Source of the DNA: Mobula hypostoma
Lineage: Eukaryota
Reading direction: 5' to 3'
Length of the DNA stretch: 64,000 bases
NCBI RefSeq assembly: GCF_963921235.1
Contig: NC_086097.1
Location: 26,290,001 to 26,354,000, forward strand
In this document: positions 1-64,000 of the stretch, one piece after another
Layout: every line of letters starts with the position of its first letter
Numbering within the stretch: the first letter of the stretch is position 1
Program-made: the position numbers and the translations under genes
Notes under the pieces: model-generated
The model's input: only the letters and a program-made list of their open reading frames with translations
Told to the model about the DNA's origin: nothing
The model's database searches: none

Positions 1-660
1 TTTGAGTCGGTGGTGAGGAAGGCAAATGCCATGTTAGCATTCATTTCAAGAGGTCTGGAATACAAGAGCATGAATGTGATGCTGAGGCTTTATAAGGCAC
101 TGGTGAGGCTTCACCTTGAGTATTGTGAACAGTTTTGGGCCCCTCATCTTGGAAAAGATGTGCTGGCATTGGAGAGGGTCAGAGGAGGTTCACAAGGATG
201 ATTCCAGGAATGAAAGGGTTATCATACAAGGAACGTTTGATGACTCTGGGTCTGTACTCACTGGAAATCAGAAGGATGCGGGGGGGGGGGATCTCACTGA
301 AACCTTTTGAATGTTGAAAGGCCTAGACAGAATAGATGTGGAAAGGATGTTTCCCACAGTGGGAGAATCTAGGACAAGAGGGCACAGCCTCAGGAAAGAG
401 GGGCGCCCTTTCAAAATGGAGATGCAGAGAAATTTCTTTCGCCAAAGAGTGGTGAATTTGTGGAATTTGTTACCACAGGCAGCTGTGGAGGCCAGATCGT
501 TGGGTGTATTTAGACAGAGATTGATAGGTTCTTGATTGGACACAGCATCAAAGGTTATGGGGAGAAGGCCGGGAACTGGGGTTGAGGAGGAGGAAAGAAA
601 AGGATCAGCCATGATTGAATAGCGGAGAAGACTCAATGGGCTGGATGTCTTATGATCTTA
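1..660 (+). mobile_element. CR1 LINE 3' fragment (ORF2 C-terminus + 3' UTR), frameshifted
   Basis: Consecutive ORFs give KANAMLAFISRGLEYKS...LEYCEQFWAP...RRFTRMIPG...RTRGHSLR...RVVNLWNLLP, the CR1 ORF2 C-terminus. Confidence 0.95.
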
Positions 661-867
661 TTTTGGAGAAAACACTTATTCTATACTGAACATTACTCGT
701 GATTTTTCCAATTCCTATAATACATCACAAAACGGTTAAGTAAGTTAAAACTTGTGTATGAAATCTGCTTGGGTAACGCTGTTAAAGTTCACAGAGAATG
801 TAAACCCATCCCTTGGTGAATGGAATTATACAATGACCTAATGCTAATATCCTTATATTATAATTAT

Positions 868-1010
868 AAGGGCATAATTTTTAAGGTGACTGGTGGAAAG
901 TATGGTGGAGGTGTCAGAGGTAAGTTTTTTAAAGTACAAGTAGTAGTGGGTGCATGGAATGCCCTGCCAAGGATGACGGTAGAGGCAGGTACATTAGGGA
1001 CATTAAGAAA
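868..1010 (+). mobile_element. Short CR1 3' fragment
   Basis: FKVTGGKYGGGVRGKFF..VVGAWNALP..VEAGTLGT. Confidence 0.8.
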
Positions 1011-1894
1011 GTGTGATCTAAATGAGTTTGTCTTTTTTTTACAAAATACTGGCATTAGGTTGAGGGCTGGAATACGAATTCAGGTCATGCATTACTGCAA
1101 ACAGTCTAATCCTGGCAGATCATTGGTTTAAATTAATTCACGTGCATTTCGTGTTTTCCTGATTTTAAAAAAGAATCACACTTCATCAACTACATGATTT
1201 TCATGTTTTGTGAAGGTGCTGAGGACATTCCATCAAAAAAGCAAAAAACAGACAGAATCTTGATTGTCTCAGGATGCAATGTCGCATTTCTATAGTTATA
1301 GAATGCAAAAAAAATCTTTCTTCTCTTTTTCATGACGGATCCACCAAGTGGAACAAAACTGTGAGAAGCTGAACTTGCTCATAAATGCGAAATTTCCTAG
1401 CTATCATGCACTGTACTCTCTCTATAGTCAAAACATCTTACTTTGTTTCTTAAAAAGGATCTGGAATCAATAACTTTTATCCCATGAATCTGGTCATACC
1501 AGATTGGATTAATAATCATTTGCATGTTCAGAACATTCGATTTTGTTGCTGTCATGTTTACCTGCACAACCTACAATGAGAAATTAGAACAATGGTCACA
1601 GCCTTAAACTGCAATTACACCTATTGTGCTTACAGCTTGCTGTGTGTGAAAAACACAGTGGGACTCAAGCAGTGGCTATAATCTTCAGTCTAAGTACAGA
1701 GCAAGAGGGCTCGTTGTGGGAGGAGGAGGAGGAAGAGAAACAAGGTGCATTCAAAGCCACAGTTCGAACAAACATAGGACCTACTGTGGTGTAAATATGT
1801 AATATTCACACATTTTTAGGACTTTTTTGCTGCCACTTGTTCCTTACTTTTAGTAGAGAGTATAAAGAAGAATTATATTGAATGATCGATGCAA

Positions 1895-2525
1895 CATAGT
1901 CATAGAGCACTACAGGTCCATCTCGTATGTGCCGACCTGTTATTCTGCCTTGTCACAACCCATGCACTTAGACCATAGACCCCTACACCCCTCCCGTCCA
2001 TGTACTCATCCAAACTTCAACATTGAAATCGAACCAGCATTTACCATTTCCATTGGCAGCGTGTTCCATATTCTCACCATCCTCGAGGTGAAGTCCCCCC
2101 TTCTACTTCGGTTCTCTGTAAGTACTTCACCTTTCACCCTTAACCTATGATCTCTACTTCCAGTCTCACCCAACCTCGGTGGAAAAAGCCTGCTTGCACT
2201 TACCTTTATCTCAACCGCTCATAACTAGTGTATGCCTCTATCAGATCTCCCTTCATCTTCCTATGCTCCAGAGAATAAAGTTCTAACCTATTCATCCTTT
2301 CCCTATAACTCAGATCCTCAAGTTCCAGCAATATGATTGCAAATTTTCTCTGCACTCTTTCTATCTCACTGATATCTCTCCTGTAGGTAGGCGACCAGAA
2401 CTGCACACAAGACTCCAAATTAGACCGCACCAATGTCTTATACAACTTCCACATAACATCGTATCTCCTCTACTCAATACTTCGATCTATGCCAAAAGCT
2501 CACTTTATGACTTTATCTACTTGTG
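1895..2525 (-). mobile_element. CR1 LINE 3' fragment
   Basis: ORF 2206-2454: LYKTLVRSNLESCVQFWSPTYRRD...GDLIEAY. Confidence 0.9.
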
Positions 2526-3657
2526 TAACAACCCCATCTACGTGTGATAGAACTACCTTCAAATTCACATTTTTACTCCACAGCTCTATATATAAATGAG
2601 GTTTAATTATTGATTTGTAGATCATACTACAATCATCTACTCAAAAAACAGATGAACAGACGTCACTTTAATGAAGACAGATTAAAAAATATGAAAAAAT
2701 ATACACTAGTGAAAATATGTTCCAGCATTTGTATGAAAATTGAATTAGTATAAAAATAATACAAAACAAGGAGGACAACAAAGAGACCAAGGCTACCTCT
2801 GGGAGGCTGCAGATGGCATGTCTGCATTATCACTGACTCCCATTTACAGACTGCTGTTCTGTTTAGAGTCTGCACTATCCTGATAGTGTTTGGATAAAAT
2901 CAGCCTTGCAGTTGAAAGTACAGCTCCCGATTCACATCCCTCTGGAGGCAAAGAGATGCTCCATAGCCTCCTGAAAACAGACACTGGAGGAAAAGTAAAC
3001 TACAGGGCCAGGTCCCAGTAGTGCACTAGATAATCTGCTCTCAGTCTGTTCTTGGACAATGGGACTTGCTTGTGTACACAGAGAAGATAAAGACTTTGGG
3101 ACTGCCCTATCAGCGGACTTGTACACGATCTGCGGGGAGCACTAGCGCACACTGGGACGCAAAGCTTTTTCCAAACTCAAGCGCATTAACAGATCAGTGC
3201 AGATGGCTGCAGTAAGCCGATGGTTGCATAACAATACGTTTGCCGGGATCAGCCTTTTGTTGTTTAACCTTATACTCTCTCAGTTCACTGAGCTCTTTAT
3301 TTTACAAAAAGGGGCCATGTCTCAAAAATTTTTAAAAAAGGAAAAGAAATCCAACCTCCTAAATTGCTTGCTGCTACATCTTTCAGAGGCACCAGAATAG
3401 TTATGTCGTACATGGATACACAAATTGTTTTAAACAGGCCTTCAAAGACATGTACAGGTTCACTGTTGAAGCACACAGCAAAACAGTTGTTACCGAGTTT
3501 TAAAACAAGAAAATAGAACAGCCTCTTCCAAAAATATCCATAATTTATGTGTAAGAAATTAATCTGATTTGTGTTCAGATTAACTTGGTGAGATTAAGCC
3601 ATTAAATGTCTTTTTGATGCAGTTGACATTGAATAACAATACTTACACCTTAGTAAA

Positions 3658-4165
3658 TACAAGATTCTGCAGATGCTGGAAATCAAGAGTACCACACATG
3701 AGCACAATACTTTTTATCTGTTAATATTATTTTATGTGCTGTATGTGACATATGTACTGTGTTCTGCACCTTGGTCCCGAGCAATGCTGTTTCGTTTAGC
3801 TATACACATCTGTATGGTTGAATGACAATAAGCTTGAACTTGAACTTGAAAATGCTGGAGGAACTCAGCAGGTCAGGCAGCATCTATGGAGGGGAATAAA
3901 CAGTTGATGTTTCAGACCACAACCCTTCATTAGGACTGGAAAGGAAGGGGGACGAAACCAGAATGTTGAAATGTTGACTGTTCATCCCTTTGTAACACAC
4001 ACAAAATGCTGGAGGGACTCACCAGTTCAGGCAGCAGCAATGGAGGAGGATCATGAATCGCTATTTTGGGCTGAGTCCTTACATCAGGCTCATGATGAAG
4101 GATCTTGTTGAAAGGTCTTGGCCCGAAACATTGATTATTCACAGCTTTTTGTGTATGTTACTCTG
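3658..4165. mobile_element. Cluster of Penelope-like element terminal remnants in both orientations, with a small Rex-type tail insert
   Basis: Recurring aaaatgctggaggaactcagcaggtcaggcagcatctatgg motif; degenerate hammerhead cores at ~3900-3940 (-) and ~4105-4135 (+). Confidence 0.75.
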
Positions 4166-4314
4166 AAATTCATTTGGGACCTTAAATGTGTGTTTAAACA
4201 GGCAAGTTTACTCAGTGGTACCAAAAATGAACAAGAATTTAAATTAACGATTATTTTCTAACTCAGACTAAATGCTTGCTGATCAGAAAAATTTTTCATG
4301 TAAAATGACACTTA

Positions 4315-4505
4315 GCTTGAGGCCAAGTCATTTGGTGTATTTAAAGTGAAGGTTGATAGGTTGTTGATTTGTAAGGGGGTTAAAGGTCATGTGGAGAAGG
4401 CAGAAGAACAGGGTTGAGAGGGATAATAAATCAGCCATGATGGAATGGCAGAGCAGACTTGATGGGCCGAATGGCCTAGTTAGCCTCCTACGTCTTGTGG
4501 TTTTA
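4315..4505 (+). mobile_element. CR1 3' end
   Basis: Matches 486-660 (ggcca..tcatt.ggtgtattta...tcagccatga). Confidence 0.85.
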
Positions 4506-4564
4506 TTTCCTATTCGATGAATGCTCTGAGTGATGGCAAAGCAATTCCTTTCACTTCTTTCTGT

Positions 4565-5337
4565 TTCAGATATGGCTCTGCTGCTGTTGGAGCCTGTTAT
4601 CTACACTCAGGCAGTGTGACTTCGTGCCAGTTGGGTGATCTGGTGTTTTGCTATCTCCAACAGTGTTCCGTGCGGCTGCAACCAAAGCATGCAGCATGGA
4701 GGCATGGAAGCGTGAGGATGGGGTGTGAGCCCACGACTGACGCTATCTCTCGATGATCTAACCGATTAAAGTGCCGAGGAAGATTGAAATCATCGAGGCG
4801 TGTATGGAAGGCCAGTGAGTGTTCAGCAATGTCTACCAGCCCCTCGCTTGCTGCTGCCAGAGAAGGTGTCTGCGTGTGACAGTCTCTCACTCTCCCTTAC
4901 TGGTTGATTCCAAGGGAAGGTCCTTGTGTGTGAGTGATCTCTCCCTCCATGCTGTCGGTGGATGGGGCCAGAGCAAGGTTAATCAATGCAGATTGTAGAT
5001 TTGGACTCCAATTCAGGTTTATGATGTGCTCCAGTTTCTAGATCTGGTTTTGGTTGCTCTTTTCTTTTGTTAATACTTTTGGGCAATTTTTGATTTGGAT
5101 GCCTTGCAAATAACGAATACTGAACTGAACTGAAATATGCCTTTCGGTTTTGTGTTTTCTCTCGTTTTTTTTGGTCGCGGTTTGTGCGTGGGGGGAGGGG
5201 GGTTTGATGTATGATGTTCTTCTTTGAACTGCTTGGGTTTCATAGCTTTCTTTGTTTCATGACTGTCTGTGGGGAAGATGAATTTCAGGGCTGAATACTG
5301 CATACACACTTTAATAATAAATACACTTTGAACCTTG
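4565..5337 (+). mobile_element. Non-coding retroposon with a Rex/Babar-type 3' tail
   Basis: No credible ORF; ends gaatttcagggctg...aataaatacactttgaacc, similar to the 3' tails of the Rex-type fragments in this window. Confidence 0.55.
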
Positions 5338-5614
5338 GTACAGGGGGAGTTTGAACTGTGTAGTTTTCAGCAAAATGGTTAGGAAGCAGAATTTGTCACA
5401 CTGAAAAAATTCACTTCTCATTTTGAATTGAATCATCCATCCTGGTGTAATGCTTTGATATTATGTCACTGACAATTAAACAGAAAAACACACAGAAACC
5501 AGAGAAAGAAAACTTGTGAAACCTCAAGGTTTCTCTGCTTTACAGAAATGCAAAGCTAAAAGCTATACCCATCACCATCACACACGGGAGCTAAAGTTTA
5601 TTTTTTACTTATAC

Positions 5615-5830
5615 ACTCGAGATTCAAGCTTATTTGTCATGTGTACATCGATCAAACCATACAGTGAAATGCCTCGTTTGCATTACAACCGAATCCGGTG
5701 TGCTGGGGAAGCCCACCAGGGCTGCCACACATTTCGGTGCCAACAAAGCATGCCCACAATCAACAACGGCAAAACAGCCCCGTTCCTCCCTGCCACCCAC
5801 TCAAAGAATCCGAAATAGCCCAATGTTTAG
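5615..5830 (-). mobile_element. Retroposon 3' tail shared with the V-SINEs
   Basis: Reverse complement of the gcatgctatgttggc.ccgg...catttcactgtatg...acatgtgacaaataa tail. Confidence 0.7.
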
Positions 5831-6842
5831 CGCCCACCTCTCTTTGTTTCCAAAATACCAGGCATTTCAACGGCAGTCACATTCCTGTCTTACATACAAC
5901 TCAAGGATGTCAGATTTCTTTTCCTGAAGGATAGAAGTGAGTCAGGTTGGTTTTATCAACACTCCAGCCATTTTGTCATTATTATTTGATTTATCTTATT
6001 TAAGTACTTGCTGAGAACTGTATAGCAACTGAGGAAAGACAAGAACAAGAAGTTCCCTAATGAATAAAATTTCATACACAAAGACTGTAAGCCTGTAGAG
6101 CTTTGCAATGTCGAGTTCACAGAGTCATATAGCACGAAACAGGTCCTTTGGCCCAACTGGTCCATGCCAATATACACGCCACATTCAAGCTAGACCCACT
6201 GACCAGATTTCAGCCCATAACCTTCAAAACCTCTCCAATACATGTACCTAGTCCACTGTTGTTATTGTACCTGCCTCAATAATCTCTCGCCTTCAGAGGA
6301 AAACAGCAGAACCAAACTCTCACTATTTCCCTCGCAGGAGGCGCACATTTGTCGGATGTGTACTTACCTAAAAGTAGCTGTCAGCCTTATTCAGTTTGCT
6401 TATCATTTGATATCAAAATGAGCATCCCAAAATATTTGTACTACTTACTTAATTTTATGTTTGTTATTGTAACTGATAGCAATTTTTATGTACTGTACAG
6501 CACTGCTGCTGCAAAACAACACATTTCATGACATACATCAGTGATATAAAGTCTGATTCTGGATTCTGGTTCAGTTCTTTCCTGACATTTTTAAATGGTC
6601 TCATAACATTCCGACACAGGTAGATCAGCCAAGAAAACAAAGTTTTTCCTGCAAAGTTATCACCTGCATAAAGCGCTACACTGAAGCCAGGCCTCATACT
6701 TCCATCCTCCCAGCAGGTTACCACAGAATCCAACCCATAACAAACCTTGTGCAAACTAATGCCCTTTCACAATTTTAGCCAAGTGGATTGCTGAAGCAGA
6801 GTTACTTTCCAAAGTTCAAAGTAAGTTTATTATCAAAGTACA

Positions 6843-7385
6843 TACACTCGGTGCCAATGACCACTGTATCAGGCACACATGCTCATTAATGCAAATATCT
6901 AATCAGTCAATCATATGGCGGCAACTTAATACATAAAAGCACACAGACATGGTCAAGAGGTTCAGTTGTTGTTTAGCCCAAACAGCAGACTGGGTAAGAA
7001 ATGTGATCTATTCATTTTGACCGTGAAATGATTGTTGGTGCCAGACGGAATGGTTTGAGTATCTCAGAAATTGCTGATCTCCTGGGATTTTCATGCTCAA
7101 AAGTCTCTAGAGTTGACAGAGAATGGTGAGAAAAACAAAAATCATCCAGTGAGCAGCAGTTCTGTGGGTAATAATGCCTTGTTAATGAGAGCAGTCAAAG
7201 GAGAATGGCTAGATTGGTTCAAGCTGACAGGAAGGTGACAGTAATTCAAATATCCATTTTGAGCTGAATAGCAACAGAGGTGTGAAGAGAATCTCTGGAT
7301 GCGCAACATATCAAACCTTGAAGGTGATGGGCTACAGCCGTAGAAGACTACACCAGGTTTCACCTGAACCTAATAGTCTCTGAAC
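6843..7385 (+). mobile_element. Non-autonomous Tc1-derived element (transposase N-terminal remnant)
   Basis: Homologous to 49228-49758; degenerate tacactc.gtg terminus. Confidence 0.8.
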
Positions 7386-8127
7386 ATATATGTTAATGTA
7401 AAGAGTTCTACAAAATAGGTATGTTCAGCTGATGATTAACTTTCTCAACAGGATCTTAGCACATTATCAATGATGATGTGACTTTGCATAATTATACTGC
7501 TATAGTACATATGTAGCTGTGGTCCACAGTGCATTGCTTTCCTTAGCTGCCAGTTTCTATTTAGTACCAATCCCTGTTTAAGCACAGATTGCAACTGGTG
7601 TATGTTCCTGTGGTTCTAATCTTCAGTCCCATCGTCACTGCTGAGGGAGAGATGGGAATTTAGTTTAAATCACTGCATTTTTAATCTAGCCTTCAGACAA
7701 AAGATTTTATCTTAAAAGGTCAAACCTGTACAGTACAGTACAGTCTTTCCTGAGGCTAACTTAGTTTTGTAACTGGTGAGGAATTTATCATGAAGAACTC
7801 ATGAGGAATTTAGTCATCATCCACCTTTATTTTCCTTTTGCAGCAAAAACATTGGAACTGTCATCTTTGACATCAAATACAAAATAAAGAGAAATTCCAT
7901 ATAGATTCTGACTTTTATCTGTACTAAACTAACTCTGAACGTTTATAGTCCGAGAACCATGTCAAAGTGAAAAATAGTAGTTAGGAATAGAAAGGGAAAC
8001 AGTTTGAGAGGGCTAAACTCAAAATGACTAGGGAAGGGAATATCTGCAATTTGATTAGGTTCTTGCTCCAACCTGTATAAAATTCCTCTTGCCTTTCATT
8101 ATTTTAGTACTATCTCAGAGCATCCTC

Positions 8128-8538
8128 AGACCATAAGACATAGGAGGAGAATAAAGCCATTGGGCCCATCGAGTCTGCTCTGCCATTCCATCATGGCTGA
8201 TTTATTTTCCCTCTCAAGCCCATTCTCCTGCCTTCTCCTCTTAACTTTTGACACTCTTACTAATTAAGAACCTATCAAACCCTGCTTTAAATATACTGTA
8301 TCCAGTGCCTTGACCTCCACAGCTGTCTGTGGCAATAAATTCCAGAGATTCACCACCCTCTTGCTGAAGAAATTCCTCCTCACCCCTGTTCTAAAGGAAT
8401 GTCCTTGTATTCTGAGGCTGTGCTCTAGGAAACATCCTCTCCACGTCCACCCCAACCAGACTTCTCAAATTTGATAGGTTTCAATGAGATCCCCCCCTAT
8501 TCTTCTAAACTCCAGTGAGAGTACACACCCAGAGCCAT
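8128..8538 (-). mobile_element. CR1 3' fragment
   Basis: HSLRIQGHSFRTGVRRNFFSKRVVNLWNLLPQ. Confidence 0.9.
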
Positions 8539-9086
8539 CACTGAAATCACTACTGTTCTCCAGTATTCTTAAAATGACTGCCAACTTTTGAAAAATTATA
8601 AAGCTGAGGTCTGTGATAAGAACTTCACGAGTACTGATTTCAAATTCACTCTGAAACTTGGATCTCAATCTTGATCCCAGGGCTAAACATTGCACTAAAC
8701 CCTAAACATTCAAAAATTGTAGTCAATGTGGTGGACAGCACAGTCTAACCCCCACAATAGCTGCAATGTTTATCTGACTTTTTGCCTTTATGATAAAACT
8801 TATATAATCACAAGCAGCTCATAAAATATTCTTGACAATGTTCTATTCCCACTTCTTGCTGAAATAGTCTTTTGTATATACTCTTCTTTAAAATAACTAA
8901 TCTATTGGCCGTTAATGATACTCTATGATGAATGCCATTGTATTATTTGTCTCTAAGGGCCACTAGAGCTGAGACTAATCCAGTTTAATGACCACTTCTA
9001 TGCCGTCCCACAGTAATGCACATTAGACAATGATCAGAAGGCAACTGAGTTTTGTTCAAGTACAGCACAGGAACAGGCCCTTTGTG

Positions 9087-9392
9087 GGGCAGCATGGTAG
9101 CGTAGCAGTTAGTATACCACTTTACAGCACTGGTGATAGGGTTCAATTCCCGCCGCTTCCAGTAGTTTGAACCTTCTCCCCATCACCACGTGGGTTTCCT
9201 TGCATACTCCCGTTTCCTCCCATATTTCAAACCATACAGGTCAGAGTTAGTAAGCTATTTTGGCGTCAGAAGCATGGCGACATTTGCGGGCTGCTCCCAA
9301 CATATCCTCAGGCTGTGTTGGTTGTTGACATAAATGATACATTTCACTCTATGTTTCCATATATATGTGACAAACAAAGCTTACCTTTAATC
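9087..9392 (+). mobile_element. tRNA-headed V-type SINE
   Basis: A-box-like tggtagcgtagcag, B-box gggttcaattcc, V-domain gggtttcct...gtttcctccca, then the shared tail. Confidence 0.85.
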
Positions 9393-9394
9393 TT

Positions 9395-9845
9395 TGCCCA
9401 CAAAGTATAATATCAAACTTAATCCTATCTTCTTGTACGTGATCCATATCCCTCCCCTTACTGCCTGCTCATGTGTTTGTTCACCTTACCTACCCTATCT
9501 AGCTCTCTCATAATTTTATATACTTCTATCAGCTCTCCCCTCAACCTCTGATGTTCCAAAGAAAACTATCCAAGCTTGTTCAACCTCTCCTTATAATGAA
9601 TACTCTGTAATCCAGGCAGCCTCTTCCTCACCCTCTCCAAAGTCTCCACATCCTTCTGGTAATGCGGTGGCTAGATCTGCACACAAAACTCTCGAGAATG
9701 GGCCAAACAAAGATCTGCAGCATGACTTTTCTACTATGAAACTCAACAGCCCTTCTGACAAAAGCAAGCATGCAGTAGGCTTTCTTTACCACCATATCCA
9801 TTTTAGGGAGCAACGGACTTTCACCCTAAGATACTTCAGTATCAA
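9395..9845 (-). mobile_element. Old CR1 3' fragment
   Basis: VVKKAYCMLAFVRRAVEFHSRKVMLQ. Confidence 0.8.
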
Positions 9846-10544
9846 TGCAATTTCTTCATTCTTGGGCCACTGAGCTTACTCACACCCTACCATCCGTCTT
9901 GCTGTCTCTCACAGCAGGTCCATTTAAGACTAGTCAGCAGTGACACTTGCCACTTTCCTGATATAGATGGCTCAGTCCCTCACAGCGTTAACTTCATTAG
10001 GAGATGAATATCTTCATAAATTTCTGTCCATATTCGTGTTTAGATGCTTCCATCATTTCAGTTAGATTTTTAATTCTGAGCAACATGCACAAAATGCTGG
10101 AGGAACTCAGCAGGTCAGGCAGCATCTATTGAAGAATTAAATACTACTTATATCTCATGTTACACCTTCGGGGCATTTGTCACTACATCATGAAGTAGCT
10201 AACAAGCATATATGAAATGACAGAATCTTTTCCACCTCAACAATTCATTGCATTTTCTAGCGCCTATTGACTCAGATTGCAACATTGTGGTAGCAAAACA
10301 GTATTAGCATAAAGCTATTACAGCGACAGCGATCCGTGTTCAATTCCGCAGCTGTAGGGGAGTATACAGGGTTTCCTCCAAGTGCTCCGGTTTCCTCCCA
10401 CATTCCAAAGGGACTCGTTGGGCTAAAAGGGTTTACTACTGTCAAAAAAAAAAGAAACACAGAGATACAGCAATGAAACAGACCCTTCCGTCCACTGAGT
10501 ACACACCAACCATCAATCACCATTTACGCTAATCCAATATTCAT

Positions 10545-11528
10545 GCGCCGGTCGTGCATGCAGCCTGTTACATCCGTTCCAGACCAGTATTCTTACTTTT
10601 TTCTTCTTACTTTTAACTTACGTTATGTTTTGTTTTTTTTTGCATGGTAACACGTCGAAGCTGCACCCTCTCTAACATGCTGGTACAGAGAGTTTTATTT
10701 GGGTTTTTAGCGCTGGAAATAGTTGCATTCCGACACGTCTCATTAGCGGGACAGAAGCATGGTCGCATTGTGTATTCCAGGGACCAGATGACTGAGCTTA
10801 TGCAGGCAGGTTTAGCGAGCAGAGCGGTGGACGCCCCTGCTGAAATCCGGAGGAGAACACACAGAGGATGCAGAGGGGGATCACAAAGTCGAGGAAAGAG
10901 GACCGGGTCGAGACAACAGAGACTTATGGAGAAGAGGAGTTCGGTGGGTAATAAAATGGACGAATTCATGGTGCTAGCCAGGCATCAGAGAACATTTCGG
11001 GAGTGCAGTGTTATGTGTTTCACTGGAACGGAGCTGCACGAGGACATACCCGATCAAAACTTCTCCATGGACGGCTTCCAGACCGTTCGGGCTGACCAGA
11101 AGTGCACTAAGAGCGGTAAGCGCAAAGGAGTTGGGAGCTTACTGTTCTGGTTAACAACAGGTGGTGCAATCCGGATCATACCATATTACGATCGAGGAAC
11201 GTGTTTGTAGACCGGATATTGAACTTTTTGCTGTTGGACTTCGGCCATATTCCACCGAGATACAACACTGGGCGGCACGGGAGGTCGTTCCTGCCTATGG
11301 CCATTGAACTTGCAGCTCCTCCCATGGAGGGTCAGACACCCTGAGCCAATAGGCTGGTCCTGGACTTATTTTCCATTTGGCATAGCTTGCATTTTGTTGT
11401 TTGATTGTTAGTCGTTTTTGTATTGCTATATTTATGCTCTATTCTTGGTTGGTACGGCTGTAATGAAACCCAATCTCCCTCAGGATCAATAAAGTATATC
11501 TATCTGTCTATCTATCTATCTATCTATC
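10545..11528 (+). mobile_element. Internally deleted Rex1/Babar-type LINE (5' end and endonuclease start fused to 3' end), inserted into a SINE
   Basis: ORF 10644-11210 has APE N-terminal motifs GNKMDE...RECSVMCFT..LHEDIPD...DGFQTVRAD...SGKRKG; after GLRPY it jumps at ~11250 to the C-terminal PRYNTGRHGRSFLPMAIEL; AATAAA and (TATC)n tail; candidate TCAT TSD. Confidence 0.85.
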
Positions 11529-11721
11529 TCATTTTTTCCATTGTTTTTCCAAATTTCTCATCCATTACTCCCAGATTCTGCCATTCATCGGCACACTAGG
11601 GCAATGTACAGTAGCCAATTAATCTACTAACCCTCACATCAAACATGGAAGAGTACAGCACAGAAACAGGGCCATCGGCCCACAATGTTATGCTGAGCTA
11701 AGTAAATTAGAAATCAAATGA

Positions 11722-13003
11722 CCATAAGATAGAGGAGCAGAATTAGGCCATTCTATCCATTGAGTCTGATCCACCATTCCATCATGGCTTATCTATTATC
11801 CCTCTCCACCTCTTTCTCGTGCCTTCTCCCCATAACCTTTGATGTCCTTACTAATCAAAAACCTATCAACCTCTGCTTTAAATACACCAGTGACTTGGCC
11901 TCTATTGCTGCCTGTAGCGATGAATTCCACAGATTCACCACCCTCTGGCTAAAGCAATTCCTCATTGTATCTGTTCTACTTGGACATCCCTTTATTCTGA
12001 TGCTGTAGGAAACATCCTCTTCACATCCACTACTTCAATATTTGATGGGTTTCAATATGATCTCCCCTCGTTCTTCCAAACTCCAGTGAGTAAGGCCCAG
12101 AGCCATTAACTGCTTCTCACACATTAACCCTTTCATCCCTGGAATCATTTTAGTGAACTGGTTTTCTTCAGAAAAAACTGCTCACAATATTCCAACTGCG
12201 GTCTGACCAATCGCTTGTAAAGCCTCAGCATTACTCCTTTGCTTTTAAATTCTAGCCCTCAACTGACTCAACCTGCAAGTTAACCTTTAGAGAATCCTGC
12301 ATGAAGACACCCAAGTCTTTTCATCTGATTTTTGAATTTTCTCTGTTTAGAGAATAGTCTATGCCTTTACTCTTTTTACTAAAGTGCATGACCATACACC
12401 TCCCTGTACAAAATTCAGTCTGTTACTTCTTTGTCCAATCCCCAAACCCAAGTCCTTCTGTAGACTCCCTGCTTCCTCAACACTACCTGCTGCCCTTCCA
12501 CCTATCTTCGTATCATCCGCAAACCTGGCCACAAAGCATTCAATTCTGTCATCTAAATCACTGACATGGAACATGAAAAGAAGTGGTTTCAACACTGACC
12601 CCTGGGGAACACCACTAGTCACTGGCAGCCAACCAGAAAAAGCCCCCTTTATTCCCACTCTTTGCCTCCTGCCAATAAGCCATTCTTCAATCCATGCTAG
12701 TATCTTTCCTGTAATAACGTGGGCTGTTATTTTGTTAAGCAGTCTCATTTGCGGCAATGTGTCAAAGGCCTTCTGAAAATCCAAGTAAACAACAACTACT
12801 GACTCTCCTTTGTCTATCCTGCCTGTTATTTCCTCAAAGAATTCCAATAGATTTGTCAGCTAAGTACTCCAAAACCCCATCCTTAATAAAAGACCACAGC
12901 ATCTTCCCATCCACTTTAAGTCAAGCTAACTAGACAATAATTTCCTTTCTTCTGTCTTTCCTTTCTTCTTAAAGAGTGGAGTGACATTTCCAATTTTGCA
13001 ATT
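11722..13003 (-). mobile_element. CR1 LINE fragment including the RT domain, nested in another CR1
   Basis: ORF 12359-12847: VYLDFQKAFD...SGVPQGSVL.P.LF...FADDTK. Confidence 0.95.
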
Positions 13004-13885
13004 GCCCAACTAATCTCTTCTGCCTACACAACGCCCATATGCTTCCATTTTCCTCACATTCATCTGCCTGCCTCAAAGTCTCCTAAAAGTCCCTAATGTA
13101 TCTGTCTCTACCTCCACCCAAGGAGGCAGAATATTCCAGGCATCCACTAATCTGCATAAAAATCTTGCCCCTTACATCTTTCAAATTACCCCCCCCCGAC
13201 CTTAAATGTATGCCCTCTGATATTAGACATTTCAACCCCGGCAAAAAGATACTTTCTACTCTATCTATGCCTCTCATAGTCTTACAAACCTTTATCAGAT
13301 CTCCCCTCAGCCTCCACCGCTCCAGAGAAAATAACACAAGTTTGTCCAACTTCTCGTTATGGCACATGCCTTCTAATTCAGGCAACATCCTGGTAAACCT
13401 CTTCTGCACCCTCTCTAAAGCCTCAACATCCTCCATAATGGGGTGACCAAAACTGTATGCAATACTCCAGATATAGCCTAACTAGAGTTTTATAACACTG
13501 CAACGTAACTTCCTGGCTTTTGAACTCAGTGCTTCAACTAATAAAGGAAAGCATGCCACATGCCCTCTTAACCACCCTATCAACCTGTGCAGCCACTTTC
13601 AGGGTACCATGAACTTGGACCCTAAGATTCCTCTGCTTATTAACACTGTTCAGGGTCTTGCCCTTCACAGTGTACTGCCTCTTTACATTTGACCTACCAA
13701 GGTGCAACACTTCACATTTTGCCGGCTAAAACGCCATCTGTTATTCCTCCGCCCATACCTGCAAATGATTGTTTGCCAGTCTTCTACGCTATACTATACT
13801 GACCACCACCAATCGCTGTATCATCTGCAAATTTACTAACTCATCCATCTACATTTTCATCCAGGTCATTTATATACATCGATAT
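13004..13885 (-). mobile_element. CR1 LINE fragment (its extreme 3' end lies at ~11640-11722)
   Basis: ORF 13083-13436: DVEALERVQKRFTRMLPELEG...LRGDLI. Confidence 0.9.
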
Positions 13886-13904
13886 CCTTGGAACATGGAT
13901 ATCC

Positions 13905-14091
13905 TGTGCGTGGAATGCACTGCCTGAGTCAGTGGTGGAGGCAGATACACTAGTGAAGTTTAAGAGACTACTAGACAGGTATATGGAGGAATCTAAGGTG
14001 GGGGCTTATATGGGAGGCAGGGTTTGAGGGTTGGCACAACATTGTGGGCCGAAGGGCCTGTACTGTGCTGTACCATTCTATGTTCTATGTT
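13905..14091 (+). mobile_element. CR1 3' end with ttctatg tail
   Basis: gcgtggaatgcactgcc...gggccgaagggcctgtactgtgctg...ttctatgttctatg. Confidence 0.9.
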
Positions 14092-14111
14092 AAACCGGAG
14101 TATCCAGTGGT

Positions 14112-14994
14112 TGGTCCCAGATTGGTTTACTGAAATCTTCCACGAATCAGAACTTAAGATCCGAAAAATCAATGAAACCTTTAGATCGAGCGAATCAAAA
14201 CAGTCTCTCCTTGTCTTGAAAGTAATGAAAACGTAAGATAACATGCCTAGGTCTATCTGACCTAGACGAGTATGATGGGATTCTGTGAACACGATCCAGT
14301 AGCGGTGGTTGGTCAGGAAATACAGTAGGGAATGCATCTTTTAAAAGTTGAGAGAAATATTTCATGGGGTTATTAGCTTCAACAGCTTCCCTCACGCCAA
14401 TCATTCGTAAATTCTGCCGTCGCATTCTAGATTCCAAGTCAGAGTTTTTAAAAGTCAAAAAGTCAAGTTTCTTCTTCATTACATTAATTGTTTCTTCGAT
14501 TTTCCCCATCTTAAGCTCACTTTGTTGCGCGAATTTTTGAAGATCAGATATAGCCGACTGATGTTCCGCAATAAATGTTTGCATCTTATCCATTGAATCG
14601 GCAATTTTCTGGAAATTAGTTGAGATTTCCGTATGAATCAGGTCTTTAACAAAGCCTGCAATTTCCGTACGAATCATCTCCCTAACAGAGGTTGAAATTT
14701 CCCTCTGAATTAACTCCGATATCGCTTTCAAAGTCACCGGTGATTCAGTCGGGGGGAGATCCGTAGCTTTCGGTTTAACCGGAGGTTTACCATCCTTGCC
14801 GTTTTTCCCGTTCTTAGACATAGCAGATCTAAGTATCATCCAATTGTCAGAGAATTCAGTTTAATTCAAAGTATTGTAAAAAATTGATGCCTTAATGGTT
14901 AATTAAAGTATAGCTGACCATAGAGAAAAAAAACTCAGAGGTAATGGAGCGAGTCAAGAACGCGACTTCATTCCATGAGCGCTACCGGAAGTCC
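14112..14994 (-). mobile_element. L1-clade LINE 5' portion (5' UTR + truncated ORF1) with 17-bp TSD
   Basis: Coiled coil then ESRMRRQNLRMIGVRE...LDRVHRI...RPRHVILRFHYFQDKE (L1 ORF1p RRM-like); starts ggacttccggtagcgctcatgg; TSD ccggagtatccagtggt at 14095-14111 and 14995-15011. Confidence 0.92.
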
Positions 14995-15274
14995 CCGGAG
15001 TATCCAGTGGTGACCAGACCTACTCCATAGAACCATAGAAACTACAGCACAGAAACAGGCCTTTTGGCCCTTCTTGGCTATGCCGAACCATTTTCTGCCT
15101 AGTCCCACTGACCTGCACATGGACCATATCCCTCCATACACCTCCCAGGGGAGGAAGTGCAAATTCCATACATTCAGCCTCTGGTCAGGAGTGAACCTGG
15201 GTCTCTGGCGCTATGCGGCAGAGATGTATTGGCCAGGCCGTAGTAACTTCTGTATAATGTCATAAAATATCACG

Positions 15275-15800
15275 TTAGATTTCAGATTTACTTGACACAT
15301 GTAGATCGAAACATACAGTGAAATGTGAAATGCATTGTTTGCATTAATAACCAACACCCCCAGGGATGTGGAGGGGTTGCAGCTGCAAGTGTTGCTACAC
15401 ATTCCAGTACCAATGTAGTGTGCCTCCAATGCCTGGCAAAACAACACAGAGCACAACAGAACAGAACACTACAAGCAACAGAACAACAATAGCGAAACAA
15501 GCCCCATTCTCCCAACAGACATACACACAGTCCTTCAATCCCAGAACAGGCCATCTTCAGCCTCCAGTCTGCAGCAGACTCAGACCTGCAAGCATGGGGC
15601 ATTTTACTTGCCCAGCAGACTCACAGAGACTTGTGGCACCAGCCATCAGGCCTCGACTTCTGATTGACCTTCAGTATTGACCCCAGGACTCACCAATTAT
15701 GACAAATGAGGACATTTACTGAGGGCCCCTAACACTAGGCCTCAATCACCAGACTTGCTGATGACAGGAAACCGAACGCTAGGCCTCTATGAATGGTCTT
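15275..15800 (-). mobile_element. Non-coding retroposon with the SINE-shared 3' tail
   Basis: Homologous to 18395-19060 and 39465-39880. Confidence 0.7.
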
Positions 15801-16157
15801 GCTGATTCACACACCTAATGGGTCACGCCCCTCATTCTTCCAGCCCATACAGAACTCTAATCTGAGAGTCCACCAACAATTTGCTAAACTGGGTTGGGAG
15901 CCACCAGCCCTCGTCCTCAGAATAAGAATCAAAATCAGATTTAATATCACTGCCATATGGCGTGAAATTTGTTGTTCTGCGGCAGCAGTCAATGGCAATG
16001 CATAATAGTTTTTAAAAAACTATAAATCACAATAAGAAATATGCATAAAAATTAAATTAAGTAAGTAGTGCAAAATGAGAAAAAACAGAGAGGTGGCGTA
16101 CGTGAGCGTACTGTCCATGAAGAAATCTGTTCCTAAAAGCTGTTCTTACAATGTTGA

Positions 16158-16368
16158 CACGAGGAAATCTGCAGATGCTGGAAATTCAAGCAACACACAC
16201 ACACACAAAATGCTGGTGGAACGCAGCAGGCCAGGCAGCATCCATAGGAAGAGGTACAGTCGACGTTTCGTCCTGACGAAGCGTCTTGGCCCGAAACGTC
16301 GACTGTACCTCTTCCTAGAGATGCTGCCTGGCCTGCTGCATTCCACCAGCACTTTGTGTGTATGTGTG
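16158..16368 (+). mobile_element. PLE-derived hairpin insertion containing a hammerhead ribozyme motif
   Basis: Inverted arms of ~75 bp; CTGACGA...GAAACGTC core; 17-bp TSD with 2 mismatches at 16141-16157 and 16369-16385. Confidence 0.85.
16270..16303 (+). ncRNA. Minimal type-I hammerhead ribozyme motif (PLE type)
   Basis: gtc-CTGACGA-a-gcgtcttggccc-GAAAC-GTC-gac: stem I gtc/gac, stem II with one mismatch, GUC cleavage triplet. Confidence 0.7.
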
Positions 16369-18394
16369 TGTTCCTAAAATGTTGAGTGAGTGTCTTCAGG
16401 CTCCTGTACCTCCTCTCTCATGGTAGCAATGAGGAGAAGGCATGTCCTGCACAATGGGGGTCCTTAAAGATGGATGCCGCCTTTTTGAGGCATTGCCTTT
16501 TGAAGACGTCGATGCTGGGGAAGCTAGTGTCCATGATGGAGCTGGCTGAGTTTACAACTTTCTGCAGGTTTTTTTTCAACCCTGTGCAGTGGCCCCACCA
16601 GACTATGATGCAGCCAGTTAGAATGCTCTCCACGGAACACTTGTAGAAATTTGTGAAGAGTATTTGCTGACATATCAAGACTCCCCAAACTCCAATGAAA
16701 TATAGCCGCTGCCATACCTTCTTCGTAATTGAATCAATATTTTGGGGCTCAGGATATATCTTCAGTGACACTGACATCCAGGAACTTGAAACTGCTGATC
16801 CCTTGATGAAGACTCGTGAGTGTTCCCTCAACTTCCCCTTCCTAGAGTCCACAATCACAGTTCCTTGGTTTTACTGAGTGAAAGGTTGTTGTCACAATAC
16901 CACTCAACCAGCTGATCTGCCTCACTTCTGTAGGCCTCCTGGTCAACACCTGAAATTCTACCAGCAATAGCTGTGTCACCGGGAAACTTGTAGATGCTGT
17001 TGGAGTTGTGCATAGCCACACAGTCAGGGGTGTAGAGAAAGTAGAGTAGTGGGCATAGCAGGCATCCTTAAGGCTCATCAGTGTTAACTGTCAGATATTA
17101 CTTCCGATCCACACTGACAGTGGTCTCCCAGTGAAAAGGTCAAGGATCTAGTTGCAGAGGGAGGTATAGGGGCCCAGGTTTTGGAGCTTGTTGATTAGTA
17201 CTAAGGGTATGATGGTGTTGAACACTGAGCTGTAATCAATGAACAGCAGTCTGATGTAGGTATTGCAAGGCCAAGCGGAGAGCCAGTGAGATTACATTCA
17301 CTGTAGACTTATTGGAGCAATAGGCAAACTGCAACAGGTTCAGATCCTTGCTTAGTCAGGAGTAGATTCTGGCCCTGACCAACCTCTCAAAGCTTTTAAT
17401 CACAGCAGATGTGAGTGCAACCGGGTGAGGGTTGTTGAGGCAGCTCACCCTGCTCGGGCACTGGTAGCTGGCACCCTTTTGAAACAGGTGGGAACCTCTA
17501 ACTGCAGCAGTGTGAGACCGAAATTATTCTTGAACACTCCCTCCAGTTGGTCGGCACAGGTTTTCAGTGCCCTACCAGATGCACCATCAGAGTCTGTTGC
17601 CTTGCGAGAGTTTGACGTAAGCCTCCGAGACAGAGATCACAGGGTCACCAGATGCTGAAGGGATTTACACAGGTGTAATTCTGTTCTCCCTTTCAAAGCA
17701 TGCATAAAAGGCGTTCAGCTCCACTGGGAGTGAAGTATCACAGCCATTTACGGTATTAGGTTTTACCTTGTAGAAAGTAATAGCCTGCAAACCCTGCCAG
17801 AGCTGACGTCCACCCGATTCCATCTCTAACTTCAATCGGAATTGTTTGTTCACTCTTAAGGTAGCTTCCTGCGAGCCATAGCTGAACTTAGTGCATTGTT
17901 CTGGATCACCAGTCTTGAATGCCACAGATCTAGCCCTCAGCAGACTATGAATCTCCTGGTTTATCCATGGGTTTTGGTTCGGGTATGTATGGTATGGTAT
18001 GTCTTGAAGGCACACACTCATCCGCACAGGTCTTGATGAAGTTGGAGACAACTGTGGTGTATTCATTCAGATCTGAAGAAGAATAGCTGAATATTATACT
18101 GGCCACCAACTCAAAGCTGGCCTGTAATTGCTCCCCTGCCTCCCTTGACCATACTTTAATGGTCTGACCACATATGTCCCACGTCTGCATTGCTGGCCTT
18201 TGAATGCAGAGCAGAGAATCTGGCCTGACCTGTAATTTCCTCACATTCCTAAATGCCTAAACTAACCACTAACTCCCCTCTCTGTCCCCAAAACTATTCT
18301 GTGTAAGTTATTTATAGCAGCACACCATGCAAAATTTGACACCAAGTTAAACAGAGAGTTATCAAAATTGGTTACAGGTTATCAAAATTGAGTT

Positions 18395-18632
18395 CAAGGC
18401 CTGGAGATTAGGGTCCTGTCATCAGCAAATCCTGGAGTCAATACCGAAGATCAAAGCCCCGAGGTCAAAGTCCGGTCGGTCACTCTAGAAATCGAGGCCC
18501 ATTAGCCAAAGTCCTGCGTCTGAGAGTCTACTGGGGAAGTTGGAGGCTTGATGTCTGCAAATCTGAGAGTCCAGTGGAGGTGGCCTATCCTGGATTGGAG
18601 GAGTGAGAGAGTGAGAGAGTGAGAGTGAGAGT

Positions 18633-18694
<62 letters not shown>

Positions 18695-18839
18695 GAGAGA
18701 GAGTGAGTGAGAGTGAGTGAGTGAGACAGAGAGTGAGAGAGAGAGAGTGAGTGAGACAGAGAGTGAGAGAGAAAGTGAGAGAGAGTGAGTGAGTGAGAGA
18801 GTGAGGAAGTGAAAGAGAGAGAAGGGGGGAGAGAGAGAG

Positions 18840-18885
<46 letters not shown>

Positions 18886-19060
18886 TGGGAGGGAGGAATG
18901 GGGCTTGTTTTGCTGTGTTGTTTTGTTGCTGCTGACCTGTTGTCGTTGCTTGTTTTGATCTGGACAATGTTGGTGCCAGAGTGTGTGCTGGCACTTGCAG
19001 GCTGCTACAGCACATCATTATGTTGTGTTGGTTGTTAAGGCAAAGGGCACATTTCACTGT
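18395..19060 (+). mobile_element. Non-coding retroposon with an internal microsatellite and the SINE-shared tail
   Basis: Similar to 39465-39880; tail tgttggtgccagagtgtg...catttcactgt. Confidence 0.7.
18598..18884. repeat. Compound (GA)n/(GAGT)n followed by (GT)n microsatellite
   Basis: Seen directly. Confidence 0.99.
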
Positions 19061-19479
19061 ACAAAAGTCTTAGGCACATGTAAAAAAAATCTGTAAAGTG
19101 AAGAAACTTCCAAATTTAATGAAAAGTTTGTAAATATCAAAAAAAAACTATAAAGAGCAGTAAACAGTACAAAACTAAATCAAATCAATATTTGGTTTAG
19201 TTTTGTACTGACCACTCTTTGCCTTTAATACAACATCAATTCTCTTTGGTACACTGCCATGCAGTCTTATAAGAAAATCAGCTGGTAGGTTGTTCCAAGC
19301 ATCTTGGAGAACTTGCCACAGTTCTTCTGCAGACTTCGGCTGTCTCACTTGTTTCTGTCACTCCAGGTAATGCCAGACAGCCTCGATGATGTTGAGATCA
19401 GGGATCTGTGGAGACTACACTATCTGAAACTATACAAAAAAACACTTAAGGGTGCCTAAGATTGTTGCAGAGTATTGTA
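19055..19479. mobile_element. Tc1/mariner-type MITE
   Basis: Imperfect TIR ctgtacaaaagtcttaggcac ... gtgcctaagattgttgcagagtattg, followed by TA. Confidence 0.75.
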
Positions 19480-21855
19480 TGTTTTGACATACATGTGATT
19501 AATGAACGGATCTGAATCCACAGTTGATCTGATATCTTGGCTCCAAGGAGCCAACAGAGGAGGAAGAACTGCTGGAGTTCAGGAGAGGTATTTCAGAACT
19601 TCGGACCCCAAGAGAACAAAAGCAATGATGCAGCAGAAAGAAAAGCCAATTGATATTGTATGGGAGGCCAGAATGGACAGAAGACAGATTTTAAATAGAG
19701 TAGAAAGAGGTTATTTTGGACAACTTAAATAAGCAAATTCTTTTCAGATCAGCATGGATTAAATTAAAATAAAAAATCACCTCTTTCTGTTTGAAACAGT
19801 TTTAAGGAATTGGAAAGGAGTAACATTATGAGGTGCTTTTCTCAAGGAAGAAATATTAATGTACTCAATGGAGTGCCACTGCTGCCAAAAATCTGTATTC
19901 TCAGAATCTATGAACCTAGTTTATAATGTGGAAAATCAGCAGCAGGAATTACAATGAGAAAAGCATTTATTCTTCCTCAAGGAAATGCCATCCAGTCGAA
20001 TTCTGGTGATTAATGGAAAATTAAAAAAATGTATTATGGAAAACTAGTTTCCCTTCAGAACACTGTAATTATGTGTTTCAGCATTTTTAATGCAAATCAA
20101 TCTTCACTGTATAAATGCAAAAAAATAGACTTTGTATCGCAAGTAAAATTTACAACTAATACTCAGAATGGAGTAAAGATACTCCTAAAAATATTTCTTG
20201 TGCAAAAGAGAAACTTGAAACAATTGTGTAATAAAATAAAGGAAAGCCCTTCAAAAAGCTTTGAGTATCGGAGTAAAATAAGAATAACATCAGCTGAAGT
20301 GCTGTTTGCTCACCCACCAGTATCTGGCAAACTTTTAGCTTCACTATTTCAAAACAGAATTGAAAATGCATCAATTAAAACAGGATAGCCTGCCCTGAGG
20401 TTGGAGGGCTGTCATGTCATTGGATGGGTGGGTGGGAGGAACCATCGCAGTTGTTGTTTTGACACTTGTTGTGTTCTGTGCTCTGCCAAGCTTGGTGGGC
20501 ATGCTATGTTGGCACTGGAATGTGTGGTGACAATTGCGGGCTCTCCCCAGCACATACTTGTTGTCTACGTGAATGACACATTTTTGTTTCGATGTGCATG
20601 TGAATAAATCTGAATGTTGATTAATCTCCAGACCTGTGCTATTAACAGTGGGTTGAGGGATGGTAATTCGAATAGAATTTCATACATAAGGTTTATATTT
20701 CAGTGTTTTTGGCACTCATTCTCATTTTGAATATGGTGTAATAAGAGGCTTGTTTAAAAAAATAACAATACTACAATGAACACCTATCCACTTCATCATG
20801 GAAGTCAAAGCACTATACTATGGCGAGACAAGAAGGAACTTTGTCGTGACAACCAAAAATGCAGCTCTTTGTTTCAGCTAAATGCCAGAGGGAGGGCGGG
20901 AAGTACAAGTGGTAGATGCTGAGATTTTAAAGGGTAAACATTATGCCCTCATGCACCATATCGTGGTGGTTGAGAAGATAAGGAAATGCTGACAATACTA
21001 GTCTCAATGATTCCAAGTCTGATCATTTACACAGCAAATGTAATCTGCATCCACTCCCAGGAAGTAATTCCATTATTACTGGACAGTGCTAAGAACAAGC
21101 AAGGCAAATTCCAAAACAAAAAAAGGCAGAGGAGACCATTATTTGTATGGCTTTTGAAAGTGCTCCACATTTAGTTCTGTCCTTTCCTTTGCACTCCCAA
21201 GTTTCGAGTACTTATCCGGTTCCTTTTTGAAAGCTGCTAATAAACCTGCTCGACTACACTTTTGGAGTGCACTGTCCAGGTCATAATAACCTGCTGAACA
21301 AAAGCATTTCTGCTTATCACTACCTGCCCTTTCTCCAAATTATCTTAGATCTGTGCCTTTAGTTGCTATGCCTTCTACAAGTGATGAAACATTTAGTAAT
21401 ACAGAAGTAACATGTTGTTAGAGTATGATTCGAGAACACAATGGTGGAATTTTCAGCTTACAAATGATATTCAAAGCTTCAAAGTACATTTATTATCAAG
21501 GTATGTATACAATCGTGAGATTCATTGTCCCATGGGCTGCCAGGAAACAAAGAAATGGCATGGACCCCATTCAAAGAAAACATCAAACACCCAACACAAA
21601 AAAAAGAACAAATTGCACAAATGGAAAAAAGCAAGCGAATAACAGAGATAATGTTAAAAATGAAAACCTCAAGACGATCTGGGAATGTTCAGTCTAGCCG
21701 TGTGTCATCGTTGACTGAAGGCCGCAGAGCCAGTCCACACAGAAGTGCTCCGAACAAATCGTGCAAAGTAGCAAAAAAAGGAGTATTCCCAAATGTTTCA
21801 CACTGTTGTTAAAATGCAGTGCAATTTCAAGTATAAGGTTTTTAGATTGTACCAT

Positions 21856-22157
21856 GAATGTACAGAGGAAATGATTTTAACTGGCTGTATCGCCCTCAGA
21901 GGTGCCAATGCCAATGGAAAAAACTGCAGAGGGTTATAAACGCAGCCAGCTTCATCATGGGCACTAGCCTGCCCACCATCAAGGGTATCTTCAAGAGGCA
22001 ATACCTCAAGAAGATGGCATCTATCATTAAGGACCCCTACCATCGAAGACATTCTCTCTTCTCATTACTATCATCGGCCAGTAAGCACAAAAGCCCAAAG
22101 ATACACACTCAATGTTTTAGGAACACCAGCTTTTTCCCCTCTGCCATAAGATTTCCT
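21856..22157 (+). mobile_element. Rex1/Babar ORF C-terminal fragment
   Basis: KKLQRVINAASFIMGTSLPTI...ASIIKDPYH...FSLL...SFFPSAIRF. Confidence 0.85.
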
Positions 22158-22845
22158 GTACCTAATAAAATGGCAAATGAGTGTAAATTCGTGATCTTGT
22201 GCTGCTGTAGCCCAGCCACTTCAAGGTTCAACATGTTGTGCATTCAGAGATGCCCTTCTGCACACCACTGTTGTAATGAGTGGTTATTCAAGTTACTGTT
22301 GCCTTCCTGTCAGCTTGAACCAGTCTGGCCATTCCCCTCCGACCTCTCTCATTAACAAGGCATTTTTGCACACGGAACTGGTGCTCACTAGATGTTTCTT
22401 GTTTTTGTACTATTCTCTGTAAACCCTATAGACTGTTGTGCATGAAAATCCAAGGAGATCAGCAGTTTCAGAGATACTCCAACTACCCAATCCTTTGGGT
22501 TCTTGATTAGCCAGGGCATCAAAGGTGAAAGCAGGGGGGTGGGGACGACTGGAAGAACTGGGTCAGTCCATGATTGAATGGCGGAGAAGACTCGATGGGC
22601 CATATGGCCTACTTCTGCTCCTGTATCTCATGGTCTTCTGGGCTATACCAACAATCATTCCATGGTCAAAGTCACTCAGATCACATTTTTCCCCGTTCTG
22701 ATGTTTGGTCTGAACAATAACCGAACCTCTTGATCATGTCTGCATGCTTTTAAGTATTGAGTTGCTGCCTCATGATTGGCTGTTTAGATATCTGCATGAA
22801 CAAACAGGTATACAGGAGTATCTAATAAAGTAGCCACTTAGTGTA
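22158..22845 (-). mobile_element. Non-autonomous Tc1-derived element with a CR1 3' end inserted at ~22495-22645
   Basis: Reverse complement of 49228-49758; ctaataaagtagccacttagtgta terminus. Confidence 0.85.
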
Positions 22846-24734
22846 TATTGTAACATATAGAGTATTTTATGTACTGCACTGTAATGCTGCCACTAAACAA
22901 CAGATTTCACAACAAACAGTATGTCAGAGACAATGAACCTGATTCTGATTTGTTCTATGATCATCTGAACTGAGGAAACAATATAGAGCACTGTTATAGA
23001 TTTTTTGTCATTTCAGTCTTGATTGGCACCAAAGATTTTGAACTGTTCAAATAGAATGAAATCCTGTTGGTTACAGGTCAGTAGTGGGCCAGATTGGCGG
23101 AAGGAATTAAGGGCATCACATGAGCAGCAGAATATCTGATGCACTTATTCCCCTATAGCAAAATGCCATTGAAATGCTACATAAGCCACTTGCAATGTCC
23201 ATTAACAGATCCATACAGTAGGCCGAATGTTTTTACCTACTGCACCTGACTCCTCTGTGCATTGTACGTACATGTAGCAAATATATGCTCCTTTGGAGAA
23301 ACCTCCCCTTCAAAAACAGCAGTTTAAAAACTAACACACAATGCAATATCACATTTGAAGGAAGCTCAAAGCAAATAAATATTGGGAGTTGCTGGTTCAA
23401 TTCTCTTTCAATATTATGCAGAAACTAATATTAAATGTCTTTTCCAGTGACAAAATTCAAATCCTGAAACTGGAAAATTTGCAGTCTTAGCATTCAGCAT
23501 GGCTAGTTGGAATTTGCTAAGCAAGTTCTTTTGCAGAACCCCAAACAGTTCCTCAATTAATCTGGCTGTTAACCTTTGGTATTAGTATATTGTTGTCACA
23601 TGTACTAAAATACAGTGAAAAGCTTGTTTTGTATACTGTTCATACAGATCAAATCATTCCAAATGCATTGAGCTAAACTAAGGTAAAACAATAACAATGC
23701 AGAATAAAGTGTAAAAGCTACTGGAAAAGTGCAGTGTAGATAAACGACAACGTGCAAGATCATAACGAGGTGGATGGCGAGAACAAGACTCCATCTTATC
23801 ATACAAAAGGTCCATTCAAGAGTCTGACAACTGTGGGGTAGAAATTGTCCTTGAACCTGATGGTACATGCTTTTAGGTTTTTCTACCTTCTGCCCAATAT
23901 TATCAGAGGAATTATTCTTCCAATAATAGAGGAAGGTCGCACAAAAGTAAGGAAGTTGTGGCAAACTATTGTGGCAAACTGGTTAAACCCCAAACGAAGT
24001 CCTGTATTCACTTCTGCACCTTGGAGACGAGTGAAGAGATTTGCCAAAATTAGAAAGGGTTTAACCAAAAATGTCAACTGTTCAGTCCTCTCCATAGATG
24101 TTGCCTGCCCTGCTGAGTTCCTCCAGCACTTTGTGTGTCATACCAGAACTACACTGGGGATGAGAAAATTCAGTTATGTGCAAAGATTAGTTACTGGAAT
24201 TGTTCTCCTTAGGGCACAGAAGATTATGAGAAGATTTAATCAAGAAGGTTAAAATCCTGAAGGGTTTTAATAGATTAGATAAGAAGAAAGACTGTTTCCA
24301 ATGGCAGGTGGATCAGTAACAGCAGATTCCCAAAAGAATCTAGAGCAATGCGAGGAGGAAAAAAAGTGAGTTATAATGATCTGAAGTACACCCACTGAGA
24401 GGTGGAAGTAGATTCTGTAGTTATTTTTAAGGAGAATGATTTCTCAAAGATTTGTGCACAGAACAGGGTTGTGAAACCAACTGGAGTAGATCTATCAAAG
24501 AACCAGCACAGACACAGTGAACCATACTGTTGCCTCCTGCTGTTTATAATCACTGTCTCCTAAATGCCGCTTTCCCCCAACAGCTCCTGCTCAGGGCTAT
24601 AAAGAGACAAAAACTGGAAAAATCCTTAAACCTACTGAAAACATCACTTAATCTGCAGTAAAGAGTCCCGTTAAAGAGTCTGACTCTCTTTTGGTACTTC
24701 AAGTTGAATTCATCATTGTGAAAAGTTTCAGTAC

Positions 24735-25075
24735 ATAAACTCAGTGGCCACTTTGTTAGGTAAAGGAGTGAAACCCAGTCTGGTCTTCAGCGTACCACTG
24801 GTGTAACACATAGCTATTTGAGTTACCATTATCCTCCTGTCAGTTTGAACCAGTCTTACCATTCTTCTCTGACCTCTGAGATACTCAACCCACCCCATCT
24901 GGCACTTACAATCCATTCCATGGTCAAATTCACTTAAGTATCTCAGAACCTACTGATCTCCTAGGATTTTCCTGCACAACAATCTCTAGAGTTTACTGAG
25001 AATGGTGCGAAAAGCAAAATACCTCCAGTGAGAAACAGCTCTGTGGGCAAAAATGCTTTGTTAATGAGAGAGGTT
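24735..25075. mobile_element. Rearranged copy of the Tc1-derived element
   Basis: TIR actcagtggccactttgttagg; minus-oriented segment followed by a plus-oriented segment. Confidence 0.75.
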
Positions 25076-26469
25076 AATGTGAAAAATGTGTGTTAGGAAT
25101 GCCTGCCCTTACTTCCACATCACAGTCGGCATAACAACAATACTGATTTGATCAGCCTTAAAGTTTATCCCTGTAAGGTACACAAATAAAAGCTATTTAA
25201 AATACAAACTTGGGTGAGTTTATTTAGATTTATTAATCACATATATATTGAAACAGAGTGAAATGTGTTGTTTGCGTCAGCAACCAACACAGTCTGAGGA
25301 TGTACCGGGGGCAGCCTGCAAGTGTCACCACACTTCTGGTGCCAACAGAGCATGCCCATAATATTCAGCAGTACACGCAGCCAACATAGACACAACTATA
25401 GTAAAACAATCAAGAGAAAGTCTGCAGATGCTGGAAATCCAAGTTAAACGCACAAAATGCTGGAGGAACTCAGCAGGCCAAGCAGCATCTATGGAAAAGA
25501 GTACAGTCGATGTTTCAGGCCAAGACAGTAAAACAAACCCCTTTCTACTAACCACCTCCCATGAGGGATCACTGACCTTGTCCTCAGTATTCGCCGACCA
25601 TGGTACTTGCCCTTCAGCATTGTAGGCCTTTGTCCTTAAGCACCTACCAAGCCAATCTCCATCCTCAGAGATCGCTAGAGTCTGAGATCTGAACCTGCCG
25701 AATAATTACTGCTACTTTATCCTTCCTAGCGATTTTGAAGCCATGGCATGCATATACAAATGTACAAAAGAAAAAAAACATTTTGTCGCTAAACCTCCTC
25801 ACCCCTGGTATAATGGTGCAAGGAAAGTACAGTTCCTGTTTTGTGAAGTGATGGGGAAGCGCAATTTTTCTCCTTTATAAACTGGAGAACAAGGGATGCA
25901 AGGCTCTGTGTCACAGTTCATATGTACTTGGAAAGGAAAAGTCTGTGGGGCTACCTGCTGCTTTGAATCAGCTCCAGTCCTGCTCCAGCAATGGCCAAAC
26001 ACTGGCTTGCTCCTCGCTCTTGGGGCCAGGCCATAACACCTTGATTCGGCCCATACATGCACGCTGTTGAGTTCTGTTCATTTGGGCTATGTCAGTATTT
26101 AGTAGGCATGCGCACGTTCCTTGTTATGCACATACATGCTGGGGAGGAAGGTGGGATTGTGGGGAAAACAGGTGTATTGAACAGAGACACTGAAAGTAAA
26201 GTTGTTGAAATGAAAAGAAAAACTTGTCTTTGTTGTTTGAGCATTGACACATGCCAAGCCACAACCGTCCTACACCTTCGAGACTTCAGTTTACATCGCA
26301 AAAATGCCAAGTCATAAAGGTGGTTCAAAAGCTCACCTCTGAAAGAGAAGTTAACAGGTTATCGATTGCAGTGAGCATTTTTGAGAAGTATGATTAAATA
26401 GAGTACTTAGTAGTTTTGTTTGCTGCCAGCAAGTCATCGCTGTGCTTCACCAGCATATTAAACCAGGTA

Positions 26470-26935
26470 CATATATGTTAATTTTCTGCAGGCATTTACA
26501 AGAAAAAATAATTACAATAGAATTAATGAAAAATTACACAATGTGCAAAAGACAAACTGTGCAAATAAAATACACTGAAAACATGAGTTGTAAAGAATCC
26601 TTGAAAGTGAGTCTATAGGTCGTAGAATCAGTTCAGAGTTGAGGTGAGTGGAGTTATCAATGCCGGTTCAGGAGCCTGATGGTTCAGGGGTAATAACTGT
26701 TCCTGAACCTGGTAGTGTGGGACCTGAGGCTCCTGCACCTCCTGCCAATGGTAGTAGCGAGAAGAGTAGCACAGCCTGGATGGTGGGGGTCTTTGCTGAC
26801 AGATGCTGCTTTCTTGTGACAGCATTCCATTTAAATGTACTCATTGGTGTGGAGGGCTTAGCCTGTGATGGCCTGGGCTGTATCCACCATTTTCTGTTCT
26901 TGGGCACGCTGTGATGAAACCAGCTGGATACGGTG
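26470..26935 (-). mobile_element. Rex1/Babar 3' fragment
   Basis: Same 3' sequence as 32325-33600 and 35200-35610. Confidence 0.8.
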
Positions 26936-28428
26936 CACTGAGATGGACTATTATCTCTCAGATGTTCACCTGGTTTACCTTTACAGGGGCTGAGAATCTA
27001 TCTTGCTGTACCTGACTCTACATTTACAGAGTCAACATGAAAACTACAAACTTGGAACCTGTGCAGGAAGGATGCTGAACAGGGCTCTATTTTCCTAAGA
27101 GAGTGAAAAAGAGTAAAGTCAGCATTAAAGTGTAAAGAGGCAGCATTTTTTTTCTCCTTGAGCTACCCCACCACAAAGCAGATAGCTTAACAAACATCAT
27201 GCAGCCATAACCTTACCCTGCATGAAGCACACTTTCTCTGAAGTACAAAGTCACTCATCAAAGTTAATGATCAAAGTAAATTTATTATCAAAGTATTAGA
27301 CTTGCGATCACTTGAGCCGAATTTGATGTTTTCCTAAAGGATTGTCTATTGGTGGGTCTGTAGAGACTGATCCAGGATCCACATATTCTGGTGCAGTGTG
27401 GGCGCAAGTGTGGCTGTGGTTAGTAGCTGAGTCTTTTGGCTGCTCAGTCTCTCTGCGGCACAGTGGGGGTCATTATCAACGTGCATATATGTCACCATAT
27501 ATTACCCTGAGATTCATTTCCTTGCAGGAATTTACAGGAAACTAAAGAAATTCATGAATAACAGCCAATGTGCAAAAGAAGACAATTTGTAGAAATAAAT
27601 AAATAATACTGAGAACATAAGATGTAGAGTGCCAGAAAGTGGTAGATTGCAGAATCAGTTCAGTGCTCAGGTGAGTGAAGTTACCCATGCTGGTTCAGGA
27701 CAGAGCCTAACGGTTGCTGACAGTGTGGGACTGAAGGCTCCTACACAATCATGGCTCTCTGCAGACCTGTGAAGCCTTTTGACCAGAGTGCCTGCTTTAT
27801 ATCCTTTGGACTGAATATCCACAGATAGATTAGAGACAAGTTGAAACTGAATGCAGAAAGGAGTGGAACAGGAGATCAGACTCTGCTCACAGCAAACAGA
27901 ACTGTTCTTGATAGAGTGACAGTCTGGTCTGATCTATTTATACTGTTACCATGTGAACAGAATAGCAGACTATTGCACTTCATTCAGCAGTTTCAAAGTC
28001 AGGAGAAATGCCTCGTCTGTCTTTGCCTTTCCAGTTGAATAAGAGCTCCCAATACAAAGAGGACTAATGAAAAACAAACAGAAAGCCTCTTCTTCAGAGG
28101 TTGCTGTTTCCTCCACCAATTAGAATTGTAAAGGGTCAGACGTATGAGTGGTCACGATTAGATCGCCCAGCACCATTTATCACTAGCTTCAAAGCCTTTC
28201 TGCAGTCTATTATTCTTGCCACAAAACAAAGAATCACATAAGTCATGACTTCATTTAAACTCACACTAAAACATTACAGCATCTTATTGTGTTGTACACT
28301 GAAGAACAGATGGGAGTTGTAAGGACGAAGAAACGTGCAAAGCAAATAGCTCAAATTTGTTCATTTAAAACCATTAACTCAGCTGATACTTTTCTAATAG
28401 CAGCGTAAAGAAAGATATTAAAATTAAA

Positions 28429-28905
28429 TTGAACATCATTATTTCTCTAACATATGGTAATTTCTCCTTTCTCCCCTTCTCCATTTTTCCATTCCCCATT
28501 CTGGCTCCCCACTTAACCCTTCATTGCCCATCACCTCCTTCTAGTGCCCCTCCTCCTTCCTTTTCTCCCATAGTCCGCTCGCCTCTCCTGTCAAGATTCC
28601 TTCTTCAGTCCTCTACCTCTTCCACCTACCACTTCCCAGTTTCTTACATCATCTCCCCGCTCCCGGACCCACCCAGCTTCCCCCTCACCTCGTCTCATCT
28701 CTCACCTGCCAGCTTGTAGTCCTTCCCTTACCCCTAACTTCTAATTCTGGCTTCTTCCCTCTTCTGTTTTAGTCCTGATTCAGATTCATTTGATTTGTCA
28801 CGTGTAGCAACAAATACCGTGAAACGTGTCGTTTGCATTAACAACCAGCCTCCAGAGTTTTGTGTGTGTTCCTCAAGATTTCCAGCATTTGCAGAACCTC
28901 TTGTG
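28429..28905 (+). mobile_element. Penelope-like element 3' region (pyrimidine-rich UTR and terminal repeat)
   Basis: Same organisation as the reverse complement of 50095-50490. Confidence 0.7.
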
Positions 28906-29699
28906 CTGATTGAAATTAAAGTACCTTAAAAACAGTTTCAAGAATTTTTCATGGGATAAAAGATTATTTTGCATAAAATACACTGCATGTCTAATGCTTC
29001 AAAAAAGACCATTTAATTTTTGTACCTCAAAAGCTTACAACTCATGCTTAAGGAGGTTTTCAAAAGTTAATTAAAAGGTGGGATAGAACAAAGTAATGCA
29101 GATATGATGCTGCTTCCAATGACATAAGCTTCCTGAGACAAGAAATGAAACCATCTTATCAGCAGCATGCAGCAAAGTTTCAGCATGTTAAACTAATGAC
29201 TCCTAAATGATACTACAATTAAGAATTGGAACTATGCTGAACTCCGGCTAATGACACAAACAAAATATCGGAAATTTCAGCTCTGAATGTAGAAGTTAGT
29301 TAAGGAAACTACAACAGCGATCATTCCAGACACATCAGCACTTCCCTTAAAGAACTCAGTCCAACAAAACCTAAATTGTTGACTGAAACATACAAGCTGC
29401 AGAAATGAAAGCAGAAAACACGGGAAAGACTCAGCAAGTTAAGCAGGATCCGTGAAAGAAAGTGAGTCAATGTTTTGTCATCAGAAATTTCTGAGGGATC
29501 TTCACAGGGTGGGTATGGACAGGATGTTTCCTCCTGTAGGAAAATAAATGAGTGGGGACCACTGTTTAAAAATAACGTGTTGGCCATTTAAGACAGGAAT
29601 AAGGAAAAAGTCTCAATCAGAAGTCTTTGGAAGCTCTTCCTTAAAGAACAGTACAGAGTCTTTTAAGTATTATTAAGGCAGAGGGAGGTAGCTTCTAGA

Positions 29700-30305
29700 T
29701 AAACCTGAGTTTATTATCACTGACATATGTTGTGAAATTTCTTGTTTTGTGACCCCAGTACAGTGCAATACATAGAAAAATTACTATTAGTTACATAAGA
29801 GATATATAACATCTAAATAAATAGTGCAAAAAGAGAGCAAAAACAGTGAGATAGTGTACATGAGTTTATGGGCAGTTCAGAAATCTTACAGCAGAGAGGA
29901 AGAAGCTGTTTCAAAACCACTGAGTGTGTGCCCCCAAGGCTCCGGTATTGCCTCCCTGATGGTGGTAACGAGAAGAGGGCATGTCTTGGTGGTGCTAGTC
30001 CTTAATGATTGATGCTGCCTTTTGAAGATACCCTTGATGGTGGGGAGGCTCGTGCTGTCTGAGTTTACAACCCTCTGCGGCTTTCACTGATCCTGTGCAG
30101 TGGCTCCTCCGTACCAGATGGTGATGCAACCAGTTAGAATGCTCACTGCTGTACCTCCGCATAAATTTGCAAGAGTTTTTGGTAACATAACAAACTGACT
30201 CAAACTCCTAATGAAATACAGCCGCTGACGTGCCTCCTTTATAACAGCACCAATATGCTGGGCCCACGATAAATCTTCAGAGGTGTTGACACCCAGGTAC
30301 TTGAG
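29700..30305 (-). mobile_element. Rex1/Babar 3' fragment
   Basis: KYLGVNTSEDLSW...ARQRLYFIRSL...SILTGCITIWYG. Confidence 0.85.
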
Positions 30306-31237
30306 GATGAAAAACGATTGCCATGAGAAAATGCAATCCAACCATCATCTTCCTCAACGGCAAATGCCTGTGTGGTGTTAAAAAAAACAGCAAAGCAGAT
30401 CAAGCAAAGAGCAAGAACTAAAATTAAGAACTGAATTCGATCCCTGCAGTTAGTTATTGCTTCTTCAACATTGCTAGAAACCATTTCCCTCCATTTAAAA
30501 AAAATATAAATCCAAACTTAATGAATATGGAAAATTAAACCTACATTCCAAATCTGTAATTGGGATGTACCTACAATATTCAGGGCATCATCTCAAATTT
30601 AAGTTTATAAAATAATATAATCACACATCCAATCACATTACAGTGATTTCAATATAATAATCAGCCAACTGATGTGTACATGTAACATAAGTAAATAGCC
30701 ATTGTCTGAAATCATTTTTATACCAGCAAGGTGAAGTTGCTCATGGAATTGTTTTCAGATATTTTCCTTTTCAACATCTACTGCAGATAATCATTTCCTA
30801 CAGTCATCAATAAAGCCACTACAACAGCAGGTCAACACAAACGCAGGTAATTTCTCCGTAAGCATACCTACCTGCTGAAAAATGTCATTTCAAATCTTTC
30901 ACAAAATGCGATTCATTAATTTAAGATTAAGTTATTTCAATTCACAGTCATGTCCAATGCAGAACTGTGTCAATCAGCATGTCTCCTGGTTAACAATTTG
31001 CATTAGTGCTGATAGACATATCAAACTATTCCCAAGATTACACAATGTTGCAAATGATTACTAATTTTGTCCCACTTTTCTTGAGCAGTTGCCACCTTCA
31101 AACTTCACAGATGTTCACAAGTGCACAATTTCAAAGTTTGTAAGACAGAAAACAATTACTTGCACTACTTAATTGCCTTGACTAAGAAATCTGTCCGTGT
31201 TGGTATCTAACCTTCAGCTTTCAAAGTATGGTTCTTT

Positions 31238-32325
31238 GACATAGAAGATAGAACAGTACAGCATGGTACAAAACTTCTGGCCCACGATGTTGTTCCGTCC
31301 TTTCAATCTATTCTGAGATTAACCTAACCCTTCCCTCACACATGGCCCTCCATTTTTCTTTCATCCATGTGCCTATCTAGGAGCCTCTTAAATGCCCCTA
31401 ATGTCCCTAATGCCTCTACCACCATCCCTGGCAGCATGTGTAAAACAAAACTGACAACCCCACCCCCATACTTTCCTTCAATCATCTTAAAATTATGCCC
31501 CCCTTGTGTTAACCATTTCCACCCTGGGAAGAAGTCTTTGGCTGTCCATTCAATCTATGTCTCATATCATCTTGTACACCTCTATCAAGTCACCACTCAT
31601 ATTCCTTTGTTCCAAAGGGAAAAACCTAAGCTCACTCAACCTATCCTCGTATGACATGCTCTTCAGTCCAGGCAGCATCCTGTTAAATCTCCTTTGCAAC
31701 CTCTCTGAAGCTTCTACATCCTTCCTATAATGAGGTGACCAGAAATCCAAGTGTGGTCTAGCCAGAATTAGATACAGACTTGTATTAATATTGGAGCGGC
31801 ACAATAGCTAGCAGTGACCACATGTTTTACAACACGACCAATCTCTGATCAGAGTCCAGCACCCGACGCTGTCAGTAAGGAGTTTGTACATTGTCCCTGT
31901 GGCTGCATGGGTTATCTCCGATTTCCTCCCCTATTTTAAAGGTGTATGGTTCGGGTTATTGAATTGGGGGCATGCTACATTGGTGCCAGAAGCGTGGCCA
32001 CACTTGCAGGCTGCCTCCAGCATTCGTCAGATTGTGTTGGATGTTGTTGCAAAAACGATGCACTTCAGTGTGTTCTGATGCAAATAAGAAAAATAAATCT
32101 ACTCTCATCTATAGAGCTGCAATATTACCTCATCACTCCTGAACTCAATCCCCTGACTAAAGGAGGCCAACGCATTATACTCCTTCTTAACCACCCTATC
32201 AACTTGCGCAGCATCTTGAGGGATCTATGGATGTGAACCCCAAAATCTTTCTGTTCCTCCACACTGCTGAGAATCCCGCCATTAACCCTTCAAATTCAAC
32301 CTTCCAAAGTGAATCACTTCACACT
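31238..32325 (-). mobile_element. CR1 fragment interrupted by a V-SINE (+) at ~31790-32108
   Basis: FWSPHYRKDVEASERLQRRFNRMLPGL; CR1 sequence resumes at ~32110. Confidence 0.85.
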
Positions 32326-34395
32326 TCAAAGATCAAAGTAAGTTTATTAACAAAGTACAAATGTCGCCATATACAACCATGAGGTATATTTTCTCTGGTG
32401 GGCATTCACAAGAGACACAACAGAGTCAATGAAAGACCGATGCCACATAGGACCGACAAATAGTTAAGGTGGAAAAAGCAACAAACTGTGCAAATATAAA
32501 AGAGAAAAAAGAAATAATAAAAATAATAATAACAACCATAACAATAAACTGAACACCACGAGAACAGTCCGAAAGGTCCCAGCAATTGAGAAATTAGTGT
32601 GCTTGGCCATGCCTGTACCTTGTCTTTTTCCAGAAAGAAATAATAATAATAGTAATAACACCAGTAATAAATAAATAAGCAAGCAATAAATATCGAGAAC
32701 ATGAGATGAAGAAGTCTTGAAAGTGAGTTCATAGGTTGTGGAACAGTTCGGTGATGGGGCAAGTGGAGTTTGTTGTAGCGTGGATGAAATCACCAGAGAG
32801 ACAGTGTCACTGGTAGATACAAAGCAGTTTCTTTATTCGACACAACAAGCTACAGCAGGCATCATACGGACGGAGACGCTTTCCGCAGAAAGGTCTGCTA
32901 GCTCAATGTGGGCTCGATATTTATATGCTAAACACAAAGGCAATCGCTACTTAAAAAGTTATAGACAATGCTTAGACAATGCTTCCTATTGAAGCTACAT
33001 ACAAAATATCACACCATCCTTTCCTTCCGACGCCAACATGTCGGGGTTGGTATCCACAGCCTTTAGGAATGTAAGTTAAGTCTACGATACATTTATTTGA
33101 CATTTCCCGTGCTAACATAGAAGACAATTAATATTTATAATGCATAGATAATACTGTCCTCGAATCTACAGCATTAGGTCAAACTACGGCACCAGAAGCA
33201 TCTGGTATTCACAGCTTTTAGGAAGCCCATTGTGGTGGACTCAATCCACAGTCCTTTGTCAAACAGTTAAAATAGAAGTCTGGTGGCCAAAGTCATTTAA
33301 GTGTAAACAAATCATCTATGCAAAAAAAACTCACTCTAACAGAGTTAAGTGACGTTATCCCCTCTGGTTCAAGAGCCTAATGGTTGAGGGGTAATAACTG
33401 TTCCCAGAGCCTGGTGGTGTGGGACCTGAGGCTCTTATACCTTCTTTTTGATGGCAGCAGCAAGAAGAGAGTATGGTCTGGATGGTGGGGGTCCTTGATG
33501 ACGAATGCTGCTTTCCTGTGACGTCGCTCCGTGTAGACGTGCTCAGTGGTGGGGAGGGCGTTATCCTTGTTGGACTGGGCTGTATCTACTACATTTAGTA
33601 GGCTTTTCCATTCAAGGGCATTGGTGTTCCCATACCAGACTGTGACGCAACCAGTCAATATACTCCCCACCACACATCTACAGAAATTTGTCAAAGTTTT
33701 AGATGTCATGTTGAATGATCCAGGATAGATCCTCCGAAATGATAACTTTGAGGAATTTAAAGTTGCTGACCCTCTCCACCTCTGATCTCCTGACGAGGAC
33801 TGGCTCATGGAGCTCCAGTTTCCTCCTCCTGAACTCAATAATCAGCTCTTTGGACTTGCTGATACTAAGTGAGAGGTTGTTGTTGTGGCCCCACTCAGCC
33901 AGATTTTCAATCTCCCTTCTATATGCTGATATGTCACCAACTTTAATTTGGCAACAGTGGCGTCAACGGCAAACTTAAATATGGCATTGGAGTTGTGCTG
34001 AGCTTCACAGTCATAAGTATAAAGTGAGTAGAGCAGGAGATTAAGCACACAGCCTGGTGGTTCACCTGTGCTGATGGAGACTGGAGGAGATGTTGTTACC
34101 AATTCAAACTGACTGGGGTCTACAAGTGAGAAAATCAGTATCCAGTTACACAAGGAGGTCTTGAAGCTTATTGATTAGTTTTGAGGGGATGATAGTGTTG
34201 AATGCCAAGCTGTAGTCAGTGAAGAGCATCCTGATGTATGCATCTTCACTGTCCAGATATTCCAGGGTTGAGTGAAGAGCCAATGAAAAGGCATCTGCTG
34301 TTGACCTGTTGTTACAAGGCAAGTTGCTCCTCAGGCAGGAGACGATATATTTCATTACCAACCTCTCAAATCACATCATCACATTGGATGTAAGT
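32325..34395 (-). mobile_element. Rex1/Babar-type LINE 3' half (RT and C-terminus), hosting a solo LTR
   Basis: RSTADAFSLALH...YIRMLFTDYSLAFNTIIP; STGEPPGCVL..LLYSLYTYDC...KFAVD. Confidence 0.9.
32771..33341 (-). mobile_element. Solo LTR (571 bp)
   Basis: TGTT...AACA termini; 5-bp TSD GAGTT at 32766-32770 and 33342-33346; minus-strand TATAAA (32920-32925) then AATAAA (32832-32837). Confidence 0.88.
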
Positions 34396-34981
34396 CTGAA
34401 TTCCATCCATCACTTTCCCAGGCCTGCTCTGTGTCCTATCATTGATGATATTAAATGCATTTGGCACTTGTGAAACATCAACTAATACATTTGCATGCAT
34501 CTTGATAAGGGAAAGATAGATACTTTTAATTTAAGACATTTCAGAGTGTCAATTCCAAGCAGGAGCAGCAGAGGGTGCTCTTTTGATCCTGGAGCTCAAG
34601 ATTATAGTTGGCACCGAGAGATACTCTGCCCTAGCACATGCTACAGTTGCCTTGAGAACGAGATAAGGGGAAGGGTTCTGTTTCCCCACATAACAACTGT
34701 CACCCTGACCACAGCAGGTTATGTACATACTTCACTGTAACATGTTTACATTGCTTCAGAGAAACGTTTTAACACTTTAGGGGAAAATCAGTTAAACAAT
34801 ACACAGCTGAAATTTGTAAAACAATTACACTATAAAGTTGGGAAAGCAGAATAATCCAATTTCTACGTGAAAACACCCCAGATACACCAGGTTTGAGCAC
34901 TCATGTCCTATCTAGGACTTTTACCACACTTACTAGGTTTCACATATGAACTTCACCTGCAGACTGGTGTAAGGCCAGAGC

Positions 34982-35185
34982 TTTAGAGCAGATTAGCTTT
35001 ACATGGACAATGAAACATCGAAACGTACATTTGAGTCAATGACCAATACAGCCCTAAGAAGTGCTGAGGGTGGCCTGCAAGTGTTGCCATGCTTCCGGCA
35101 CCAAGGTAGCAAGCCCTAACCCTGAGCAGTATGTCTTTGGAATGTGGGAGGAAACTGGAGCAGCCAGACGTAACCCATGTAGTCA
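34982..35185 (-). mobile_element. V-type SINE, 5' truncated
   Basis: tttggaatgtgggaggaaactggagca (reverse complement of V-domain) plus the shared tail. Confidence 0.8.
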
Positions 35186-35199
35186 AAAGGGAGAACGTT

Positions 35200-35610
35200 C
35201 AAAGTTCAAAGAAAATTTATTATCAAAGTACGTATATGTCACCATACACCATTAATTTTCTTGTGGGTCTTTGCAGTAGAACAAAGAAAGGCAATAGAAT
35301 CAGTGAGAAACTACTCACAAAGACTGACAAATAAAAAATGTGCAAAAGAAGACAAACAGTGCAAATAAATACAAATAATTAATAAATAGTAAATAAGTAA
35401 TTCTGAGAACATGAACGGTAGAGTCCTTGAAAGTGAGTCCATAGGTTGCGGAATCAGTTCAGTGTTGGGGTGAGTGAAGTTATCCGCGCTGGTTCAGAAG
35501 CCTGATGGTTGAAGGATAATAATAATGGTTCCTGAAACTGGTGGTGTGGGACTTAAGGCTCCTGTACCTCCTACCAGATGGCAGCCATGAGAAGAGAGCA
35601 TAGAGACAGC
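35200..35610 (-). mobile_element. Rex1/Babar 3' fragment
   Basis: ALFSWLPSGRRYRSLKSHTTSFRN..YPSTIRLLN. Confidence 0.85.
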
Positions 35611-36189
35611 AACAAAAATTGCACCCCTTTACACTACATTTTAAATGTTTTCCAATATTAACTGACAGCCAATAGATCCCACCATGGAAACACACAGGCG
35701 CAGGGCTCTACATCCCACAGGCAGTAAGCAACACAAGAGGCTGGATTGTGTGAAGGTCTATCAGTTGGTGCCGGTCTGAAACTGGTGTAACTCAGTGTTA
35801 GTTGTCCTTGTCCTCAAAAGCTCCTTTTTGAAGATATAAATCACTTTGCACCAAAATAAACAATGCAGTCTTTGAACACACAGTGAATTCAATTCAGCTT
35901 GGAGCTCCACAATGGAACCGAATATAAATGATCCAGCAAAGCGGAGGTTTATACCATTGCAAGCTAGCTTCCTTTCTGTGTTTTGTAACAAGGAAACAGT
36001 GTTACTTACACAATTCTGATTTTCTTCACAGCCCAGCAAGTACTGGCTGAGTTACAAGTTCTCCACTAAGCGAAATTCTCTGTGTTATCAAGCAAACGTT
36101 ATTTAACTGGTGCAATGCATACCTACATTCAGATAAGAAAAGGTAGTTGCATGTGTTGTGACTGGATGGACGAATCCCACCTGTACAGA

Positions 36190-36535
36190 CGATGTTTCCT
36201 ATAAGTGGTGGAGTCTAAGACCAGAGGGCACAGCCTCAAAATAGATGGATGGCTCTTTAGAACAGAGATGAGGAGGAATTCCTTTACCCAGATGGAGGAT
36301 AGTGAATCTGTGGAACTCATTAAATTAGAGGTTGATATGTTCCTGATTAGTAAGGACATCAAAGGTTACCGGGAGGCAGCAGGAGAATGGCGTTCAGAGG
36401 GATAATAAATCAGCCATGATGGACCAGAAGGGCCGAGATGGCCTGTTTCCATGCTGTAATTGTTATATGGTTATATGGAATGGCAGAGCATACTCGATGG
36501 GCCAAATGGCCTAATTCTGCTCCTGTGTCTATCTA
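36190..36535 (+). mobile_element. CR1 3' fragment
   Basis: VESKTRGHSLKIDG..FRTEMRRNSF. Confidence 0.85.
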
Positions 36536-36644
36536 TTATGAATCAGAAGAATTCCAGGAACTGAGCTCATATTATATCACTGCAGCATGAGAATGTGACT
36601 ACAGTGTTTTTTTTAAAAAAAGCAAAAATCTGATCTCATAACTA

Positions 36645-36835
36645 CACACACAAAATGCTGCTGGAAGTCAGCAGATCAGGCAGCATGAAATGGAACTTGA
36701 CAGAGTCCTGATGAAGGGTCTTGGCTGAAATGTTGACTGTTTATTCCCCTTCATAGGCCTGACCTGCTGAGTTCTTCCAGCATTTTGTGCATACTGTTGC
36801 TCTGGAGTTCCAGCACCTACAGAAACTATTGTGCT
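36645..36835 (+). mobile_element. PLE-derived hairpin with a hammerhead core
   Basis: agtc-CTGATGA-agggtcttggct-GAAA-tgtt-gact at 36704-36738, between inverted arms. Confidence 0.75.
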
Positions 36836-37096
36836 TCTGAATTCATAGCTGCCAATTTTCATTATGATAGAAAATAGTTAACCTATACTTCACCTACAGC
36901 CTCATAGGCTCTGCAATGTTTCACTCCAATTCCACAGGGAACATGCTTATCAAGTATTGTGAGGCTCTCAAAATTATTTGTGATTGTTGTGTAATGCAGT
37001 CCAAGACAACGACAACTACAATCAGAGAATAACTTAAAAAAAGATTTCTTCTGATAACAGCAACCAAAAATATCAAAAACATACTCTCAAAAACTT

Positions 37097-37362
37097 ATGT
37101 GGCATGGTAGCGTGGCTGCTGACTATAAAGAGTTTGTATGTTCTGCCTTGGATTTTGTGAGTTTTTTTCCGGGTACTCTGGTTTCCTCCCACATTCCATA
37201 GACATACGGGTTAGGGCTAGTAAATTGTAGGCGTACGATGTTGGCTCAGGAAGCACAGTGACACTTACAACCTGCACCCAGAACATCCCCGATGCTGGCA
37301 ACACATATCACCGTATGTTTCGATGTTTTGACGTACATGTGACAAATAAAGCTTTAACCTTT
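37097..37362 (+). mobile_element. V-type SINE
   Basis: ggcatggtagcg head, ccgggtactctggtttcctcccacattcca V-domain, shared tail. Confidence 0.8.
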
Positions 37363-38949
37363 ACGGATTATAGACTATTTTTTAAGAAGCATCTGTAAAC
37401 ATAGCAGAATTGGAACTTTGAAGGTAATTCAATATTTTACACATTTTAAAGATTTTCTATAAGCAGGTATGATGTTATTATAATGTTACAAGTAAAACCT
37501 TCGTGGGAAGCTGCATTATAAAATGGCACAAGGCTGAATTAAGCACCTGTCTCATTAGTTATTCTTTCATGTTCAATATCAGAGCACAATCAATCATTTT
37601 CAAACCACCCCTTGAAAAAGGGCTCAAACACTTCAAGGTCACCTGGGTAAGGTTCAGGGTCAGGAATAGTAACTGTCTTATCCGGTTTGACACAAAATCC
37701 CATGTTATGTGGTATGCTGTTCAAATTTGCTCTTGAAATGTGCAGTGGCAGTTCTGTCAACTCTGATTGGTTTTGCAATAATCTGAAGCACTCTGTGTTT
37801 ATGCCCTTGTACGCAACGGTAGCCGGTTTTAAAATATCTCTCTCCTGAATATTTCTCCTCTTCGAAAAGTGAAGCTTGCTGTTTAGTCTGAATTTACTCA
37901 TAATTTAGAATAGGTTCCACATATTTAGTCAGAATTATACAAGCTCTGGCCTTACACAACAACTTGTTTTTATTTTATACAATTGCTCTAATTGTGTTCT
38001 TTTACAACTTACGTTTTCCTTGTGAATATTGTACAGTATATCTGATGCCTTTAATGCTGGCGCAAAGTAAGTTTTCCTTTGCATCTATGCATGCATGTAC
38101 TTGTGCATATGACAATAAACTTGACTTTGACTTTACAATTAACACAAACTATAAATATTCCAATGATTCTTAACCTGCTGTTGGGAAATAAGGTAAATGG
38201 GGGTGGGGAAGGGAAGGGGCCAGCTGTAATGTACCGATCTGCAATAATCTGGTCCAGTGGCAGAGCAGGAATGAAAAGCTAAAGATCTTTTCATGTCCAT
38301 AGTGTGGTCGAAATATTAAATAGGACAAAACATACAAAGAACATAGAAAACTATGGCACAATACAGGTCCTCTAGCCCACAAAGTTATGCCGACCTTTCA
38401 ACCTACTCTAAATCAATTTAACCTCCCCCCCTACGTCACCCATGTATTTTTCTACCATTCATGTACCTATCTAAGAGTTTCTTAAATATCTGCCTCCACC
38501 ACACTTCAGAGCATTCCACACACCTAACACTCTCTTGTGCAGAAAACTTACCTCTGACATCTCCCCGATTTCATGTCAAGATTATGGCCACTGGTATAAG
38601 CCATAACGGCAGGAAGAGAAGCATTAGCTTGGTGAGAATAGAGAAAAAGGTGCCAAGCAAGGTGGTAGGAAAGAAAAAAATACAAGATGGGCTTTGGGAA
38701 AAGTAAGAAGTTGTGTATAAATGCTACATTGTTAGCAATAGTAGCACCAAGCAACAGTTTACTCAAAAGTAATGCGTTAGGACTTACTTGCAGACAAGAT
38801 CATCAACGGAAAAGATCTTCAACACATCAATTAACAGAGTCAAAGGTGAGGGGGGAAGAGGATAGTAAAGGAGACAACAAAATGGTGCGATGGTCACTTC
38901 TTTCGTTAAGACCTTTATCAGATCTGATTAACTAGCAAAACATTTTTCC

Positions 38950-39452
38950 CAAAAATAGACTTTATTCACTGTAATATATATACACACACACACACACACA
39001 CAAAAGGAAAAAATATAGTTCATCAAAACTTTTACATCTTGCTCAGTATATGCCATGGTGTAAGCTTTAAAGAGAGAGGGGAATTAAACAAGCAAAGCAC
39101 CACTGCCATCAATTGGCCTCCTGAGATGATCCTCTTTCATTATTTAAGGGTTCTCCCCACCTGACACCATGTGTGGCAGTGGAAGAAGCCTATTATTGTG
39201 GTCTGTCCCCGCAGAGCCTTTGTGTTTGCTGCACTGAGCCTCAATACATGTCCTGCAGCCTAGAATATGCCAGTCGGCAGTATCCCCATGCAGACATCTC
39301 ACTGTGCTGGCAGACCAACCAGCAGGTTTCAGGCAGACCAGGGGGCATACTTCATTGAGTTGCTGACTTTCCAGCAGCACTTCTTATCTGTCTCAGTGCA
39401 TGTTCCCAGGTACAGCCTGTAGATCAGAGAGTCCTCTGTTACAAAGCTGACG
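38950..39452 (-). mobile_element. Tx1-like LINE 3' end
   Basis: Minus strand reads VTEDSLIY.LY.GT.TETD.KCCWKV.NS...WSA.NLLV.QHSEMS...CRLA.SRLQD; AATAAA near 38960. Confidence 0.75.
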
Positions 39453-39464
39453 GAGATGAACCAG

Positions 39465-39880
39465 GAGTTCGAGGTCTGGAGTTCAGGGTCTCATGATCAG
39501 CGAGTCTTGGGGTGGATTCTGATCAAAGTCAGCAAGTCCAGAAGTTGAGGCTCAACGGTCAAACCCCTGGGGTGGTGATTCTGGAAATTGGAAGCCCGAC
39601 GTCTGCAAGTCAGTGAGTCTACTGGAAACTGGAGGCCCGGAGATGAACTGTCCTGAGGTTGGAAGCTGTTTGTGTGAATGAGTGGGAGGGAGGAAAGGGT
39701 CTAGTTTTGCTGTTGCTGCTCTGCTGAACATCGTGGACATGCTATGTTGGTGCCAGAACGTGTGGCGACACTTGCGGGCTGCCTCCAGCTCATCCTTGGT
39801 TGTCTTGGTTGTTAACAAAAAAAAACAAAGCATTTCACTGTATGTTTCAATACACCCATGATAAACAAATGAATCTGAAA
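39465..39880 (+). mobile_element. Non-coding retroposon with the SINE-shared tail
   Basis: Homologous to 18395-19060. Confidence 0.7.
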
Positions 39881-41488
39881 TCCGTCTCTACACTGCCTCA
39901 GCACATCCACTATCTGCAGAGAGGTTGGTGATCATTTCCCTTCCTCCATGGATGACATACCACTCCTAGTGTACAATTAAACAGCAAAACTGTACCTCTG
40001 TCCTACTTGTTCATCAAGATATCCTTACCCAACATGAGGTTAGGATATTTTCTGCATTGACAATTCAATTAAAGTAAGTATTTGCAAGTGGTTATGGCTG
40101 ACATACTGTTAATAAGACTAGATTTTTGTCTTAATTAGAGGAAATCTGAGCAGATGAAGTGTTAAAACAAAGGCTTTTTAAAATGGTCTACAACTGTGTG
40201 TGTGAAAGATCATAAGTCCAGAATGTATCGGTCACATGCAGAACCAATCACAGTTAATACTGCAGCCACACAAAAAAAATTGTGTTGAAGTCTGGTCAGC
40301 GTATCATGTAACATGGAGGTGGGAGAGGCTGGTGGTTGTGATCTGGGGTCAAACTGTGGGAAGTAACTGCTATTCCTGACAATGAACCTGAACCAGTGAC
40401 TTTGAAATGGTTCAAAGCATTTGTTGAGGTATAACCAGTAAATTGTATTATCAAAATGAAAGAGTAACTAATAAAATTCAAGACTAAAGATTGTTTATTA
40501 CCAGTCGTCAGGACACAAGTGTAAAGGAGAACAAATGATTGTTACTCCAGGTCCAATGCAGGGTTTTAAAAAAAAGCACAATAAGTGACAGTATGCATGG
40601 AGTATCTTGTACACAAGGTGACTCTGATAGGAAATAATGAAGTAGTGGTGGTGGGGTGGGTTAATGGGTGGAGGTGTTGGGGGTAAGTAACTGCTTTTGA
40701 GTCTGGTGGTCCTGGTGTGGATGCTTCATAGCCTCCTCCAGGATGGGAGTGGGACATACAGTTGATAAGCAGTGTGGGTGGGATCCTTCATGACATCACT
40801 GGTAACCCTCTGTCCTTGATGGTGGGTAGTCTGGTGCCAGTGTGCCAGATTGGGCAGTTTGAACTACCTGTTATATAGTTAAAATTTAATAAACTTCATA
40901 TTTTCCAACACTGCTTGTTGTACACTAAAAGGTTAAAAATGTTTTATTTATAATCAAATGATGTCTGCATTTTTATTAAAAGAGTAGTTCTAACACGCTG
41001 AATATATTTTGAAGTACATTGATTGTTATGTGGACAAAGAGTACCTGCAACTGGCTTTACCATCCAAAACCTGATCTACCTGCTTGCTTTTGTCTGACAG
41101 TTGATGCACTGGCAGATAGGGGACTCAATCAGTACACCGGCAAATTACAATCTTCAATGCTTTTATAACAGACCTGCCACAGCAAATTACCAAACATTCA
41201 TTTGAATTTGTTTAAAATTGGAAAAAATAGATTAATGTAATTAAGGCAATTTTTCAAGGTCTGTTTTTAAATGGCCTGTTCAAAATTAAAATTAAAATGA
41301 AATGTAACTCACTGATTCATAAATCAATTATTAAACAGTGACAGTCATAGTGAGCAATATATATTTATAACCTTTGTTTTTATTTCATTAACAGCTGAAC
41401 TGAAGCCTCCAGACAGTGTTTTTAAAAAAAAACCTGTGCAAGTCTCATGACTGGAGCATTTCCTTCCGTAGCTCTGGTCGGCTTTGCA

Positions 41489-41502
41489 GTTTCCATAGCA
41501 AC
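41489..41502. promoter_or_regulatory. RFX X-box motif in a repeat-free island
   Basis: GTTTCCATAGCAAC matches the 14-bp RFX palindrome consensus. Confidence 0.45.
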
Positions 41503-41671
41503 CAGCCAAATTTTACATACCACAACATCGTGCGACAGGAAATGCCAATATGTATTTATAGCTGCTTTTAAGATCATGATGATGCAGACAAGCACTGCGC
41601 CTACTGGCGGATGAAAGCAACTTGTGCATTAATGTAGTTCACAAAGCAAAGCGCTTATTAATTCAGATCAT

Positions 41672-42335
41672 AAACACAGGAGATTTTGCAGATGCTGGAA
41701 ATCTTGAGTAACGCACATAAAATGCTGCAGGAACTCAGCAAGCAGGCTGCATCAATGGAGGGGAATAACAGTCGACGTTTCAACAAGACTTGTCTCTAGT
41801 TCCCCAGCTGGTTAGGCAGCATCTACGGACAGGATTAAAGAATCGATGCTTTGAGCTGAGATAATTCATCCTGACGAAGGGGCTCAGCTCAGAACGTTAA
41901 CTCTTCATTCCTCTCCATAGATGCTGCCTGACCTGTTGAGGTTCTCTAGCACTATATGTGTGTTGCTCTGGATTTCCAGCATCTACAAAATCTCTTGTGT
42001 ACCTGTTTCCCCTCCTCCCCCTTTCTCCCATAGTCCACTGTTCTTTCCTTATCAAATTCCTTCTTCTTCAGGCCTTTACCTCTTCCACTATCCCTTCCCA
42101 GCTTCTTACTTCATCCGCCCCTCCCCTCTCACTCACCTTCCCCCCTCACGTGGTCTCACCCCGCAGTTTATGCTCCTTCCCCTCTGCCCTCCCCACCATT
42201 AAGGCTGTACATCATATGTTCTAAATGGGTTAGAGAAAAAGACCCACAATATCTGCACTGAACACAATGCCAAATAACCCACCCACCCACCTACCAGCTT
42301 GCACTCCTTCCCCTCCCCCAACCTTCTGGTAATGT
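41672..42335. mobile_element. PLE remnants (hairpin and pyrimidine-rich UTR)
   Basis: Inverted arms; degenerate cctgacgaaggggctcagctcagaacgtt core at ~41870-41898. Confidence 0.75.
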
Positions 42336-42459
42336 TTTGTGTGCTTGAACGAAAATACAAGTAAAAATATGTTTCCAAAGCAAATCGGAACTCCATGTTA
42401 ACTAGGTGACAATATAAGTCTTTTTAAATCATTTAATCCATTAAGCCTATCCAGCGTTC

Positions 42460-42925
42460 AAGGTTCAAAGTAAATTTATTATCAAAGTATGTATAAATTA
42501 CCGTATACTACCCTGAGATTCATTTTCCTGCAGACATTTAGTTACAGGAAAATAAAGAAATACAATAGAATTTTAGATAAGAAAAATTATACATAGACAA
42601 AGATTGACAAATAAGTAAAATTAAAATTAATACTGAGAACATAAGTTGTAAAGAGTCCTTGAAAGTGAGTATATAGGTTGTAGAATCAGTTCAAAATAGT
42701 GGTGAATTAAGTTACCTAAGATGGTTGCAGGGTAATAGCTGTTCCTGAACCTGGTGGTGTACTCCTGTACTTTGCCTGATGATACAAATGAGAACAGAGT
42801 GGATGGTAGGGGTCTCTGATGCTGGATGCTGCTTCCTTTTGGCAGTGCTCCATACAAATATACTCTGTGGTTGGGGGGCGGGAGTGCTTTGCCTGTGATG
42901 AACTGGGCTGTATCCAGCACTTACT
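42460..42925 (-). mobile_element. Rex1/Babar 3' fragment
   Basis: LDTAQFITGKALP...TTRFRNSYYPATI. Confidence 0.8.
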
Positions 42926-43603
42926 ATTACCTTTTCTGTTTGTGGGCATTATCCAACTCAACATGAACTCCACTTAATCGTCTGAGTGAACCTCAAGGAA
43001 CCTTTCCTCCAGTTTCTATAAAACTCCCAGATATCCTTCATCTATTATTCAAAAGTAGTTTGCTGCCTTCAGCAGAAAGGAATTACTGTGCTTTGCATAG
43101 ATTTTGATAATTATTATATATCACTCTTAACTCTGCCCAGTTACTAAAAAAAATTTCCAAACCTTTTCAAAATGTTGATCTACAAAACACTGACTGCTTT
43201 TGCCAGAAGTTGCTTCATGTAACCATTAATGATAGTTTTGTGGGGGGGGGGGTGTATTAATCTCCAATCTTTCTGGAGATTTGTTCATTTTCCATTTGGA
43301 ATTCAAGTCAGATTGTCTACAAATATCTATATCACTCATGTCCTTGAGCAATTTAAAATCCACACAATGAAAAATAAAATTAATTCTCTGCGCATCTCTT
43401 TAAAGCTCTGAGCCATGAACAGCCTCCTCATTCACACCACAATATGGTGCTTGTTGCATTAAGTGGGGTCTCCAAAGTTACATACAATTTTCAAATTACT
43501 CTATTTTACTTTTCCTTTTCCAGATTCTGACCCTCAGCAAAAAGTGAACTTTGAGACACTTGCAATTACCATTGATCCTGAGATCAAAAGCATACACTGA
43601 AAG

Positions 43604-45470
43604 GACATGGAGAGGATGTTTCCAATAGTGGGAGAGTCTGAGACTGGGGGCACAGCCTCAGAATACAAGGACGTCCCTTTAGGATTGAGATGAGGAGGAA
43701 TTTCTGTAGCCAGAGGGTGATGAATCTGTAGAATTCATTGCCACAGACAGCTGAGGAGGCCAAGTCATTCGTTATTCAGTAGATTCTCGTTAAGTAGGAC
43801 ACATTGGAAGCTGGACATTTTGGTCCAAATAAGCAGCCGTGCCAAATGGCTGGTTTCAAGGAAATAGTTAAACTGTGTATTAGTTCATAATAGTTATCAA
43901 CGGAGGAATTCATCCAGTGTACGCTGCCGAGTTCTTTTGATTGACTGTAAATGAACAAAATCAGCACAGACACCTTGTGCAGGTAATGGACTGCCTTCAT
44001 ACAATGCTTTCAGTGATTACATCCTCCAAATCTCCATTTTTATTGTAACATTAAAGATAACTGCCGATGCTGTTAAGTTCTTCGTAGTTCCTAACTTGAT
44101 GAAATAATGAAATTGTTTCATTTTTACTCCTGGCCATTTCTGCCATCTCTGAGCTCAAATGCTTGAAATCGCAGTGATCAAAACAGTTCTGAATTGTCTT
44201 ACAACTTATTTTCCGCCAACTATCAGTGACAAAAATCACTGCTTTTGAACACAAGACGTGTAACTGACACATTTAAAAACTGTTTGCTCTAACACAGTGT
44301 AGTGTCCAACAGCCACACAGGTGCACTTGACTGACACTAGTCATAAACTGCTCAGCAACAGTATCCTGTCCCAATTAAGCAGCATAGTGTCCCAAATCCT
44401 GTCTATTTTCTCAATCAGTTTTTGTTCATTAAAGGTTGTCACAAATAAGCAGTGGCCCTGATTAACCTATGGCCTAATTAAGTGGAATCCACTGTATTGA
44501 AAGCAGAGGTTGATAAAGTTCTTAATTAGTAAGGGTGTCAAAAGTTACAGGGAGAAGACGGGAGAATGAGCTGATAGGGATAATAAATAAGCCATAAATC
44601 AACCATGAGGCTATCAAAGCTTACAGTGGGATCTGGATCTGTTGGAAAAATTGGGTTGAAAAATGGCAGATGTTGCACGTTGGGATGACCCACTAGGTAA
44701 GACTTGCACAGTGAACAGTAGAGTGCTGAGGAATGCGGGAGAACAAAGGGATCCGAGAATTCGGATCCAGAATTCCCTGAAAGTGGTATCTCGGGTAGAT
44801 AGGGACGCAAAGAGAGTTTTTGGCACATTGGCCTTCATAAATTAAAGTACTGAGTTGGGATGTTATGCTGAAGTTGTATAAGGTGTTGCTGAGGGCTAAT
44901 TTGGAGTATTGTTTGCATTTCTGATCACCTACATACAGGAAGTGTATCAATAGGAGAAAATTTACAAGCACGTTGCCAGGACTTGAGGACCTGAGTTATC
45001 AGGAAAGTTTGAATAGGTTAAGACTTTAACCCCTGAAGTGTAGGATAATGAGGCGAGATTTGATCGAAGTATACAAAAATTTTGAGATGTATAGATAAGG
45101 TAAACACAAGCAGGGCTTTTCACTGAGCTTGGGTGAAACTAGAAAGAGAGTTCAGGGGTTAAGAGAGAAAGTGAAGTATTTAAGGGGAACATAATGAAGA
45201 AAGCCTTCACTCAGAGTGTGGAATGAGCTGCCAGCAGAAATGCTGGATGAAGGTTTGATTTCAACATTTAAGAGAAATTTGGATAGATATACAGATGAGA
45301 GGCATGAGGCTCAGGTAAAAGTCAATGGAACTAGACAGAGTAATAGTTTAGCATGAACTAAATGGGCTGAATGGCCTGTTCCTGTGCTGTACTGTTCTAG
45401 ACCCTAACAAGCAACGGAGCAGACTTGATGGTCCAAAAGGCCTAATTCTGTTCTTATCTATTGTGGTTAC
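43604..45470 (+). mobile_element. Nested CR1 fragments: the host CR1 is split by a Tigger MITE and by a second CR1 at ~44605-45402
   Basis: CR1 3' sequence resumes after each insertion. Confidence 0.85.
43777..44494 (-). mobile_element. Tigger/pogo-type non-autonomous DNA transposon
   Basis: TIR cagtagattc..ttaa / ttaagtggaatccactg followed by TA; remnant SWRKISCKTIQNCFDHCDF resembles the pogo transposase C-terminus. Confidence 0.8.
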
Positions 45471-46088
45471 TTTAGGGTTTATATATTCTACACACTTAAC
45501 ATGGGGTCAGAAAACAAGGATAACAGGGGATTTGGAGCGGGGGAAGAAAATTTAAGATAATTCACCTGGCAGAATATCAATGTGATTGACCAATTCTGAA
45601 GCTTGTTCTACATCCATGCTGTTTTATTTTCTACCAGTGTTAACAGGAGGAAAAAGTGTTACACAGGAAGCTAATCTTTTGCATCTCATGCCCAGGAGAA
45701 TGAAGTTAGTGCACATCATAATCAAGACTCAAAATACTTTATACTGACACATAAACCAATGGTGCTGAAAACTATGTCATTCAGAGAACGATTCCATATC
45801 ATACCCACTCCGACAACCTGAACTGCTGTAACAAAGATCTCCACCTCCACCAAATATAACTTCGCCTGACATTATCTAGAGAGCTGCTGATGTCACGTGG
45901 ACTGAGAGAAGGCGATGAGTGTTATAACAGACAGAGTGCGCGTGGGCAATTATAGTTGCATCCCCTAACCAACAAAGTTATATCCTGAAAAACAACTGAA
46001 ATTTACACTGGATTGGTTTATTATTGTCTGCACTGAGATACAGTAAACTGCTTTTGTTTGTGTGTAACCCAGACGGATCATGCACGTA

Positions 46089-46286
46089 ACACACACAAAA
46101 TGCTGATGGAACTCAGCAGGCCAGGCAGCATCTATGGAAAAAAGTACAGTCGACGTTTGGGGCCGAGACCCTTCAGCAGAGTCCTGTACTTTTTTCCATA
46201 GATGCTGCCCGGCCTGCTGAGTTCCTCCTGCATTTTGTGTGCGTGTTGCTTGGATTTCCAGCATCTGCAGATTTTCTCTTGTCTGA
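46089..46286 (-). mobile_element. PLE-derived hairpin insertion with a mutated hammerhead core
   Basis: Inverted arms of ~60 bp; TSD gatcatgcaYgta at 46076-46088 and 46287-46299. Confidence 0.85.
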
Positions 46287-46484
46287 GATCATGCATGTAT
46301 AATTAATTGAGACAGTAAAAAGAACATAGTGCTATGGGAAAGTGAAGTGTAGGTAGTTAAATAATTAGCAAAGATCACAACAAGGTAGACTGGGAGATCA
46401 AGAGTTCATCTTTTAGCTTATGATACAGCACAGATAACAGAAACAAAATGCATAATTATTGAAAAGAAATGTAGTCATATATAA

Positions 46485-46740
46485 CACAGTAGTTCGTGTA
46501 ATGCTGTTGCAGTACCAGCTGTAAGATCAGGGTCCTATTCCTGCTGCTGACTGTAAGGAATTTCTGCGTTCTTCCTGTGACTGCACGGGTTTCCTCCGGG
46601 TGCTCTGGTTTCCTCCCACACTCCAAAGACATACGTTTCAGGTTAGTGAGTTGTGGGCATGCTATGTTGGCCATTAGCACAGACGATGTTATTTCACTGT
46701 ATGTTTCGATATGCAAATAACAAGTAAAGCTAATCTAATA
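46485..46740 (+). mobile_element. V-type SINE
   Basis: gggtttcctccgggtgctctggtttcctcccacactccaaagac. Confidence 0.85.
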
Positions 46741-46969
46741 TAATACACATTTTTGATTTTCTTTTTGATAGGACTTGTGTACCTTACAACCTTATCTATT
46801 GGAAGGGAATAAATTAATAAATTACTCAGCAACATAGTACAGCTTTCCTGGCCCACCCTATCAATTCATCATTCTTCCATTGAAAAAAATAGAAAATATC
46901 GAACAATTAAAATCTCAAATCAAAACAACTACAGCTGGAAGTGTAACCTCAATGCAATAGTAGCAATGC

Positions 46970-47395
46970 AATCAGTCAAGACGGGTATGACAGGGTCCTA
47001 AGGGGTTGTTTAGTGGCTGGAGAAGTCGATCTGGAATCCACACATTCTGGTGCAGTGTGGACAAGAGTAAGTGGTGGCTGTGGTCAGTGGTTGGGCCTTT
47101 TGGCTGTTCAGTCTTTCCTTTTACAGCTACTGCTTGTCTCTGCAAGACAGCTAAGGTTGTTCTCGCGTGGCACAGATCCCTCTTGAACAGATTTCCTCCG
47201 GGTGTTTCTATTGAGTGCAATGGCTTCCCAGTGTTTAGATGTCATGCTGAATTGCTTTAGGCAGATTTTGATGTTATCTTTGAAGCATTCCCTTTGTCCT
47301 CCAGAGGCTTACTCACCTTCAACTGGTAGTTAAAGATCTGTTTGGGGAGATAGGTTAGACATCCAGATGACATGACCTATCCATTGGAGTTGTAT
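46970..47395 (-). mobile_element. RTE LINE 3' fragment (related piece at ~27305-27470)
   Basis: Minus strand reads C.HCTRMCG.QI..SH (Cys/His motif) after a G.K.CFKD..K.CLK-type C-terminus. Confidence 0.7.
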
Positions 47396-47992
47396 ATAAT
47401 CTAATCCAATTGTGTATAATCTAGATGTACAATGCCCTCAACCATCAGTCCCTTGATCAAAAGAGGATAACTACACTCATTCTATTTCTGGGTTTTCCCA
47501 AATCCAATGATCTCTGTATCTTGTTATTTCATGCTCTCGTTAACTATTGTTATTTATTAATATTTGCATTTGCACAGTTCGTTGTTCAGTGATCCTGTTT
47601 ACAGTTACTGTTCTATAGATTTGCTGAGTATGCCCGCAGGAAAAAGAATCTCAGAGCTGTATGTGGTGACATGTATGTACTCTGATAATAAACTTTACTT
47701 TGGAATGATCAAAATCTGGAATGCAAATTTTAAAATTCATTGTCTGTTTGTGTATATGTGCATACATTGTGCCCAGCAGCATGAATATGTCCAAATTCAG
47801 CTCACTCCTCATGCTATCAGCTCCATCCATTCTGATACAGAAATAACTCCATTACTTCCAATTTCAAACAGAATTCTGATGCAAAACAGGGTTCAGAAAC
47901 TAATCTTGACTCAGTGAGTGATATGCACAAGGGATACAACTTCTTAAGGCTAATTAAACAACTCCATCCTTCTGGTTTTAGGATTCTTTAAG

Positions 47993-49052
47993 AATAGAGT
48001 CATAGTGTTTTACAGCACAGAAACAGGCTCTTCGGCCTATCTAGTCCGTGCCAAACCTCGACCATAGGCCTCCATACCCCTCCCATCCAAATTTCTCTTA
48101 AATGCTGAAATCAAACCTGCATCCACCATTTATCCTGGCAGCTCGTTCCACACTCTCACCACCCTCTGAGTGAAGTTCCCTCTCATGTTCCCCTTAAGCA
48201 TTTCACCTTTCACCCTTAACCCATGACCTCTATTCTAGTCTCACCCAACCTCAGTGGAAAAAGCCTGCCTGCTTTTATTCTATCTATACCTCTCACATTT
48301 TTATATATCTCCATCAAATCTCCCCTCATTCTCCTACCTCAGGGAATTAAGACCTAACCTAATCAACCTTTCCCTATATTGCAGGTCCTCAAGTCTTGGC
48401 AACATCCTTGTTAGGGTTGCCAATTTTCTTACTCCCAAATAAGGGACAAAAGTAGCAGTCAAATACGGGACACTTGTTTACCCCAAGAAAGACTACCATG
48501 ACCATGAAGCCTTGCGCGGGCACCTGTGTGCACATGCGTGATGTGCGCATGCATGTTTTTTTTCTACAGTATTTTTTTTCTACAAATCGGTTTTGGCGAT
48601 TCTGTTCAGTGAAACTACACTGTACATACATTATTTCTACTTTATATAGGCTGTGTATTTATCATATCATTCCTGCTTTTACTATATGTTAGTGTTATTT
48701 TAGGTTTTATGTGGTATTGGTATGATTTGGTAGGTTATTTTCTGAGTCTGGGAACGCTCAAAAATTTTTCCCATATAAATTAATGGTAATTGCTTTTTCA
48801 CTTTACGGCATTTCGGCATGAAAGGTTTCATAGGAACGCTCTACCTTAGCGGGGTAAATATGGGACAAGGGCGGTCTCATGTGGGACAAACCAATTTAGC
48901 CCTATATATGGGATGTCCCGGCAAATACAGGACAGTAGGCAACCCTAATCCCTGTACACTTTCTCAATCTTATTGATATATTTCCTGCAGGTGGGTGACC
49001 AGAACTATAAACAATACTCCAAATGAGGCCTCACCTGTATCTTATACAACTT
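47993..49052 (-). mobile_element. CR1 3' fragment interrupted by a hAT MITE
   Basis: Homologous to 1895-2525. Confidence 0.85.
48412..48947. mobile_element. hAT-type (Blackjack-like) MITE, copy 1
   Basis: TIR tagggttgcc...ggcaacccta; 8-bp TSD atccYtgt at 48404-48411 and 48948-48955. Confidence 0.9.
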
Positions 49053-49227
49053 AGATAAACTTAATAGTTTAACCAAAGATTCAAAATCTCAGAGCTTCCT
49101 ACAGCTTTATTCCTAAGGGGTTGTCCCAAGTTGTGGAAAGGCTGAACTCTCTTGAACTGAGCTGAAAATTCACTTATTTAATTTGCAAAGATTGTGTGCT
49201 TGCTCTAGAAATTTTGGCCATTTGATT

Positions 49228-49758
49228 TATACTCAGCGGCCTCTTTATTAGGTACACCTGCTTGTCAATGCAAACATCTAATCATCCAATCATGTGGCAA
49301 CCTCTCGATGGTCAAGTGGTTCAGCTGTTGTTCAGACCAAACATCAGAATGGGAAAGAAATTTCATCTAAATGACTTTGACCAGGGAATAATGGTTGGTG
49401 TCAGATGGGGTAGTTTGAGTATCTCAGAAACGGATGACCTTCAGGGATTTTCACATACAACAATCTCTAGAGTTTACAGAGAATGGTGAGAAAAACAAAA
49501 AAAGAACATCCATGGAGTGGCAGTTCTTTGGGCAAAAACACCCTCTCACTGAGAGAGGTCAGAGGAAAATGGCCAGACTGGTTCAAGCCGACATGAAGGT
49601 AACAGTAACTCAAGTAACCATGTGTTACAACAGTGGTGTGCAGAAGAGCATCTCTAAACACACAACATATTGAACCTTGAAGTGAACAGGCTACAGCAGA
49701 AAACCATTAACCAACACACAGTGGTCACTTTATTAGACACAGGAAAAGTGGCCACTGC
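49228..49758 (+). mobile_element. Non-autonomous Tc1-derived element
   Basis: MGKK..LNDFDQG..VG.R..LSISET.DL.GFSHTTISRVYREW (Tc1 N-terminal HTH); TIR-like actcag.ggcc.ctttattaggtac. Confidence 0.85.
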
Positions 49759-50094
49759 ATGCTAATGTTCATTTATAAAAGAGCATCTGTTCAGTTAGAC
49801 CATGGGAGTAGAACACATTTCAGCTATACCTCAACACAATACATAATAGAAGTGCAGAACTCAGGATTTTTAATAGCTTTTCTTGACGCTATAATCTGGT
49901 GCACTGAATTCCGTGTTTGTGGGGGGAGGGGTAAGAGTCTGCAAATTGCTTTTTCCAAAAGCTCTCTTCTGGGGAATGCTATAGGGCTATTAAAACAAAA
50001 GCTTGGTGCTATTTTGATAGTTCCTTTTCCCAGGCAGTTACTCTGATCAACCACTGTAGTTAGCCAAACCTATCCCCATCAATTACATTATCTT

Positions 50095-50490
50095 GAAAAC
50101 CTGCAGATGCTGGAAACCTGAGCAACACACACAAAATGCTGGAGGAACTCAGCATCTAGGAAAAGAGTAGTCAATGTTTTGGGCCGAAACCTTTCAAAAG
50201 GACTGGAGAAAAATAACTGAGGAGTAGATTTAAAAGGTGGGAGGAGGGGAGAGAGAGAGAAACACAAGGTGATGGGTGAAACCTGAAGCGGGAGAGATGA
50301 AGTGAAGAGCTGGGAAGTAAATTGGTGAAAGAGACATGGAAGTAAGAAAAGGGGAGGGGAGCACCAGAGAGAGGCGATGGGCGGGCAAAGAGGGAAAGGG
50401 GATGGAAAATGGTGAAGTGGGGGGCATTACCAGAGGTTCGAGAAGTCAATGTTCCTACCATCAGGTTGTAGGCTACCCAAGTGGAATTCG
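50095..50490 (-). mobile_element. Penelope-like element 3' end
   Basis: Minus strand FHLGSLQPDGRNIDFSNLW* (PLE GIY-YIG C-terminus), pyrimidine-rich UTR, degenerate hammerhead, terminal repeat. Confidence 0.85.
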
Positions 50491-51263
50491 TTCAGTCACT
50501 GCACTGCACTTCAAGCCACTTTTTATAATGCTGTTTACATTGTAAATACATACTGGAATTTCTGTACAATTTATTCCATATCTCTACTTTAACAACTTTA
50601 TTATTACATAATTCTTTACTCTTATAATTGTTGAATGATTTTTTTTGTGTTGCCTGTCACACCAACACACCACAGCAAATTCCTGAACACAAGAAATGCT
50701 GGAAATCCTGAGTAACACACATAACATGCTGGAGGAACTCAGGAACTTAATAAAACTCATAATTCCTGATAAAGGATCTTGGCCCAAATTGTCGACTGTT
50801 TATTCCTCTCCATAGATGCTACCTGGCCTGCAGTGTGCCCCAGCATTTTGTGTGTTACAGTAAATTCCTAATACATATAAATGCATATGGTGAATAAAGT
50901 CGATCCTTGAGTTCAGACTATTAATAGTCAAACAATGTGCATATAAACAATTACAACCACAGCCAAGTTTCTGGTTGCCACGAGGCCTGTACAAGGCAAA
51001 AACTACAATGCCTTCAAAGGAGGACTCTGAACTCAGTTCACTCTCAGCCCAAAGTAAGGTGTACACGTTCAGCGGCTGACTCCGTAGGAACTAAATGGCG
51101 TTGTCTCTCCTAGAGTTAACATCGCACTTCAATGACAGCATTGCCAAAGGCCATCGACCACATCACAAGTACATTACATATCAGATGATACCACTCCAAT
51201 TGGCAGAGGGTGAAACAGATCAGTGTTACGACTGGCTTCAAAGTACATAAACGTCACCATACA

Positions 51264-52040
51264 CAGTGGATTCCAGTTAATTGGGGCACATCAGGGCCAG
51301 TATATTTTGGTCCAGTTAAGTAGCTGCCCAAATAGCTGATGATTTATAGAAATAGTTAAAGGTATATAAAAAAAGACATGCTACCATTTAACTGAGTAAC
51401 AATTTATGTATTTAAAGGAAAGACAGAACAAATTGGAACACTGTCAATATGTCTACTGTATTATAAAACTGTGTATTAGTCCCTAATAGTTATCTACGGA
51501 GGAATTTATCTGCCGTCTTCTTTTGATTGACTATAAATGAACAAAATCAGTGCAGACACCTAATGCAGGTAATGGATTGCTTTTATACAATGCTTTCAAC
51601 AATTGCATCCACCAGACTGCATTGTAACGTTGTCAATACTTTCAAATGGTCTGTTGTTAAAGTAGTGAAATCACTTCATTTTCACTCTTGGCCGTTTCTG
51701 GCATCTACAAGCCTGAATGCTTGGAACCGTGTTAAGCAAGCCAATTCCAAATTGTTGTAACTGCTTATCTCTTGCCAACTATCAGTGACAAAAATCAGTG
51801 CTTTTTGAACACAAATGTACACAACTGCTGCTGATCAGTCTAAGCACAGTGCAGCATCTAACAACCATGCAAGTTCACGTGACTGGCACTAGTTAGAAAC
51901 TGTTCAGCAACAGTCTCCTGCCCCAATTAAGCAGCAGAGTGTCCCAAATAAATGAAGGGAATCCCAGCTATTTTCTCAATTTAGTTTTTGTTCTTTAAGA
52001 GTTGTCCCAAATATTTGGCTACCCCAATTAACAGATGGCC
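51264..52040 (-). mobile_element. Tigger-type MITE, second copy
   Basis: cagtggattccagttaattggg terminus; homologous to 43777-44494. Confidence 0.8.
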
Positions 52041-53350
52041 ACTACCTTGAGATTCATTTTCTTGCAGGCACTTACAGGAAAATAAAAGAAATACAAAGAA
52101 TTTACACAAAACTATAAATAACAAAGACTGACAAACAACCAATGTGCAAAACAAAACAGACAACCAATGTAATTCCAATTCATTTACAATTTCATCAATG
52201 AAAGAGCAAGTGGTAATTGCTCATTTGCCTGATCACTGAGTAACATGACTTTAGACAGGACTGGAAAAAAAATTGTAATTCATATAATGGGAACTTTATG
52301 AATCTTCTTCAAGGCCACCGAACAGTGGAGTAATTTGGATAATGATACGTAAATTGTGATAAGAGGGCACAGAGATTAATTGTAACAGTGTTCCTGTGAA
52401 TATAATTCAATCTGGGCAAAATGGCAAAAGGTTAAATAAAATTAAAGCCTCTTTATCTAAATAGACAAAATAGTGCCACAAGATAGACGTTCCAACTGCG
52501 CGAAGGACAAGGTTAAGCAAACATCTTCAACTCTCACATGGCAGGAATTTTCGTAAACAGTTTAACCACACAGCCATCACATGATCTACAGTTTCAGGAA
52601 ATTCTCAGACCCAATCCATGATCGACATCCTTAATGTTCAGACATACTGTGTGGGCACTGTCCATGCAGCCTTATCTCCTGGAAACAGAAATCACCTAAT
52701 TTGCTGACAGAACATACGGTATGTCTTTAAACTTTGAGAGCATTTGCAGTATCTTTGTGTCTAGGATTAGCTGCTCCACTGCAAAGTATCTTCAACATGT
52801 GCCTACCCTGAAGAAGTTTAAATCTTCTCTTTGACAGGAGCTTAGTGAGACCCTCTCTCACCGCTCCCTCTGTGATCTTTGGTGTTCTCCAACTCTTCGA
52901 CCAAGTGCTCATTCCCACTCATTACCACAGCCACCTAACACCTCCCTCTGATGCCCCATTCCTTCCCTTTCTTCCATGGTCCACTATCCTCTTCTATTAG
53001 ATTACTTCTTCAGCTCTTTACCTCTTCCATTTACCACCTGCCAGCTTCTTACATGATTTTCCAGCAGTTTGTGTGTTACTCTGGATTTCCAGCATCTGCA
53101 GAATCTAATGTGTTTGGGAGAAATGGACCAGGTTTGGCTCCTTTCTTCTCTTAACAACCTGGTGATACTTGCCATCAACAGCTGTGCATGAACAATAGTC
53201 ACTGGAGTGATGTACAGTAGAAATATACCATGAAGTAGCTTTGGTACAGAGGTAGGGGAAAAGGGCAAGAATAATGGAAAGTTTTCAAGTTAAGGAACTG
53301 ATGATTTTTCAAAATTCATGAAAAAAATTAGAAAAATGTTGGAGAAGTTT

Positions 53351-54386
53351 TTTTTCTTTTTTTCTTTCTTTTATAATTTTTTAATTTTTATTTTTATTGA
53401 AGGAATGACACAATACAGAATATATAATGGATTACATTTTCCTCCATTTTGCTTTAGTATCGTACCCCCAAAACAAACCTCCCCCCCACCCGCCCTCCCC
53501 GAACATATCATGGCAGCTAATATATCTAAAACACAACAATTCACAAATACAAGTACGGACAGTTCACAACCGTACCCCCACACTACTTCAATACGACAGC
53601 TCATACACATCTGCAACATGTCAGATAATCCAAAATACACTCATATTTACAATTCATCAACCACCCTGTGAGGTAAATTATAAGTGTGTTAAATGGGAGG
53701 CAACTTCCTAAGTACAATCAAATGCCCTCAACTAGTAGGTAATTCCTTAAGACTCCCAAAATATGATAAGAAAGGTCCCCATTTCGAATAGAACTTTTTC
53801 ACAGACCCCCTCAAAGTGAATTTAATCTTTTCTAATTTCAGAAAAAACATTACATCTTCTAACCAAGCAGCAGCAGTTGGGGGAGTGGCAGATTTCCAAA
53901 CCAGCAAAATTCTCCTACGGGCCAATAGCGATGTAAATGCAATGATATCCGACTGGCTTGCATTTAAACCCAACTCATCATCTGCCACACCAAATACAGC
54001 TATAAGCGGGCAAGGTCTCAGTGTCACCCCCAAAACCTCACTGATAATTTTAAAAACCAGTGCCCAATAGTCATCAAGCCGAGGGCATGACCAAAATGCA
54101 TGTATTAAACCAGCCGGAGAGAAGGAACACCTGTCACAGCCAGCGTCTGTCCCAGGGTATATGTCTGCCAGTCTGGCTTTACTTAAATGTACCCTGTGTA
54201 AAACTTTGAATTGTATGAGCGCCAGTCTAGCACATGATGATGAGAAATGAACCCTATTCAATACTTTTGCCCAATATTCTTCCGCAAGGTCCATACCGAG
54301 GTCGTCCTCCCACCTACTCTTAAGTTTTGTTTAGATCTTGAACTCCCAAAGACATCAGCTGAGAGTATAGTTCAGAAATCAGCCCC
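53351..54386 (-). mobile_element. 5'-truncated young L1 (ORF2 C-terminus, 3' UTR, A-rich tail)
   Basis: ORF 53728-54294: LIQFKVLHR...CDRC.....LIHAFWSCP (CCHC); 16-bp TSD aatgttggagaagttt at 53335-53350 and 54387-54402. Confidence 0.95.
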
Positions 54387-54628
54387 AATGTTGGAGAAGT
54401 TTAAGGGGTTTGCACGTCATCATGGGCCAAAGGGCCTGTACTGTGCAGTACTATTCTGTTCTAAGAACCCTTTACTTTACAAACTACTTTGTCCTGGACT
54501 TTGCACCTTATTGACTGCCTGCACTGTTCTCTGTAACTCTAATGATTTAACACTATATTCTGCATACTGTTATTGATTTTCCTTTGTACTACCCCAATTT
54601 ACTAATGCTTTAAGAGAGTGTATTGTTG

Positions 54629-54962
54629 TCCCTCCAAGAGGACCATAACCTTGTCACGGCTTGGAGGCTTGCGTGCCTCAGTGATCCAGAGAGCTCTGTT
54701 GGCTTGAGTCAGGGCATTATGTTTTGGTTCTTGGTAGAATCACCCATGCCAGACAGGTCAAAGGGTAGAGGTCAGGCAAAGAGTGGTCCACTGGTCCTCC
54801 AGGTTTGGGTGTTCAGCTCAGGGCTAACAACCCTGACTGGTAAAACAAAGCTGTTATGGAAAAAGCAATGAAAAGTCCTTCTACATCTGAGTGGCCAAAG
54901 ACAGACAGATATGAAGCACCTTCATTGCTTCCCTATTGCACAGGTATTAGGGGCAGAAGTAA
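54629..54962 (+). mobile_element. Bipartite RTE-derived non-autonomous element
   Basis: RTE 5'-UTR motifs ccttgtc..ggaggcttgcgtgcctca.tga and ggtcctccaggtt..gggctaacaaccc; aagtaa tail; TSD gtattgttg at 54620-54628 and 54963-54971. Confidence 0.72.
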
Positions 54963-55721
54963 GTATTGTTGGCAATGCAGAATAAAGCTTTTCCACAGTA
55001 TAAACCAATTACCAAGTTCTGTAAGCACAAAAGCATATATTCAGGTTAGTTGTGAAGCAACTCATTTGGACTGATTTTTACGCAGCTTTACAGCTGATTA
55101 CTGTGGAGTGACAGGAGGCCCTCAGCCACAGCTATTCCTCATTAAATATTGCCAGTGTTGCACCAAGCTTTAGCATGGCCCTCTGCAAATGGTCCAAGTG
55201 TCCTTCAATGCGACAATGCAAAATTTGGTGATATACCCCTCTAATTCCCTATTTCTTTCTTAACATTGTAAGGAAGAGAAATTTCTTGATATTCTCCGAA
55301 ATTGCTTTCAACCCATGCAAAGAAAAGTTTAAGTCCCTCTGTGTTCAGTGGGGTCTCCGGTTTCATGTTCAGCTTACATACAGTGGCATGCAAAAGTTTG
55401 GGCACCCCCGTTCAAAGTTTCTGTTACTGTGAATAGTTAAGTGAATAGAAGATGAACTGATCTCCAAAAGTCATAAAGTTAAATATGAAACATTCTTTTC
55501 AACATTTTAAGCAGGACGAGTGTATTATTTTTGTTTTGTACAATTTTAGAGTGAAAAAAAAGGAAAGGAGCACCATGCAAAAGTTTGGGCACCCCAAGAG
55601 ATTTGAGCTCTCAGGGAACTTTTACCAAGGTCTCAGACCTTAATTAGCTTGTTAGGGCTGTGGCTTGTTCACAATCATCATTAGGAAAGGCCAGGTGATG
55701 CAAATTTCAAAGCTTTATAAA

Positions 55722-56254
55722 CAGGATTGCCAACTTTCTCACTCCCAAATAAGGGACAAAAGCAGCAGTCAAATACGGGACACTTGTGTTTACCCCGAGA
55801 AAGACTAGCATGACCATGAAGACTTGTGCAGGCACCTGTGTGTGCATGCATGGTGTGCGCATGTATGTACGTGCCGATTTTTTCTACAAATTGGTTTTGG
55901 CTTAATCTTCCAGATTCTGATACACTGTACATACATTATTTCTACTTTATATAGGCTGTGTATTTATCATATCATTCCTGCTTTTACTATATATTAGTGT
56001 TATTTTAGGTTTTATGTGTTATTGGTATGATTTGGCAGGTTATTTTTTGGGTCTGGGAACACTCAAAAATTTTTCCCATATAAGTTAATGGTAATTGCTT
56101 CTGCGCTTTACACCATTTCGGCTTACGGACGGTTTCATAGGAACGCTCTACCTTAGCGGGGTAAATACAGGAGAAGGGTGGTCCCGTATGGGACAAACCA
56201 ATTTAGCCCAATATACAAGATGTCCTGGCTAATACGGGACAGTTGACAACCCTG
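55722..56254. mobile_element. hAT-type MITE, copy 2, nested in the Tc1 element
   Basis: TIR caggattgccaac...gttgacaaccctg; perfect 8-bp TSD tttataaa at 55714-55721 and 56255-56262. Confidence 0.92.
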
Positions 56255-56302
56255 TTTATAAACACCCTGACCCCTCAAACCTTATACCAACAATCAGCAG
56301 CC

Positions 56303-57321
56303 ATGGGCTCCTCTAAGCAGCTGCTGAGCACTCTGAAATTAAAATAAATGATGCCCACAAAGCAGGAGAAGGTTATAAGAAGATAGCAAAGCGTTTTCAG
56401 GTCGTCATTTCCTCAGTTCGTAATGTAATTAAAAATGGCAGTTAACAGGAACGGTGGAGGTCAAGTTGAGGTCTGGAAGACCAAGAAAACTTTCCAACAG
56501 AACTGCTCGTAGGATTGCTAGAAAGGCAAATCAAAACCCCCGTTTGACTGCAAAAGACCTTCAGGAAGATTTAGCAGACTCTGGCGTGGTGGTGCACTGT
56601 TCTACTGTGCAGCGACACCTGCACAAATATGACCTTCATGGAAGAGTCATCAGAAGAAAACCTTTCCTGTGTCCTCACCACAAAATTCAGCGTCAGAAGT
56701 TTGCAAAGAAACATCTAAACAAGCCTGATGCATTTTGGAAACAAGTCCTGTGGACTGATGAAGTTAAAATAGAACTTTCTGGCCGCAATGCGCAAAGGTA
56801 TGTTTGGAGAAAAAAGGGTGCAGATTTTCATGAAGAGAACACCTCTCCAACTGTTAAGCACAGGAGTGGATCGATCATGCTTTGGGCTTGTGTTGCAGTC
56901 AGTGGCAGGGGGAACATTTCACTGGTATAGGGAAGAATGGATTCAATTAAATACCAGCAAATTCCGGAAGCAAACATCACACCATCTGTAAAAAAGCTGA
57001 AGATGAAAAGAGGATGCTTCTACAACAGGATAATGATCCTAAACACACCTCAAAATCCACAATGGACTACCTCAAAAGGCGCAAGCTGAAGGTTTTGTCA
57101 TGGCCCTCCCAGTCCCCTGACCTGAACATCATCGGAAATCTGTGGATAGACCTCAAAAGAGCAGTGCATGCAAAACGGCCCAAGAATCTCACAGAACTAG
57201 AAGGCTTTTGCAAGGAAGAATGGGTGAAAATCCCCCAAACAAGAATTGAAAGACTTTTAGCTGGCTACAGAAAGCGTTTACAAGCTGTGATACTGCCAAG
57301 AGAGGTGTTACTAAGTACTGA
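56303..57321 (+). pseudogene. Tc1 DD34E transposase pseudogene (frameshifts, a stop, catalytic E replaced by G)
   Basis: GRPRK, WTDE, QQDNDPKH, WPSQSPDLNII(G)NLW; 34 residues between the second D and the E position. Confidence 0.95.
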
Positions 57322-57544
57322 CCATTCAGGGTGCCCAAACTTTTGCTTCAGGCCCTTTTCCTTTTTTGTTATTTTGAAACTGTAAAAGATGGAAATAAAA
57401 AAGTAATCTTGCTTAAAATATTAAAGGAATGTGTCATCTTTAACCTTATGCCTTTTGGAAATCAGGTCACCTTCACTTAGCTATTCACAGTAACAGAAAT
57501 TTTGACCAGGGGTGCAGAAACTTTTACACACCACTGTACATTTC

Positions 57545-57980
57545 TTCTAGCTCTCTAGTATACAGAGAAAGAAAATGGAATGGCACTGTAGTGAGGGGAA
57601 AGATGGGTGAGCGGAGAGCGGTGGGGAATGAAGTAAGAAACTGGGAAGATAGTGCAAGAGATAAAGGGCTGAAGAAGAAGGAATTTGAGAGGAGAGAAGA
57701 ATAGACCTTGGAAGAAAGGGAAGAAGTTTAGCCACAGACACAAGAGAGACTGCAGATGCTGGAGAACTTGAATAACACACACAAAATGCTGGAGGAACTC
57801 TGCACATCATGCAGCATCTCTGGAGAGGAATGAACAGATGACATTTTAGACTGAGTCTCTAAAGGGGGCCGCCGCCCAATTTCTTTCCAGCCCTGATGAA
57901 GTGTCTCAGCCCAAAGCATGACTTTTTATTCTCCTCACAGATGCTGCCTAACATGCTGAGAACCCCCAGCATTGTGTGTG
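57545..57980. mobile_element. PLE remnants with hairpin
   Basis: Purine-rich reverse-complement UTR, inverted arms, cctgatgaagtgtctcagccc core. Confidence 0.7.
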
Positions 57981-59059
57981 TGGATCTAACCAAGAGTGTT
58001 CAATATGTCCGAAGAAAAGGCTCCAGAATAATTACAGATGCTACTAATAACTTTTCTTTCAGGATCATGAATACAAAATCAATTACTGTTAACATTCTTC
58101 TGAGAGACTATTTATTCTTGTGTATAGGTTGTCAAATTCCTGTTTGTGGAAATGTGGAGCAAGAGACAATAGTGCCATTTTCTTAGCAGTCTGACTGGCA
58201 GGAGGAGCAAAAACACTTAAATATCTATATAAAGGAAAGATTCTATCCAACAGCTCGACAGTTGTGAAAAAGACTCAGTTTGTCTGCTTTAATCACATGA
58301 CCCATTGAGGAATGGCGCTGTTGGGCCCTGGTGGGTCCAGGAAACACTGCTGAGCCAGAATAGGGAATGGAAAAAGAGAGAATGGAGAACAGGGAGAAGT
58401 TAAAGAAATTGATATTCATGTCATCAGGTTTGGAGGCTACCTAGACAGAAAATGAGGTGTTCTCAATTAAGTTGAAGCACCCTGTCTTCCGATGCATTTT
58501 CACTTGAGTTAATACAGCTCACTCACATCACATCTTCCAGCAAGCAAAGCAACAAAGGTAAATACAATCATAAAAAAATCAAAAACTACTGGACACATCT
58601 TGTAAAATTGTAAAATAAAAAATATTATTTGGAAGTTGACTACAAATCCAGTGCCCAAGCCAAAATTTTACCCTTTTTATTAGCTAGAGAAAATCAGCAC
58701 GACGTCTTTTTTTTGAGTTGAACATCTCTGCTTTTATAATTAACCTGCTGAATAAATCTAATGAAATACTGAAGTAAGTTCATCTGCAGTTGGTCAAAAG
58801 TCTTATACACAGCTGTTTCCTAGTTTAGAAAAAACAGAACAAGGTAAATTTCTATTTTCATTTATGTACAACAGATATGCCAGTTTAGCAGCATATTGAG
58901 GAGATGTAAGCTATTTTTTTTCTGCTAATACAATGATCCCAGTAATTCAATTGTCAATGAACACTCCAGGAATACTTCAGAAGTTTATTGTTTTTAAAGA
59001 ACTGCTATTCATTTTTGTATACATGCTCTTAACTATCCAGTAGTCTGTAGTTTTTGTAT

Positions 59060-59725
59060 CACACACAAAATATTAGAGGAACTCAGAAGGTCAGGGAGCA
59101 TCTATGCAGGGGAATCAACAGTTGACATTTTGGACTGAGACCCTTCATCAGGAAAGGAAGGGGAAAGGTGAGCTGGGGGAGGAGGAGTACAAGCTAGCAG
59201 GTGATAGGTGAAGTCAGTGGGGGGAAGATGAGTGGGTATAGGGAAGAAGATAAGTAAAAAAAAACTGGGTGACTGGTGGAAAAGATAAAGAGCTGAAGAA
59301 GAAGGCATCTGATAGGAGAGTGGACCATGGGAGAAAGGGAAAGAGGAGGGGCACAAGAGGGAGGTGATAGGCAGGTGAGGAGAAGAAAAGGGGTGAGAAG
59401 GGAGCCAGAATGGGCTGAAGGTAATGGCCATCTCTGATGGCTACATGAAGCTGAGAATAGTCGAGAAACCTAATGTAAAGAGCATTATTCTAGGAAATGC
59501 AAATTATCAATGGTCTTGCTTGCAGTGCCGTTTTGTAGCTGACACTGAAGAAGGAGGTGGTAGACAAGTGAGGAGAAGAGAATGGGGAATGGAAAAAGAG
59601 GGATGGTGACGGGAAGAGAAATCTGATATTCTTGCTGTCAGTTTGGAGGCTACCCAAATGGCTTATGAGGTATTCCCCCTCCGACATGAGAGAGGCCTCA
59701 TTGTGGTGGAAGAGGAGGCCATGGT
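59060..59725 (-). mobile_element. Penelope-like element 3' fragments
   Basis: EYLISHLGSLQTD..NI (GIY-YIG end); minus-strand cctgatgaagggtctcagtccaaaatgtc core. Confidence 0.8.
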
Positions 59726-59992
59726 TTTTGTATAATCCACACGCCATGTAATAATATTTATTGGCATAAAGAGGCCCAAAATCCCAAGATGAACAAATTT
59801 TTATTGTATCTTGCGTCAAGCAGCATCATGTTGCATAGTTTGATTAGTCCCTTGTGTGGACTACTTCAGAGTTAATTGCTTCCCAGAATAATCTGACATC
59901 ACATTTTTCATTTCATTAGATCTTACGTGTCTAATTGCTGAACATTTTACTACAAATAGGCTTTGTCATCATTCCTCTCTTGAAGATACAGA

Positions 59993-61895
59993 CCAGCACG
60001 GTAATGTAGTGGTCAGCAGCACACTTTTTGTAAGGAAGTTTTCCCCGTGACCCTGCGGGTTTCCTCCCACATTCCAAAGATTAGGGGTAAGGTTAGAGTT
60101 AGTGAACTGCGGCCATGCTACAATGGCGCCAGAAGCATGGTGACACTTGCGGGCTGCCCCCAGCACAATCCTCGCTGATTTGACTTGACACCAGTGACAC
60201 ATTTCCCTCTATGTTTCGATGTCATCACCATCATCAGGTGCCGTGCCCAGTTTGAGCTTTGACTGGCATGGCCCACACACTCCTGTTTCGGGTCAAGTGG
60301 ATCAATTCATTGGTATTCATTTCCAGTTCTCTGGCTGCTGTCTCCATCATCATTTGTCTTTGTCTTCCTCTTGCTTTCTTCCCTTCAATCTTTCCCATAA
60401 TTATCGTGCACTCTAACTCCTCTTTCCTAATTACATGTCTAATGAAGTTACATTGCTTTTTCATGATCTCATATATTATTTCTCTTTTTGTATTTGACAT
60501 CCTCATTAGATATTCGTTTCGTCCATGATATTCTTTGCATCCTCCTCAAAAACCACATCTCTGCTGCTACAATCCGTTTCCTCATGTTACTAGATATTGT
60601 CCAACATTCTGAGCCATAAAACATAACTGAATAAACGTAACATTTCAGTACTCTGAGGCGGGTTGTCATGCCTAGTTTAGTATTGGTCAGTATACTCTTC
60701 ATTCTTGTAAAGGTGTCTTTTGCCATCCCTATTCTTCTTTTGATGTTCATGTCACACCTGCCATCTGACGTTACCCAGCTTCCAAAGTAGCAAAAGTTCT
60801 GTACTTGTTTTATGTCTTCCCTGTTTATTCTCAGCCTACAGATAGGATTCACCTGCTTTTTGGATATCATCATGCATTGTCTTTTTGCAATTGATAGCTA
60901 GACCCATTTTTGCACTTTCTTCAACAACTATATCAATTAAGTTGTGTAGTTCTTCCTCCTTACTTGCAATTAACACAGTGTTATTCGTATATTTGAAATT
61001 ATTGATGTTTTTACCACCAACTTTGATTCCAAAGATGTCTCTTACTTTTTGTAATATTGTTTCACTGTACACATTAAATAAATCAGGGGAGAAAACACAC
61101 CCTTGTCTAACGCCTCTCTTGATTTTCGTAAACTGACTCACTTCTCCATTTATTCTTACAGCGGCAGTTTGTTCCCAGTACAGATTTCTGATTAGGCAGA
61201 GGTCTTTTGAATCTAGATCTAGAGTTTCCTGTAATACTTCAAATAACTTATTGTGCTTCACTTTATCAAATGCTTTTGTGTAGTGGATAAAACAAACAAT
61301 TTTTTTTGCACTTGAATAGCTCGTTCTGATAGTATCCTTAACATCAATATTGCGTTTCTTGTACCTTTGCCTTTCACAAAACCACATTGTTCTTTACCTA
61401 TCTCAGCTTGTATCTTACTTTTAGCTCTTGTCATCAAAATTCTTAGAAGTATCTTGGTGATATGACTCATTAAACTTATGGTCCTATGTAATTCACATTC
61501 TATTACTCCAGGTTTCTTAGGAAGAGTGATAAATACTGATTTTATATATCACTGGTAAAAAGCTCCTCTGTTTTTCAGGTGGATGTTTGAAAGCAAAGGA
61601 CGGTACCATTATCATGGAAAAAGGTGAGATTATGAACAAATGGACTGAGTATATTCAGGAATTGTTTGGAGACGATCGAGGCAAAAAAAAACAGAAATTA
61701 AGATGAACATTGAAGGTCCAAGTACTGTATTTTAAAATCTGAAGTTCGTAATGCAATAAATAAGATGAAGGAAAGGAAGCAGGTCCTGAAGAATTAGTAA
61801 TTGAACAAATTATCACCCTTGAAGATTATGGAATTGAAAAACTTACTGATATAATCAATGTTTCGATGTACATGAGACAAATAAAGCTAAACTTC
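59993..61895 (+). mobile_element. V-type SINE split by the RTE insertion
   Basis: Head and V-domain at 59993-60222; tail acatgagacaaataaagctaa resumes at 61870. Confidence 0.85.
60223..61857 (-). mobile_element. RTE-clade LINE with an inverted 5' segment
   Basis: CFI.Y.KAFDKV, GVRQGCVFSPDLFNVYSE, YGSECWT, GKIEGKKARGRQR; (GAT)n tail; 12-bp TSD atgtttcgatgt at 60211-60222 and 61858-61869. Confidence 0.95.
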
Positions 61896-62064
61896 CTATA
61901 TTTCTTTCTAGACTCTTACAATGGGCACTCAAAATAAAATGCATGTTCTTTTGCTGATTTGAGAAATATATCTTCCCTTGTGTCAGTATCAGCAGAAACA
62001 ATATAATTAGTCACTCACTTCATTTGGTGCTTGTGGAGTCTGAGAAACAGCAATCCGGCATCTA

Positions 62065-62575
62065 GATAGAGGATGTCAGTGGGAGAGTCTAGGGCCAGAG
62101 GGCATGGCCTCAGAATAGAATGACATCCCTTTAGAACAGAGATTAGAAGGAATTCTTTTAGTCAGAAGGCAGTAAATCACAGATGGCTGTGAAGGCCAAG
62201 TCACTGGGTATATTTAAAACGGAAACTGATAGGTTCTTGATTGGTAAGGGTGTCAAGAGGTTATGGGGAGAAGGCAGGTGAATGGGGTTGAGAGGGATAA
62301 TAAGGACTCTGTATGTCCTCCCTGGAATGCATGGGTTTCCTCTGGGTCCTCTGGTTTCCTCCCACAGTCCAAAGATGTGCTGGCTAGGTTAATTGTAAAT
62401 GGTCCCATAATTAGGCTAGGGTCAAATTGGGGTTGTTTGGGGTTCTCGAAGGGTCAGGAGGACCTATTCCGTGTTGTATCTCTAAATAAATAACTTAGTA
62501 AATCGGCCACAATGGAATGGCAAAGCAGACTCAACAGGCTGAATGTCCTAGTTTGCTCCTATGTCTTTGGGTCTT
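62065..62575 (+). mobile_element. CR1 3' end interrupted by a V-SINE fragment (~62305-62495)
   Basis: CR1 3' sequence on both sides of gggtttcctctgggtcctctggtttcctcccacagtccaaaga. Confidence 0.8.
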
Positions 62576-63184
62576 CATTCTGCACTGTTACTGTTTTATC
62601 TCATTCTACCTCAATGCACTGTGCAATGATTTCATTTATATGAACAGCATGCAAGACAAGCACACCGTACCCTGGTACATGTGACAATAAACCAAATCCA
62701 ATACCACATTTTGTACTTTTAAAGCCATGATCACACATTCATATTTTGAGTTTATGGTGATCACAGCATGCTTCATGAGAAAAAGTTTCAACAACTGTGG
62801 GCGATTTTCAAATTAATCTTGCTTAGGCATATAAACAGGCCACGGCCCACAACTGTCGGATAATCATTGATACCCATTATATTTAACTGAGAGGATAGTG
62901 GCTCTCCTAAGAACGATAACAATGATGGAAGCAGCACTATCAGCATTGGTGACCATGGACAAGGTTGGAAATGTAAGACCAATCAATTTGCTCCAATTGC
63001 AATTAGCTACAATTGTTAATTTTAGTACTACATTCATTCATTCATTACTGACACATTAGCAGGAAAGTAATCTTACAGCTAAGAGCCAAGTTCAACATTT
63101 ACAGTTTAAAGGCCATATCTTATATTATTGAAAATTCCAATATTACCCAAGTAATCACACTTTGCATACAATTGTCCACATATA

Positions 63185-64000
63185 GCTTTCTCGCCCTCAT
63201 TGGCAGGGTGTTTAGTATAAAAATCAGGAAGCTTTATAACAACTTAGTTAAGACCACATTTGGAGTATTGTTTGCAGTTCCTGGCACCATACCAAAGGAA
63301 GGATGTGGAGGCTTTGGAGATGGTGAAGATATTCACCAGGGTGTTGCCTAGGTTGGAGTGCACCAGTTATAAGGAGTATTGTGTCCAGTTCTGGTCACCT
63401 TGTTGTGGTATAGATGTAGAAGCTTCAGAGAGGGTGCAGGGGAGATTTATCAGGCTGCTGCCTGGATTAGAGAGTGTGTCTTATGAGGATAGATTGAGCG
63501 AGTTAAGGTTTTTTTCCTTTGGAGTGAAGGATGATAGGTGACTTGATAGAGGTGTACAAGATGATACACAATGAGGCATAGATAGATTGGAAAGCCAGAG
63601 ACATTTTCACAGAGCGAAAAGGGCTAATACCAGAGGGCATAATTTTAAGTGACTGGAGGAAAGTCTGAGGGGGACATCAGAGATCATTCGTTTTTTTTAC
63701 ACATAGCGAGTCGTGGGTGCATGGAACATGCTGCCAGGAGTGGAGGAAACCTCAGATATATTAGGGGCACTTAAAATGCTCTTAGATCGGCCATGGACGA
63801 TAGCAGAATGGAGAGTTAAAAGGGAGTAAAGAGTCAGATTGATCGTGGAGTAGGTTTAAAGGTTGGCACAACATCAGGGGCTAAAAGGCTGGGCTGTGAT
63901 GTACTGTTCTATGTTCTTTAAGGAGAGGTTGGACAAACTTGGATTGTTTTCACTGGAGTTTCAGAAGCTGAGGGATAACTATCTTGGAGTATATAAATGA
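63185..64000 (+). mobile_element. CR1 with a second CR1 (63377-63918) nested inside
   Basis: EYC.QF..P...DVEA.E occurs twice; TSD taaggag at 63370-63376 and 63919-63925; the host resumes as ERLDKLGLFSLE. Confidence 0.85.

Follow-up and report, generated by a model that had tools for sequence, protein, structure and literature searches.

The 211-base palindromic insert at 16158-16368 of the window (the whole 64,000-nucleotide stretch of Mobula hypostoma contig NC_086097.1 analysed here) likely consists of two stunted Penelope-type 3′ ends placed head to head by one insertion event. We consider it quite probable that these 5′-truncated ends, which share one target-site duplication (TSD), were laid down in a single integration, with reverse transcription primed from both strands of the cut target. 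The hammerhead motif between them came from the parent element and is predicted to be inactive.

The inverted arms of this focal hairpin (16193-16270 and 16292-16369) are 78 nt long and 94% complementary, and they enclose a 21-nt loop. The computed fold has an energy of −150 kcal/mol (z −19.8). The initial annotation had described arms of about 75 bp around a hammerhead at 16270-16303, and both were recovered, with the core intact. Each arm is the 3′ end of the element, pointing outward. The arms are not equivalent, an asymmetry absent from the initial annotation: a 35-nt tail is present on one side only, the left arm has neither stem II nor CTGACGA, and the tail is missing from the right arm. 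The four letters that follow the right arm are compatible with the element and the TSD alike. Both arms carry a TG run of 7-8 units (16190-16206 and 16353-16372), compared with about four in most other copies.

The insert is flanked by 17-bp direct repeats that are identical at 15 of 17 positions, a score equalled by one of 300 random windows. The duplicated segment is single in all four aligned homologous copies of the host repeat, most clearly at 22k and 29.8k, which bears out the earlier reading of the duplication as a TSD. Runs X1, X5 and X9 each gave approximately 800-930 contigs with the empty-site context before 16369, and the repeat is thus a true TSD. The host repeat itself is likely a LINE relic; its frames give weak matches to PF09004. 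Immediately upstream, at 16128-16138, the start of the TSD recurs as a partial third copy of 11 bp, in a place where the host copies have approximately 18 other bases; this possibly reflects a local rearrangement during or after insertion. One contig of organism B extends 22 letters across the left junction, fewer than the 31 required, and was not scored as shared presence. Loose contig ends at 16199 are a mixture of tail and flank sequence and were not scored as start sites.

Table 1. Features of the focal hairpin and of other family copies, in window coordinates. Literature in the table and the text is cited from excerpts of the sources.
Feature	Positions	Strand	Description
Older interspersed repeat hosting the focal hairpin	15951..16789	.	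flanks match one continuous copy, 29721-30304
Left TSD	16141..16157	+	17 bp, 15/17 against right copy
Penelope-type tail	16158..16192	-	35 nt, left arm only; tails of 30-40 bp in PMC8557442, PMC11167929
Left arm, element 3′ end, antisense	16193..16270	-	runs through GTC cut site and GAAAC, then stops
Minimal type-I hammerhead motif	16270..16303	+	3-bp stem I, CTGACGA, extra A, stem II with C-C mismatch, GAAAC-GTC; descriptor from PMC4209133
Right arm, element 3′ end, sense	16292..16368	+	ends at the tail-less end (TG run)
Right TSD	16369..16385	+	17 bp; single in empty host copies
Degenerate hairpin	3992..4175	.	right arm by eye only; not recovered by BLAST
Single tailed arm	25400..25536	-	perfect 10-bp TSD; 91% identical to both arms of second hairpin
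Older hairpin	36629..36850	.	15-bp TSD (12/15); core letters intact, stem II damaged
Complex older hairpin	41674..42192	.	tails at both ends, adjoining body fragment; TSD not found
Second hairpin	46076..46299	.	13-bp TSD; tail-less arm left with mutated core (minus strand), tailed arm right
Single-armed copy	50095..50486	-	tail, body, last codons of endonuclease frame
Older hairpin	50672..50869	.	13-bp TSD (12/13)
Older hairpin (57737-57982) with adjoining body fragment	57590..57982	.	TSD not found
Single-armed copy, ~660 bp	59050..59733	-	perfect 10-bp direct repeats; endonuclease C-terminus 59619-59723, pyrimidine-rich 3′ region, hammerhead relic, tail-less end

The core of the focal hammerhead reads CTGACGA, GAAAC and GTC between 16273 and 16300, in agreement with the CUGANGA, GAAA and NUH consensus. 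Cleavage is predicted after 16300, and the minimal helix III is the palindrome ACGT (16296-16299). The strict pattern matches twice in the window, where 200 first-order Markov simulations predict 0.055 matches. The core letters and the ACGT of the minimal type-I hammerhead proposed at the outset were found, and its stem II was not intact. The closing G-C pair and the extra A are present, and the second pair, G-C in the family majority, is C-C (16282/16291). Position 16282 is a G in 98% of the summed contig depth of the family; thus, the C that breaks the stem is private to the focal copy. A hammerhead search against Rfam, suggested as a check with the initial annotation, gave no hammerhead match up to E=1, and the chance matches were mir-2131 and GOLLD only.

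Folding placed 16293-16305 in the long stem with P≥0.997. The model agrees with the earlier expectation that half of the ribozyme would be sequestered in the hairpin, the buried part being the 3′ half. The computed cost of freeing the core is 20 kcal/mol, or 31 kcal/mol with stem I enforced. With its stem II broken and the motif buried, the hammerhead, a known feature of Penelope-like elements, is predicted to be inactive in the focal copy. Core letters are intact in two of the ten arms that span the core, and the focal copy keeps all catalytic letters. Across these ten arms, changes were found at 10 of 100 non-CpG core positions, 53 of 378 flanking positions (P=0.32) and 33 of 80 CpG positions. 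These are the rates of neutral decay, and selection on the genomic copies is not evident. Scans with the hammerhead pattern elsewhere gave 0 and 1 match in metagenomes, 0 and 0 in viral contigs and 0 in prokaryote genomes. The single metagenome match (L001) shares 19 letters only.

BLAST within the window located family sequence at 16 loci, seven of which are hairpins of about 170-330 bp. At each of the remaining loci the family is represented by a single arm or by a longer copy, which extends upstream into pyrimidine-rich sequence. Of the 12 loci tested for a TSD, six have one of 10-17 bp (13, 13, 15 and 17 bp in the hairpins), and at the other six none was detectable. The TSDs are 68% AT, compared with 59% for the window. 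In each of X1, X5 and X9, between 66,000 and 88,000 contigs fall on the 1-kb stretch 15750-16800; contig counts and summed depth are read here as a sign of great abundance and not as copy number.

The second hairpin, reported in the initial annotation as an oppositely oriented copy at 46089-46286, does have inverted arms (46089-46149 and 46184-46244, 61 nt, 92%), a TSD matching at 12 of 13 positions and a hammerhead on the minus strand. Its core did not hold up, with two substitutions (CTGCTGA, CAAAC). It belongs to a different subfamily from the focal copy. At 46170-46190, one possible reading takes its tailed arm up to the 5′ edge of the hammerhead, with the whole core skipped between two 3-nt repeats. 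On this reading, both arms would end at the same hammerhead edge. At 41674-42192 and 57590-57982, a hairpin adjoins a body fragment of the same element in a partial-tandem-like arrangement. The family copies at 3666-3952 and 28460-28905 are interrupted by other sequence, probably later insertions. In one X11 contig (RNA by guess; depth ~2100) and one X5 contig (depth 12), an antisense arm passes into a sense arm at a junction unlike that of the focal copy, from 16228 to 16288. This joint is possibly another hairpin copy in an abundant transcript.

The TSD-flanked copy at 59060-59723 runs from the end of a reading frame through the pyrimidine-rich region and the hammerhead to the tail-less end. 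Its frame end is identical at 18 of 35 residues (51%) to residues 341-375 of protein P0004. This copy ties the hairpin sequence to a coding part; thus, the parent is a Penelope-like element. Three fragments in the window match the last 12-35 residues of P0004/P0009-type proteins. An exhaustive profile HMM search with the window fragments retrieved 17 proteins at E≤0.001, of which five were set aside (P0007, P0008, P0014 and P0015 as multi-stretch matches and P0002 as a partial one). The named matches (seven of the 17) are gene models of stingrays, skate and whale shark. P0004 and P0009 have CxxC/CxxY between the GIY- and YIG-like motifs and a CX2-5CxxC linker upstream. Both features are given as marks of Neptune/Nematis Penelope endonucleases in the excerpt of PMC8557442. 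The linker is present in these relatives, and the window copies end short of the linker region. Pfam GIY-YIG scores P0004 at E 0.002, which falls short of the curated threshold, and the endonuclease call therefore rests on motifs. Searches with a 41-residue endonuclease fragment gave no match by word search, Pfam, PHROGs, PDB or Atlas. The sequence evidence supports as the putative parent an abundant endonuclease-bearing (EN+) Penelope-like element with a GIY-YIG domain of the Neptune/Nematis type.

The reverse transcriptase (RT) of the parent was absent from the 150 longest frames of the window; two RVT_1 matches lie outside the family loci. Among these 150 of 292 frames, only transposon-type domains were found and no host gene. 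No tRNA gene was found, and hence no tRNA-SINE head. Other transposon relics comprise an L1-type ORF1 domain (14198-14860), two LINE-type RT pieces (12362-12859 and 60839-61393) and a Tc1-type transposase in two frames (56433-57382). A compound GA/GT microsatellite of ~280 bp lies at 18601-18884. The endonuclease C-terminus is fused onto four of the retrieved gene models, P0001, P0003, P0005 and P0013 (VKORC1L1, NMUR1, ATP synthase c and LAMP-like), source names being known for P0001, P0003 and P0005 only. Exonisation or annotation error is possible.

A tailed arm is paired with a tail-less arm in six of the seven hairpins (P=0.06). In four of the seven, both young ones included, the contents of the arms are mutually exclusive, each having sequence that the other lacks. 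The two focal arms are 94% identical and the two arms of the second hairpin 91%, compared with 79-85% between the two hairpins. The two arms of each young hairpin thus belong to one subfamily. This test is readable in the two young hairpins only, the older ones being too decayed. The junctions differ in all seven hairpins, which, together with the single subfamily in each young hairpin, favors formation at insertion. The initial suggestion of a minimal inverted Penelope-like insertion, made independently at each site, is in line with these junctions, with the one-sided tail and with the endonuclease of the parent. The hammerhead cut site is crossed by 15 of the 19 arms, and the templates were therefore uncleaved. 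Only one of the 19 arms, an ambiguous one, begins at the cut, and hammerhead cleavage was rejected as the source of 5′ ends.

A sequence of steps can be proposed for the integration. The endonuclease would nick both target strands, 10-17 nt apart. One of the free 3′ ends would start a cDNA at the end of the RNA tail, and the other at an internal site approximately 35 nt upstream. Both cDNAs would be copied from uncleaved RNA through the hammerhead cut site and would stop after ~100 nt. The two cDNA ends would then be joined, with one shared base in the focal copy, and filled in. These steps are drawn from the end products and from in vitro work on a different clade, in which the anole element PAc cleaves and extends both target strands on unprocessed RNA, uses two start sites one tail apart and is a predicted dimer (PMC11167929). 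Several points count against this reading as a whole. In the excerpt of that work the RNA is described as AC-rich at the start site; here, either end of the sense strand is rich in UG. The likeness of the arms within a hairpin could also be explained by conversion. The lack of a detectable TSD at half of the loci tested and the absence of the parent RT from the window weigh in the same direction.

Dual priming alone also leaves a group of breakpoints unaccounted for. Six of the ten arms that span the core, each of them part of a hairpin, break off 0-4 nt before it. Against the downstream stopping rate, the chance of six such stops is 1e-6 to 6e-5, for an interval selected post hoc and with the breakpoints of old copies taken from an alignment. 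Long copies have a pyrimidine tract and AG at this stop point, and the excerpt of PMC4209133 describes a Drosophila element in which an intron ends at the start of helix I. As a lead and not a result, the core-edge stops may reflect a fixed RNA end or a splice site. We put forward tentatively, as possible rather than probable, a more specific form: both enzyme subunits would prime on the 5′-most terminal repeat of the RNA, and synthesis would end by run-off at a constant position 0-4 nt before the core. That position would be dictated by where the transcript starts, or by the pyrimidine tract and AG immediately upstream, which resemble a splice acceptor.

The main rival keeps the same parent and derives the second arm by self-priming, with the cDNA or an antisense RNA folding back near the hammerhead and being copied. 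Such a route is proposed for head-to-head ends of rotifer Penelope with junction palindromes (PMC3846280, excerpt). The hammerhead does offer short palindromes and complementary stem-I strands, and the junctions cluster there; the hairpin at 36.6k, in which one arm contains all of the other, is compatible with it. However, in four of the seven hairpins, both young ones among them, the tail is in one arm and the core in the other, so that neither is a plain copy of its partner, and the single-armed tail-less copies at 24k and 59k share their end point with the tail-less arms. We therefore consider self-priming unlikely. Lower still is the probability we give to a non-autonomous hairpin family, retrozyme- or MITE-like, copied as a unit with Penelope machinery. 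The proportion of hairpins (7/16 loci, about 170-330 bp), a junction with one side within 0-4 nt of the core in six of seven, and non-autonomous Penelope derivatives in the excerpted literature would all suit it. A unit copied as such does not explain junctions that differ in every hairpin, TSD lengths that are not fixed (13, 13, 15 and 17 bp), or two young hairpins from different subfamilies with tail and core arranged independently. The motif is present in none of the ten tandem-repeat rows of the window, and 406 X1 contigs diverge from the focal element at 16270 and continue in pyrimidine-rich sequence that resembles the body (among the 15 of 1467 joints listed; a rarer fixed junction is possible). 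The retrozyme-like alternative in the initial annotation finds no support: the motif is in no tandem array, the hammerhead is minimal and not canonical, and single-armed and long-bodied copies exist.

It is very improbable that the focal copy is a working or host-recruited RNA element, either a hairpin-gated ribozyme or a dsRNA signal in a host transcript. All catalytic core letters are kept, and either strand would give a stem of −150 to −164 kcal/mol. Against these stand the mismatch in stem II, a stem I of 3 bp, the calculated opening cost of 20-31 kcal/mol, core changes as in neutral decay, and the position of the copy in an older repeat. The least credible reading is that two unrelated insertions, or a later recombination, joined two single arms. 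The family is very abundant, and such elements are reported to insert side by side in the excerpt of PMC6765202, but a single TSD surrounds both arms in four of the seven hairpins, which largely refutes it. Furthermore, the focal copy has no host sequence between its arms, and the arms share subfamily letters. We therefore retain one integration with priming from both target strands as the preferred reading.

The inverted truncated partners, tails, TSDs and minimal hammerheads have all been described already for Penelope-like elements. EN+ elements (PMC8557442, PMC3846280 and PMC2377424, excerpts) share head-to-head inverted ends, a tail at one end, variable TSDs and heavy 5′ truncation, as well as a C-terminal GIY-YIG with the Neptune/Nematis linker, present in the relatives of the element here. 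They differ in that the halves here are ~100 nt and without coding sequence, and the rotifer examples have TSDs of 8-10 bp instead of 10-17 bp. The minimal type-I hammerheads of metazoan Penelope-like elements (PMC4209133) have CUGANGA and GAAA, the extra base before stem II, G10.1-C11.1 and a palindromic minimal helix III, as in this family. The excerpt reports paired motifs that derive from truncated elements and lie on opposite strands at distances of 100-700 bp, and names no cartilaginous fish. In Schistosoma, the hammerhead families have a stem II of 7-8 bp, compared with 4-5 bp here, broken in the focal copy. Cleavage of hammerhead dimers is reported in PMC5785218, as cited in the excerpt of PMC6765202.

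PAc, a Poseidon element of the green anole (PMC11167929), is alike in having two start sites, separated by one tail length and located downstream of the hammerhead, AT-rich targets and an uncleaved template. It belongs to another clade, has an AC-rich start region, and joined hairpin products are not described in the excerpt. Non-LTR retrozymes (PMC7229834; bioRxiv 10.64898/2026.07.22.740005) are likewise short and non-coding, with a type-I hammerhead, long TSDs and Penelope ancestry. According to the excerpts, they form head-to-tail tandems with mostly canonical hammerheads and circular RNAs, whereas the copies here are dispersed and inverted and have the minimal motif. Among the papers listed by searches of the open literature, a scope that takes in neither subscription papers nor repeat databases, none was on such stubs in cartilaginous fish or on twin priming by Penelope-like elements.

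By itself, the focal feature is of little consequence, being a defunct piece of a retrotransposon whose class is already known. The family is a very large natural sample for the question of how the inverted ends and tails of Penelope-like elements form, a process stated to be undefined in the excerpt of PMC8557442. One-sided tails, mutually exclusive arms and breakpoints at the hammerhead edge can separate dual priming from self-priming. If the fixed RNA end is true, tens of thousands of stubs would be a genome-wide readout of the formation of Penelope-like inverted ends. Wherever they are transcribed, hairpins of this kind would in addition provide a concentrated supply of dsRNA.
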